From the IMG/VR virus record IMGVR_UViG_3300048861_000020, positions 1 to 45,969 of that record: 45,969 nucleotides of DNA; one strand, 5' to 3'. Made by a program: the position numbers and the translations under genes. The notes under the pieces were generated by a model. It was not told the origin of the DNA, did no database searches, and saw only the letters and a program-made list of their open reading frames with translations. Positions 1 through 45,969 of the stretch are shown in pieces (positions within the stretch are counted from its first letter, which is position 1; every line of letters begins with the position of its first letter). The DNA is from a virus.

Positions 1-29
1 GAGCAAGATGACTGAGTTGCTGCTCACGT
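1..29. repeat. 29-bp terminal direct repeat, identical to 45941-45969 (circular-closure overlap)
   Basis: gagcaagatgactgagttgctgctcacgt is found at both window ends. One ORF reads through the join in frame. Confidence 0.95.
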
Positions 30-555
30 CATGCACGAAGTCGGGACGGCACCGGCACTCCGCGCCGGTTTCGTCGTCAATCCAGAAGGCCGACACTTCA
101 GCCTTGCCGCTCGCAAGCACGTCGCCGATCTCGGGCAGCGCACGGACCGAAACAGCTTGGCGCATGGCTGCCTCATACTGGTCGTGCGTAATGATCGTCG
201 CGCCGTTCGTACGTGCGTTGAAGTCTGACCACCACTGCATGGACGCGACGCTTTCAGGGGATGGCTTCTTAGCGTTCCACTGCGCTTCCGTCGGCCGTCG
301 CGGCGCGCTTTCCGGCACGATCGCGTAACGCTTCTCGAACTGTTCCGGTTCGAGGATCGCGCAGTGCGCGAGATGGCCTTCGAGCTGACCGCTCTTTTCG
401 CGCGACGGAGGCCGGTTCGGGTCCAGGTGTCGCGCGTAGTAGATCGCGGGTGACAGGTCGATCGAGTCGAGGCCCGACTTTGAGATCGGCGTCATGCCGT
501 GGTATTCGTCGATGTCGAGGTCATACACGACACCGGGGATGAATTCGCGCTTCAC
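1..555 (-). CDS. RecE-like PD-(D/E)XK exonuclease, N-terminal 185 codons (continues at 45940 down to 45605 across the junction)
   Basis: GTG at 555 follows GGGAGAGGAAGC. Translation VKREFIPGVVYDLDIDEYHG...HCAILEP...RCRPDFVHDVSSNSVILL joins in frame to LLDVKTFSD... at the other window end. Open at position 1, so it is absent from the ORF track. Confidence 0.85.
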   Translation of the reverse strand, partial: MKREFIPGVVYDLDIDEYHGMTPISKSGLDSIDLSPAIYYARHLDPNRPPSREKSGQLEGHLAHCAILEPEQFEKRYAIVPESAPRRPTEAQWNAKKPSPESVASMQWWSDFNARTNGATIITHDQYEAAMRQAVSVRALPEIGDVLASGKAEVSAFWIDDETGAECRCRPDFVHDVSSNSVILL

Positions 556-650
556 GCTTCCTCTCCCTTCGTCCCAGCGCCGTTTATAAACGCGACGAAA
601 ATCATCGCGGCGATGCCCCAAACGATGGCAACAATGACTGCGAAGCTCAT
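552..650 (-). CDS. 32-aa hydrophobic peptide (single predicted TM helix)
   Basis: ATG at 650 follows GGAGG. Sequence MSFAVIVAIVWGIAAMIFVAFINGAGTKGEEA. ATGA overlap with the upstream stop and GTGA overlap with the exonuclease start. Too short for the ORF track. Confidence 0.45.
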   Translation of the reverse strand: MSFAVIVAIVWGIAAMIFVAFINGAGTKGEEA

Positions 651-877
651 GCTTGCCTCCCGACGAAAGCCGAACGAACCGGGTCGCGCTTGCCGAAGAA
701 CTCCTCGCGGAACTGCTCGCGCTCAAGCGCCTGTGCGTCCTGCAACGCGCGGTCTGCGCGTCGGTTTGCCTCGTCGAGCGCCCAGCGCGCCTTGACGCGC
801 TCGTCGCAGATGTGCTGCAGGAATTCGCGCGCCCGTCGGCGGTCGTTGAGCGCAAAAAGTTTGCGGAGAAGTTTCAT
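647..877 (-). CDS. hypothetical early protein (76 aa, Arg/Glu-rich helical)
   Basis: ORF track. Sits in the chain of translationally coupled leftward early genes. Confidence 0.6.
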   Translation of the reverse strand: MKLLRKLFALNDRRRAREFLQHICDERVKARWALDEANRRADRALQDAQALEREQFREEFFGKRDPVRSAFVGRQA

Positions 878-879
878 GG

Positions 880-993
880 TCAGCCTCGAAGGATGGTGAT
901 GATCAAACCGGCGGAAAGAACTGCGAAGCCGCAGATCGCGAGGTAGGTCAGGAACGCCCGCACGTCGTTGAGCTCCTGTTCGGTTGCGTGCAT
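880..993 (-). CDS. 37-aa peptide with C-terminal TM helix
   Basis: ATG at 993 shares the A of the upstream TGA (TGATG). Sequence MHATEQELNDVRAFLTYLAICGFAVLSAGLIITILRG. Stop lies 2 nt before the next ATG. Confidence 0.45.
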   Translation of the reverse strand: MHATEQELNDVRAFLTYLAICGFAVLSAGLIITILRG

Positions 994-1355
994 CAGTGGC
1001 GCTCCCGGCTGGTTGGCTCTTGCTCCATCGCGTTCGCCTCGGTGGCGGCGAGCTCGACGCTGTCGCAGAGCAGGGCGGCTTTCACCATCGCTTGCAACTC
1101 GGTGGCGAACGGCGATTCGTCCGCGAACGTCAGGTAGTGCAGTCGGCAGATTTCGCGCGGCAACGTCGAGATGCGTTCGAGCGCAAGGATGAAGTCGACC
1201 GTGCTCAGGTTCGCGATGCGCTTCACGTACAGCTCGTCGGCGCGCTTCTCGATGTATTCCCGCACGCGCTCTTGGCGCGCCTCGTCTTGGCTCAATTCGT
1301 CGAGGCCGCGGTCGATGGCGTAATCGCCCGCGCTCATGGTTCGTTGAAAGTTCAT
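993..1355 (-). CDS. hypothetical early protein (120 aa from ATG 1355; the track uses TTG 1367)
   Basis: ORF track 993..1367. The ATG at 1355 lies 2 nt after the stop of the upstream mini-ORF. Confidence 0.65.
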   Translation of the reverse strand: MNFQRTMSAGDYAIDRGLDELSQDEARQERVREYIEKRADELYVKRIANLSTVDFILALERISTLPREICRLHYLTFADESPFATELQAMVKAALLCDSVELAATEANAMEQEPTSRERH

Positions 1356-1357
1356 GT

Positions 1358-1483
1358 TCAGCACCAAGTGATTGAGTTCAGATCAACCGTGCGGCGGTAC
1401 ACCGACCGGTTCAGCCAAGGAACGAACGTGTATTCCATGTACGCGTTCGAGCCGATGTAAATCCAGTTGTGCAGCACGTTCAC
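1358..1483 (-). CDS. possible 41-aa first ORF of the leftward operon
   Basis: GTG at 1483 lies 8 nt after GAGG. Third codon positions are mostly G/C. Sequence VNVLHNWIYIGSNAYMEYTFVPWLNRSVYRRTVDLNSITWC. Confidence 0.35.
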   Translation of the reverse strand: MNVLHNWIYIGSNAYMEYTFVPWLNRSVYRRTVDLNSITWC

Positions 1484-1863
1484 TGGTCAACCTCGTCGTT
1501 TTGTCACGGCACACCCGCCCGGATGCGCCTTGATAAAACCAACGTCTTAGTAGTACTCATTTCAAAGCACTAAAAATGAGCGCTCCCCGAACGCGCATTA
1601 GCTAGTGCTCTGTCACATACGGCCCGGCTACTCCCGAGCGTGTCGGCTCCGGGTCCGTATGCGCTGTAATCAATCCGCTCGGTGTTCTATAGCTACATCT
1701 GGCAGCCAGGCACTTCGCGGATAGCCTCGGGTCTTTAGTCAGGAGTCGAGGGTTACGTCCTGCGCCTAGATGCTCCAAAGAGCTATCGGCGTGTTCTATC
1801 GTTTCCGGCGGTGTTAAAGAGCGTGCCTTGCGGCGCTGCGCTGTTCGTTCAGCGCATAGACGT

Positions 1864-1892
1864 ATTAAACACCACGTTTAACCACGTGTCAA
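1864..1892 (-). promoter_or_regulatory. leftward early promoter (PL analogue)
   Basis: Read on the minus strand: -35 TTGACA (1892-1887), 17-nt spacer, -10 TTTAAT (1869-1864). Same cassette as at 3172-3200. Confidence 0.6.
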
Positions 1893-1900
1893 ACAGTTTG
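1865..1900. promoter_or_regulatory. OL operator pair: 17-bp palindrome TTAAAC-N5-GTTTAA (1865-1881) and 11-bp palindrome CAAACAGTTTG (1890-1900)
   Basis: Both palindromes recur with the same spacing and the same overlap of the -10 and -35 at the rightward promoter. Confidence 0.6.
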
Positions 1901-1966
1901 TTTATCTACGTGCAAGTTTTTTGGCGGGGCGCAAACTTTCTTCGTTGTAATGTTCGGTTGCGGACG

Positions 1967-1990
1967 AAAAAAAACCCGCCAGCGGCGGGT
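1967..1990 (-). terminator. rho-independent terminator ending the cI transcription unit
   Basis: Minus strand reads ACCCGCC-GCT-GGCGGGT followed by TTTTTTTT, about 25 nt after the stop at 2013. Confidence 0.8.
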
Positions 1991-2012
1991 TCGGAGAGGA
2001 AGGAGGGCGGGG

Positions 2013-2372
2013 TTACTGGGTGCGCAACCAAGTACGCGTCTTGGCGACGCGCATACAAGCAGCCCACTGGTGGAAGTCTTGGGTGTGGTTGAAGCCGCTC
2101 TCAATCTTGCAGAGGTTCCACATCTCGTCGGTGACGGCGCTGTCTCGCTGCAGCTGGTCCACCTCGGCGACATCGCTAAGGACCATGCGCATGCAGCTCT
2201 TCTGGAGCGCCGGCCGGCCTTCCGCAACGGCAAGCTCGCCGCACCGAAGTTCCCAGCCGTGCACGATCGAGTTGATTTCCTGATCGCTCATCGACTTCTG
2301 AGCCATTGCGCAAGCGGGCGCCAGCGCCAGCGCTGCCACCGCGGCCCCGACGAAGAGAGAGAGCCGGTTCAT
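2013..2372 (-). CDS. secreted (signal-peptide) Cys-containing protein co-transcribed with cI; lysogeny-expressed moron
   Basis: N-terminus MNRLSLFVGAAVAALALAPACAMA-Q looks like a Sec signal peptide. ATGA overlap with the cI stop. Followed by a strong terminator. Confidence 0.75.
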   Translation of the reverse strand: MNRLSLFVGAAVAALALAPACAMAQKSMSDQEINSIVHGWELRCGELAVAEGRPALQKSCMRMVLSDVAEVDQLQRDSAVTDEMWNLCKIESGFNHTQDFHQWAACMRVAKTRTWLRTQ

Positions 2373-3124
2373 ATCAGCTCCCGGATCTGTCGCGCCGGGA
2401 CGGGGTGTGCCACGTAATACATCCAGGTGATCTCCTCGGGCTGGTACGTGTGCACTTCCGGGTCCGCGTAGGAACCCAAGCGAATCCCTCCGCGGCGTGC
2501 GAGCAGTCGCTTGAGCATCGTTTCCCCGGTCGCGAGTCGGACTAGGACGTCGTCCTCCAACTCCGGCTCCGTGGCAGGCAACACCAACGCGAACTCACCC
2601 GCGTTGTACCGCGGCGCCATCGAATGACCCACAACAGGGATGAGAAACGCTCGTTGATCGTTCGTTACGATCTCGGCGTATTTATTGGTAGCACCCACCG
2701 GGTAGTCCTCGTCAGTCCATATCCGCTCAGGCAGTCCGCGTTGCATATTTCCTATGACAAAAACTCGACGGAAGCCAGATAGGTCTAGAGAATAACGGAT
2801 AGATTCGTAGGTTGCTGAGGAATTTTTTTCGGAGTCCGGCCCTTTTTCAGAGACGCTGTTTGTCCCGGTAGCGTGTTCTCGGTTGTCGTTCGTACCTTCG
2901 GGCGACGTCAAACCTGTCATCGGCCCGGCGCCCGAGATTAGCCACATCACATTGCAGCCGAGGACCGGAGCCACCTTGAACGCACCGGCTTTGGACACGC
3001 CTCTCCGTTCCCAGTTGTTGAGGAGCTGGGGTGACTCGTTCAGGAAGTTGGCAACGGCCGACTGGCCCGTTATCCCATGAAGCCTTTCGGCCGCTTCATA
3101 TAGCCGTTCCATTGTTTCGTGCAT
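2369..3124 (-). CDS. cI: CI-type repressor (N-terminal HTH, C-terminal S24/LexA-like autopeptidase)
   Basis: MHETMERLYEAAERLHGITGQSAVANFLNES...NNWERRG is HTH-like. VVGHSMAP (Ser) and MLKRL (Lys) form the peptidase dyad. The 551-aa track ORF is truncated to ATG 3124 because its extension runs antisense through cro. Confidence 0.9.
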   Translation of the reverse strand: MHETMERLYEAAERLHGITGQSAVANFLNESPQLLNNWERRGVSKAGAFKVAPVLGCNVMWLISGAGPMTGLTSPEGTNDNREHATGTNSVSEKGPDSEKNSSATYESIRYSLDLSGFRRVFVIGNMQRGLPERIWTDEDYPVGATNKYAEIVTNDQRAFLIPVVGHSMAPRYNAGEFALVLPATEPELEDDVLVRLATGETMLKRLLARRGGIRLGSYADPEVHTYQPEEITWMYYVAHPVPARQIRELI

Positions 3125-3143
3125 GCGCGCGATCTTCCCGCAT

Positions 3144-3199
3144 TTAAACACCGCGTTGTTCAACAAACCGTTTGACTTATGTTTAAACGTGGTGTTTAA
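3144..3199. promoter_or_regulatory. OR operator cluster: imperfect TTAAACACCGCGTTGTT (3144-3160), CAAACCGTTTG (3164-3174), TTAAACGTGGTGTTTAA (3183-3199)
   Basis: Lies between divergent cI and cro. 3183-3199 is the exact reverse complement of 1865-1881. Confidence 0.65.
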
Positions 3200-3200
3200 T
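3172..3200 (+). promoter_or_regulatory. rightward early promoter (PR analogue)
   Basis: -35 TTGACT (3172-3177), 17-nt spacer, -10 TTTAAT (3195-3200). Only 5 nt separate the -10 from the cro ATG. Confidence 0.6.
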
Positions 3201-3205
3201 GAGGC

Positions 3206-3406
3206 ATGGACAAAAAAACTCTCACTATCGAGGCAGACCGGAGGCTCATCAACGAGCTCGGTGGTGCCGCTCAGCTCGCAAAGCTGCTCGGGTACGACTC
3301 CCGAGGCGGTGTTCAGCGCGTCCACAACTGGAAGGAGCGCGGCATCCCTCCCGCCGTCAAGCTCGAGTTCCCCGACATCTTTCTGGTCGACCGGGTTCCG
3401 TCTTAG
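3206..3406 (+). CDS. cro: Cro/YdaS-like HTH regulator
   Basis: 66 aa, divergent from cI. GGAAQLAKLLGYDSRGGVQRVHNWKERGIPP is typical of Cro/YdaS-type HTH proteins. Confidence 0.8.
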   Translation: MDKKTLTIEADRRLINELGGAAQLAKLLGYDSRGGVQRVHNWKERGIPPAVKLEFPDIFLVDRVPS

Positions 3407-3429
3407 CCGACGCCGGTCGATCATTTTCC
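3387..3429 (+). terminator. hairpin at the cro stop (possible tR1-like attenuator)
   Basis: 8-bp stem TCGACCGG/CCGGTCGA with an 18-nt loop containing the cro stop, then TCATTTTCC. The T-run is weak. Confidence 0.3.
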
Positions 3430-3487
3430 TACGCACCGATTTCTGCGTCAGTTTCATTGTTGTTCTTTTTAAAGGAGAAACAAGGCT

Positions 3488-3712
3488 ATGTCCCGAAGAG
3501 CAGAGTTCCGCAACGAAGTAAAGACGCGTCTGGAGGATGCCGTGTACGACGGCATGCAGACCTTCAAGGCGCTCTATGGCATCGACAGCGACTCGGCTGC
3601 GCTTGCGCGCATCACGAAGCTGTTTCTGTTCGGCACAGTTGGCACTTTGCCAGCGAACCTCATCGGCGTCAGTGCCGAAGCGCCCCAGTCTGGGAGCACG
3701 GTGAACGCATGA
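3488..3712 (+). CDS. hypothetical early protein (74 aa, cII position)
   Basis: AAGGAG lies 9 nt upstream of the ATG. ORF track. Confidence 0.65.
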   Translation: MSRRAEFRNEVKTRLEDAVYDGMQTFKALYGIDSDSAALARITKLFLFGTVGTLPANLIGVSAEAPQSGSTVNA

Positions 3713-3906
3713 CTGAAGGAAAGACGCAACTCGCAGCGGAGATCCCTGTGCCAGAAGCAGCAGAACTGGTGGCGGAATCGCTACGAATGGGCGTTTCGAT
3801 ACAGACGTTTGTCGGTTATCACGTTTTGCGCTCGCTGTACGGGGCGATGCATCCGGAAGTAGTTGCTTTTCACGCGGCCCACCTTGGGAACGCGAGGGAA
3901 AAATGA
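3709..3906 (+). CDS. hypothetical 65-aa protein, possibly ribbon-helix-helix-like
   Basis: ATGA overlap with the preceding stop. Sequence MTEGKTQLAAEIPVPEAAELVAESLRMGVSIQTFVGYHVLRSLYG... This is the C-terminal part of track ORF 3199..3906. Confidence 0.5.
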   Translation: MTEGKTQLAAEIPVPEAAELVAESLRMGVSIQTFVGYHVLRSLYGAMHPEVVAFHAAHLGNAREK

Positions 3907-4035
3907 CTCGCCAGACCACTGGCGGACGAGAAGGACCGGTACGAGGCCGGTAACAGCTGGGAAGAGTCGATTCACAAGCAAGTTCGTCAAGAGCTTTCTT
4001 ATGTGCCGATTTAGTACTCCTCACTGGGAGCCCAG

Positions 4036-4338
4036 ATGGAACATGACTTTTATAGCCCGATCTCGGGCCGGCGCGTGTCGGAAACCCAGCACGCGTCGTT
4101 TCATTCCTTGACGGTCAAGCAGCTCAGCACCACGCAGCAAATGGTGATGGACTGCTTCGACAGCCAGGAGACGCTTCTCACGCGCGAAGAAATCGCCTCG
4201 CGCACCAACCTCAAACTCTCGAGCGTCTGCGGACGGGTCCGCGCTCTTCTGGATGCCAGCCGGCTTCAGAAGCGCGGGTCGGTGCGCGACGTCGCAACCG
4301 GCAAGAGCCAAGAACTTCTCGGACTGCCGAAGGCTTAA
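4036..4338 (+). CDS. winged-helix DNA-binding protein
   Basis: 100 aa, GGGAG upstream. LTREEIASRTNLKLSSVCGRVRALLDASRL resembles a MarR/wHTH recognition region. Confidence 0.65.
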   Translation: MEHDFYSPISGRRVSETQHASFHSLTVKQLSTTQQMVMDCFDSQETLLTREEIASRTNLKLSSVCGRVRALLDASRLQKRGSVRDVATGKSQELLGLPKA

Positions 4339-4340
4339 TC

Positions 4341-5180
4341 ATGGCTGGCGACTGGATCAAGATGCGAAGCAACTTGTGGGACGACCCCCGCGTTGCACGC
4401 CTGTGCGACCTCACGGACGCAAACGAATCGACCGTGATCGGCGGACTGTACTGGCTCTGGTCCACCGCCGACCAGCATTCGGAAGACGGCTGCATGCCCG
4501 GACTGACGCCTCGCTCCATCGATCGGAAGACGGGCATTCCTGGCTTCGCTGCGGCTCTTATCGAAATCGACTGGCTTCAGGACGATCCGCAGGGCGTAGT
4601 CCTGAAACGCTTCGAAGAGCACAACGGTGCTTCCGCGAAGAAGCGCGCCGTTACGGCAAAGCGTGTTGCCACACATCGCGGTAACGCTGAAGTAACGCAC
4701 GCAGCGTTACAGGAAGAAGAGGAGGGCGTTACAGGTGCGTTAGCTAGAGAAAGAGAAAGAGAAGAGAAGAATAAAAACACAGAGGTAAGGACGGACGTAG
4801 GTGGTGAGACTCGCGCAAGCGTCCGACCGTCCGACCTATCCGCAGCGATGCGAAGGAATTCGATTGAGGCGCAGCCCGGCGACCCGCGCATCGTTGCCGC
4901 AGCAGAAGCCGGCATCAGCGTCGAGACGATCGAGGCTGCATGCGCAGAGGCAAAGGCAGCCGATCCTGTTGGCCGCATCAAGGCGGGGTTCGTAGTGGCG
5001 ATCGCCCAGCGGTGGACGTCTGACGCGGCCAAGCCGCCGCCTGCCGGCCGATCTCGACCGCCGCAGCACCGCAGCTATCACGACGAACGCGCAGACACCA
5101 TCGCAGCACTCACCGGCCGGAGCCGACGAAATGAATCAGATGACCGAATTGTCGACGTTGAAGCAACCCGACTCGCGTGA
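4341..5180 (+). CDS. replication initiator / replisome organiser (lambda O position)
   Basis: Conserved-looking N-terminus MAGDWIKMRSNLWDDPRV. Internal iteron block plus purine-rich tract. Lies immediately upstream of the P-like loader. Confidence 0.65.
   Translation: MAGDWIKMRSNLWDDPRVARLCDLTDANESTVIGGLYWLWSTADQHSEDGCMPGLTPRSIDRKTGIPGFAAALIEIDWLQDDPQGVVLKRFEEHNGASAKKRAVTAKRVATHRGNAEVTHAALQEEEEGVTGALAREREREEKNKNTEVRTDVGGETRASVRPSDLSAAMRRNSIEAQPGDPRIVAAAEAGISVETIEAACAEAKAADPVGRIKAGFVVAIAQRWTSDAAKPPPAGRSRPPQHRSYHDERADTIAALTGRSRRNESDDRIVDVEATRLA
4681..4786. repeat. candidate origin: five GTAACGC/GCGTTAC heptamers followed by an A/G-rich tract
   Basis: GTAACGC at 4681 and 4692. GCGTTAC at 4704 and 4726, and GCGTTA at 4737. 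Then AGAGAAAGAGAAAGAGAAGAGAAGAATAAAAACACAGAGG (4746-4786), all inside the initiator gene. Confidence 0.4.
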
Positions 5181-5745
5181 CGACTGGCCGGAAAACGCGC
5201 TGCCGCGCAAGTGGATCGAAGTCCTGTTCTCGAAGATGAGCGCGGTCTACGGCGCCCGGTTCGCGGATATGTGGCGTGGCACGAACCCGGTCGAAGTGCA
5301 GAAGGTCTGGGCGGTCGAGCTCAAAAAGCTGTCGAACGCGCAGCTCAAGGCGGGCAGCGAAAACCTCACCGCGCTCGTGAAGGTGCCGAATCTTCCAGAG
5401 TTCGTCGCGCACTGCAAGCAGGCCCGGGTCGATCAGGCGGCCTCGGCGGCCCCGCAACTCGCGGATGGCACTCGGGCATCGGACGAGACCATCGAAGCCA
5501 ACCTGCCGAAGATCCAGCGCGCCGCGCGCCGCGCCACTAGCCGAAGCATCGGCGCGGTCGGCTGGGCGTTCGAGATGGTCGACACGGGTCTCGCACGTAA
5601 CGGCCTGTCGCTTCCTCCCGAGGTGCTGCGACACGCTGAAGACGCGGTCCTGTCGGGCGCTGGGATTCAGGCGGCGAACCGAAACGACGCATACGCGGCG
5701 ACTAGGCGCGCTGTCATCAACAAGCGCGGCGAGGCCGCTGCGTGA
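5131..5745 (+). CDS. lambda P-like replication protein (helicase loader)
   Basis: EVQKVWAVELKKLSNAQLKAGSENLTALVKVPNLPEFVAHCKQA parallels the lambda P segment ...RRQWVLAFRENGITTMEQV...PFLPSPGQFVAWCRE. Confidence 0.7.
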   Translation: MNQMTELSTLKQPDSRDDWPENALPRKWIEVLFSKMSAVYGARFADMWRGTNPVEVQKVWAVELKKLSNAQLKAGSENLTALVKVPNLPEFVAHCKQARVDQAASAAPQLADGTRASDETIEANLPKIQRAARRATSRSIGAVGWAFEMVDTGLARNGLSLPPEVLRHAEDAVLSGAGIQAANRNDAYAATRRAVINKRGEAAA

Positions 5746-6032
5746 GGCGCGCGGCACGGGTGGACGCGAACCAGCCCGAGATCGTCGCGGCACTTCGCAA
5801 GATCGGCGCGAGCGTCACGCCGATCCACGCAGTAGGGCAGGGATGCCCGGATTTGTTGGTCGGGTTTCGCGGGCGGACGGTGGTGCTGGAAGTGAAGGAC
5901 GGCGCCAAGCCGCCGAGCGCCCGAAAGCTGACAGACGACGAGGCGGTGTGGTTCGGGAACTGGCGCGGTGAAGCATACGTGGTTGAGACGCCGGAACAGG
6001 CGATTGAGTGTTTGACGAGGAGCGGGTCATGA
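5742..6032 (+). CDS. VRR-NUC / PD-(D/E)XK small nuclease
   Basis: GCPDLLVGFRGRTVVLEVKDG gives the D...(D/E)xK arrangement. 96 aa. Confidence 0.7.
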   Translation: MRRAARVDANQPEIVAALRKIGASVTPIHAVGQGCPDLLVGFRGRTVVLEVKDGAKPPSARKLTDDEAVWFGNWRGEAYVVETPEQAIECLTRSGS

Positions 6033-6397
6033 GAGAACTGAAAGCGAAGCACATCGAGAAGCTCCTGCAGGTGCTTAAGGAGCGCGGTCCGATGACGACC
6101 GCACAACTCCGCCAGGCTCTGCACCTGAGCAAGACGCCGATCGAGACTCGTATCGCCAACGCACGGGCGGCCGGGCTGATTCACGTCGCTGGCTATGCGA
6201 AGGCGGAGAGTCCCCGCAATTACTCGAAGCGTCTCTGGGCGGCCGGCAGCGCGCCTGATGTGTGCAGCGAGGCGCGCATCTATCGCGAGGATCTCGCCGA
6301 ACGGAAGCGACGCGCGGAGCAGCTGGCGTGTTCACAGCGAGAAGTAAAGCCGTTCCGCGATCCCGTGATTGCCGCCTTCTTTGGAGATGCACGATGA
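6029..6397 (+). CDS. winged-helix protein (122 aa from ATG 6029)
   Basis: ATGA overlap with the previous stop, GAGGAG 6 nt upstream. LKERGPMTTAQLRQALHLSKTPIETRIANARAAGLI. Confidence 0.65.
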   Translation: MRELKAKHIEKLLQVLKERGPMTTAQLRQALHLSKTPIETRIANARAAGLIHVAGYAKAESPRNYSKRLWAAGSAPDVCSEARIYREDLAERKRRAEQLACSQREVKPFRDPVIAAFFGDAR

Positions 6398-6477
6398 TAC
6401 CCGCCGACTTCGATCCGTTCTATGCCGTCACGGGTGTGAAGCGCCGTGACTGGACCAAGCCTATGGAGCAGAAATGA
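6394..6477 (+). CDS. 27-aa coupled mini-ORF
   Basis: ATGA overlaps at both ends, GGAG 8 nt upstream. Sequence MIPADFDPFYAVTGVKRRDWTKPMEQK. Confidence 0.35.
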   Translation: MIPADFDPFYAVTGVKRRDWTKPMEQK

Positions 6478-6893
6478 GCAATGAGCGCGAGGTGCTCCAG
6501 CCGCTTGAAGAGCCGGTCACGATTAGGAAGGCGCTGTTGGCAGGCCGCGTTGCGCAGCATACGGTCGCTGTCGGCGGTGAGCATTCGGCCTTCTTGGTCA
6601 ACATCCAACTGACCGGGTGGAATAACACCGAGGAATACACGAAGGGCTTCGTTGACGGATTCAACCGAGCGGCGGAATGGATGCAGGCCGCCGTGCTGGC
6701 CCACCTTTCGGCAGACACGCGCGATGCGGCGCGGTTTGTCGCCTTTGTCGGCGCGATGCTCGCAGACATTCGCGGCGAGGACCTAACGGCCCAGCAGACG
6801 GCGGTGCGCGCGCAGTTCGAAGATAACGCGCCGTTGTCTCTCGATGGAGTCCGCGCACGCATTGACGTAGCGCTGGCCAAGGAGCCGCAATGA
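6474..6893 (+). CDS. hypothetical protein (139 aa)
   Basis: ORF track. Coupled start and stop. Confidence 0.7.
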   Translation: MSNEREVLQPLEEPVTIRKALLAGRVAQHTVAVGGEHSAFLVNIQLTGWNNTEEYTKGFVDGFNRAAEWMQAAVLAHLSADTRDAARFVAFVGAMLADIRGEDLTAQQTAVRAQFEDNAPLSLDGVRARIDVALAKEPQ

Positions 6894-7360
6894 GCAAGGT
6901 CATCCTCCGCAAAGACGAGACCGGCAAGCTCGCCGGCCTCGACGAGCGCCACGAGCGCGCGTACAGCCGCTTCCGCAACAAGCTCGGCGAGCTGCAGATC
7001 GGCGAGACGCTCGCCTTCGAGTTCAAGATCCCGCGCGCGCCGCGCTTTCACCGCCTGCACTTCGCGATGCTCGGCGCGTTCTTCGCCGCGCAGGACGTCT
7101 TCGACGACGCCGATCGCATGCGCAAGTGGCTCGAAGTCGGGGCAGGGCACTGCGACTTCGTGCCGGGTCCGGACGGCAATTTCTTCGCGATGCCGAAGTC
7201 CATCGCATACGAGGCGCTCGAAGACTCTGACTTCCGGGAGGTGCACGCGTCCATCAAGCGGTTCCTGCGCACGCCGCAGGCTTACCGCTTCCTCTGGCCG
7301 CATCTCGACGACGCCGGCCGGGAGCAGATGGTCGAGGCGGTCATGCGGGAGTTTGAATGA
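6890..7360 (+). CDS. DUF1367-like phage protein
   Basis: EFKIPRAPRFHRLHFAMLGAFF matches the R-x-x-x-F-H-R-x-F-F-A-L-L core I associate with DUF1367. Confidence 0.7.
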   Translation: MSKVILRKDETGKLAGLDERHERAYSRFRNKLGELQIGETLAFEFKIPRAPRFHRLHFAMLGAFFAAQDVFDDADRMRKWLEVGAGHCDFVPGPDGNFFAMPKSIAYEALEDSDFREVHASIKRFLRTPQAYRFLWPHLDDAGREQMVEAVMREFE

Positions 7361-7635
7361 CCCGCGCCGCTGAAGAACGCCACATCACCCGCGTCAAGGA
7401 ACTGGACTGCGCCGTCTGCGGCGCGTCCGGCCCGAGCGACGCGCACCACATCCTCGAAGGTCGCACGCCGGGACGCAAGAGCCCGAACTTCTGCGTGATC
7501 CCGCTGTGCAAGGACTGCCACCAGGGCAGCTTCAACGGCATCCACGGCCAGCGCCGCATGTGGGAGGTCGTGAAGGTCAGCGAGCTCGACTGTCTGGCCG
7601 CCACCATCGAACGACTATATGGGAGCAAGCGATGA
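7357..7635 (+). CDS. HNH-type nuclease (Ref/DUF968-like)
   Basis: CAVCG...AHHI...CKDCH arrangement of Cys/His ligands. 92 aa. Confidence 0.6.
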   Translation: MTRAAEERHITRVKELDCAVCGASGPSDAHHILEGRTPGRKSPNFCVIPLCKDCHQGSFNGIHGQRRMWEVVKVSELDCLAATIERLYGSKR

Positions 7636-7829
7636 GGCGCGGCGACTACAGAGACCCGGCAATCATCCTCGAGGAACGCGAGGCGCGCACATGCCGCGGC
7701 TGCGTTCACTTCATCGAGCAGCGCCTCTTCGACGTCAGCTACATGGCGTGCAAGCAGGATCGCGCGAAGCACTGGCAGGAACAATGGAAGAGCAAGCGGT
7801 GCAAACAATACGACACGGGAGCGCTATGA
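7632..7829 (+). CDS. hypothetical Cys-containing protein (65 aa)
   Basis: ATGA overlap, GGGAG upstream. Sequence MRRGDYRDPAIILEEREARTCRGCVHF...KRCKQYD. Confidence 0.55.
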   Translation: MRRGDYRDPAIILEEREARTCRGCVHFIEQRLFDVSYMACKQDRAKHWQEQWKSKRCKQYDTGAL

Positions 7830-8254
7830 ACTTCGACACGCTGGAACAACGGCTCGACAACTGGGGGCGCACGGTGCGCATGCCCAAGTTCCAAGACGGT
7901 GTCTGCGCGCAGTGGGCGCGCTTGTATGTGGCGCTGCGCGACGCAACCGACATTCCGGTCACCATCAAACCCGAGGAGCGCGACGGATGGCTGGTCGAGG
8001 CCGCATGGGCGGCAATGCCGAACCACGTGCACAAGTGGGTGCTGAAATACACCTATGTGTGGCGCATGTCACCGGAGCAAGTGCAGACGCGTCTCCGGAA
8101 GAGCCACGGTGCGGTTCTGCGCGGTCGGCACTTTAGCCTGGTGCTCGCGGAGTCGGAAAAATCACTCGCCCAGAGCATCGCGCGCATCCGGGCGTCAGAT
8201 TTCGTGAAAATTCTTCGGACGGATGCTTGTAAACCGCTCGAAACGTTCTTATAA
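7826..8254 (+). CDS. late-gene antiterminator, Q-like
   Basis: MNFDTLEQRLDNWGRTVR... resembles the L..WG.W start of Q-family (PF06530-type) proteins. It is the last gene before a consensus promoter and tandem terminators. Confidence 0.55.
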   Translation: MNFDTLEQRLDNWGRTVRMPKFQDGVCAQWARLYVALRDATDIPVTIKPEERDGWLVEAAWAAMPNHVHKWVLKYTYVWRMSPEQVQTRLRKSHGAVLRGRHFSLVLAESEKSLAQSIARIRASDFVKILRTDACKPLETFL

Positions 8255-8255
8255 T
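8227..8255 (+). promoter_or_regulatory. late promoter (PR' analogue)
   Basis: -35 TTGTAA (8227-8232), 17-nt spacer, -10 TATAAT (8250-8255), overlapping the stop of the Q-like gene. Confidence 0.65.
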
Positions 8256-8327
8256 CGCGCCAGATGACAGAATCCGCCTCGCGCGTGAGCTTTCGCTTCC
8301 CGGTTGGGAGGCGAAGTCGTCTCCAAG

Positions 8328-8351
8328 GCCCGCCACTGAGCGGGCTTTTTT
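8328..8351 (+). terminator. rho-independent terminator (tR' analogue), ends an approximately 90-nt transcript
   Basis: GCCCGC-CACTGA-GCGGGC followed by TTTTTT. An upstream 9-bp hairpin lies at 8292-8315. Confidence 0.8.
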
Positions 8352-8492
8352 GCGTTCTCACGCATGGCGTCTGCCCAAGCAGTGATCGGGCCGGCGATGG
8401 ACAAAACAGCCGCCAGCCGTGAGAGCGAAAGAACACAGCGCGCGCAGCAGCCAGCAAGCCGGAGATCGGCACCGGCCGCTCTCGCCATCCCA

Positions 8493-8514
8493 GCCCGCAC
8501 GCCGCGGGCGTTTT
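8493..8514 (+). terminator. second intrinsic terminator before the first late gene
   Basis: GCCCGC-ACGCC-GCGGGC followed by GTTTTCGTTTC. Confidence 0.55.
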
Positions 8515-8531
8515 CGTTTCTGGAGCATCAA

Positions 8532-8885
8532 ATGACTTTTCGCGTAGACCTCACCGTCAGCTCGGGCACCGATCCCGTCGCATCGCCGACCGGCCTCGGC
8601 TCGGGCGCAACCCGCTTCTCGATCGTCGACGCCAATGGCGCGATCGTTCAGACGCAAGACGTCAACGGCAACTCCGCATCGTTCACCGGCCTCGCCGACG
8701 GCACCTTCACGGCAACCGCGCAACTGCTCGATACGGCAGGCGCAGTGCTGGGCGATGCTGTGTCGACCACGTTCGTCGACGGCAACGAAGTGCCGGCAGA
8801 TCCGGGCCAAGGTGACGGCAGCCAGCCGTCGAGCGCGACGTACATCCCGCTCGCCTCGCTCAGCGCGACCGTGACGCCGGAGTGA
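8532..8885 (+). CDS. hypothetical beta-rich protein (117 aa), first late ORF
   Basis: GGAG 8 nt upstream of ATG 8532. This is the C-terminal part of track ORF 8364..8885. Confidence 0.65.
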   Translation: MTFRVDLTVSSGTDPVASPTGLGSGATRFSIVDANGAIVQTQDVNGNSASFTGLADGTFTATAQLLDTAGAVLGDAVSTTFVDGNEVPADPGQGDGSQPSSATYIPLASLSATVTPE

Positions 8886-8890
8886 CGGCC

Positions 8891-9094
8891 ATGCCGGAAA
8901 CCTATCGGCCGCTCAAGGCCATTTCCGGCACCGTGACCGAGGAGCCGCAGTTCTGCGCTCCTCCACCGCACCGTCATCATCATCCCGGACATGTTCTCGT
9001 TGAGGAATTGTTCGGGCGGCTCGTCCGCTTCGGTGCGCACGCGGACGTAGAGATCGTCATGCTGATTAACCGGATCAAGTCCGAATTCAAGTAA
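8891..9094 (+). CDS. doubtful ORF (67 aa, His/Pro-rich)
   Basis: Only moderate GC3 bias. A terminator follows. Kept at low confidence. Confidence 0.3.
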   Translation: MPETYRPLKAISGTVTEEPQFCAPPPHRHHHPGHVLVEELFGRLVRFGAHADVEIVMLINRIKSEFK

Positions 9095-9130
9095 TCCCGG
9101 TGTCTCCTTCAACCTCTTGTGTGGGGTTCG

Positions 9131-9168
9131 CGCCCGCGGCTCTCCTCGTGTCGCGGGCGTTTCTTTTT
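9131..9168 (+). terminator. rho-independent terminator
   Basis: 8-bp stem CGCCCGCG/CGCGGGCG, 13-nt loop, then TTTCTTTTT. Confidence 0.65.
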
Positions 9169-9182
9169 CGAGAGTGACCATC

Positions 9183-9376
9183 ATGTCGCAGGCATCCCTG
9201 CATAGAGTCCTCGACGAGAAAGCCGCCGTGGACGAGAAGATTCGGGAGTTGGGGACGTTCCTCAATTCGCCGGAAGCGAACAAGGTCAACACGGCTGAGC
9301 GGTATTGGTGGTCGACCAACTGAAGGCGATGCGCAGGTATTCCAACGCGCTCGCCAAGCGCATCGAAACGTATTGA
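9183..9376 (+). pseudogene. small coiled-coil ORF interrupted by a frame change (frame A 9183-9323; frame -1 9299-9376)
   Basis: Both pieces have strong GC3 bias. A 1-nt change near 9299-9310 would give one 64-aa product: MSQASLHRVLDEKAAVDEKIRELGTFLNSPEANKVNTAER..VVDQLKAMRRYSNALAKRIETY. Confidence 0.45.
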
Positions 9377-9389
9377 CGGAAGCACAGCC

Positions 9390-10625
9390 TTGATTCAGCC
9401 AGACCTTGAAATCGCGTACTTGCCGCTGGAGGACTTGATCCCCTACGCGCGCAACAGCCGCACGCACGACGACGCCCAAGTGGCGCAGATCGCGGCGAGC
9501 ATTAAGGAATTCGGCTTTACGAACCCGATCCTGATCGACGAGGAAGGCGGAATCATCGCAGGGCACGGGCGCGTCATGGCGGCCCGCAAGCTGTCTCTCG
9601 AACACGTGCCAACGATCACCCTGGCCGGCCTGACGGAAACGCAGCGCAAGGCGTACGTGATCGCAGACAACAAGCTCGCGCTCAATTCCGGATGGGATGA
9701 CGCGATGCTCAAACTTGAGCTCGACGAGCTGATCGAGGCCGGCTTCGATATTTCGCTGACCGGCTTCACGGAAGAAGAGATCGGGGAACTGGACGTCGAG
9801 CTGGAGGAAATCGAGGCGGCAAAAGGGGAAGACGAAATCCCCGAAATGCCGGAAGACCCGATCACGAAGCTCGGGGACGTCTGGTTGCTAGGAAAACACC
9901 GTCTGATGTGCGGAGACTCGACCAGCGTCGACTCCTTCGCCACGCTGATGGGCGGTGTCGAGGCGGACATGATCTTCACCGATCCGCCTTATGGCATGAG
10001 CTACGACGGCGGCCGGAGCAAAAAAGGCTTTGGCATGATCAAGAACGATGATGCCCAAGGTGCTGATCTAGTCGCGCTCGTGCGTGACGCGCTGCTGTCC
10101 GCTCGAACGCACTGTAAAGACGGTGCTGCAGGTTATGTGTGCTTCCCGTGGCGTACCTATTCCGAGTTTGAAGGCGCGATGGTGTCCATCGGCATGGACA
10201 TTACGTCCTGCATCGTTTGGAACAAGGGAAGCGTCGGCCTCGGACATCAGGAGTACCGCCCGCAGCACGAATTCATCTTCTACAGCAAGGGCGGTGCATG
10301 GTATGGCGACCGCAGCCAGTCCGACGTGTGGACGCTGTCGCGCGGTAATACCGGCGCCTATGTACATCCGACGCAGAAGCCGGTTGAGTTGATCGAGATA
10401 GCGTTGACCAACAGCAGCAAGAAGGGCGACGTGGTTATCGACTGCTTTGGCGGTTCGGGCTCAACGATGATCGGCTGCGAAAAGACTGGCCGGGCTGCCC
10501 GTCTGATGGAACTGGACCCGAAATGTTGCGACGTGATCGTCAAGCGGTGGCAGGAATTCACCGGCAAGACGGCCACGCTCGAAAGCGACGGGCGAACATT
10601 CGCAGAGGTAGGCGGTGGCAACTGA
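9390..10625 (+). CDS. ParB-like nuclease domain fused to an N6-adenine/N4-cytosine DNA methyltransferase
   Basis: N-terminal ParBc-like PYARNSRTHDD...IIAGHGRVMAA. MTase motifs FTDPPYG and HPTQKPVELIE...DCFGGSGST. TTG start. Confidence 0.9.
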   Translation: MIQPDLEIAYLPLEDLIPYARNSRTHDDAQVAQIAASIKEFGFTNPILIDEEGGIIAGHGRVMAARKLSLEHVPTITLAGLTETQRKAYVIADNKLALNSGWDDAMLKLELDELIEAGFDISLTGFTEEEIGELDVELEEIEAAKGEDEIPEMPEDPITKLGDVWLLGKHRLMCGDSTSVDSFATLMGGVEADMIFTDPPYGMSYDGGRSKKGFGMIKNDDAQGADLVALVRDALLSARTHCKDGAAGYVCFPWRTYSEFEGAMVSIGMDITSCIVWNKGSVGLGHQEYRPQHEFIFYSKGGAWYGDRSQSDVWTLSRGNTGAYVHPTQKPVELIEIALTNSSKKGDVVIDCFGGSGSTMIGCEKTGRAARLMELDPKCCDVIVKRWQEFTGKTATLESDGRTFAEVGGGN

Positions 10626-11064
10626 CTGGACCAAGCTGCGTGTTGAGTACGTCACGAGCAGCGTCACGCTACGCGATCTGGCGGCGAAGCACGGCGTCAA
10701 GCCTGCGGGCGTGATGCGTCGCGCGGCTAAGGAAGGATGGGAAGCAGAACGTAAGCAAGAGTCAGCAAAAGTAAGCAAGGTCGTTTTAGAGACCTCGGCG
10801 ACGGACAGAGCGGCAGAGCTGGAAAAATTCAACGCTGACGACCTGAAGATGGCGCGCGCCATTCGTGCGAAAGCCGCCTCGATGATGGGGTCGGCAAGTA
10901 CGCCGCAAGATCTTAGCGCGCTGGCCCGCGCCGTTGAAACGGCCCAGAAGGTCGGACGCTTATCTTTGGGGGCAACGACGGACAACACGGGCATCAGCGC
11001 GCCCGGCGGCGGTCCTGTCGGGCTGGATCATTTCTATGGAGATGTCGAAGAAGGCGACGCTTAA
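10615..11064 (+). CDS. terS: terminase small subunit (putative)
   Basis: GTG at 10615 follows GAGG. HTH-like VTLRDLAAKHGVKPAGVMRRAAKEGW. Position immediately upstream of TerL. Confidence 0.65.
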   Translation: MATDWTKLRVEYVTSSVTLRDLAAKHGVKPAGVMRRAAKEGWEAERKQESAKVSKVVLETSATDRAAELEKFNADDLKMARAIRAKAASMMGSASTPQDLSALARAVETAQKVGRLSLGATTDNTGISAPGGGPVGLDHFYGDVEEGDA

Positions 11065-12427
11065 TCCGGCGCTGCGCCCGTTCTGGAAGCAACCGGCCCG
11101 CAATCGCGTGCTGCACGGCGGCCGGGCTTCGTCGAAGTCGTGGGATGCGGCGGGGTTCGCGATCTTCCTCGCGAACACCTATACGGTCCGCTTTCTCTGC
11201 GCGCGGCAGTTCCAGAACAAGATCGCTGAGTCGGTCTACTCGCTGCTCAAGATCCAGATCGCGCGCTTCGGGCTGTCGCATCGGTTCGACATTCAGCGCG
11301 ACAAGATCATCAATCGCGCGACCGGAAGCGAGTTCCTGTTCTACGGTCTCTGGCGCTCGATTGACGAAATCAAGTCGCTGGAAGGTATCGACATCTGCTG
11401 GATCGAAGAGGCGCACAACCTCACCGAGGAGCAGTGGGAAGTCCTGAACCCGACGCTGCGCAAGGCTGGTTCGCAGTTCTGGATCATCTTCAATCCGCGT
11501 CTGTCGACGGACTTCGTTTACAAGCGCTTTGTAAAGAATCCGCCGCCGCGCACTGTCGTGCGGCAGATCAATTACACCGAGAACCCGTTTCTCTCCAGCA
11601 CGATGCTGGAGATCATCGAGGCGGCGAAGGAAGAGGATTACCAGACCTACGAGCACATCTATCTGGGTGTGCCGCGCGACGACGACGATGACGCGATCAT
11701 CAAGCGGTCGTGGATCATGGCGGCCGTCGATGCGCATCTGCAGCTCGGCATCGAACCGTCTGGCGCCAAGCGCATCGGCTTCGACGTGGCCGACAGCGGC
11801 TCGGACAAGTGCGCGGCGGTCTACGCGCACGGCTCCATCGTCAGCTGGCTGGATGAATGGAAGGCCGGCGAGGATGAGCTTCTGAAAAGCTGCTCGCGCA
11901 CGTACTCCGCAGCGGCATCGCGCGGCGCGTCGATTACCTACGACTCGATTGGCGTGGGCGCAGGCTGCGGCGCGAAGTTCGGCGAGATCAATGAAGAGCG
12001 CCGCGCCGCGGGCGAGATCTCCGAAGTGAATTACGACAAGTTCAATGCCGGCGCTCAGGTATGGGAGCCGGACCGGAAGTACCAGCCGCACATCACGAAC
12101 AAAGACATGTTCTCGAACATCAAGGCGCAAGCCTGGTGGATGCTGGCTGACCGCTTCCGAAACACGTTTAACGCTGTGCGCCGCGGCGAGAAGTTCGCGG
12201 ACGACCAGCTCATCAGCATTTCCAGCGATACACCGCATCTCGACCGGCTGATTGACGAATTGTCGACGCCGAAGCGCGACTACGACCAGAACGGGCGAGT
12301 CAAGGTCGAGAGCAAAAAGGATCTCGCCAAGCGTGAAATCGCCTCGCCGAACCTCGCAGACGCCTTCGTCATGTGCTTCGCGCCCGGTGCGCGCGCGCTT
12401 GACGTGTGGGCCAGCCTAGCCGACTAG
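11036..12427 (+). CDS. terL: terminase large subunit (PBSX/Terminase_3-like)
   Basis: Walker-A-like HGGRASSKSW, then LCARQFQNKIAES, CWIEEAH. The track ORF is trimmed to ATG 11036. Confidence 0.9.
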   Translation: MEMSKKATLNPALRPFWKQPARNRVLHGGRASSKSWDAAGFAIFLANTYTVRFLCARQFQNKIAESVYSLLKIQIARFGLSHRFDIQRDKIINRATGSEFLFYGLWRSIDEIKSLEGIDICWIEEAHNLTEEQWEVLNPTLRKAGSQFWIIFNPRLSTDFVYKRFVKNPPPRTVVRQINYTENPFLSSTMLEIIEAAKEEDYQTYEHIYLGVPRDDDDDAIIKRSWIMAAVDAHLQLGIEPSGAKRIGFDVADSGSDKCAAVYAHGSIVSWLDEWKAGEDELLKSCSRTYSAAASRGASITYDSIGVGAGCGAKFGEINEERRAAGEISEVNYDKFNAGAQVWEPDRKYQPHITNKDMFSNIKAQAWWMLADRFRNTFNAVRRGEKFADDQLISISSDTPHLDRLIDELSTPKRDYDQNGRVKVESKKDLAKREIASPNLADAFVMCFAPGARALDVWASLAD

Positions 12428-12435
12428 ACATTCAG

Positions 12436-13893
12436 ATGACACGAAAGCGAGCAACCTCTACCGCGAGCAAGCCGGCCGCCGGCGCACGCGCGCAGGCTGG
12501 AGACAGCTTCGCCAACTTCGAAGCACGTGTCGGCGTTGGAACGGGCAACCAGTCGAGCAGTTCGTCGTATCAGTTCGACTTCATCAGCCGCAACCGCATC
12601 AAGCTCGAAGCGATGTATCGCTCGTCTTGGATCGTCGGCCAGGCGGTGGACGTCGTCGCTGAGGACATGACGCGCGCCGGGATCGAAATCACCGGTGACG
12701 ACGTCGATCCAGACGACAAGGAGCGCGTCTACAAGGCACTCCAGCGGCTCGGCATCTGGGACAAGATCGCGGACACGATCAAGTGGGGCCGCCTGTATGG
12801 TGGCGCTCTCGGCGTGCTGCTGATCGACGGCCAGAAGATGGACACGCCGCTGCGTCCGGAGACGGTGAGCAAAGGCCAGTTCAAGGGCATCTACGTCCTC
12901 GACCGCTGGATGTGCCAGCCGTCGCTGACCGAGAAGGTGTCGGACTTCGGGCCGCACTTCGGCGAGCCGCTGAATTACACGGTGATGACTAGCCAGACGC
13001 CGCTCGACGGCAAGGTCATCCACTATTCGCGCGTCGTGCGCATCGATGGCGTTGACCTGCCGTACCAGCAGCGCTTTAGCGAGCAAGGCTGGGGGCAGTC
13101 GGTCATCGAGCGCCTGTACGACCGGCTCGTTGCATTCGACAGCACCACGCAAGGCGTTGCACAGCTCGTCTACAAAGCGCATCTGCGCACGCTGAAGGTC
13201 AAGGATTTGCGCGGCATCCTCGCCGCTGGCGGGCCGGCCGAACGCGCGCTGCTGCGTAACGTCGACTTCATCCGGCGCTTTCAGTCGAACGAAGGTCTGA
13301 CGCTGATCGACGCCGAAGACGATTTTGACGCGCATCAGTTCACGTTCTCGGGACTGGACAACGTGCTGCTGCAGTTCGGCCAGCAGTTGTCTGGCGCGCT
13401 GCAGATTCCGCTCGTTCGCCTCTTCGGGCAGTCGCCGGCTGGCTTGAATGCCACCGGCGAATCCGATCTGGCGATGTACCACGACAACATCAAGCAGCAG
13501 CAGGAGCGGCGCCTTCGTAGTCCGTTCGACGTGATCCTTGATCTGACGTGGCGCTCGGAGCTCGGCAGCGAGCCGCCGGAGGATCTGGCGCACGAGTTTC
13601 GCTCGCTCGAGCAGATGTCGGACACCGAGAAAGCCGATGTGGCTGACAAGGTCGCGGATGCTGTCGGGAAGGCCTTTGACTTGCAGGCAATCGACCGCGC
13701 CACGGCCATGAAGGAACTGCGCGGCTCCAGCCACGCGACCGGCATCTTCAGCAACATCACCGACAAGATGATCGCCGACGCAGAGAACGATCCGCCGCCT
13801 GTTTTGGACATGCCCAATGCTGATGACACGAACAACGGACCGGGAGCGCAAGCGCAACCGGAACCGGGAGGCGGTCAAAACGCGGCGGGTTGA
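12436..13893 (+). CDS. portal protein (DUF1073-like)
   Basis: Size and position after TerL. FISRNRIKLEAMYRSSWIVGQAVDVVAEDMTRAGIEI. Confidence 0.85.
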   Translation: MTRKRATSTASKPAAGARAQAGDSFANFEARVGVGTGNQSSSSSYQFDFISRNRIKLEAMYRSSWIVGQAVDVVAEDMTRAGIEITGDDVDPDDKERVYKALQRLGIWDKIADTIKWGRLYGGALGVLLIDGQKMDTPLRPETVSKGQFKGIYVLDRWMCQPSLTEKVSDFGPHFGEPLNYTVMTSQTPLDGKVIHYSRVVRIDGVDLPYQQRFSEQGWGQSVIERLYDRLVAFDSTTQGVAQLVYKAHLRTLKVKDLRGILAAGGPAERALLRNVDFIRRFQSNEGLTLIDAEDDFDAHQFTFSGLDNVLLQFGQQLSGALQIPLVRLFGQSPAGLNATGESDLAMYHDNIKQQQERRLRSPFDVILDLTWRSELGSEPPEDLAHEFRSLEQMSDTEKADVADKVADAVGKAFDLQAIDRATAMKELRGSSHATGIFSNITDKMIADAENDPPPVLDMPNADDTNNGPGAQAQPEPGGGQNAAG

Positions 13894-14578
13894 ACTGACC
13901 TACGCCGGCCAGTTGCGCAAGGTCGCGCAGCAGGTCGGCATGATCATCGACGGCTTTCCGCCTGGTGATCCAGCGTCGGTCCCGACGATCACCGATCTGC
14001 TGGCCAAGTACGCCGAGGTGTTGATCCCTTGGGCGACGGCGACCGCCTCGAAGATGCTCGGCGAGGTGAACGCCCGCGACGAGCAGGCGTGGTTCGCACA
14101 CGCCAATGAGATGTCGCGCGCGCTGCGCGAAGAGATCCGCTCTGCTCCTACCGGCGCGCTGATGCAGGCGCTGCTGGCCGAACAGGTGACGCTGATTAAG
14201 AGCCTGCCGCTCGAGGCCGCCAAGCGCGTGCATGACCTGACGCTGGCCGGCATCGAAGACGGAACCCGGGCGAAAGAGATCGCGAAGGAAATTGCCCGGT
14301 CCGGCGAAGTGAGCATGGGCCGAGCGAATCTGATCGCGCGCACGGAAGTCGCACGGACAGCGTCGAAGCTGACCGAAGCGCGCGCCGTGCACCTCGGCAG
14401 CGACGGTTATATCTGGCGCACGTCGAAAGACTCAGACGTCCGCCACTCGCACAAAGAGATGGAAGGCAAGTACGTCCGATGGGACACGCCTCCGAAGCTA
14501 TCAGACGGCACGGTGACGCACGCGGGGCAGATATACAACTGCCGGTGCTATCCCGAGCCGGTCATTCCGGACGCATGA
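13817..14578 (+). CDS. head morphogenesis protein (Mu F / SPP1 gp7 family)
   Basis: ARTEVARTAS...DSDVRHSHKEMEGK...YNCRCYPEP is the family signature. The start is uncertain and overlaps the portal end. Confidence 0.85.
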   Translation: MLMTRTTDRERKRNRNREAVKTRRVELTYAGQLRKVAQQVGMIIDGFPPGDPASVPTITDLLAKYAEVLIPWATATASKMLGEVNARDEQAWFAHANEMSRALREEIRSAPTGALMQALLAEQVTLIKSLPLEAAKRVHDLTLAGIEDGTRAKEIAKEIARSGEVSMGRANLIARTEVARTASKLTEARAVHLGSDGYIWRTSKDSDVRHSHKEMEGKYVRWDTPPKLSDGTVTHAGQIYNCRCYPEPVIPDA

Positions 14579-14579
14579 C

Positions 14580-15869
14580 ATGAAGTTCTACGCCACACAG
14601 CAGCTCGGGCCGAAGCGCTCGATGACGCCGGAGGGGTATCTCGTCTGCAAGGACGTCCCCGTCGCGCGTACCGGCGACATGACCTACGCGCCCGGCGAAG
14701 TCCCGATCGAGCCCGGTCCCGACGGTTTGATTCACATCACGCGCGACGCGACCGAGGTGTTTCACCCGGACACGCTGGCGAGCTGCGAAGGCAAGCCGGT
14801 CACGGTCAATCACCCGTCGCAGTTCGTTACGCCCGCCAATTTCAAGACGCTGTCCGCCGGAATGATGGTGAACGTGCGGCGCGGCGACGGGCTCGATGCC
14901 GACCTGATGCTCGCCGATCTGATGATCACGACGCAGGAAGGCATAGACGCGGTCCTCAAGGATGGCGTCGAACAGGTTTCGCTCGGCTATGACGCCGACT
15001 ATCAACAGGTTTCACCCGGCCGCGGGGTTCAGCGCGGAATTTTAGTCAACCATGTGGCGCTGGTTCCCCGCGGCCGATGCGGTCCGCGCTGCGAAATTGG
15101 AGATGAGGATACGGTTATGCCGAACCTTGCAAAGAAGCAAAGCTGGCTCGATAGCCTCAAGGCTCTCGTGAAAGACGCGGAAGCCGAAACCGAGACTGAA
15201 GCCGAGAAGGAAGCGCGGCTGAAGAAGGAAAAGGAAGAAGCCGACGAGAAGGAAAAGGCGAAGACCGGCGACGCGCTGGCGCTGATCCTGCAAAAGCTCA
15301 CCACGATGGATGAGGAACTGCAGGAACTGAAGAAGGCGAAGGCCGACGACGAAGAGTCCGAGGAAGAGAAGGAAAAGAAGAAGACGGACGACGAAGTCGC
15401 GGCGGCTGCCGAAGCGGCGAAGAACGGCGTCATCTCCGAAGAAGACGTCCTTCTCTATACCGGCGACAGCGCGGCGCTCATCCCCGCACGTGCCGAAATC
15501 CTCGCTCCTGGCGTTCGCCTGCCGACGCTCGACGCGGCCAAGGCCAGCGCGAAAGACACCGCTGCTCACCTGTGTGGCTGCCAGCGCCGCGCGCTCGCCG
15601 CTGCGCACAAAACGGACGACGGCAAGGCAGTGCTCAAGCCGTTCGTCGGTGCCAGCACCGTGGACTTCGAGAAGATGCCTCCGGTGGCCGTGAACGCAAT
15701 CTTCACGAGCGCGGCCGAGGCCATGCGCGCGCGCAACAACGCGAGCGGCGGCAAAGGTACGACCGTTGACCTCAAGCCCATTATGGGCAAGACGAGCGTC
15801 ACCGATTCCATTCGCAAAATGCAGGAAGCTGCAAACAATATGTGGGCCGGCGCGGTCCACTCCAAATAA
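14580..15869 (+). CDS. scaffold / prohead-protease-like protein (DUF2213-like) with an E/K-rich central tract
   Basis: N-terminal GYLVCKDVPVARTGDMTY...VTVNHP. The E/K tract lies at about 15170-15400. Position before decoration and capsid genes. Confidence 0.7.
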   Translation: MKFYATQQLGPKRSMTPEGYLVCKDVPVARTGDMTYAPGEVPIEPGPDGLIHITRDATEVFHPDTLASCEGKPVTVNHPSQFVTPANFKTLSAGMMVNVRRGDGLDADLMLADLMITTQEGIDAVLKDGVEQVSLGYDADYQQVSPGRGVQRGILVNHVALVPRGRCGPRCEIGDEDTVMPNLAKKQSWLDSLKALVKDAEAETETEAEKEARLKKEKEEADEKEKAKTGDALALILQKLTTMDEELQELKKAKADDEESEEEKEKKKTDDEVAAAAEAAKNGVISEEDVLLYTGDSAALIPARAEILAPGVRLPTLDAAKASAKDTAAHLCGCQRRALAAAHKTDDGKAVLKPFVGASTVDFEKMPPVAVNAIFTSAAEAMRARNNASGGKGTTVDLKPIMGKTSVTDSIRKMQEAANNMWAGAVHSK

Positions 15870-15883
15870 GGAGCCTTTAGGAC

Positions 15884-16375
15884 ATGACCGCATACCTCTA
15901 TCGCCTGCCCAGCGGCTTCGCAGGCATGATCACCCGCGTTGACCCGAGCGACACGGAAGCGCAGATCATCGACAGCACGACGCCCCCGACGGCGTTCGGC
16001 ATCCCCGTCAAGATGGTCAACGGCAAGATTCAGCCGCTGGCCGCAGGCGACGCCGCGACCGTGGTGTATGGCTTCCTCGTGCGCCCGTTCCCGTTCCAAG
16101 GCCAGAACATTGCGCCGGTCATCGGCTCGACGACCCCGCCGACGTCCGGCACGGGCGACATCCTTCGCCGCGGCTATATGTCGGTGAAGGTCAACGCTGG
16201 CACGGCTGCCTTCGGTGGTCCGGTCTACGCGCGCGTAGCTGCCCCGTCGGGCGCCAAGGTCATCGGCGGCATCGAAGCCGCAGCAGATGGCACCAATACC
16301 GTGATCGTCGCGAATGCTCAGTTCATGAGCGCGCCGGACGCATCCGGCAACGTCGAAATCGCCTACAACATCTAA
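15884..16375 (+). CDS. capsid decoration / cement protein (DUF2190-like)
   Basis: AAGGAG upstream, 163 aa, lies between the scaffold and major capsid genes. Confidence 0.6.
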   Translation: MTAYLYRLPSGFAGMITRVDPSDTEAQIIDSTTPPTAFGIPVKMVNGKIQPLAAGDAATVVYGFLVRPFPFQGQNIAPVIGSTTPPTSGTGDILRRGYMSVKVNAGTAAFGGPVYARVAAPSGAKVIGGIEAAADGTNTVIVANAQFMSAPDASGNVEIAYNI

Positions 16376-16388
16376 GGGGCAATCAGCA

Positions 16389-17441
16389 ATGAGCAAACTT
16401 CATCCCTCGCGCCTGGTGACTGCAGCGGCCATGGCCATCGCTGGCGCCCCGGCGATCATCCGCGCGCGCACGATGGACAGCGCGATGCAGACCTTCGACA
16501 CTGCGACCGTCGACAGCGCCGGCGCATTCCTCGTCGGCGAACTCGAACGTCTCGACCCGACGCTGCACGCGCCGCTCGCCTCGTTCACGTGGTCGCGCGA
16601 CATCGACCTGCGTGAAGACATCACGCTCGCCGACGACTTCTCGTCGTTCACGCGCACCGAATTCGCGGCTCCGGACGGCACCGCCGTCTCGAAGAAGTCG
16701 TGGATCGGCAAGACCACGACCGCGCTCACGGGCGTAGGCGTGGACAACGCCAAGATCCCGACGCCCGTTACCCCGTGGGGTATGGAGCTCGGCTGGTCGA
16801 TGTTCGAACTGGCGTCGTCGATGCAAGTCGGCCGCCCGATCGACACCGACAAAGTCACGGCGATGAACTGGAAGTACAACTTCGACGTCGACGAACAGGT
16901 CTACATGGGCGACGCTGGCCTCGGTCAGTATGGTCTGCTCAATTCGCCGCTCGTCACGCCGACGAACGTGCCGAATGGTGCCAGCGGTTCGCCGCTGTGG
17001 GCCAGCAAGACGCCCGACGAAATTCTGGGCGACGTCAACTCGACGCTGACCGGCGCATGGGCCGCATCCGGCTATGCTTACGTGCCGACGCGCCTGCTCG
17101 TTCCGCCGACCGCATTCGCGAACCTCGTGTCGACGAAGGTCAGCACGGCCGGCAACGTCAGCATCCTCGAGTTCCTGAAGGCCAACTCGATCGCGATGGC
17201 GAACAACGGCACGCCGCTCGAAATCCTGCCGGTGAAGTGGCTGGAGACGGCTGGCGTCGGCGGCACGCGCCGCATGGTGGCGTACACGAAGCAGCGCGAC
17301 AAGGTTCGCTTCCCGCTCGTGCCGCTGCAGCGCACGCCTCTGCAGTTCCGCGGCATCCATCAGTACGTCTCTTACTACGGCCGCCTCGGCGCCGTGGAAG
17401 TGGTGTATCCCGAGCTGATCGCTTACCGCGACGGCATCTAA
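16389..17441 (+). CDS. major capsid protein (DUF2184-like, HK97 fold class)
   Basis: 350 aa, high GC3. Position and the co-occurrence DUF2213 / decoration protein / capsid. Confidence 0.8.
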   Translation: MSKLHPSRLVTAAAMAIAGAPAIIRARTMDSAMQTFDTATVDSAGAFLVGELERLDPTLHAPLASFTWSRDIDLREDITLADDFSSFTRTEFAAPDGTAVSKKSWIGKTTTALTGVGVDNAKIPTPVTPWGMELGWSMFELASSMQVGRPIDTDKVTAMNWKYNFDVDEQVYMGDAGLGQYGLLNSPLVTPTNVPNGASGSPLWASKTPDEILGDVNSTLTGAWAASGYAYVPTRLLVPPTAFANLVSTKVSTAGNVSILEFLKANSIAMANNGTPLEILPVKWLETAGVGGTRRMVAYTKQRDKVRFPLVPLQRTPLQFRGIHQYVSYYGRLGAVEVVYPELIAYRDGI

Positions 17442-17451
17442 GGAGGCAGTC

Positions 17452-17703
17452 ATGGCGAAGGTAATTGCGAAGAAGTCGTTCCGCCTCACGCGTGACGACG
17501 GCTCGACCGTCGATTACGCGGCCGGTGATACGATCGCCAAGGAAGACGCGGAACACTGGTTCACGAAGGCGCATCTCGACGATGCACTAGCCGACGATGA
17601 CCAGGCGAACCGCATCGATGAAGCCGCTGCTGCCGATGTGCAGAAGCAAGCAGAAGCCGCCACCAAAGCGGGCGAAACTGTCCGCGCACCGACGAAAGGC
17701 TAA
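17452..17703 (+). CDS. hypothetical head-associated protein (83 aa)
   Basis: ORF track, GGAGG upstream. Confidence 0.65.
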   Translation: MAKVIAKKSFRLTRDDGSTVDYAAGDTIAKEDAEHWFTKAHLDDALADDDQANRIDEAAAADVQKQAEAATKAGETVRAPTKG

Positions 17704-18086
17704 TGACACCCGATCAGTTCCGCGCAGACTTCCCGGAGTTCGCCAACACGACGAAGTATTCCGAATCGATGGTCAATCTTTGGCTGACGGTCTCGACTTC
17801 GCTCGTCAATAGCGCGCGCTGGGAAGAACTGACGGACATCGGCATCGAGCTTTTGACCGCGCACCATCTGACCATCGCCTCGCGCGATGAAACGGTGGCG
17901 GCGGCCGGCGGTGCTGGAGGCGGTATCTCGGGCCCGGTTTCATCGAAGAGCGTCGATAAAGTCAGCGTGAGCTATAACACCTCGGCCACGATGTACGAAG
18001 GCGAGGCGTTCTTCAACATGACCGGGTACGGCATTCGTTACCTCAGCCTGGCTCGCATGTTCGGGGCCGGCGGCGTTCAGCTTTGA
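17703..18086 (+). CDS. head-tail connector protein (DUF4054-like)
   Basis: MTPDQFRADFPEFANTTKYSESMVNLWL is a typical N-terminus for this family. TAATG overlap with the preceding gene. Confidence 0.65.
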   Translation: MTPDQFRADFPEFANTTKYSESMVNLWLTVSTSLVNSARWEELTDIGIELLTAHHLTIASRDETVAAAGGAGGGISGPVSSKSVDKVSVSYNTSATMYEGEAFFNMTGYGIRYLSLARMFGAGGVQL

Positions 18087-18089
18087 GCC

Positions 18090-18569
18090 ATGCCCGTCAA
18101 GATCACTGCGGACCGGATGGCCGACGTCATCAAGGCCATCAACGAGCTTGGCGCGAAGGATGTGCTGATCGGCGTGCCGGACAGTAGCACCGAGCGGCAG
18201 TCGGGAGACCCCGCGACCAATGCGCTGATCGGGTACGTGCAGGAATTCGGCTCACCGGCGAATAACATCCCGGCGCGGCCGTTCCTCATTCCTGGCGTGC
18301 GCGACATTCAGAAGCCGGCGGCTGATCGGCTGAAGGTGGCCGCACAGCGCGCGCTGTCGGGCGATCTCTCGCAGGCTGAGCGGCAGTTGCACGCGGCCGG
18401 CATGATGGGTCAAAACTCCGCGCGCGCGAAGATCAACAGCAACATCCAGCCGAAGCTATCCGAGCGCACCCTCGCGGCGCGCGCGGCGCGCGGCGTCACG
18501 CGCACGAATACGCTCGTCGACACCGGGCAGCTCCGCAACTCGATCACGTACGTCATTCGTAAGAAATAG
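18090..18569 (+). CDS. HK97 gp10-like head-tail joining protein
   Basis: GYVQEFGSPANNIPARPFLIPG motif. Position. Confidence 0.6.
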   Translation: MPVKITADRMADVIKAINELGAKDVLIGVPDSSTERQSGDPATNALIGYVQEFGSPANNIPARPFLIPGVRDIQKPAADRLKVAAQRALSGDLSQAERQLHAAGMMGQNSARAKINSNIQPKLSERTLAARAARGVTRTNTLVDTGQLRNSITYVIRKK

Positions 18570-18571
18570 CC

Positions 18572-18943
18572 ATGCCCCTACTCGATGTCAGCGACGTCCT
18601 GTTCGATCCGGACTTCGCGGATTCGCTCGTCTGCATTCGGCAGACGCAGACCGTAGGAAGCGATGGCATCGCGACGAACGCGACGCAGTCTGTCCCGTTT
18701 GTCGGTGTCGTAACGGCTGACCGCAGCAAGGAGCTCGCGCGGCTCGCTGCCGGCTCCCATGTCTCTGGTTCGATCCTCATCCATACGGTGTTTCGCCTAA
18801 CCAGCGGCGGCCCGAATGGTGTTGACTCGGATCACGTAGTCTGGAACGGCGACGAGTACATTGTGACGAGCATCAACGATTATTCGCGGTATGGCGCGGG
18901 CTTCGTCTGCGCAAGTTGCGACCTCTTGCCTCTCTCGGGCTGA
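18572..18943 (+). CDS. neck / tail-completion protein (hypothetical)
   Basis: ORF track. Position in the connector block. Confidence 0.6.
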   Translation: MPLLDVSDVLFDPDFADSLVCIRQTQTVGSDGIATNATQSVPFVGVVTADRSKELARLAAGSHVSGSILIHTVFRLTSGGPNGVDSDHVVWNGDEYIVTSINDYSRYGAGFVCASCDLLPLSG

Positions 18944-18948
18944 TCCAC

Positions 18949-19584
18949 ATGGCGAACGATTCTTCGACTGGCGGCTATCTAGCGCCGGTAGACGCGCAAC
19001 CGCCTCCAGAAGACGCGGCGCTTGATGCCATCTTCCAGACGATGGTCGCGGGCATCACCGGCATTCCCGGATCGCTCGTGCGGCCGCGCTGGCAGCCGGT
19101 GGTGCCCAAGCAGCCGGAAGCGAACGTCAACTGGTGCGCGCTGAGCGTGTCCAGTCAAACGATGGATGCGGGCCCGGCGATCATGCACCAGTCGTCGTAT
19201 TTTCAGGACGTCGTGGCGAGCGACGGCAGCCCGGTGACGACCGCCGACGGATCGGCCGCCGATGCGGTCAACTTGAACGGGCGCGACGTAATGCTTCGGC
19301 ACGAGGACATCGAAGTCCTGTGTTCGTTCTACGGACCGAACGCCAAGGGCTTCGCGCATCAACTCGTCGACGGGCTGTACGTCGCTCAGAACAACGAGCA
19401 GATCAAAGCGCTCGACATGGCATTCACCGGCACGAGCGACGTGCGCGCGGCTCCGGACATGGTCAATGAGCAGTGGATTCGCCGTTACGACCTGACGCTG
19501 CACTTCCGGCGCAAGGTCACGCGCACGTATGCAGTTTTGAACCTCTTGTCGGCTGATGTCGACTATCACAGCGACAACCCTTAA
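18949..19584 (+). CDS. neck / sheath-terminator-like protein (hypothetical)
   Basis: ATG at 18949 follows the previous stop. The track ORF begins earlier at an alternative start. Confidence 0.6.
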   Translation: MANDSSTGGYLAPVDAQPPPEDAALDAIFQTMVAGITGIPGSLVRPRWQPVVPKQPEANVNWCALSVSSQTMDAGPAIMHQSSYFQDVVASDGSPVTTADGSAADAVNLNGRDVMLRHEDIEVLCSFYGPNAKGFAHQLVDGLYVAQNNEQIKALDMAFTGTSDVRAAPDMVNEQWIRRYDLTLHFRRKVTRTYAVLNLLSADVDYHSDNP

Positions 19585-19605
19585 CCGGATCGCGGAGAAA
19601 TATTC

Positions 19606-21087
19606 ATGTCCCAAGGACTTTCCGTTAGCGACGTCGTCAACGTGTCGATCGTCATGACGCCGACCGCGGCCGCTGTCCGGAACTTCGGCGCGCTGCTGGT
19701 GCTCGGTTCGTCGTCGGTCATCGACACGAACGAGCGCATCCGTTCGTACACGACGCTCTCGGCAGTGGCGAACGATTTCGGCACGACCGCGCCAGAGTAT
19801 CTGGCGGCGGTGAACTTCTTCTCGCAGTCGCCGCAGCCGGCACTGCTCTATCTCGGCCGGTGGGCGCAGACGGCATCGTCCGGCGTGCTGCACGGCGCGC
19901 GCCTCTCGACGTCGCAACAGGCGATCGCGAACTTCCAGGCGATCACGAACGGCGGCTTCAACATCACGATCGACGGCACGGTTAAGAACGTTACCGGCCT
20001 GAACTTCTCGGGCGCGGCGAACCTGAACGCAGTGGCTGCGATCATCGCGAGTGCGCTGTCGACGGCGAACGTGATCTGGGGCGCGAATAACCAGCGCTTC
20101 GACATCGTCAGCAAGACGACCGGCGCGACGTCCACCGTCAGCTATGCGTCGGCCGGCACCGGCACCGACGTCTCGACGCTGCTCGGCCTGACCGCTGCTT
20201 CGGGCGCATCCGCTCCGGTTCCCGGCATCCCGGCCGAGACGCTGCTGTCCGCTGTCACGCAGATGGCGAACATCTCGACCGACTGGTACGGCCTCGCCAT
20301 TGCAGCAATCGGTCTTGCCGATGCGGACCAGATCGCGGTCGCCGCGTTCATCGAAGCGGCCAGCCCGTCGCGCATCTTCGGCATCACGACGCAGGCATCG
20401 GCCACGCTCGACCCGACGTCGACGACCGATCTCGCCTACGTGCTGTCGGCGGCCAAGTATCGCCGCACCTTCACGCAATACTCGACGTCCAGCCCCTACG
20501 CGGTCACGTCGATGTACGGCCGCGCGTTCACGGTGGATTTCACCGGCAACCGCACGACCATCACGCTGAAGTTCAAGCAGGAGCCCGGCATCACGGCGGA
20601 AACGCTCACCGAGACGCAGGCGGCCACGCTGAAGGCGAAGAAGTGCAACGTCTTCGTGAACTACAACAACTCGACGGCCATCATTCAGGAAGGCCAGATG
20701 ACGGACGGCTCGTTCTTCGACGAGGTGCACGGTCTGGACTATCTGCAAAACGACGTGCAGACGGCGGTCTACAACCTGCTCTACACCAGCCCGACGAAGG
20801 TGCCGCAAACCGATGCGGGCGCGAACCTGATCGCCACGACCATCAGCGCGCGGCTCGCGCAGGGTGTGACCAATGGCCTGATCGCTCCCGGCGTGTGGAA
20901 CTCGGCGGGCTTCGGCGCGCTGACGCAGGGCGACACGCTGGACAAGGGCTACTACGTCTATACGCCGCCGGTGTCGAGCCAGGCGCAAGCGGATCGCGAG
21001 GCGCGCAAGGCGGTCACGAACCAATGCGCGATCAAGCTGGCGGGCGCCGTGCATTCGGCCAACGTCATCATCAACGTCAATCGTTAA
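19606..21087 (+). CDS. tail sheath protein (DUF3383-like)
   Basis: 493 aa, immediately upstream of the tube gene. N-terminus [28 protein letters not shown]. Confidence 0.8.
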
Positions 21088-21099
21088 TCGGAGCCCTGA

Positions 21100-21540
21100 A
21101 TGGCTGCATACAGTTTTATGGACGTGCAGGCGTCCATCACGGGGCCGGGCGGCTCGTTTCAGCTGGGCTACGGTCAAGCGAACGCCGAGGAAGGCATCAC
21201 GATCCAGCGCGCGGGCGACAAGAACACGATGACGATCGGCGCAGACGGCGAAGGCATGCACAGCCTGCACGCCGACAAGTCCGGCACCATCACGCTGCGC
21301 TACCTGAAGACCGCGCCGATCAATCAGAAGCTGATGGCGCTAGCGACGGCGCAGCAGATGAGTTCCGCGCTCTGGGGGCAAAACGTGATCACGGTAGTTC
21401 AGTCCTCCGCGGCTGACGTGACCACGGCCCAAGCTTGTGCCTTCAAAAAAATCCCCGATCTGAATTACAAGAAGGATGGCGACGTCGTCGAATGGGTATT
21501 CGATGCCCTGAGAATCGACTCTGTTCTCGGAAGGTACTGA
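21100..21540 (+). CDS. tail tube protein (DUF3277-like)
   Basis: 146 aa, follows the sheath gene. Confidence 0.75.
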   Translation: MAAYSFMDVQASITGPGGSFQLGYGQANAEEGITIQRAGDKNTMTIGADGEGMHSLHADKSGTITLRYLKTAPINQKLMALATAQQMSSALWGQNVITVVQSSAADVTTAQACAFKKIPDLNYKKDGDVVEWVFDALRIDSVLGRY

Positions 21541-21542
21541 GA

Positions 21543-21938
21543 ATGACGGAAATCGAAATCAAGGGTGTGAACTACCGGTGCGGCCGCATGGACGCTAAGA
21601 AACAGTTCCACGTCGCGCGACGCTTGGCGCCGCTGCTTGCCGGTCTCGGCGGTGCCATCAAGGGTGACGCTGCGGGGTTCACTGAACTCATCAGCCCGAT
21701 CGCCGATGCTTTGTCGAAGATGTCCGACAAGGATACGGATTACGTCATCGATACGTGCCTTCTCGTTGTTCAGCGCAGGCAGGGCGATGCGTGGCAGAGC
21801 GTCACGGCACGAGACGGGAGCCTGATGTTTGACGACATCGATCTCCCGGCGCTTCTTCAATTGACCGTGGCAGTAATCCAGCAAAACCTCGGCAGTTTTT
21901 TTCCCGCAGGGCCGTCGACTTCGACCGCGGCGGCCTGA
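21543..21938 (+). CDS. tail assembly chaperone (G analogue)
   Basis: 131 aa between the tube and tape-measure genes. Contains the slippery run near its 3' end. Confidence 0.8.
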   Translation: MTEIEIKGVNYRCGRMDAKKQFHVARRLAPLLAGLGGAIKGDAAGFTELISPIADALSKMSDKDTDYVIDTCLLVVQRRQGDAWQSVTARDGSLMFDDIDLPALLQLTVAVIQQNLGSFFPAGPSTSTAAA

Positions 21939-22141
21939 GCGGGGTCGACTTTGTTTCCATGCCGGACGAGACTGACTGGCTGTATCGGCCAATGACTGAG
22001 CACTTCTGCAAGTACGAGTCACTTATAGACGGCACGTTGGACCTCGCAGATATAGCTGAGATGAACGACATCATCTCGGTCCGCGACGAGAATCAGGCGC
22101 GCGTGCGGGCATACATGGATAGACGAAGCGATGAACGATGA
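21543..22141 (+). CDS. chaperone frameshift fusion product (G-T analogue, about 199 aa; join 21543..21902, 21902..22141)
   Basis: Conserved position between the tube and tape-measure genes. The heptanucleotide lies 12 codons before the zero-frame stop. The downstream ORF ends inside the tape-measure start region. Confidence 0.65.
21896..21902 (+). promoter_or_regulatory. -1 programmed ribosomal frameshift site T_TTT_TTT
   Basis: Zero-frame codons are AGT TTT TTT CCC. The -1 frame is open from 21902 through ATG 21959 to the stop at 22141. Confidence 0.7.
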
Positions 22142-23819
22142 AGTCATCAGGAGTTTCCTAGTCTCAATCGGGTACAAAACCGACGAGACAAGCCTTAGGA
22201 AATTCACGCTATCGCTCGAGTCCGTCACTAAGAAAGTGATGGAATTGGGCACGATAGTCGCCGCTACAGCGACGGCTGTCGTTGCCGGTGTGAAAATCAT
22301 CTCGGGAGAGATGGAGCGGCTGTATTACGCGTCGCAACGCACGGGCGAGACGGTCGGCAACATCATGTCGTTGAGGTATGCCGCCGGCCAGATTGGCCTA
22401 ACGGCAGACCAGGCGCAAGCGTCGCTGGAAGGGTTCACGCGCACGCTTCGCCTCAACCCTGGCATGAACGGGCTGCTGGCTCAGTTGGGCGTTACGGGAA
22501 ACAGCCCGCTTGAGCAGTTCGAGAGCTTCATCGGCAAGCTCAAGCAGATGAAGCCGTACATCGCAGCGCAATACGCCGCGCTGTTCGGTATCGATCCCGA
22601 TACGCTGCTGATGCTTGAAGACGGCCTCCCCAAGCTTGAGGCCGAGCAAGAACGCTATCGGAAGAAACTTGCTGCCTTTGGCATTGATCCAGAACAAGCA
22701 GCCGTTGCCGGTCGTGATTTTGACAATGCGATCCGCCAAGTAAAGGATACGGTCAACGATCTGTGGATTGTCATTCAGTCGCGTCTTGCGCCCGTACTGA
22801 CGCCCCTCATAGACCAGTTTGAACGGTGGACTGAAACACACGCTGGCGAGATCGCTCAAGGCATTTCGGATGCAGTTAAAAGCCTTGCGAACTGGATCCA
22901 GAGCGTCAACTGGTCAAAGGTCGGCGACGATCTACATAGCGTCTTCGAAGCGCTCGGGGGCATCAAAGGAATATTGATCGGCATGGCAGCGATCGCGCTG
23001 ACTCCGTTGATTACCAGCGTTCTCGGTCTCGCTGCTGCGATATTGAAGCTCGGTGCTGCCGCTTCTGGCGCTGGTCTCGCGACGCTTGCTCGTGTCCTCG
23101 GTCCTATTGCTTTGTTGTTCCACAGCGGCAATTTGAACGAAGGCGAGGATGCCGACATCGCGCGGCGGCAAGCTCTCGCGGCAGGAGTGGACCCCACCGC
23201 GATCGACTGGAACGGCCCGATTAATCGTAGCAGCGCGGCAAATAACGGCGGGTTCGTTCCCGACGGGTCCATCGTCGAAGAGCCGTCTCCGACGAAACGC
23301 GCGCCGCGCGGCATCCGCAACAACAACCCCGGAAACATCGAGTACGGCCAGTTCACCCGCAGCATGGGGGCCACCGGTACTGACGGACGCTTCGCGGTCT
23401 TCCGCAACATGGAAGACGGAATTCGGGCGGCTGTTGCACTATTGCAGTCGTACGCCGCAAAGGGAATTGACACCGTTCAGTCGATCATCAGCAAATGGGC
23501 TCCTTCCAAAGAAAACAATACGAAGGCGTATATCGACTCGGTCGCAAAACAGTTGGGCGTCTCACCGGATGCACATTTGAATGTCGACCAGCTGTCTGAG
23601 GTCGCAAATGCGATCTTCAAGCACGAAAACGGCTCGTCTTTTGGCAAGCTTGGTGTGAACGCTGTTCCGGCGACCTCGAAGTCCGTAACGGTAAGCCAGA
23701 AGACGGACGTGCATGTTCACGGCTCTCCTGATCCATCCGGGACGGGCCGGGCCGTCGCCAGTGAGCAAACACGGGTCAATGCCGATCTTGTGCGCAACAT
23801 GACAGGAGCATTCGCGTGA
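22131..23819 (+). CDS. tape measure protein with a C-terminal globular domain (RGIRNNNPGNIEYG motif)
   Basis: 562 aa. Helical N-terminal half, hydrophobic Gly/Ala segment (LIGMAAIALTPLITSVLGLAAAILKLGAAASGAGL), position after the chaperones. Confidence 0.85.
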   Translation: MNDEVIRSFLVSIGYKTDETSLRKFTLSLESVTKKVMELGTIVAATATAVVAGVKIISGEMERLYYASQRTGETVGNIMSLRYAAGQIGLTADQAQASLEGFTRTLRLNPGMNGLLAQLGVTGNSPLEQFESFIGKLKQMKPYIAAQYAALFGIDPDTLLMLEDGLPKLEAEQERYRKKLAAFGIDPEQAAVAGRDFDNAIRQVKDTVNDLWIVIQSRLAPVLTPLIDQFERWTETHAGEIAQGISDAVKSLANWIQSVNWSKVGDDLHSVFEALGGIKGILIGMAAIALTPLITSVLGLAAAILKLGAAASGAGLATLARVLGPIALLFHSGNLNEGEDADIARRQALAAGVDPTAIDWNGPINRSSAANNGGFVPDGSIVEEPSPTKRAPRGIRNNNPGNIEYGQFTRSMGATGTDGRFAVFRNMEDGIRAAVALLQSYAAKGIDTVQSIISKWAPSKENNTKAYIDSVAKQLGVSPDAHLNVDQLSEVANAIFKHENGSSFGKLGVNAVPATSKSVTVSQKTDVHVHGSPDPSGTGRAVASEQTRVNADLVRNMTGAFA

Positions 23820-24499
23820 GCAATCTTGGCTTTGTCGAAGCCGGTGCGCTGCTCGGCGTCCAGATGCTGGCCATCAAGCCTGACCGGCGGTTTGTTGCTC
23901 AGGATGGGGGGTCTTCGATTGTCGCTCACGCCACCATCGAAGAAGTCCATCAGGACGAGATGGAAATAACCGAGCACCCTGTCGAACAGGGGACTACGAT
24001 CTCTGACCACGCGTTCGTCAGGCCTGCCGAGCTGATCATCACGGCTGGCTGGACGAACAGCTCCAATGAAACAAGCGTGATTGGGGCTGTTGCAGGTTTC
24101 GCGACGGCGGAAAGTAGCGCGGCCCGCGCGCTGATAGGTGCTGCGGAGTTTGCAAGCGGTGTGCTGACGCTCTTAAGCGGAGGCGTCTCGCCAGTACAGC
24201 AGGCATACGACAATCTTCTTGCTGCGTATCAAGCGCGGACCCTTTTCACGGTGTACACCGGGAAACGGCCGTATAAGAACATGCTTATCAAATCCTTGTC
24301 CACAACCACGGACAAGCGAAATGAGAACGCTATGTTAGTGCGAATCGTCATGCGGCAGATTTTGATGGTTCAGACGCAGACGGTCACGGTTCCAGACCCA
24401 AGCAACATGTCGGACCCAGCTAGAACTGCATCGCCGGAAGAAGGTGCAACCGCTTATCCTGTGCCCGCGCCGAACATAAACGTGACGGCACTACCATGA
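23816..24499 (+). CDS. baseplate/tail protein (hypothetical)
   Basis: GTGA-coupled to the tape-measure stop. 227 aa. Confidence 0.65.
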   Translation: MSNLGFVEAGALLGVQMLAIKPDRRFVAQDGGSSIVAHATIEEVHQDEMEITEHPVEQGTTISDHAFVRPAELIITAGWTNSSNETSVIGAVAGFATAESSAARALIGAAEFASGVLTLLSGGVSPVQQAYDNLLAAYQARTLFTVYTGKRPYKNMLIKSLSTTTDKRNENAMLVRIVMRQILMVQTQTVTVPDPSNMSDPARTASPEEGATAYPVPAPNINVTALP

Positions 24500-24804
24500 C
24501 ATCATATGAGATCCCTCTGTCGCCAAAACCGCAGGCGTTCAGCATCGCGTTAGGAGGCATCACCTACAAGATGACGTTACGCTGGAACGTACCGGCGAGC
24601 GCATGGATGCTGGACATCGCGGATGCCACTGGCGACCTCATGGTCGGAAGCATCCCGCTGGTGACTGGCGTCGATCTGTTGGCGCAATATGCTTACCTTG
24701 GCTTCACGGGGAAGCTTGTCGTGCAAACAGACAACGATTCGAATGCTGTCCCGACGTTCGATAATCTGGGCACGACTAGTCACCTTTATTTCATCACGTC
24801 ATGA
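24496..24804 (+). CDS. small baseplate protein (hypothetical)
   Basis: ATGA coupling at both ends. 102 aa. Confidence 0.65.
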   Translation: MTSYEIPLSPKPQAFSIALGGITYKMTLRWNVPASAWMLDIADATGDLMVGSIPLVTGVDLLAQYAYLGFTGKLVVQTDNDSNAVPTFDNLGTTSHLYFITS

Positions 24805-25742
24805 GCGACCAGTTCGGCCGGAAGGCAACTCTGATTGTTTCGACGGGCTCGAACGGGCTGGACCTATCGCAGCTTCGCTTCAAGTTCGAGGTGAGGCAGG
24901 CGGATACGCAGGCTCCGAACACGCTGTACGTGCGCATCTACAATCTTGCGCCGACGACGGTAAAGGCAATCCAGGGCGAGTTCACGACGATTACGCTTCA
25001 GGCAGGCTACGAGAATGGCAACTTCGGCATCATTTTCCAAGGCACCATAAAGCAGTTCGTCCGCGGGAAAGAGCGAAATGTCGATTCGTTTCTCGACATC
25101 TGGGCTGCAGACGGCGATCAGTTTTACAACTTCGGAGTAGTCAATCAGACACTAGCCGCAGGAAGCACGCCGAAACAGATACTCGATTCGATCACGAAGC
25201 AGAATGACAATGCCCAGAAGCTGCCCTACGCGACGGACGTTAATGGCCTAGTGGGTGGTGTTCCGGCGCAAGCTCTGGCGCGCGGCAAGGTTCTTTTCGG
25301 AATGGCGCGCGACTACGCCGCTGATTGGGCGCAAAAGAATGGCTTCCGGTGGAGCATACAAAACGGTCAGGCAGTGGTTGTGCCGGTCACGGGTTATCGT
25401 CCAGGCGAAGCCGTGGTGCTGTCATCGACTACCGGCCTGATCGGCGTTCCCGAAGCGACGTCTGACGGAGTGCACGCGCGCATTCTGCTGAATCCACTAG
25501 TGCGCATCGGATGCCTCGTGCAGATAGCTCAAGCAGACATCAATACCCTCACCGTAAAGCAGCAAGGGCTTTCATACACGGGGCTGTCATCCGCAGCTCA
25601 GACCACGGCTGCCGGATTCTATCGCGTACTCGTTGCTGAGTTCATGGGCGACACACGAGGGCAAGAGTGGTATTGCGATCTGACGTGCTTGGCTGTGGAT
25701 ACAACGGCATCCGAAAACGGTTCGGTGAAGGCAGCAGGCTAG
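24801..25742 (+). CDS. baseplate hub-like protein
   Basis: 313 aa, precedes the spike gene. Hub assignment is from position and size only. Confidence 0.6.
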   Translation: MSDQFGRKATLIVSTGSNGLDLSQLRFKFEVRQADTQAPNTLYVRIYNLAPTTVKAIQGEFTTITLQAGYENGNFGIIFQGTIKQFVRGKERNVDSFLDIWAADGDQFYNFGVVNQTLAAGSTPKQILDSITKQNDNAQKLPYATDVNGLVGGVPAQALARGKVLFGMARDYAADWAQKNGFRWSIQNGQAVVVPVTGYRPGEAVVLSSTTGLIGVPEATSDGVHARILLNPLVRIGCLVQIAQADINTLTVKQQGLSYTGLSSAAQTTAAGFYRVLVAEFMGDTRGQEWYCDLTCLAVDTTASENGSVKAAG

Positions 25743-26185
25743 TATCGATCCACCATCATCGGCAGGGTTACGCCCATGAATTTCCGGCCGTCCGGAAGAC
25801 GACCTGAAACGACGGGCACCAAGTTCCCTTTCTCAACGGACAATCTCGTGCCGGCTTGGATCATGACGCACCCGTAGTCAGATGGGCGAGGCTCTGTCCC
25901 GTAGTCGTAGCCATTGATGAGTGAAGCCTGCCGCCTCAGATCAGGCGTGAGTCTCTGCCGGGCGTGGCGTGCTGAGTTGATTTGCCCGTATAGGAACTCT
26001 GTAAGGTCATACGAGCTGCACACGATCGCGCCTTCAACGAGATCTAATCCGCGTGCGGTCGCAGGAGTCTGCGCACCGGCGGCCCGCTGTGCAACGGTCG
26101 CGGGAGGAATAGTGATCTCCGGCATATCCGTCTGTGCCGCAGCAGCCGTGATCGGAATGACGAAAAGCAGTGCTGTTATTTTCAT
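25739..26185 (-). CDS. secreted protein encoded antisense to the baseplate operon (148 aa)
   Basis: ATG at 26185 follows AGGAA. Signal-peptide-like MKITALLFVIPITAAAAQ. Its stop shares the CTAG with the hub stop. The segment is visibly less GC-rich. Confidence 0.7.
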   Translation of the reverse strand: MKITALLFVIPITAAAAQTDMPEITIPPATVAQRAAGAQTPATARGLDLVEGAIVCSSYDLTEFLYGQINSARHARQRLTPDLRRQASLINGYDYGTEPRPSDYGCVMIQAGTRLSVEKGNLVPVVSGRLPDGRKFMGVTLPMMVDRY

Positions 26186-26197
26186 TCTTAGGTTCCT

Positions 26198-26905
26198 ATG
26201 CTTCAAACCGAACGAACAGCCAGCACCGAAGATGCTCTGCGCGCGGCGCTCGGCGGCCATCAGGCTGGGCTATGGACCGCGATTCCCGCGGTCATAGAAA
26301 GCTTCGATGCCAACGCGCTGACTTGCACGGCGCAGCCGGCGATTCAGGCGCAGGTACGTGCGCAGGATGGTAGCACTTCGTGGGTAGCGCTTCCGCTGCT
26401 GGTGGACTGCCCTGTTGTTTTCCCGCGCGGCGGCGGGTGCACGCTCACTTTTCCTATCGCGAAGGGTGACGAGGCTCTGATCGTGTTCTCGTCGCGCTGC
26501 ATTGATGCTTGGTGGCAGTCGGGTGGCGTTCAGGTTCAGGCCGAGCTTCGCATGCATGACCTGTCGGATGGGTTCGCAATTCTCGGACCGTTCTCGCAGG
26601 CGACAAAGATCGGCGGCGTCAGCACGAGCGCAGTGCAGCTTCGCAGCAATGACGGCAGCACCTACATCGAACTCAACCCCTCATCGAAGGCCGTCAAGGT
26701 GGTCGCGCCCGGCGGCTTCGAAGTGGATGCGCCCACGATCACGCTGAACGGTCAACTAGCACAGGGCACCGGCTCAACGAAGTACCCGGCAACGCTTCAA
26801 GGTCCGATCACGGTCGTCAATGACGTCACCGCGGCTGGCAAGAGCGTCAGCACGCACACGCACCATGAAAACGGCGCGGGCAGCAATACCAACCCTCCAA
26901 ACTGA
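26198..26905 (+). CDS. baseplate spike / assembly protein V (Mu gp45-like)
   Basis: PRGGGCTLTFPIAKGDEALIVFSSRCID...HDLSDGFAILG and C-terminal VSTHTHHENG. Confidence 0.75.
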   Translation: MLQTERTASTEDALRAALGGHQAGLWTAIPAVIESFDANALTCTAQPAIQAQVRAQDGSTSWVALPLLVDCPVVFPRGGGCTLTFPIAKGDEALIVFSSRCIDAWWQSGGVQVQAELRMHDLSDGFAILGPFSQATKIGGVSTSAVQLRSNDGSTYIELNPSSKAVKVVAPGGFEVDAPTITLNGQLAQGTGSTKYPATLQGPITVVNDVTAAGKSVSTHTHHENGAGSNTNPPN

Positions 26906-26907
26906 CG

Positions 26908-27261
26908 ATGCGATACCGAACACTCGACGAAAACGGCGACTACTCGTTTGGGCAGGGCTCGGCGAATTTCCTTGTGGACTCGCCTGATGCAGTAGCTCAG
27001 CTCGTGTTGACTCGATTGAAGCTGTCAACTGGAGAATGGTTTCTGGACAAGACCGATGGCACGCCCTACATGACGAAAATTCTAGGGATGGGAACGTCGG
27101 GCTCTCGCGACCTCGCTATCCAAGAGCGCATATTGGAGACGCAAGGTGTCACGGGGATTGCGGATTATGCGAGCACGGTTGATCCGGTGACGCGAGCTTT
27201 CACAGTGGCCGCAATCATCGATACGGTCTACGGCCAAACCACCATTACGGCGGCATTCTGA
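26908..27261 (+). CDS. baseplate wedge protein (gpW / gp25-like)
   Basis: 117 aa, lies between the spike and the J-like gene. Confidence 0.7.
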   Translation: MRYRTLDENGDYSFGQGSANFLVDSPDAVAQLVLTRLKLSTGEWFLDKTDGTPYMTKILGMGTSGSRDLAIQERILETQGVTGIADYASTVDPVTRAFTVAAIIDTVYGQTTITAAF

Positions 27262-28451
27262 TGGCGACTTACCCCCTTGCAACGCTCGGCCCGACGATCA
27301 CGAGCGCGGGGATTTCCATTCCCTCGTTTAATGATGTGTACCAGAGCCTGATCGCATCCTTTCAGAGCATCTACGGCTCGGACGTGGTGCTGACGGCAGA
27401 TAGCCAAGACGGGCAGTTCGTCGCGATCATCGCCGCGGCAATCAACGACTGCAACAATAGCGCGGTCGCGTGCTACAACGCATTCTCGCCGGCGACGGCG
27501 CAGGGCGCGAACCTGTCCAGCGTGGTGAAGATCAACGGCATCGCGCGCGCGGTCGCCAGTTCCTCGACCGTTGACGTGACGCTGGTCGGCGTGGCGGGCA
27601 CGACGATAACCAACGGCGTGGTGCAGGACACGAATCAGGTGAAGTGGGATCTGCCCGCTTCGGTGACGATCCCCGCCGGCGGTCAAGTCACCGTCACGGC
27701 GACGTGCGAGCAGCCCGGCGCAATCAGCGCGGCGGCCGGCACGGTCACGACGATCTCGACGCCTACGCGCGGATGGCAGACCGTGACGAACGCGAGCGCG
27801 GCGGCCCAAGGCAACCCCGTCGAGACCGACGCGGATCTGCGCATTCGCCAGACGTCGTCGACGGCGCTCCCTTCGCTCACCGTGCTTGACGGCATGGTCG
27901 GCGCAGTGGAGGGCGTGATAGGCGTTACGCGCGCAGCGGCGTATGAGAACGACACGAACGCCACTGATTCGAACGGCATCCCCGCGCACACGGTTTCATT
28001 CGTGGTCGAGGGCGGCGACGCTGTTGCTATCGCCAACGCCATCGCATCGAAAAAGACGCCGGGCGGCGGCACGTTCGGCACGACGACGGTGACGGTGACC
28101 GACGTCTACGGCATCCCGCATCCGATCAACTTCTTCAGGCCGACGCCGCAGGCGGTCACGGTCGCGGTCGCGATGAAGGCGCTGTCCGGTTACTCGTCGG
28201 TGACGGGCGCGGCGGTCCAGCAAGCAATCTCCGATTACATCAACTCGGTGGCGATCGGCGGCGGCTCGGCGGGCGCGGTCGAGTGGGACTCGTGCATCGC
28301 GGCCGCGAAGAATGTCAGCGGCGGCAACACGTTCAAGATCACGTCGCTCACATTGACGGGGCCGAGCGGTGTCGGAACGCCAGACGTCGCTCTTGCCTTC
28401 AACCAGTCGGCAACGGCGACGCCCGCGAGCGTAACTCTTACGGTCTCTTGA
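27261..28451 (+). CDS. baseplate J-like protein
   Basis: 396 aa. Position and the N-terminal region IPSFNDVYQSLIASFQSIYGSDVVLTADSQDGQ. Confidence 0.8.
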   Translation: MATYPLATLGPTITSAGISIPSFNDVYQSLIASFQSIYGSDVVLTADSQDGQFVAIIAAAINDCNNSAVACYNAFSPATAQGANLSSVVKINGIARAVASSSTVDVTLVGVAGTTITNGVVQDTNQVKWDLPASVTIPAGGQVTVTATCEQPGAISAAAGTVTTISTPTRGWQTVTNASAAAQGNPVETDADLRIRQTSSTALPSLTVLDGMVGAVEGVIGVTRAAAYENDTNATDSNGIPAHTVSFVVEGGDAVAIANAIASKKTPGGGTFGTTTVTVTDVYGIPHPINFFRPTPQAVTVAVAMKALSGYSSVTGAAVQQAISDYINSVAIGGGSAGAVEWDSCIAAAKNVSGGNTFKITSLTLTGPSGVGTPDVALAFNQSATATPASVTLTVS

Positions 28452-28452
28452 T

Positions 28453-29238
28453 ATGGCGCAAGTCAGCGACTACACCGGGCTCATTACAAGTGAGCACGCG
28501 GACAAGCCGCGCTTTGTCGCCACGCTGTCCGCGATTGCGCAGTGCTTTGCAGACCTTCAGAACGCAGTCCTGCAGATTCCCTTTGCGTTCGACTTGGACG
28601 AAGCTATTGGCGTCCAGCTCGATGCCGTCGGCCAGTGGGTCGGCATCACGCGGAATCTGAACACGCCGCTGGCTGGCGTCTACTTCTCTCTGGACACCGC
28701 CAATCTCGGTTTCGATCAGGGCGTATGGCAAGGGCCGTTTGATCCTGCGACCGGCGTCACCTCGCTGGACGATGAGACATATCGGCTGCTCATAAGAGCG
28801 AAGATCGGCGCTAACAGTTGGGACGGGACCCTAGCAGGCTCGGCGGAAATCCTCTCACTGATCTTCGGACCCGCTGCGATTCAGGTCACCGGGTTCAGCG
28901 TTGAGCTTTCAGACGGCACGCCGGTCGTTACGTTCGACTCCGCGACGTCATCGCTTGTCCCGGTCGCCACGCAGGCAGTGCAGCCGAGCCCCGACGCGAC
29001 CTACGTCTTCATCCAAGACAACGGTGATATGTCCATCACGTATGGCATCGCCGGAGCGGTGCCGAGCACGCTATTTCTCGCGCTTCTGCGTGGCGGGTAT
29101 ATCCCCCTGAAGCCGGAGGCCGTTCACATCAACGGCTATTACGTGACGTCGGTTTCGGGCGGCCCGCTGTTCGGCTTTGACGTTCAGAACAGTCTCATCT
29201 CTGGCTTCGATACCGGAGCTTGGGGCGTTTCAGCATAA
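28453..29238 (+). CDS. baseplate protein (DUF2612-like, gpI position)
   Basis: 261 aa following the J-like gene. Confidence 0.7.
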   Translation: MAQVSDYTGLITSEHADKPRFVATLSAIAQCFADLQNAVLQIPFAFDLDEAIGVQLDAVGQWVGITRNLNTPLAGVYFSLDTANLGFDQGVWQGPFDPATGVTSLDDETYRLLIRAKIGANSWDGTLAGSAEILSLIFGPAAIQVTGFSVELSDGTPVVTFDSATSSLVPVATQAVQPSPDATYVFIQDNGDMSITYGIAGAVPSTLFLALLRGGYIPLKPEAVHINGYYVTSVSGGPLFGFDVQNSLISGFDTGAWGVSA

Positions 29239-29256
29239 CTCCATCTCGGAGCATCA

Positions 29257-30258
29257 ATGGCAACGAATGATTTCCTTCCGTTCGCTACGGCGGCCGGCGC
29301 AAACGTGCTGTCTCAGTCGGCCTATGCCGCACTGACTGCCATTGCAAACGGGTACACGGCAGGCGTGGCCCAATCGAACGCGCTGAACAAGACGTGGCGG
29401 CAGTCGAGCATCATGGCGGCTGTCTTGGCCCAGTTCATTGCTGATCGGACCGGCGTGAATTCGGTCGATGATGGTACGACCGCGACGCTTCTCGCCAACC
29501 TGAAAAAAGCGGCGGCTTCGCTGAATGGCGACCCGGCGCAACCGTTCAACGTGGCGAACGGCACGGTGAGCAACCAGGCCGTCAATTATGCGCAGTTGAC
29601 CGCGGGGCAGTACGGGCGGCTCAATAACATCCAGATTTTCACGTCGTCTGGCACCTATACGCCGACGACGGGCACGAAATACATCTACGTCGAACTGATC
29701 GGCGGCGGCGGCGGCGGCGGCGGTGCTGGCGGCGGTGGCGCTGGCTCGACGGCGGCGGGCGGCGGCGGCGGAGCAGGTGCACGGGCGATTTATTACGGAT
29801 ACAACCCGACGCCGCAGACGATCACGATCGGCCTTGGTGGAGCGGGCGGTGTCGGCTCGAACAACGGCAACGCAGGCGGCACGACATACCTCGGCGGCTT
29901 AGCGAATGTCACAGGCGGCTCCGGCGGTGGCGCAGGCAACACGATCACGACCGTGTCGACGAGCGGTGCAGCGGGCGCGGGCGGACAATCCGCGTCCGCG
30001 TCGCTTGGTGTCGCGGGCGAACCCGGTACGCCCGGTTACTCGATCTCGACCGTGGCCTGCATCGCCGGCAAGGGCGGCGGCACGCCGTGGGGCGGCGGCG
30101 GGATTCAAAACAATCTGAACGGAACAGGCGTTCTCAGCGGTTCGGCCGGCGTCGGGCGGGGCAGCGGCGGCAGCGGCGCATGCGGCGTGAATAACGGCGC
30201 GTTTGGCGCGGGCGGCGCCGGTGCGCCGGGTCTGATCATCATTTACGAGTATCAATAA
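29257..30258 (+). CDS. tail fibre with a glycine-rich C-terminal domain
   Basis: Conserved-looking fibre N-terminus MATNDFLPFATAAGANVLSQSAYAAL, then long GGxGG tracts ending LIIIYEYQ. Confidence 0.8.
   Translation: MATNDFLPFATAAGANVLSQSAYAALTAIANGYTAGVAQSNALNKTWRQSSIMAAVLAQFIADRTGVNSVDDGTTATLLANLKKAAASLNGDPAQPFNVANGTVSNQAVNYAQLTAGQYGRLNNIQIFTSSGTYTPTTGTKYIYVELIGGGGGGGGAGGGGAGSTAAGGGGGAGARAIYYGYNPTPQTITIGLGGAGGVGSNNGNAGGTTYLGGLANVTGGSGGGAGNTITTVSTSGAAGAGGQSASASLGVAGEPGTPGYSISTVACIAGKGGGTPWGGGGIQNNLNGTGVLSGSAGVGRGSGGSGACGVNNGAFGAGGAGAPGLIIIYEYQ
29701..29718 (+). repeat. (GGC)6 microsatellite inside the fibre gene
   Basis: ggcggcggcggcggcggc, in frame (poly-Gly). More interrupted GGC/GGT runs extend to about 29775. 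Confidence 0.9.
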
Positions 30259-30762
30259 ATGACCGATAAAACATTTGCAGTCGTCGAGAATGGAACCGTC
30301 GTCAATGTCGTTTTGTGGGACGGAGCTCCCTATGTCGCGGCCGTCGCCGAAGTTCCGGCCGTGCTCGATGCGGACGGCAACGAGGTAACGCCGGCCGTGC
30401 CCGGCGTCCCTGCATCCGGATGGGCGCCGCCGGATGGTTCGACGGTCGTCGAGATACCGCAGGGATCGCCGGCTGGGATCGGCTATCTATTCGACGGCAC
30501 GAATTTCACGGCCCCTGCCTCACAAACGCCGATCCGCACGCCCGATGAAATCCTCGCGTTCAACACCGGCCGGAAAAACAACCTGACGGCGGTCGCAACG
30601 TCGGAGATCGCGGTGCTCACCGACGCCACTGACCCCGACATCGTTGACACGGTCGATCCCGCGGACGTCGCGGCGCTGAAGGCGTGGAAGGTCTACCGCG
30701 TGGCGCTCTCGAAGGTCGATCTAACCCTCGCTGACCCGGTTTGGCCGACAGCTCCGGCCTAA
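30259..30762 (+). CDS. tail fibre assembly protein
   Basis: N-terminal FAVVENGTVVNVVLWDG and C-terminal ALKAWKVYRVALSKVDLTLADPVWPTAP are typical of this class. Confidence 0.75.
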   Translation: MTDKTFAVVENGTVVNVVLWDGAPYVAAVAEVPAVLDADGNEVTPAVPGVPASGWAPPDGSTVVEIPQGSPAGIGYLFDGTNFTAPASQTPIRTPDEILAFNTGRKNNLTAVATSEIAVLTDATDPDIVDTVDPADVAALKAWKVYRVALSKVDLTLADPVWPTAPA

Positions 30763-30822
30763 ATATTCCCTCCGGTACAATGTGCGCGGCCGCAAACCCG
30801 CCACATTGAAACCGAGGGGAAC

Positions 30823-31719
30823 ATGATACTGGCGCGATACTCGCCGTTTAAGCAGGTAGTCCGGGCTTACGCGACACTGATCGGGATTGGCGACGATATT
30901 CGCCGCCTGTCTAACATCCGCGACGGGCTCGCATCAATTGAGCGGTCCATCGATCACCTTGCGGACGTGGTGACGCCGCCCGCGCCCGTTGTCGTCGAGG
31001 TGCCTGCACCGAAGCGCGAGATCGACATCCACGAGATAAGCGGCTTTCGCCTGCTGCTCGATGACTCGTCGATTGTCGATCACATGGTCATCCACACGGG
31101 CGAATGGGAAGGCGCGACGGTGCGCCATCTTATGCGCCTGGCCGAAGCGTTCCGCGGCAAGCCTGACGCCGTGTTTCTCGACCTCGGCTCGTATTGGGGC
31201 TACTACACGTGCATGATGCACAGCACCGGAATCTTCCCGGTGATTCATGCTGTGGACGCGGACCGATACAACTTCGCACAATTGCAGGCGAACATCTTTC
31301 TGAACAAGCTCGATGACGTTGTGACCGCGCATCATGGCGCGATCAGCGACGCGCCCGGCGTGCTGATGATGCAAAGCAGTCATTCGCACGCCGACAAGAA
31401 TCGCGGCGCGACGCGCATCGTCTCCCCCGACGAGCGCGACGCGACCGCGCGCCCAGTGAAGTCGTTCGCGGTCGATGACGTCTTTACGTTTCGGGGCGCG
31501 CACATCGCCATCAAGATGGACGTCGAAGGTCACGAGGACAAGGCGTTGCTCGGTATGCGCAAGCTCATCGAAAGCAATCACATCATCTTGCAGATCGAGC
31601 TATACCGGGCAAGCTCGGACCCAGTGTTCGACCTCCTGCGCGATATGGGCTTGCGACAGATCGGAGACATGGCGCCCGACTTTTTCTTTACGAATCTTCC
31701 AGACGATCCCGTCAGGTGA
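30823..31719 (+). CDS. FkbM-family SAM-dependent methyltransferase with a roughly 90-aa N-terminal extension
   Basis: FLDLGSYWGYYT (motif I-like) and IKMDVEGHEDKAL (FkbM K-x-D-x-E-G-x-E). GAGGGG upstream. Confidence 0.8.
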   Translation: MILARYSPFKQVVRAYATLIGIGDDIRRLSNIRDGLASIERSIDHLADVVTPPAPVVVEVPAPKREIDIHEISGFRLLLDDSSIVDHMVIHTGEWEGATVRHLMRLAEAFRGKPDAVFLDLGSYWGYYTCMMHSTGIFPVIHAVDADRYNFAQLQANIFLNKLDDVVTAHHGAISDAPGVLMMQSSHSHADKNRGATRIVSPDERDATARPVKSFAVDDVFTFRGAHIAIKMDVEGHEDKALLGMRKLIESNHIILQIELYRASSDPVFDLLRDMGLRQIGDMAPDFFFTNLPDDPVR

Positions 31720-31746
31720 ATTAGCAAGCAGTTCGCACGATATACA

Positions 31747-31770
31747 AGCCGCCTTCGGGCGGCTTTTTTT
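31747..31770 (+). terminator. rho-independent terminator after the FkbM gene
   Basis: AGCCGCC-TTCG-GGCGGCT followed by TTTTTT. Confidence 0.85.
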
Positions 31771-31807
31771 ATGCCCGGATGACCGGCACATGTACGAGGG
31801 CACACAG

Positions 31808-32227
31808 ATGTCGGAATTCTGGAATGAAGGCGTGAAGTCGATCTTCACGGCACTCGGCAGCGTTGGAACGTTCTGGGTCGGCGGCCGAATGTGGCGGCAG
31901 ATTGACAGGCGCCGGCAAGCCGAAAGCGAAGGCGAGGCGCGGATCACCGCCGCCGATTCTGCCGGCCAGGTGGAGGCGATCGCACGCTTCGAGCGGCTCG
32001 CGACTCTCGCCGAGGAGCGCGCGGGCCGGGCTGAAGCGCGCGAGCTGCTGGCCGTCCAACGTGCGGACCGGGCAGAAGAGTTGATGCGATCTGCCGAGCA
32101 GAGAGCCGATGAGGCAAACCGCCGCGCGCAGCGCGCAGAGGCGGAAGTCTCGGAACTGAAAACGCGGATCGAGCGCCTTGAGGCGACGGTCGGCAAGAGG
32201 AGGGGTGCAGATGTCGCGAGTTCGTGA
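31808..32227 (+). CDS. membrane-anchored coiled-coil protein (139 aa)
   Basis: GAGGG upstream of ATG 31808. One N-terminal TM (VKSIFTALGSVGTFWVGG), then an Ala/Arg/Glu heptad-like region. Confidence 0.6.
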   Translation: MSEFWNEGVKSIFTALGSVGTFWVGGRMWRQIDRRRQAESEGEARITAADSAGQVEAIARFERLATLAEERAGRAEARELLAVQRADRAEELMRSAEQRADEANRRAQRAEAEVSELKTRIERLEATVGKRRGADVASS

Positions 32228-32774
32228 TTGGCGGTGGTGGGTGGTCGGCTTCTGCATCATCGTCGGACTCTTCGGCGTTGCCGCGGTCGGCTTCTTCATA
32301 GGCCAGTGGGGCATGTCGATCGAGCGAACGAACTGGAACAACGAGCGCGCAGCCTATATCAAGCGCTTTCCGGAAGTGCGTGCCGAAACGCGGAACGCCT
32401 GCGTGGCCGAGTATCAAGACAAGGTGCAGCAGCTGCAGCAGCAGAACCAGCAGAGCGCGCAGTCTCTCGCCGATCTCAAGTCGCAGATGAACGAGACGCA
32501 CGAGCTCGCCGCGTACACGCTCCGCTTTCTCGGTGACCGCGCCAAGCTGACGGATCAGCGCAGCGCGGCGATGCTGAAGCAGACGAAGGTCGCAGCAGCC
32601 GCCGCCGTCGATGCGAAGGAAACCGTCGAAAAGGTCGATCAGAAGGTCAACGTCGCCGTCGTCAAAGCCGACGAGGCAGCAAGCGCCGTGAAGTCGGTCG
32701 GCAAGAAGCTCGAAACCGCAACGCACCCGACGGCAGCAGTCCCGCCGACACCTTGGGCCGGCAGCCGCCGGTAA
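32211..32774 (+). CDS. membrane-anchored coiled-coil protein (187 aa)
   Basis: AGGAGGGG upstream of ATG 32211. TM WWVVGFCIIVGLFGVAAVGFFIG, then a Gln/Ala/Lys-rich helical region. Confidence 0.65.
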   Translation: MSRVRDWRWWVVGFCIIVGLFGVAAVGFFIGQWGMSIERTNWNNERAAYIKRFPEVRAETRNACVAEYQDKVQQLQQQNQQSAQSLADLKSQMNETHELAAYTLRFLGDRAKLTDQRSAAMLKQTKVAAAAAVDAKETVEKVDQKVNVAVVKADEAASAVKSVGKKLETATHPTAAVPPTPWAGSRR

Positions 32775-32825
32775 TCGCACCCTCAACCTGTTTTTTGACG
32801 CGCAGCCCCGCGCGGCGGAGAAGTC

Positions 32826-33104
32826 ATGTCTATTCGTTTTGAACTGGTCGGCAAAGCGCGCACCGTGCTGCTGAAGTCTTGGGCCTCGCGTTTCGGCATG
32901 CTGGCGACGCTCTTCGGCGCGCTCGCGCAGTTCCAAGACCAATTGCCGATGGTCCAGGCATTCGTCCCGAAGAACGTGTTCGGCTGGCTCACGCTCGCTT
33001 GCTCGATCGCGGTGCCGCTCTCGCGCATCGTGAAGCAGTATGAGCTGCGCGAGGCGACCGCCGCGGCTAATCCCCAGCCGGTGACGCCGGCCGAAGCGCA
33101 ATGA
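32826..33104 (+). CDS. holin (two predicted TM segments)
   Basis: 92 aa. FGMLATLFGALAQF and VFGWLTLACSIAVPL. ATGA-coupled to the endolysin gene. Confidence 0.7.
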   Translation: MSIRFELVGKARTVLLKSWASRFGMLATLFGALAQFQDQLPMVQAFVPKNVFGWLTLACSIAVPLSRIVKQYELREATAAANPQPVTPAEAQ

Positions 33105-33766
33105 GCTGGATTGACACGCTGCTCGGACTGTTCAAGCGCCCGGCTCCCGTTCCAGCCACGCTGCCAGCGGTGAAGAGCGAGCCGCCGTCGGCTGTTCCGC
33201 CTCCCGCGCCTGCGGCTGCGGAGCCAGCGTGGACGCTGACGGCAGCGAGCCTCGCCAAAGCGTTGTCGATTCCGGGCTCGCGAGCGATGGTCTGGGCCGG
33301 TCCGCTCGAGAAGGCAATGGTCCGTTTCGCCATCGACACGCCCGAGCAGCGCGCCGCGTTTCTGGCGCAGGTCGCGCACGAGTCAGGGAACCTCGTCTAC
33401 GTGCAGGAACTATGGGGGCCGACGCCCGCGCAGGCGAGGTACGAGGGCCGGATTGACCTTGGCAACACGCAGCCCGGCGACGGCAAGCGGTTCCTCGGGC
33501 GCGGCCTCATCCAGATCACCGGGCGCGCGAATTACGAGGCGGTCAGCAAGGGACTGGGGATCGACTTCGTCTCGAATCCGTCCCTGCTCGAACTGACCGA
33601 CAACGCCGCGATGTCAGCGGCGTGGTTCTGGTACGCGCACGGCCTGAACGCATACGTCTCCGACTTCACCACGCTCACGCGAAAGATCAACGGCGGCTTA
33701 AACGGCCTCGCGGATCGAGAAGCGCTATGGGCTTCCTGCCAGACCGCCTTAGGAGTGACCGCATGA
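33101..33766 (+). CDS. endolysin, glycoside hydrolase family 19-like
   Basis: AAFLAQVAHESGNLVYVQE...GRGLIQITGRANY. Preceded by a roughly 45-aa Pro/Ala-rich N-terminal extension. Confidence 0.9.
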   Translation: MSWIDTLLGLFKRPAPVPATLPAVKSEPPSAVPPPAPAAAEPAWTLTAASLAKALSIPGSRAMVWAGPLEKAMVRFAIDTPEQRAAFLAQVAHESGNLVYVQELWGPTPAQARYEGRIDLGNTQPGDGKRFLGRGLIQITGRANYEAVSKGLGIDFVSNPSLLELTDNAAMSAAWFWYAHGLNAYVSDFTTLTRKINGGLNGLADREALWASCQTALGVTA

Positions 33767-34065
33767 CTCTTATCATCTCGTTTCTGATCGCGCACGCCGG
33801 AGCGCTCCTTGGGACTTTGTTCGGAGCCGGAGGTCTCGCCTTCGGCCTCTTTCGTCACCAGCAGGCGTCGAAAGTCGAAGCAAAGGCTTCCGCAACTGTT
33901 GCAGCGAAGCAGAGTCAGGTCGATCAAGCGAACGCTGCGGCGTCTGCGGCCGGCGAACAAGCCGTCGTCAATCGCGAGCAGGCTGACCAGCAGGCTGCGG
34001 CCGTGCCGCGCGAAGACATCGATGCGCAGCTCGCCGCCATCGGTGCGCTCAGGGGCGACAAATGA
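33763..34065 (+). CDS. Rz: i-spanin (Rz-like)
   Basis: ATGA coupling. N-terminal TM LIISFLIAHAGALLGTLFGAGGLAFGLF followed by a coiled-coil region. Confidence 0.75.
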   Translation: MTLIISFLIAHAGALLGTLFGAGGLAFGLFRHQQASKVEAKASATVAAKQSQVDQANAAASAAGEQAVVNREQADQQAAAVPREDIDAQLAAIGALRGDK

Positions 34066-34274
34066 AGAGGCTGGCCATCCTTATGTCTTGCGCACTGGCA
34101 ATCGCTGGGTGCGCGACGACGCCGACACCTGAGCCTTCGGTCCGCGTTATCGACACCGCGTGCGACTGGGTCAAGCCGATCACGGCGAGCGCCGCGGACT
34201 CGTATGAAACGAAGCAGCAAATCTACGCACATGACCTTGCGTACATGAAAAATTGTCCACAGAAGAAGGACTGA
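34062..34274 (+). CDS. Rz1: o-spanin lipoprotein (Rz1-like), separate rather than embedded
   Basis: Lipobox LAIAGC, Pro-rich mature N-terminus, 70 aa. Confidence 0.85.
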   Translation: MKRLAILMSCALAIAGCATTPTPEPSVRVIDTACDWVKPITASAADSYETKQQIYAHDLAYMKNCPQKKD

Positions 34275-34278
34275 AGAA

Positions 34279-34482
34279 ATGTCGATCATCTACACGAGCG
34301 CGGTTCCGTCTGGCTTCATTGACACCGACGCCTATCCGTCGTCGTACACCTTCAACGGTGACGGCACGATAGCCACAGAGGCGATCACCGTCGCTGGCAG
34401 CACGTGGCTCAAGACCTACTATTACACGACCGTGAACGGCGCGCAGAAGCCGTCTGGCAAGCCTGCATGGGTGAAGCAATGA
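34279..34482 (+). CDS. hypothetical protein (67 aa)
   Basis: ORF track. Coupled to the next ORF by ATGA. Confidence 0.5.
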   Translation: MSIIYTSAVPSGFIDTDAYPSSYTFNGDGTIATEAITVAGSTWLKTYYYTTVNGAQKPSGKPAWVKQ

Positions 34483-34985
34483 GCCTTGACTATGCGGAGT
34501 TCCTGCAACTGCTGTCGGTCGCCGGCGTCTCGTCATCCTCCACCGTGCCAAAGCGCGACGGCATCCCGACGTCGACAGTCTCGACCATACTCAGCGCCGA
34601 TCAGAAGCTGAAGCAGATCGTGGTTCCTGCGCTCGGGCCGCTCGGGCGCTTCGATCTCGAAGTGCTATGGGGATTTTCGAGCGACTCGAACACGAAGACG
34701 ATCAAGATCACTGACGACGCGACCGGGACGGTTCTCTTGCAGACCACCGGCTTCGGGGCCAGTCAGAGCCTACGCAGCTTCACGTCAGTTGCGAACCAGA
34801 ACAACCAGAAGATCCAAGTCGCCGCCTCGCCGGGTACGGTATCCGCCTTCGGTACAGGCACGGCTCTGCTCAACTTGACGTTGGACTTCACGGTCCCGCG
34901 CACGTTCAACATCATCGGCAACATCAGCAACGCTGCCTCGACGGTCACTTGCGCTGACTACAAGCTGTCTATTTCGAATTCCTAA
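34479..34985 (+). CDS. 168-aa protein paralogous to the C-terminal domain of the 35060-36274 fibre
   Basis: Shared pattern with the fibre C-terminus: GP.G...SN.KTI.I...F.TG...DFT...ST..T...L.I.N. Confidence 0.6.
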   Translation: MSLDYAEFLQLLSVAGVSSSSTVPKRDGIPTSTVSTILSADQKLKQIVVPALGPLGRFDLEVLWGFSSDSNTKTIKITDDATGTVLLQTTGFGASQSLRSFTSVANQNNQKIQVAASPGTVSAFGTGTALLNLTLDFTVPRTFNIIGNISNAASTVTCADYKLSISNS

Positions 34986-35016
34986 CTCTCGCTGATACAG
35001 CGACGTTCGAACCTCA

Positions 35017-35038
35017 CGCCCGCCTTGCGGGCGTTTTT
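35017..35038 (+). terminator. rho-independent terminator
   Basis: CGCCCG-CCTTG-CGGGCG followed by TTTTT. Confidence 0.8.
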
Positions 35039-35059
35039 CATTTCTGGGCGCTAACGACC

Positions 35060-36274
35060 ATGGCAAACGCCGGCAAGCAGCTAAAGGACTTTGACGCGGC
35101 GGGGATCGTGTCAGACTCTGACCTTTTCTTCGTGGCGCAAGGCGGCGCAGAGAAGCGAATGACCGCCGCGCAGGTGAAGGCGTACTGCGGCGTCGGGGGC
35201 GGGGGCGCAACCGGAACGGGCATCGCGTCTTCGGCCATCGCCTATCAGGTTTCAGCATCGGGAACGGTCATTCCGTCGGGCACATGGCTCAGCTCGGTGC
35301 CTTCGGTGCCGAAAGGGCAGTTCCTGTGGAGTCGCACGACGTTCACGCTTACCGACGCCAGCACTGTGGTTGCCTACAGCGTGGCGTATCAGGGCATCGA
35401 CGGGGTCGGTACTGCTGGCGTAGGCGTTGCATCGTCATCGACCGTCTATCAGACGTCGACGTCCGGCACGGTTGCTCCGACGGGCACGTGGACCGGCTCC
35501 GTTCCCGCAGTCAGCAAGGGGCAGTTCCTCTGGACGAGGGTTGTCCTCACGATGACCGACTCGTCGACGGTGACGTCCTACTCGGTTGCATATCAAGGGA
35601 TGGACGGCACGCCCGGCGTCGGCGTCGCCTCAGCCGCTGTCACCTACCAGACGTCGGCGTCCGGAACTACGGTTCCGACTGGCACGTGGTCCGGCTCGGT
35701 TCCGGCCGTCACGCAGGGCCAGTATCTCTGGACGCGCACGGTCACGACCTATACGGACGCAAGCACGTCGACGGCTTACTCGGTGGCGTATCAGGGGGCG
35801 GACGCCACGTCGAGCAACGTCTGGTTCAAGCAAAGCGGCATCTCGGTGACGCACAACGCGAGTGAAGGTCTCTCGACCACGTTCAGCCTGCTTTCACAGG
35901 TAATCCCAGGCGGCACGATGGGACCGCAGGGCTTCATGGAATTCCTGCCCGCGTTGTCGATGACCGATACCTCGAACGCGAAGACCATCACGATCGCTAT
36001 CGGCGGCGTCACCCTGTGGATTTACTCGAATGGCGCTGGCTCGACAAGTTTCGATACCTACATCCAGCTCCAGAACGCGAATTCGCAAACGGCCAACATG
36101 GTCCGGGCAAGCAACAACAACGCGCCGTTCCAGACCGGAATCATCGCCATGCAGCAGACGGCGATTGACTTCACCCAAGACCAGACACTGACGATCACTT
36201 GCAGTTTTTCGGCGGGCTCGACCGCCAATACGGTGACCCTGAATCGCTGGCATCTGCGCATCTGGAATCAGTAA
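35060..36274 (+). CDS. second tail fibre / receptor-binding protein with three tandem 66-68-aa repeats
   Basis: N-terminus MANAGKQLKDFDAAGIVSDSDLFFVAQGG. Repeat units G(I/V)AS..(V/A)YQ.S.SGT..P.GTW..SVP....GQ(F/Y)LW.R......D.ST...YSVAYQG. Confidence 0.8.
   Translation: MANAGKQLKDFDAAGIVSDSDLFFVAQGGAEKRMTAAQVKAYCGVGGGGATGTGIASSAIAYQVSASGTVIPSGTWLSSVPSVPKGQFLWSRTTFTLTDASTVVAYSVAYQGIDGVGTAGVGVASSSTVYQTSTSGTVAPTGTWTGSVPAVSKGQFLWTRVVLTMTDSSTVTSYSVAYQGMDGTPGVGVASAAVTYQTSASGTTVPTGTWSGSVPAVTQGQYLWTRTVTTYTDASTSTAYSVAYQGADATSSNVWFKQSGISVTHNASEGLSTTFSLLSQVIPGGTMGPQGFMEFLPALSMTDTSNAKTITIAIGGVTLWIYSNGAGSTSFDTYIQLQNANSQTANMVRASNNNAPFQTGIIAMQQTAIDFTQDQTLTITCSFSAGSTANTVTLNRWHLRIWNQ
35219..35809 (+). repeat. 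three in-frame tandem repeats of about 198-204 bp
   Basis: Repeat starts at aa 54, 122 and 188 of the fibre protein. Confidence 0.85.
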
Positions 36275-36276
36275 TC

Positions 36277-37614
36277 ATGGGGAAGATATTCACTAAAACG
36301 GCATACCCGCTTCTCCTGCCGGCGCATCCCTCTGGCACTGTCGCATCTACGCCTAGGCAGCGCATCGTCGACGCGAGCGGGAATGGTTGGTACATGACGC
36401 CCGATGGGCACGTCGTAAAGAACGGGGTCAATGCCTCGACCGGCAGCCCGAATCCATTTTCGATGCTTCTGTGGTTTAACGGTCAGATCTACGGCCAGAA
36501 TTCGGCGGGCACTTGGTATCAGCAAACTAGCAGCCCGCCGTGGACGGCGCTAAGCGGTGATCCTCGGACGGCAAAAATTATGCCGTTCTGGGGCGTCAAC
36601 GGGCACTTGACCTGGGGGCAGCCCGCTTATACGTCGTCCAACTGGGCGAACAACGCGGCAGCGATCCGCGATCTCGGGACGATGACGTACCGCAACGGGT
36701 ACAGCGCGAACTACAACTCGTCGACTGGCGCGGTCACGTCGAGCGATGGCAACACGTTCCTGTCGTTCATGAACGCCTATCCCGACATCACGCTCGTGCC
36801 GGTACTGCTGCCGCAGTGGGGCACATCGTATGACGGTGTCACGACCGGCACGGAAGCGACCGCGTACACGATGGGCTTCAACCTCGGCGTCGACGCGGCG
36901 ACAAAGCTCGGCGGCAAGGTGCCGTACTTCGAATGCGGCAACGAGTACGAAAACGGCTACGTCAGCAATTCGGGGAACTCGAAGACCGACTATAACAACG
37001 CGGCGTTCTTACGCGCGCGCGGCTCCGTGCGCGGCCTGATCGCAGGCATCAAGTCGGTCAATGCGAACTACAAGATCGGCAGTCCTGCTATCTCGTGGGT
37101 TCACTTCGGCTTTCTGGACATGCTGGCCGACGGCTCGACGCCTGCCGCTCCGACGACCTACGACTCCTCCAAGATCGTCACGTGGGACTACACGAACCTG
37201 CACGTCTACACGCAGAACAGCACCGGCGCGGACGACTATGAAGCCCTTCAAGGTCAGCCGATCACCAACGGAATCACGCGGGGTTGTGGTTACGGCAAGC
37301 CGATCGTCATCTCCGAGTATGGCGTCAATACGTACAAGTCGGATGGGAACGGCGGCTGGATAGCACTCTACGCGAACGAGGCGGCGATTCAGGCGGCGCT
37401 GGTTTCCAGCAATTACCTGTGCGACAAGTGGTACGCAATCCGCAATAACTACTCGCAGCCAATCATCGGCGCGATGCTCTACCAGCTCGCCGACGCCGCA
37501 TCGGACGGATCGAACACGAACGAAACGAACTTCGGTTTGCTGACGACGGATTCGGTCACGAAGAAGGGCCGCTACACGTCCGTGAAGAACTTCATCGCTG
37601 CGCACCCGGTCTGA
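36277..37614 (+). CDS. putative glycoside hydrolase (clan GH-A-like TIM barrel); candidate polysaccharide depolymerase
   Basis: FECGNEYEN (acid/base-like N-E) and VISEYGV (nucleophile-like E) in the expected order and spacing. ATG 36277 lies 2 nt after the fibre stop. Confidence 0.6.
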   Translation: MGKIFTKTAYPLLLPAHPSGTVASTPRQRIVDASGNGWYMTPDGHVVKNGVNASTGSPNPFSMLLWFNGQIYGQNSAGTWYQQTSSPPWTALSGDPRTAKIMPFWGVNGHLTWGQPAYTSSNWANNAAAIRDLGTMTYRNGYSANYNSSTGAVTSSDGNTFLSFMNAYPDITLVPVLLPQWGTSYDGVTTGTEATAYTMGFNLGVDAATKLGGKVPYFECGNEYENGYVSNSGNSKTDYNNAAFLRARGSVRGLIAGIKSVNANYKIGSPAISWVHFGFLDMLADGSTPAAPTTYDSSKIVTWDYTNLHVYTQNSTGADDYEALQGQPITNGITRGCGYGKPIVISEYGVNTYKSDGNGGWIALYANEAAIQAALVSSNYLCDKWYAIRNNYSQPIIGAMLYQLADAASDGSNTNETNFGLLTTDSVTKKGRYTSVKNFIAAHPV

Positions 37615-37829
37615 TGGCGTCTATAACCGCGCTGTATGTCTTTGATTCTATTAGTGCAGCGTTGTGCATTTAAGGGCGCTTTTCTGTGACTCAAAAACGG
37701 CGTAAGTGTTTGCCGCAAAAAGAAAAAATCAGAAAAGCCCTTATTACACGCCATGTAATTGTAATCCCCCGCTCAGCCTTGGCTGGCGGGGCTCCGTCTA
37801 GAATCGTCTATTTCGCGTCTATAACGCGC
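37615..37829. other. probable attP region
   Basis: Noncoding and AT-richer, adjacent to int. CGTCTA repeats at 37618, 37795, 37805 and 37816. Palindrome ATTACA-CGCCA-TGTAAT plus a tandem TGTAAT (37743-37765). A-tracts at 37711-37738. GC hairpin at 37767-37791. Confidence 0.5.
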
Positions 37830-38954
37830 TCAGATCGCGACTTTCACTTCCGTCCACTCCGCGCCCCGCACGTCCCGGTAGAGAGACGTCATCATTGACG
37901 ACTTGTGACCGAGCAAAGCCTGCGCAAAATCTGCATCGTACTGCTCGCTGTACAGCCGAGCCGCCAGGCTTCGGATCTCATGGAACGAAGCCGGCGTGCG
38001 CCCCGCGTCCCACTTCAAACCCGGTGTCGCATCACGGGCCTCCTGAAATCCGCGCGTGATTTTGTCGGCGCTCACGCGCTGGCCCGCTTTCCGGCCGCCT
38101 CGCGGCGTCGTGTAATGGATCATGTAGGCTGAGACGGCAGCATCGCGGCACCTCTTCACGACGTCATCTAGTGACATGTCGAGCGCTTCGAGGCGCAGCG
38201 TCGTCGGAATCCGCAGCTTCATCCGGCCACGGCTCTTCGTCTGCACCACTGACAGGAAGCCGTCCCGAGCCTCGGTGAACTGCATCTTCGATATATCCTC
38301 GCGCCGCTGGGCGGTGATAACGGCCAGCTCCATGCTGCGCGCAAGCCATCCGTCCATGTCGAGCGCCGTCTTGTGGATCGCGAGGAAGTTCTCGAGCGTG
38401 AGGCGCGAACGCGTGACCTCAATATCGGGCTTGCGCGTCACCGATACCGCGTTCGACCCCTGATCAATCAATCCTCTCGTCTCCGCTTCCCGCATCATGT
38501 CGTGAAGCGTCTTTCGCATGAGAGCGGCCATTGATGCGCCGCGCTCTTCAGTCGCCTTGCCAATGAATTCGGCTATCTCGCGCGTCTGGATCTTGCGCAA
38601 GTGCTTATCGACGAAAGGCGCTGTGCACACGGCGCGCAGGCCGGCGCGGACGGTCTTCATCGTGCTCGCCGTCGGTTTCCTCGTCTCCTCGTAGATCGCC
38701 TCGTATTCGACGGACCATTCCTGAAGCGTCTTGTCGTCCGGTGCCGTCATGCGCTGCACGACCGACCGGTATCCACGGCTCTGCTCCAGTTCGGCGTTGG
38801 CGGCCCGCGCCTCGCCGAACGCTTTCGCCTGGTCGCGCCCGATTCCGAAATCCTGCTTCGTGACGGGATTGCGCCAGTAGAAATAGCCCGCACTGTTCTG
38901 GTATAGATTGGCCGGCCAGTGCCGACGCTTCGCTTCACGACGTCTTGCGGCCAT
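37830..38954 (-). CDS. int: tyrosine integrase, lambda Int-like
   Basis: ATG at 38954 follows GAGGAG. N-terminal WPANLYQNSAGYFYWRNPVTKQDFGIGRD resembles the lambda Int arm-binding domain. Catalytic AVITAQRREDI, FHEIRSLAA, LLGHKS, SLYRD. Confidence 0.9.
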   Translation of the reverse strand: MAARRREAKRRHWPANLYQNSAGYFYWRNPVTKQDFGIGRDQAKAFGEARAANAELEQSRGYRSVVQRMTAPDDKTLQEWSVEYEAIYEETRKPTASTMKTVRAGLRAVCTAPFVDKHLRKIQTREIAEFIGKATEERGASMAALMRKTLHDMMREAETRGLIDQGSNAVSVTRKPDIEVTRSRLTLENFLAIHKTALDMDGWLARSMELAVITAQRREDISKMQFTEARDGFLSVVQTKSRGRMKLRIPTTLRLEALDMSLDDVVKRCRDAAVSAYMIHYTTPRGGRKAGQRVSADKITRGFQEARDATPGLKWDAGRTPASFHEIRSLAARLYSEQYDADFAQALLGHKSSMMTSLYRDVRGAEWTEVKVAI

Positions 38955-39156
38955 GCCCGAATCTCCTCTGCATCTCGCCGTCGTCATCGAAATAGACGGC
39001 CGTCGGCTCGACGAAATACTTGGCTCCGCACTTGATCGGATGCGGGACGATGCGGCCATTCTTACGCCAGTTTCGAAGGGTGTTTCTGTGCGGCTTCTCG
39101 CTTCCGAAGAGCATTTCTGCCCAGCGTTCTAAAGAGACGAGTCTTGCCATCGTCAA
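38935..39156 (-). CDS. xis: excisionase
   Basis: 73 aa overlapping the int start. SLERWAEMLFG...TLRNWRKNGRIVPHPIKCGAKYFV resembles lambda-type Xis. Confidence 0.75.
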   Translation of the reverse strand: MTMARLVSLERWAEMLFGSEKPHRNTLRNWRKNGRIVPHPIKCGAKYFVEPTAVYFDDDGEMQRRFGHGRKTS

Positions 39157-39207
39157 CCTCGATCAGATAGTTGCGCGTTACGCGCATGAATTCTTCGATT
39201 GCCTGAT

Positions 39208-39297
39208 TCATTCTTTCCAGTTGTTCCCGCACACCATGCAGAGCCACCATCCGCCTTCGTGCTCCTCGAGCATCATGCTTCCGCAGCGGCTACACAT
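39208..39297 (-). CDS. 29-aa zinc-ribbon mini-protein
   Basis: AGGAG upstream. Sequence MCSRCGSMMLEEHEGGWWLCMVCGNNWKE (CxxC...CxxC). Too short for the ORF track. Confidence 0.4.
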   Translation of the reverse strand: MCSRCGSMMLEEHEGGWWLCMVCGNNWKE

Positions 39298-39518
39298 GGC
39301 TTGCTCCTAACTTCGTTGATGAACGCCTGCGCTGTTTCGCGGGTCTTGAATCGCTTGAGTCCGCGCCGAGTCGTGTAGATCGCGAGCCAAACCTTGAACT
39401 CGGGGTGGCGCGTTTCTACGGAATACACAGGCTTGAGCGTCTTCATGTCCAGCCATCCTCTGACGCGCATCGGCCACGTTGGATTGAGCGTCTTCGAATC
39501 GATGCCCGGTATCTTCAC
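39273..39518 (-). CDS. hypothetical protein (81 aa from GTG 39518)
   Basis: GAGGAG lies 8 nt upstream of the GTG. GTGA overlap with the upstream stop. Confidence 0.5.
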   Translation of the reverse strand: MKIPGIDSKTLNPTWPMRVRGWLDMKTLKPVYSVETRHPEFKVWLAIYTTRRGLKRFKTRETAQAFINEVRSKPCVAAAEA

Positions 39519-39829
39519 GATGTGGGCTCCTCTTTGCTCGCCACGCTCGACGCGTCGGTGTAATGTCCGGGGCATCCGCCCCCGGCATAGTCGAAGCCTG
39601 TGCAACCGTTCTCGGCGTGCTGGCATGGGTTGCCGCACTCTGCCGAGCAGGGAATGACGTTTCGGCCTTTCGCTTTCTCAAGTGCGAGATAGGTTCGGGC
39701 CTCTGCCGGCCCCATAGTCCGGCCGTCGTCGTGCTGGAACACGCCTCGATAGTCGCGCGGGTAACGGTTGTTCCGGACGAAGCCGTCGATGTTCATGCTC
39801 ATGCTGAATCTGCGCATGCGTGTGGTCAT
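39515..39829 (-). CDS. hypothetical Cys-rich protein (104 aa)
   Basis: ATGA coupling. IPCSAECGNPCQHAENGCTGFDYAGGGCPGHY. Confidence 0.6.
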   Translation of the reverse strand: MTTRMRRFSMSMNIDGFVRNNRYPRDYRGVFQHDDGRTMGPAEARTYLALEKAKGRNVIPCSAECGNPCQHAENGCTGFDYAGGGCPGHYTDASSVASKEEPTS

Positions 39830-40245
39830 GGCTGCTTGTCCTCGCCGCTCTGCGCATCTTGCATTAGGGCGCGGATGGCGGTTGCACACTCGCCTGCGCC
39901 GTCCGATTGGCCGCCCACGTGCTGGTTTCCTCTCAATGGGCTGTCAGCGTCCGCGTGCTTGAACATCGACCAATACTCTTTCTCGATCTCATCGCACCTC
40001 TGCGCCGCCCGCTCCAACGCAGCGCGCTCGGCTTCTTTCCGAGCCAAATTCACGGCTTCGTCAATCAACCGGTGCAAGTCGCTGCTGTCAAGTAACGCGC
40101 GTCGGCCGCCTTTCCACCCGGACATAAAAGCAGCGTCCACTGCGTTCGGCTTGCTAGTGTGATTGATCCAGTCTGCAAACTCAGATGTTGCGGTCGGCAT
40201 CTGTGTGTAGATCAATTCGGTTGCTACTTCCGTTGGGATTTTCAT
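39826..40245 (-). CDS. hypothetical protein (139 aa)
   Basis: ORF track. ATGA-coupled. Confidence 0.65.
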   Translation of the reverse strand: MKIPTEVATELIYTQMPTATSEFADWINHTSKPNAVDAAFMSGWKGGRRALLDSSDLHRLIDEAVNLARKEAERAALERAAQRCDEIEKEYWSMFKHADADSPLRGNQHVGGQSDGAGECATAIRALMQDAQSGEDKQP

Positions 40246-41315
40246 TGCTTCTCCTTATCGGCTTGCATAGCTGCGTCGCGTGTCATATCGGTGATCGCTT
40301 GCGAGCAATCCCACGGGCGGTAATCGCCGGGCAAGCCTTCGACGACGGCCGCGACTTCGTGAAGGATCGCAATGCGCGATGCATCGCTTGCATCATCCGG
40401 CGTGGGGTGGGCGGGAGGTTCGAGGTACACAATGCGTTTGCATTCCGCGTCAATGTGTTCGTACTGGGCCTTGGTTACGTCACCCCAAGCCTCGTCGATC
40501 ATTTGAATCTGATAGATCGGCTTCCTCTCCGCCAATACGCGGGATTCGTAAAACGCCAGAGCGTAGTCGCGCATGTTATCCATCGTGTAAAGCTTGTCAC
40601 CGCGCTTGACGCCGACTTGTGCGAGCATGCTGTCGTTGTCCATTACTTCTTCGACCTTGCAAAACGCGACGGGCGGCTTATCCAATACGCGGGATTCGAG
40701 GGCGGCTTGCCATGCCGCATATTGAGCATCAAGTGGAGCGTCTTGCTCTGCAGACTGGGCGAGAGGGGCGAACTGCGCGGCCAGCAGCCCAAGACCGCCG
40801 ATGAACGAGCGCACCGTGTAGAAGTCCGTCTCACGGTCGGAATTGCGTTCCAGCGACGCGAGCAATGCTCCGATCAGTTCATCGCGCTTCGCGTCAGGGA
40901 TGAACGACAGGAAAGGCTCCGTCGCGTTGTCCGGGTCGTGGCGCTCATACGACTTCACCGCCTCTTGCTTGTCGCTCGGAGTGGCGAGAGGTGAGGCACG
41001 CACGCCGCTATCGATGTCGCACTCGCCTTCGGGGCATACAACGCCGTCATGTTTAGCGGCATAGCAAATGTCGAAATGCCCGGTTCGGCAGCTTTTGCCC
41101 TTCAGCCCGGCGGTGATCGGATTGGGCGCGGATGGGGCGAGGGCAGGGCGGCGGTTCCAGCCTTCGATAGCGGCATCCCTGCTCGGATATGAGCCGGTGT
41201 TCGTTCCGCATTGCCGACACGTGTGATAGTGCCCATATGGAGCAATCTGCGCATCATCGAAGTGGTAGTCGGCAGAGCCACCGCAGAACGGGCACGGCTT
41301 CAGTTCTTGTGTCAT
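40242..41315 (-). CDS. Lar-like (restriction alleviation) zinc-ribbon domain fused to a roughly 290-aa uncharacterised region
   Basis: MTQELKPCPFCGGSADYHFDD...HTCRQCGTNTGSYPSRDAAIEGWNRR matches the Lar-family pattern. ATG 41315 follows GAGAGAGAA. An alternative ATG at 41348 overlaps the upstream stop. Confidence 0.7.
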   Translation of the reverse strand: MTQELKPCPFCGGSADYHFDDAQIAPYGHYHTCRQCGTNTGSYPSRDAAIEGWNRRPALAPSAPNPITAGLKGKSCRTGHFDICYAAKHDGVVCPEGECDIDSGVRASPLATPSDKQEAVKSYERHDPDNATEPFLSFIPDAKRDELIGALLASLERNSDRETDFYTVRSFIGGLGLLAAQFAPLAQSAEQDAPLDAQYAAWQAALESRVLDKPPVAFCKVEEVMDNDSMLAQVGVKRGDKLYTMDNMRDYALAFYESRVLAERKPIYQIQMIDEAWGDVTKAQYEHIDAECKRIVYLEPPAHPTPDDASDASRIAILHEVAAVVEGLPGDYRPWDCSQAITDMTRDAAMQADKEKQ

Positions 41316-41344
41316 TTCTCTCTCGCAATAGGTGTTTCGCCAAT
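41311..41344 (-). repeat. 34-bp leader repeat, copy 1 (32/34 identical to 42093-42126)
   Basis: Minus strand reads ATTGGCGAAACACCTATTGCGAGAGAGAAATGAC, which includes the SD and start codon. Confidence 0.9.
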
Positions 41345-41347
41345 CCA

Positions 41348-42097
41348 TCAGACGGTCAACAAATCGACTTGCCGCGATCGTTCGTCGAGCAGGCCGACGT
41401 AGTCAGGGTTCAGCTCGCATCCGACGAACTGGCGCCCGAGCTGGCGTGCGGCGATTCCCGTCGATCCGCTACCAATGAATGGGTCGATCACGATCCCGCC
41501 GGGCGGCACGGAATTGGAGATCAGCGGCGCAAGGATCCCGAGCGGCTTCTGCGTAGGATGCAACGCACGGCCATGCTCGTTGGCGACGTCGATCACGCTG
41601 CGCTGCAGCTTCGGGCCGCCGTCTTCGCTGACGTAGCTGCTGTATTTATCGATTCTTCCGGTATGCGTCGGGCGGGTCTTGCGACGAACGGTCTTCGCGG
41701 TCGCATCGTTTGTGTACTGGGGCTCCTTGAATACATCGGCCCATGCACCTCGGTAGAACTGCACGGCGTGCTCATGAACACGCCGAAATCGATCGTTCAT
41801 GAAGCCGGTTCCGTTCTGCTTTTCCCACACGATGTCCTGCGCGTACTTGAAGCCGAACGCGGCCATGTCGTCGAAGATGTCGGCGATGAATCGCATGCTG
41901 CCAAACACCCAGATCGATGCGGCGGGCTTCAAAACACGCGCGACCGGCGCAATCCAGCCGTCAGTGCGTCGATCCCAGTCCAAACTAGTGTCACCGTAGG
42001 GCGGATCGGTGATGCAGGCGTCTGCAAATGCTTCAGGCCATGACGCCATGATCTGTCGGCAATCTCCTGCGTGTACCTTGTTGAGCCAGTCAGTCAT
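41348..42097 (-). CDS. DNA methyltransferase, N6-adenine/N4-cytosine (beta class)
   Basis: ITDPPYG near the N-terminus. HPTQKPLGILAPLI...IDPFIGSGSTGIAA near the C-terminus. Confidence 0.9.
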   Translation of the reverse strand: MTDWLNKVHAGDCRQIMASWPEAFADACITDPPYGDTSLDWDRRTDGWIAPVARVLKPAASIWVFGSMRFIADIFDDMAAFGFKYAQDIVWEKQNGTGFMNDRFRRVHEHAVQFYRGAWADVFKEPQYTNDATAKTVRRKTRPTHTGRIDKYSSYVSEDGGPKLQRSVIDVANEHGRALHPTQKPLGILAPLISNSVPPGGIVIDPFIGSGSTGIAARQLGRQFVGCELNPDYVGLLDERSRQVDLLTV

Positions 42098-42126
42098 TTC
42101 TCTCTCGCAATAGGTGGTTCGGCAAT
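42093..42126 (-). repeat. 34-bp leader repeat, copy 2
   Basis: Minus strand reads ATTGCCGAACCACCTATTGCGAGAGAGAAATGAC. Confidence 0.9.
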
Positions 42127-42129
42127 GGG

Positions 42130-43161
42130 TCAGGCGTCATCGGCCGAGTAGGGTGAATGCTGCCGCAGCCACTCGCGGTACCTGGCCGTTTCCAAGGGCT
42201 CTAATGCGGTGTGCCCGATGGGCCATCCCATCAACCACTCGACCCATTCCGGGTTCAGCTGGCCACCGTCCGAAGCCATAACTGCGTGGTCGATTCGGTC
42301 GTTCGCTCGGCTCTTCCCGGTCTTGCGCGTAAGTGCCGCGGGCGACGATCCTTTGCTCGCGCTCGCGCACGGCGTCGGCCACATATTCTTGCGGGCCATC
42401 ATTGCCAACGTCGGCCGCTCCGCAGCTCCGGCGCTCGGACTCTTGTTGATCCGACCGCTCCCGGCGTCGATTGCGCATGGTGTCGGAAACATCCGCGACG
42501 ACACGGCCTCGATCAGCGTCCCACCCTCGCGTCCCTTGCGCGGCGTGATACGTCCGCCCTTGTCCGCAAGGCTCGCTGTCGGCGTAGGCCAGAGCTTCAC
42601 TTCCGCGCTCAGCTTTGGCTCGCCGCGGCTGTTCCACTTGCCAGCCGCTCGCTCGATCGCATCGTCCGCGACGGGCGTTTGCCAGAATCCAGATCCGTTC
42701 TCTGAGATGGGGAGCGCCGGTATCTGCCGCAGAAACGACTCCCCATTCCGCATCGAACCCCATCTCGGCCAAGTCTCCGAGAACTCGTCCGAGTCCCCGA
42801 GAAGTGAGCATTGGGCTGTTTTCCACTTCGACTCGGACGGGCTGTACCTCGCGAATGATCCGAGCCATATGGGACCAAAGGCCGCTTCGCTCGCCGTCGA
42901 TTCCTTCGCCGGCGCCGGCTGCGCTGATGTCTTGGCACGGAAATCCGCCAGCAACGACGTCAACAATCTCTCGCCATGGTCTTCCGTCAAAGGTGCACAC
43001 GTCATCCCAAATCGCGAAAGGGGGAAACGTTCCGTCGTTTTGTCGTGCCACAAGCACGGCTTGGGCGTAGGGTTCGCGCTCGACGGCGCAGACGCATCGG
43101 TTTCCCCGAAGCTGACCGGCGAGAATGCCTCCACCAGCGCCCGCGAAAAGATGAAGCTCAT
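42130..43161 (-). CDS. fully overlapping +1-frame ORF (343 aa) carrying WPTP-type repeats and a motif-IX-like segment; coding status unresolved
   Basis: No stop for 343 codons. ATG lies 8 nt after the same GGAGG. FWQTPVAD, LWPTPTAS, MFPTPCAI, MWPTPCAS and LNPEWVEWLMGWPIGHT. Higher third-position G+C than frame A by hand count. Confidence 0.35.
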   Translation of the reverse strand: MSFIFSRALVEAFSPVSFGETDASAPSSANPTPKPCLWHDKTTERFPLSRFGMTCAPLTEDHGERLLTSLLADFRAKTSAQPAPAKESTASEAAFGPIWLGSFARYSPSESKWKTAQCSLLGDSDEFSETWPRWGSMRNGESFLRQIPALPISENGSGFWQTPVADDAIERAAGKWNSRGEPKLSAEVKLWPTPTASLADKGGRITPRKGREGGTLIEAVSSRMFPTPCAIDAGSGRINKSPSAGAAERPTLAMMARKNMWPTPCASASKGSSPAALTRKTGKSRANDRIDHAVMASDGGQLNPEWVEWLMGWPIGHTALEPLETARYREWLRQHSPYSADDA

Positions 43162-43165
43162 TCAC
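42137..43165 (-). CDS. dcm: DNA (cytosine-5) methyltransferase (frame A)
   Basis: LFAGAGGG (motif I), GGFPCQDIS (IV), ENSPML (VI), RERIWILA (VIII), C-terminal RALGNGQVP (X-like). GTG start lies 4 nt after GGAGG. Confidence 0.85.
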   Translation of the reverse strand: MNELHLFAGAGGGILAGQLRGNRCVCAVEREPYAQAVLVARQNDGTFPPFAIWDDVCTFDGRPWREIVDVVAGGFPCQDISAAGAGEGIDGERSGLWSHMARIIREVQPVRVEVENSPMLTSRGLGRVLGDLAEMGFDAEWGVVSAADTGAPHLRERIWILANARRGRCDRASGWQVEQPRRAKAERGSEALAYADSEPCGQGRTYHAAQGTRGWDADRGRVVADVSDTMRNRRRERSDQQESERRSCGAADVGNDGPQEYVADAVREREQRIVARGTYAQDREEPSERPNRPRSYGFGRWPAEPGMGRVVDGMAHRAHRIRALGNGQVPRVAAAAFTLLGR

Positions 43166-43392
43166 GCAGCCTCCGGTGTAATTCGCACGCGATAACGCTT
43201 GCCTTCATCGAGCGTCACGATGATTTCCAGATCGTTCGTGGCCACCAGATACGCGACGGCACCGTTGATGCACTGATGCGTCACGTCCTGCTTCGATGTC
43301 GCCACGCGGCCGATCTTGTCCGCTCGCGACTTGCCGATGAAGATTCGATTCGTCAGCGGCGACATCCACATTTCGAGCTTCGATGCGCTCAT
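43162..43392 (-). CDS. hypothetical protein (76 aa)
   Basis: ORF track. GTGA-coupled to the dcm start. Confidence 0.65.
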   Translation of the reverse strand: MSASKLEMWMSPLTNRIFIGKSRADKIGRVATSKQDVTHQCINGAVAYLVATNDLEIIVTLDEGKRYRVRITPEAA

Positions 43393-43577
43393 TTCGATCC
43401 TCGTGCAATAACAGCCTGTCCAATCAGAACGGTCACGCGCTCGCCGCTGACTTCCGCGACCATCGCCACAAACGCAGCGCAGGCTCGATGAAGCAGGGCG
43501 GTCGTCGGTTCCTTCGCGCGGCCGAGCGATTCGAGGGAGTCGAGCAGCGCGCAGAAGGGGTGGAGATGGCGGATCAT
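43389..43577 (-). CDS. hypothetical protein (62 aa)
   Basis: ORF track. ATGA coupling. Confidence 0.55.
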   Translation of the reverse strand: MIRHLHPFCALLDSLESLGRAKEPTTALLHRACAAFVAMVAEVSGERVTVLIGQAVIARGSK

Positions 43578-43939
43578 GAGCCGCGGCGAAGCGAAGCCAT
43601 CAGGTCATACGTCTTGGGCGCCCGCTCATACCGGTCAGGCTTCCGCCAGTTCGGCGACTCGTCGTCCATCAGCTTGCAGAGTTCGTCCCAGCGCTCGACT
43701 AGAGCGTCCCACGCGGGTGACACCTCACGCATCTTCGGAAAGGCCGCTGCGAGTTCCGGGCAGGATTCGAGCAGCAGGCGGCAGCGGCGCAGGTCAGCAG
43801 GGTCGTACGGAATGTCCGAGTGCCAGTCTCTGAGTGCGTCGATACCCGTCAGGTGGGTGAAAACCGTGTTGCTGCTGATGCCGCGCTCGCCGTGCGCAAG
43901 CCACGCCACGGCGTTGCAACTGAGGCCGGACGCGCTCAT
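43574..43939 (-). CDS. hypothetical protein (121 aa)
   Basis: ORF track. ATGA coupling. Confidence 0.65.
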   Translation of the reverse strand: MSASGLSCNAVAWLAHGERGISSNTVFTHLTGIDALRDWHSDIPYDPADLRRCRLLLESCPELAAAFPKMREVSPAWDALVERWDELCKLMDDESPNWRKPDRYERAPKTYDLMASLRRGS

Positions 43940-44454
43940 GCTTTCTCTCCGGTTGCCTCTGCTTCGCGATAGACGATCGAATGGTTTTCGCCGAGGTAGT
44001 CATGGAACGTCGCGACGGCTTCTGCGAGATTCGGATGCCGCTCCGCCATGCCACCTTCCGCTTTGCGCGGCCAGAAGCACAACAGCAGGCCGTGGAACCC
44101 GTTCGGGCGGATCTCGCAGCGAATGCGCGCTTCGTGGCACAGAAATACAAGTTTCGTCAGGCCGTTGAAGTCCCACGTCGCGAGATCGTTCTTCCAGGGG
44201 ATAGCGATGCCGTGCGCCCAGCCCTTCCATTGAATGCGGTCCCATGCGATCGGAGCGTTGTAGATTCCGCCGCCAACCATGCCAAGGATGTTGAAAACGG
44301 TCCGATGGAAGGGCGAGAGGGTGTCAGGCGCGGCGCGGTATCCCTTCGTCGTATCGCGCGGGCGCTTCAACGGGTGGTCCTTCTGCTCGACCTTCTTCGA
44401 CGCGCGAATGTCGCGCTCGACCCATCCCGCGTGGTCCATCGTCACGTAGCTCAT
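43936..44454 (-). CDS. hypothetical protein (172 aa)
   Basis: ORF track. GAGGA upstream. Confidence 0.7.
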   Translation of the reverse strand: MSYVTMDHAGWVERDIRASKKVEQKDHPLKRPRDTTKGYRAAPDTLSPFHRTVFNILGMVGGGIYNAPIAWDRIQWKGWAHGIAIPWKNDLATWDFNGLTKLVFLCHEARIRCEIRPNGFHGLLLCFWPRKAEGGMAERHPNLAEAVATFHDYLGENHSIVYREAEATGEKA

Positions 44455-44555
44455 GCTGTCCTCGTTCTTGTTCGAATCTAAGTTGATGGCGCTGCGGCAA
44501 TGCCATCTAGGAATAGGTCCCGGATTTAGAGCGCCGGGCCGCTCCCCCGTAGCAT

Positions 44556-45602
44556 TCAGGCGCCAAAGATCTCTTCTCTCCGCTCTTGATAAGCGAATTC
44601 GAGTTTGGCGAATTGGTCGGCAGGAAGGCCGCGTGCGCTATCCAGCGCCATCGCAAGCGTTTCTTCGTCACTTGCTTTCTGAATCTGAGAAAGAAGAGCG
44701 CTGTAGTCCGCCGTCATCTCTTGCTGTTGCCCGCGCTGATCCGTGATCTCGCCGGTTTGCCGGTCGATACCATCATCGTCATCTGATTCACTCGGCGTGA
44801 TGTAGTCGCCTTCGAGAACCGTGTCGAGCGCCTGCGACGTACCGCGTGCGCCGACGTCGTCGATAGCTGCTGCAGTCGCCAGTTCGATGCTGACCGGCAG
44901 ATACTTGAACAGGCGGCGCAGTACCGTCTTGCGGCCCATCTCCTCGTAGTGCTGGCCCCACACAGTCTTTTCCTTGTCGCGCGCAAACTTATAGTTCTGG
45001 CTCGCGTCGCGGATTTCGTTGACCTGCTCGGCGCTCATGACTTCGAACGCGTGGCCGCCACCGACCAGCTTCGCCACCGCGTAGAAGGCGATGACGCGGC
45101 CTCGCCCCGACATTGCAGGCTTGTGCTCGAGCTTTTCGTCGAGGCCGTAGGCGTAATCGAACGCGTCACCCTCGTGCACGGCGTGGGCGGCGATGCTCAC
45201 GACTTGACCCGACCGGCGGGCTAGATCGATCAGCCCTTTGTAGCCGATCACGATCTGCGTCTCGACCTTGTCCGTCACCCACTGATTGCCTGACTTCTTT
45301 TTCTTCTCGAAGGGGATCAGGTATGCATGACCGAGCGGCGTGTTCGGCTCAAGACCCAGCTGCGAGCACTGCACGACCGCACCCATCAGCGACTCGACCG
45401 TGCACTCCATCAGCTTCGGGGTCGTACGCAGTGCGCCGAGGGCGATCTTCAGCATGCGATCTGGGCTGACGTGCTTCGGCAGCACTGCGGCGAGCGTCGA
45501 CTTCTGCGACTCGAAGAACGTCTTAACGCTTCCGATGCCGGCGTCGCGCGCTACCATCTTCGACGTCTGTTTCAGGTTTGCAATGCTGGTGGTGTTCGCC
45601 AC
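44556..45602 (-). CDS. recT: RecT-family single-strand annealing protein
   Basis: GTG at 45602 lies 5 nt after GAGGAG and just after the exonuclease stop. LEPNTPLGHAYLIPF...IVIGYKGLIDLARRSG...WGQHYEEMGRKTVLRRL. Confidence 0.9.
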   Translation of the reverse strand: MANTTSIANLKQTSKMVARDAGIGSVKTFFESQKSTLAAVLPKHVSPDRMLKIALGALRTTPKLMECTVESLMGAVVQCSQLGLEPNTPLGHAYLIPFEKKKKSGNQWVTDKVETQIVIGYKGLIDLARRSGQVVSIAAHAVHEGDAFDYAYGLDEKLEHKPAMSGRGRVIAFYAVAKLVGGGHAFEVMSAEQVNEIRDASQNYKFARDKEKTVWGQHYEEMGRKTVLRRLFKYLPVSIELATAAAIDDVGARGTSQALDTVLEGDYITPSESDDDDGIDRQTGEITDQRGQQQEMTADYSALLSQIQKASDEETLAMALDSARGLPADQFAKLEFAYQERREEIFGA

Positions 45603-45604
45603 GT

Positions 45605-45969
45605 TCACTCCTCGGTATTGAGCGCCCATTGGGGCAATCGAATCAGGGTTATGCCGCTTGAGAAGCCCGGCCATGTGTTTGTATTCACGCATTCGGCATA
45701 CGTGCGCAGGTTTCGCTTGTAGTGGCGTCGCCCGGCTTCGAGGCTTTCCTCGTCGAGCATCATCGCGGCCGCGGCGTAAGGCCATTCGTTTCCGACGGCT
45801 AGAAAGATGAAAGCGCGGACCGACTTGCCGCTGGCCTTCTCGTAGCCGTCCGAGTAGTAGGCGGCCTGCTTCGCGTATGCCTTACGCGCGCACTGGCGAG
45901 CAAACTCGTTCGGGCTCGGATCAGAGAAGGTCTTCACGTCGAGCAAGATGACTGAGTTGCTGCTCACGT
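45605..45969 (-). CDS. RecE-like PD-(D/E)XK exonuclease, C-terminal part (continuation of 555..1)
   Basis: ILLDVKT ((D/E)xK) and QCARKAYAKQAAYY. In frame with 1-555 through the 29-bp overlap. Total about 296 aa. Confidence 0.85.
   Translation of the reverse strand, partial: VSSNSVILLDVKTFSDPSPNEFARQCARKAYAKQAAYYSDGYEKASGKSVRAFIFLAVGNEWPYAAAAMMLDEESLEAGRRHYKRNLRTYAECVNTNTWPGFSSGITLIRLPQWALNTEE
45941..45969. repeat. 29-bp terminal direct repeat (copy of 1-29)
   Basis: Exact identity with the window start. Confidence 0.95.

Follow-up and report, generated by a model that had tools for sequence, protein, structure and literature searches.

Two completely overlapping same-strand frames of a viral locus as a probable two-subunit DNA (cytosine-5) methyltransferase

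An ORF check of the window, that is, the whole stretch of 45,969 nt analyzed from IMG/VR record IMGVR_UViG_3300048861_000020, revealed two minus-strand frames, A and B, which are both open for about 340 codons and overlap each other nearly completely (Table 1). With a probability of roughly 70%, sequence comparison suggests that this locus encodes a two-subunit DNA (cytosine-5) methyltransferase (C5-MTase) from the two completely overlapping same-strand frames; most likely, one stretch of DNA gives two halves of a single cytosine methyltransferase, one for catalysis and one for DNA recognition. Purifying selection acts on frame A over motifs I–VIII, on frame B over the target-recognition domain (TRD) and motif IX, and on frame A again over motif X. 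The locus lies in a prophage early region and adjoins a second methyltransferase and a Lar-like protein. Both complete ORFs had been described, with the same starts and lengths, in an earlier sequence-only reading, which had also divided the methyltransferase-type motifs between the frames. Its motif positions are right. Profile PF00145 matched frame A only, and the TP repeats and the motif IX sequence are in frame B.

Two open frames and alternating selection

Frames A and B are both open in all 67 non-redundant viral loci and in 68 of 76 genomic loci (G+C 0.46–0.65), while the third frame carries 9–33 stops in these loci. The sequence-only reading had regarded a +1 frame open for 343 codons as unexpected and had proposed homologous loci as the check; the shuffles and the stop-count controls agree with this view. 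In detail, the median chance that a segment stayed stop-free under synonymous-codon shuffling was about 0.02 for each segment and locus: frame B over motifs I–VIII, stop-free in 67/67 loci, had a shuffle median P of 0.025, and frame A over the middle, likewise stop-free in 67/67, had one of 0.02. E. coli dcm, the single-chain Lton gene (66% G+C), and other genes of the same window were used as controls for +1 openness, and carried 14, 9, and 8–23 stops in the +1 frame, respectively. Four phage MTases (H51, H79, H67, and H73), taken as negative controls for matching frame A in the N-terminal half only, were dropped because all of them carry the second frame. The same layout recurs across many phyla, with more than 140 independent loci that include genes of 46–50% G+C, and the arrangement is far beyond chance.

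The G+C content of the window is 61% and long alternative ORFs are common in it; an antisense ORF of 328 codons (42209..43195, plus strand) is also open over the locus. All this would suit an artefact, namely compensating indels, assembly errors, or chance open frames in G+C-rich DNA. However, the recurrence of the layout in so many independent loci, those of lower G+C among them, argues against it, the shuffles and same-window controls exclude chance, and conservation, which frame B shows, is missing from the antisense ORF. The probability left for an artefact is therefore negligible. A third overlapping gene on the antisense strand was likewise rejected, its unconserved ORF being a side effect of G+C. 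The computed third-position G+C of the distal part was 0.78 in frame B vs. 0.62 in frame A, near the earlier hand counts of ~79 and ~60%.

To locate selection along the locus, per-codon-position diversity was assayed over 67 loci. The wobble position was A3 along B residues 1–156, B3 along residues 157–323, and A3 again from residue 324 to the end. The copy in Burkholderia sp. 8Y, which is 92% identical to the window locus, confirmed this A–B–A pattern: differences at A1/A2/A3 were 9/3/21 in the catalytic segment of frame A (alpha), while those at B3/B1/B2 were 34/2/3 in the core of frame B (beta). Both comparisons bear out the A–B–A motif anatomy that had been proposed from the letters, the frames switching near 42690 and 42200. 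Whichever frame is without selection in a given segment still stays open there.

The two frames share a start region, in which the GGAGG has the spacings to both starts that the earlier reading had given (Table 1). The TGA of the upstream ORF (43164-43162) overlaps the frame A GTG and directly abuts the frame B ATG, and the start pattern, A, G, or T followed by TGAATGAG, is kept in most loci. Across loci, frame A starts with ATG, GTG, or TTG, and frame B always with ATG; this invariant ATG directly follows a stop, and its spacer from the Shine-Dalgarno has a mode of 8–9 nt, so that the spacing is best for frame B. With an initiation site of its own in frame B (ATG and Shine-Dalgarno), and with both frames reaching the gene end, the locus is unlike a programmed frameshift gene. 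Ribosomes would come from the upstream gene or bind the sole GGAGG, and would initiate on one of two codons, the GTG of frame A or the ATG of frame B 4 nt downstream.

Table 1. Coordinates of the two frames, their segments and motifs, and the shared start region in the window.
Feature	Coordinates	Strand	Description
Frame A ORF, putative alpha subunit	42137..43165	-	342 aa, GTG start, TGA stop
Frame B ORF, putative beta subunit	42130..43161	-	343 aa, ATG start, +1 vs. A
Shine-Dalgarno GGAGG, common to A and B	43170..43174	-	4 nt to A start, 8 nt to B start
Start cluster GTGAATG	43159..43165	-	A start GTG, TGA of the upstream gene, B start ATG
Alpha catalytic segment, A residues 1-162	42680..43165	-	Motifs I-VIII
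Motif I	43127-43150	-	Frame A
Motif IV	42923-42949	-	Frame A
Motif VI	42806-42823	-	Frame A
Motif VIII	42680-42703	-	Frame A
Alpha linker, A residues 163-300	42266..42679	-	Stop-free, not conserved as protein
Alpha C-terminal element, A residues 301-342	42137..42265	-	W..EP..RV pre-X element and motif X (RIRALGNGQVPRVAAAAF)
Beta N-terminal extension, B residues 1-156	42694..43161	-	Overlaps alpha motifs I-VIII
Beta functional core, B residues 157-323	42193..42693	-	Four aromatic-x-TP-x-A repeats (TRD) and motif IX
Motif IX LNPEWVEWLMGWPIGHT	42208-42258	-	Frame B
Beta tail, B residues 324-343 and stop	42130..42192	-	Overlaps alpha motif X

Catalytic and recognition parts of the two putative subunits

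Frame A belongs to phrog_363, the homologues of which are annotated 'DNA cytosine methyltransferase'. It carries LFAGAGGG, GGFPCQDIS, ENSPML (an ENS variant), and LRERIW, and PF00145 scored 102 bits (cut-off 22) over residues 3–174, corresponding to profile positions 3–169 of 324. In the AF2 model of alpha, residues 1–168 are ordered, residues 173–326 are disordered, and the terminal helix is confident (pLDDT 85); Foldseek matched alpha to the catalytic domain of M.HaeIII and M.HhaI. The linker was modeled without secondary structure at a pLDDT of 31–37, and the identity in the frame A middle was 0.13 vs. 0.12 for the by-product null. Since the middle is no more conserved than the null yet never interrupted, the linker fits a stretch that needs translation to reach motif X. 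The same two results, identity at the null and predicted disorder, accord with the earlier statement that the frame A middle holds nothing like a TRD or motif IX, so alpha alone would be without a DNA-recognition domain.

In the motif X block, frame A identity was 0.75 vs. 0.46 for the null, and extra constraint was found at W301, E304, P305, V310, and R320 of the alpha tail, which aligns to motif X of Lton. The conserved tail, previously put at about 20 residues, actually spans about 42 (W301 to the end). Neither chain carries the TRD, motif IX, and motif X alongside motifs I–VIII, as conservation of the TRD and motif IX is confined to B and that of motif X to A.

Frame B belongs to phrog_1008, with more than 6000 homologues that are all annotated 'hypothetical protein' and have no Pfam domain; a search of frame B against Pfam and NCBIfam gave no match. 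Its core, with 8144 cluster representatives, shows homology to Jarcob gp70 and P0290 in their TRD and motif IX, and also aligns to the TP repeats and motif IX of Lton and Samy. In these relatives (Jarcob, Samy, Lton, and P0290), the TP repeats and motif IX share a frame with motif X or with motifs I–VIII, and their motif X is what the alpha tail aligns to. Judged by homology, each selected segment of the locus matches the corresponding part of single-chain enzymes, and the best reading of beta, based on its homology to a single-chain TRD and motif IX, is that of a putative small domain. The AF2 model of beta alone, with a pLDDT of 49 and a pTM of 0.18, was too poor to inform on the small-domain fold. 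The beta tail, which has no GN motif past motif IX, showed an identity of 0.52 vs. 0.34 for the null, a modest constraint secondary to that of frame A. The N-terminal half of frame B had been described as off-frame sequence; this stands insofar as the extension is mostly a by-product of frame A, but islands of extra constraint are present at residues 1–12, ~43–72, and ~113–142. 'Short beta' proteins of ~175–180 aa were also considered as betas of EcoHK31I size, and were rejected, the one inspected (P0267) being a gene call on a truncated contig.

The missing Pfam domain and hypothetical annotation of frame B products, together with the constraint of its own in parts of the N-terminal extension, could also indicate that frame B is an independent overprinted protein of other function, frame A alone being the methyltransferase or an inactive remnant. 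This is improbable, as the selected part of B has its homologues in the TRD and motif IX of single-chain C5-MTases, while in frame A neither a TRD nor a motif IX is conserved, and the middle is at the null and predicted disordered. Because of this homology, frame B would be not a novel overprinted protein but the second half of the enzyme begun by frame A, similar to M.EcoHK31I. Also in contrast to de novo overprinting, the beta core has homologues outside the overlap, namely in Jarcob gp70, Lton, and P0290.

As two subunits, alpha would comprise the AdoMet-binding catalytic large domain (motifs I–VIII), a disordered linker of ~140 residues, and the pre-X/motif X helix, this C-terminal helix being part of the large domain. 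Beta would comprise the N-terminal extension followed by the small domain, with a (W/L/F)xTPxA-repeat target-recognition region and motif IX. Alpha and beta would then associate into the usual two-domain C5-MTase, as biochemically shown for M.EcoHK31I, and the enzyme would self-methylate the phage DNA against host restriction. For the window locus, we infer the production of both proteins, their association, and the methylation of DNA.

Translation as one chain or as two

The A–B–A selection alone fits a frameshifted single chain just as well. In such a case, two recoding events would be required: translation would start in A, shift +1 after motif VIII near 42680, pass through the TRD and motif IX in B, and shift −1 near 42205 to end with motif X in A, and the recoded chain of ~38 kDa would carry the junction sequences RERIWILATPVADD / RIWILATPVADD and GWPIGHTRIRALGNG. 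The selection pattern matches this route exactly, and the chimera reads ...RERIWILATPVADD..., resembling ...RERVFVLATPSDASD..., which Jarcob gp70 has in frame. Some relatives are split elsewhere, Jarcob between motifs VI and VIII and Samy after motif VIII, and each would need only one +1 shift for a canonical enzyme; given these split points, recoding may stay alive as an idea for the wider subfamily.

Double recoding of one chain is nevertheless unlikely. No slippery site, stop, rare codon, or homopolymer is conserved at either junction, the stop looked for at junction 1 being one in the zero frame. The nucleotide to be skipped there varies (GCC-N-AC), and so does the distance to the first TP motif; at junction 2, an X_XXY_YYZ heptamer or a homopolymer was found in 0/67 loci. 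The conserved shift-prone site of a programmed frameshift is thus absent at both junctions. Further, recoding leaves unexplained the conserved geometry of the frame B ATG and the Shine-Dalgarno, the openness of B over motifs I–VIII, and that of A over the middle. Two efficient shifts per gene are without precedent in the Atkins 2016 review, in which no DNA methyltransferase is found among the recoded genes. Phase variation or transcriptional slippage at homopolymers was also rejected, as runs of at least 6 occur at junction 1 in 10/67 loci and runs of at least 5 at junction 2 in none.

The overlap of the pre-X element with motif IX bears on the same question. The alpha pre-X residues (W301, E304, P305, and others) and the beta motif IX are constrained on the same DNA, so a single ribosome pass cannot yield both, and the chimera would lose the constrained pre-X residues; in P0290 and P0264, the pre-X element and motif IX are consecutive in one chain. 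As a counterpoint to the two-subunit model, about 150 largely unselected residues per subunit look wasteful.

A contiguous motif I–X profile alignment had been proposed by the sequence-only reading as a means to choose among the two translations and their chimera, but Pfam and NCBIfam, run on frame B and on the A–B–A chimera, matched nothing past motif VIII. In a subfamily this divergent, a profile alignment of the chimera tells nothing, and the comparison was bridged via Lton, Jarcob, and P0290. Among the four explanations offered at that time, chance and indel or assembly errors are excluded and frame switching is not favored, while a second protein comes closest, except that it would be the other half of the enzyme.

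Known split systems and spread of the layout

The two-subunit reading was compared with M.EcoHK31I of E. coli (YGGCCR; Lee, Kam & Shaw 1995). According to the passages on this enzyme in PMC2836561 and PMC3404938, beta lies wholly within the alpha gene but in a different frame, motifs I–VIII and X belong to alpha and motif IX to beta, activity requires both, and beta needs its N-terminal part to associate properly with alpha. Similar to M.EcoHK31I, the beta ORF here is in an alternative frame of the alpha gene, being +1 with full-length overlap in more than 140 loci, and the motif split is the same, as judged here by selection, motif positions, and single-chain homology. In contrast, the beta of M.EcoHK31I is a shorter ORF nested in the alpha gene, while here beta has 343 vs. 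342 codons for alpha and starts 4 nt later from the same Shine-Dalgarno. The TRD of M.EcoHK31I is, by prediction, in alpha, while here it is in beta, and the matching region of alpha is unconserved and predicted disordered. Further, M.EcoHK31I is part of a restriction-modification system, while the gene here is an orphan in a prophage early region; in the E. coli genomes searched, only four prophage copies were found, and the annotation under the match showed no restriction gene next to them. The likeness is one of gene arrangement, as published. By this analogy, the layout would follow a known precedent, from which it would differ in its total overlap, in the recognition domain residing in beta, and in its presence in thousands of phages.

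M.AquI (Karreman & de Waard 1990) is described in the relevant part of PMC3404938 as a natural two-polypeptide C5-MTase split in the variable region. This is a linear split, alpha having motifs I–VIII with a portion of the TRD, and beta the remainder of the TRD with motifs IX and X, while here the ORFs overlap fully. A downstream beta with the distal TRD, motif IX, and motif X is not what the locus shows, as motif X is in the alpha frame; the Streptomyces phage Samy (L007) is closer to M.AquI than the window locus is. Lton gp60 of a Gordonia phage (L089) and the metagenomic P0290 (L178), single-chain C5-MTases from this TP-repeat subfamily, share the catalytic domain, the (L/W)PTPxAxD repeats, motif IX (xEWxMGxPxGW), and motif X (IGNGxxP). 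Unlike here, motifs I–VIII are followed in the same frame by the later TP repeats, motif IX, and motif X, PF00145 covering residues 19–360 of Lton, and their +1 frame has many stops, a vestigial +1 ORF that holds two TP repeats being left.

Similar to the locus, prfB, dnaX, and the phage tail chaperone G/GT have functional information in two frames of one gene, but they have a defined conserved shift site, and their zero frame usually stops soon after it, while the locus lacks a site of this kind and keeps both frames open from a start codon to the end. The phiX174 genes and lambda Rz/Rz1 resemble the layout in being same-strand, out-of-frame overlaps of two expressed proteins; their products, however, are unrelated and one is usually overprinted de novo, while here they would be complementary halves of one ancestral enzyme in a whole-gene overlap. 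In the literature searched, no direct match was found to a phage family with a split, overlapping C5-MTase.

The hosts of the phrog_363 and phrog_1008 group range from Actinomycetota to Pseudomonadota, Planctomycetota, and Saccharibacteria. The chances are about even that this whole 'short phage Dcm' group (~8000 cluster representatives) consists of obligate alpha/beta heterodimers from fully overlapping frames, both made from one shared ribosome-binding site and hence in a fixed ratio, with a beta N-terminal extension that has a function of its own, e.g., docking to alpha. If true, few conserved genes known from prokaryotic viruses with dual coding on the same strand would be as long and as widespread, and half of the gene in each genome would stand as a 'hypothetical protein' or uncalled.

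Should the two-subunit reading hold, the 'hypothetical proteins' of phages and prophages would include thousands that are the DNA-recognition subunit of a methyltransferase, and specificity predictions from the annotated 'DNA cytosine methyltransferase' ORF would use a chain without the recognition domain; methylome-to-gene assignment, REBASE-style predictions, and anti-restriction studies would be affected. It would also provide a large natural set of genes with ~300 codons open in two frames and ~100 codons under double protein-level constraint, and many natural heterodimeric C5-MTases of the type used with M.EcoHK31I for targeted methyltransferases.

The paper on the P. larvae phages gives two cytosine MTase genes without comment on them. 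Gene callers and third-position G+C heuristics choose one frame, and in Alfacinha3 and Gerry, frame B is the only one annotated.

Openness of the two frames

The pair of long same-strand ORFs described by the sequence-only reading, frame A for a putative alpha subunit and frame B for a putative beta subunit, was reproduced in the window, as were the 4 and 8 nt spacers between the GGAGG at 43170–43174 and the frame A GTG and frame B ATG, respectively. The TGA of an upstream ORF overlaps this GTG and immediately abuts the ATG. Across loci, the frame B ATG right after the stop was invariant (pattern [A/G/T]TGAATGAG) and had a Shine–Dalgarno spacing of 8–9 nt, indicating that frame B owns a proper initiation site. 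The excess of third-position G+C noted earlier for frame B extended over the entire gene (0.75 vs. 0.59 in frame A), which probably explains why gene callers often choose frame B in G+C-rich genomes.

Features of the locus and its flanks, and codon-position diversity across 67 non-redundant viral loci (A1–A3 and B1–B3, codon positions of frames A and B)
Feature	Position	Strand	Remarks
Upstream ORF	TGA stop 43164–43162	minus	76 codons; ends on the start cluster
Frame A ORF	GTG 43165 to stop 42137	minus	342 aa; ORF listing
Frame B ORF	ATG 43161 to stop 42130	minus	343 aa; +1 vs. frame A; ORF listing
N6/N4-type DNA methyltransferase, phrog_67	41348–42097	minus	directly downstream of the locus
Lar-like restriction-alleviation-domain protein	40242–41348	minus	downstream of the locus
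N segment	frame B residues 1–156		motifs I–VIII; most variable A3; selected frame A
Middle	frame B residues 157–323		SGLWxTP through GWPIGWTxLKPL; most variable B3; selected frame B
C-terminal segment	frame B residues 324 to end		motif X; most variable A3; selected frame A

When phage records were searched by tblastn, Acinetobacter, Salmonella and Microcystis phages each matched both translations at a single locus, where the two frames begin in a common start cluster and remain open to almost the same end; the Acinetobacter phage locus has an overall G+C of merely 42%, yet both frames are open. The dual-coding gene of Acinetobacter phage ABMM1 (1497–2411) has 50% G+C vs. 42% for the whole 3.9-kb locus, an excess consistent either with recent acquisition or with a limit on composition imposed by holding two frames free of stops. 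A pattern scan yielded >525 loci in IMG/VR and 224 in GTDB species representatives. Both frames were open for 270–350 codons, with 10–28 stops in the third frame, at ~78 of the 84 loci inspected (80 from IMG/VR, three reference phages and the window), and likewise open at 68 of 76 genomic loci, whose hosts ranged from Burkholderia, Pseudomonas and Acinetobacter through Sulfuricurvum, Planctomycetota, Saccharibacteria and Akkermansia.

This recurrence ruled out sequence error in the window, so the earlier option of compensating indels or misassembly was dropped. Chance was discarded as well. The +1 frame carried 8–23 stops in other window genes, 14 in E. coli dcm and 9 in the single-chain enzyme of Gordonia phage Lton at 66% G+C, bearing out the initial surprise at the open frame, and synonymous-codon shuffles of the conserved frame produced 2.5–3.2 stops per segment in the other one. 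Homologues had been proposed as the check, and stop-free segments were found in 67/67 non-redundant loci, against a median shuffle probability of ~0.02 per locus; these probabilities are not to be simply multiplied, since the loci are phylogenetically non-independent. An antisense ORF of 328 codons (42209..43195, plus strand) was also considered as a third gene and rejected, as it was open in 1/67 loci only (~5 stops on average) and is thus a G+C side effect.

Domain content of the two translations

In Pfam searches of both translations, as the sequence-only reading had advised, PF00145 matched frame A at residues 3–174 only (profile positions 3–169 of 324), not end-to-end, and frame B gave zero matches. 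PHROGs placed frames A and B in separate families, phrog_363 and phrog_1008, both labeled DNA methyltransferase. Frame B residues 103–316 aligned with gp70 of Mycobacteriophage Jarcob, where a single frame holds motif VIII, LPTPxAxDGxGG repeats, motif IX (FSEWMMGWPAGW) and motif X (IIGNGVVP); the match covered the repeats and motif IX. The frame A tail aligned with motif X of Lton, where motifs I–VIII, one repeat, IX and X share one frame and PF00145 spans the whole protein. Streptomyces phage Samy has motifs I–VIII in a CDS of their own, and the repeats, IX and X together in the frame that is +1 to it. The metagenomic protein P0290 is complete in one chain, where four repeats and motif IX are followed farther along by EPDIPRVVSGITERVNRLKAIGDGQVP. 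By these alignments, frame A is assigned the large catalytic-domain parts of a C5-methyltransferase (motifs I–VIII plus X) and frame B the small-domain parts (target-recognition region, TRD, and motif IX), the motif-to-domain assignment being that of the M.HhaI structure (summarized in PMC3404938). The AF2 model of frame A was ordered over residues 1–168, without structure over 173–326 (pLDDT 31–37) and confident again in a terminal helix; Foldseek matched its ordered part to M.HaeIII and M.HhaI. Frame B modeled by itself in AF2 came out at low confidence (pLDDT 49). Of the earlier proposal of an overprinted second protein, the separate chain is favored, but the frame B core is homologous to the TRD and motif IX, and an unrelated product is quite unlikely.

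A search with the beta core (E ≤ 1e-3) returned 8144 cluster representatives, and only 7 of the best 149 had PF00145 in frame. In four further phage methyltransferases chosen as controls, the second frame was again present: three have it at full length and one as a nested ORF. Both nested CDSs are called, uncommented, in Paenibacillus phage annotations. The sole annotated CDS in Acidovorax phage Alfacinha3 (512–1678) and Ralstonia phage Gerry (839–1522) is the frame B product, which one record labels 'cytosine-specific methyltransferase' and the other 'hypothetical protein'; their catalytic frame A ORF is fully open and unannotated. A literature search for a phage-wide dual-frame C5-methyltransferase architecture found no describing paper.

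Selection on the frames and number of chains

Nucleotide diversity showed that selection passes from frame A to B and back, in the order in which the sequence-only reading had placed the motifs (table). Between the window and a 92%-identical relative, differences at A1/A2/A3 were 9/3/21 in the N segment, and those at B3/B1/B2 were 34/2/3 in the middle. Stop-free synonymous shuffles served as the null for protein identity in whichever frame was not under selection; as this null presumes saturated synonymous sites, inference relied mainly on divergent pairs, backed by the close-pair count. Frame A identity in the middle equaled the null (0.13 vs. 0.12, 0.17 vs. 0.16), indicating that it is held open without sequence conservation. 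The N-terminal half of frame B was modestly above its null (0.42 vs. 0.30), with the excess centered on the first 10 codons and residues ~43–72 and ~113–142. Over the final 40 codons both frames exceeded their nulls: frame B was primary in the motif IX block (0.82 vs. 0.42) and frame A in the motif X block (0.75 vs. 0.46), with additional frame A constraint inside the motif IX block at W301, E304, P305, V310 and R320.

The A–B–A selection pattern is equally compatible with two polypeptides and with a single chain made by double frameshifting, the form in which switching was first suggested. The latter is improbable. At the A-to-B junction the frame A codon is just NAC, and the base that a shift would skip and the distance to the first TP repeat vary; at the B-to-A junction an X_XXY_YYZ heptamer or homopolymer occurred in 0/67 loci. 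The main recoding review contains no DNA methyltransferase, and frameshifting leaves the conserved frame B start unaccounted for. Further, ~156 frame B codons upstream of the core and ~140 unconserved frame A codons between motif VIII and the tail stay open, which a shifting ribosome does not need but two separate chains do. Finally, alpha pre-X residues and beta motif IX occupy the same DNA, each under constraint, whereas single-chain relatives have motif IX and then the pre-X element consecutively; both cannot be delivered by one ribosome pass.

The missing recoding signal, start geometry, dual openness, shared-DNA constraint and precedent together favor a two-subunit C5-methyltransferase encoded by overlapping frames, to which we assign a probability of about 0.7 from sequence comparison. 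Each frame would be initiated at its own start codon behind one Shine–Dalgarno; alpha would comprise motifs I–VIII, the ~140 codons read through and the C-terminal tail with motif X, and beta would be read for ~156 codons before its functional core. The precedent is M.EcoHK31I, whose alpha carries motifs I–VIII along with X and whose beta, an ORF lying wholly within the alpha gene in another frame, carries IX, both needed in vitro and in vivo (PMC2836561, PMC3404938). Compared by published description, the motif division is alike, but the window beta ORF equals alpha in length and starts beside it, its conserved TRD is in beta while that of M.EcoHK31I is assigned to alpha by prediction, and the window gene is a prophage orphan rather than a member of a restriction-modification pair.

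Neighboring genes and split-point variants

The locus lies in a temperate-phage early region, near genes for an integrase, a Lar-like restriction-alleviation protein, an N6/N4-type methyltransferase and RecT; the minus-strand genes at 40242–42097 and the split C5-methyltransferase form an anti-restriction cluster. Its nearest relative is in Burkholderia sp. 8Y (identity 90%, or 92% in the close-pair comparison).

In the 'single-chain' relatives Lton, DotProduct and P0290, two TP repeats are still carried by an ORF in the +1 frame right after motif VIII, so the frame excursion there may be ancestral to the TP-repeat subfamily. In Mycobacterium phage DotProduct (~900–1450), the C5-methyltransferase gene is split between motifs VI and VIII by a +1-frame ORF for a LAGLIDADG-type homing endonuclease, whose stop is immediately followed by the ATG of a beta-like ORF (MEPIATWNP...). 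In Jarcob (1011–2181), gene 69 ends ...GYDAQW-TGA between the same motifs and the +1 frame runs on directly into motif VIII, TRD, IX and X; one +1 shift at TGG_TGA_T would give a canonical enzyme, and for many of its cluster relatives the annotation shows two 'DNA methylase' genes. On the P0290 contig (1201–2880), motif IX and the pre-X/X element lie ~110 residues apart in one frame, and the -1 shadow of motif IX (EPDVGRVVDGVADRLD) resembles the real pre-X element (EPDIPRVVSGITERVNRL), suggesting a duplication of the C-terminal module from an ancestor with dual coding. The predicted proteins P0264, P0265, P0269, P0275 and P0280 change from frame A to frame B sequence elsewhere (after IV, after VI or at GYDARW); they could be assembly indels, pseudogenes or additional natural split variants.
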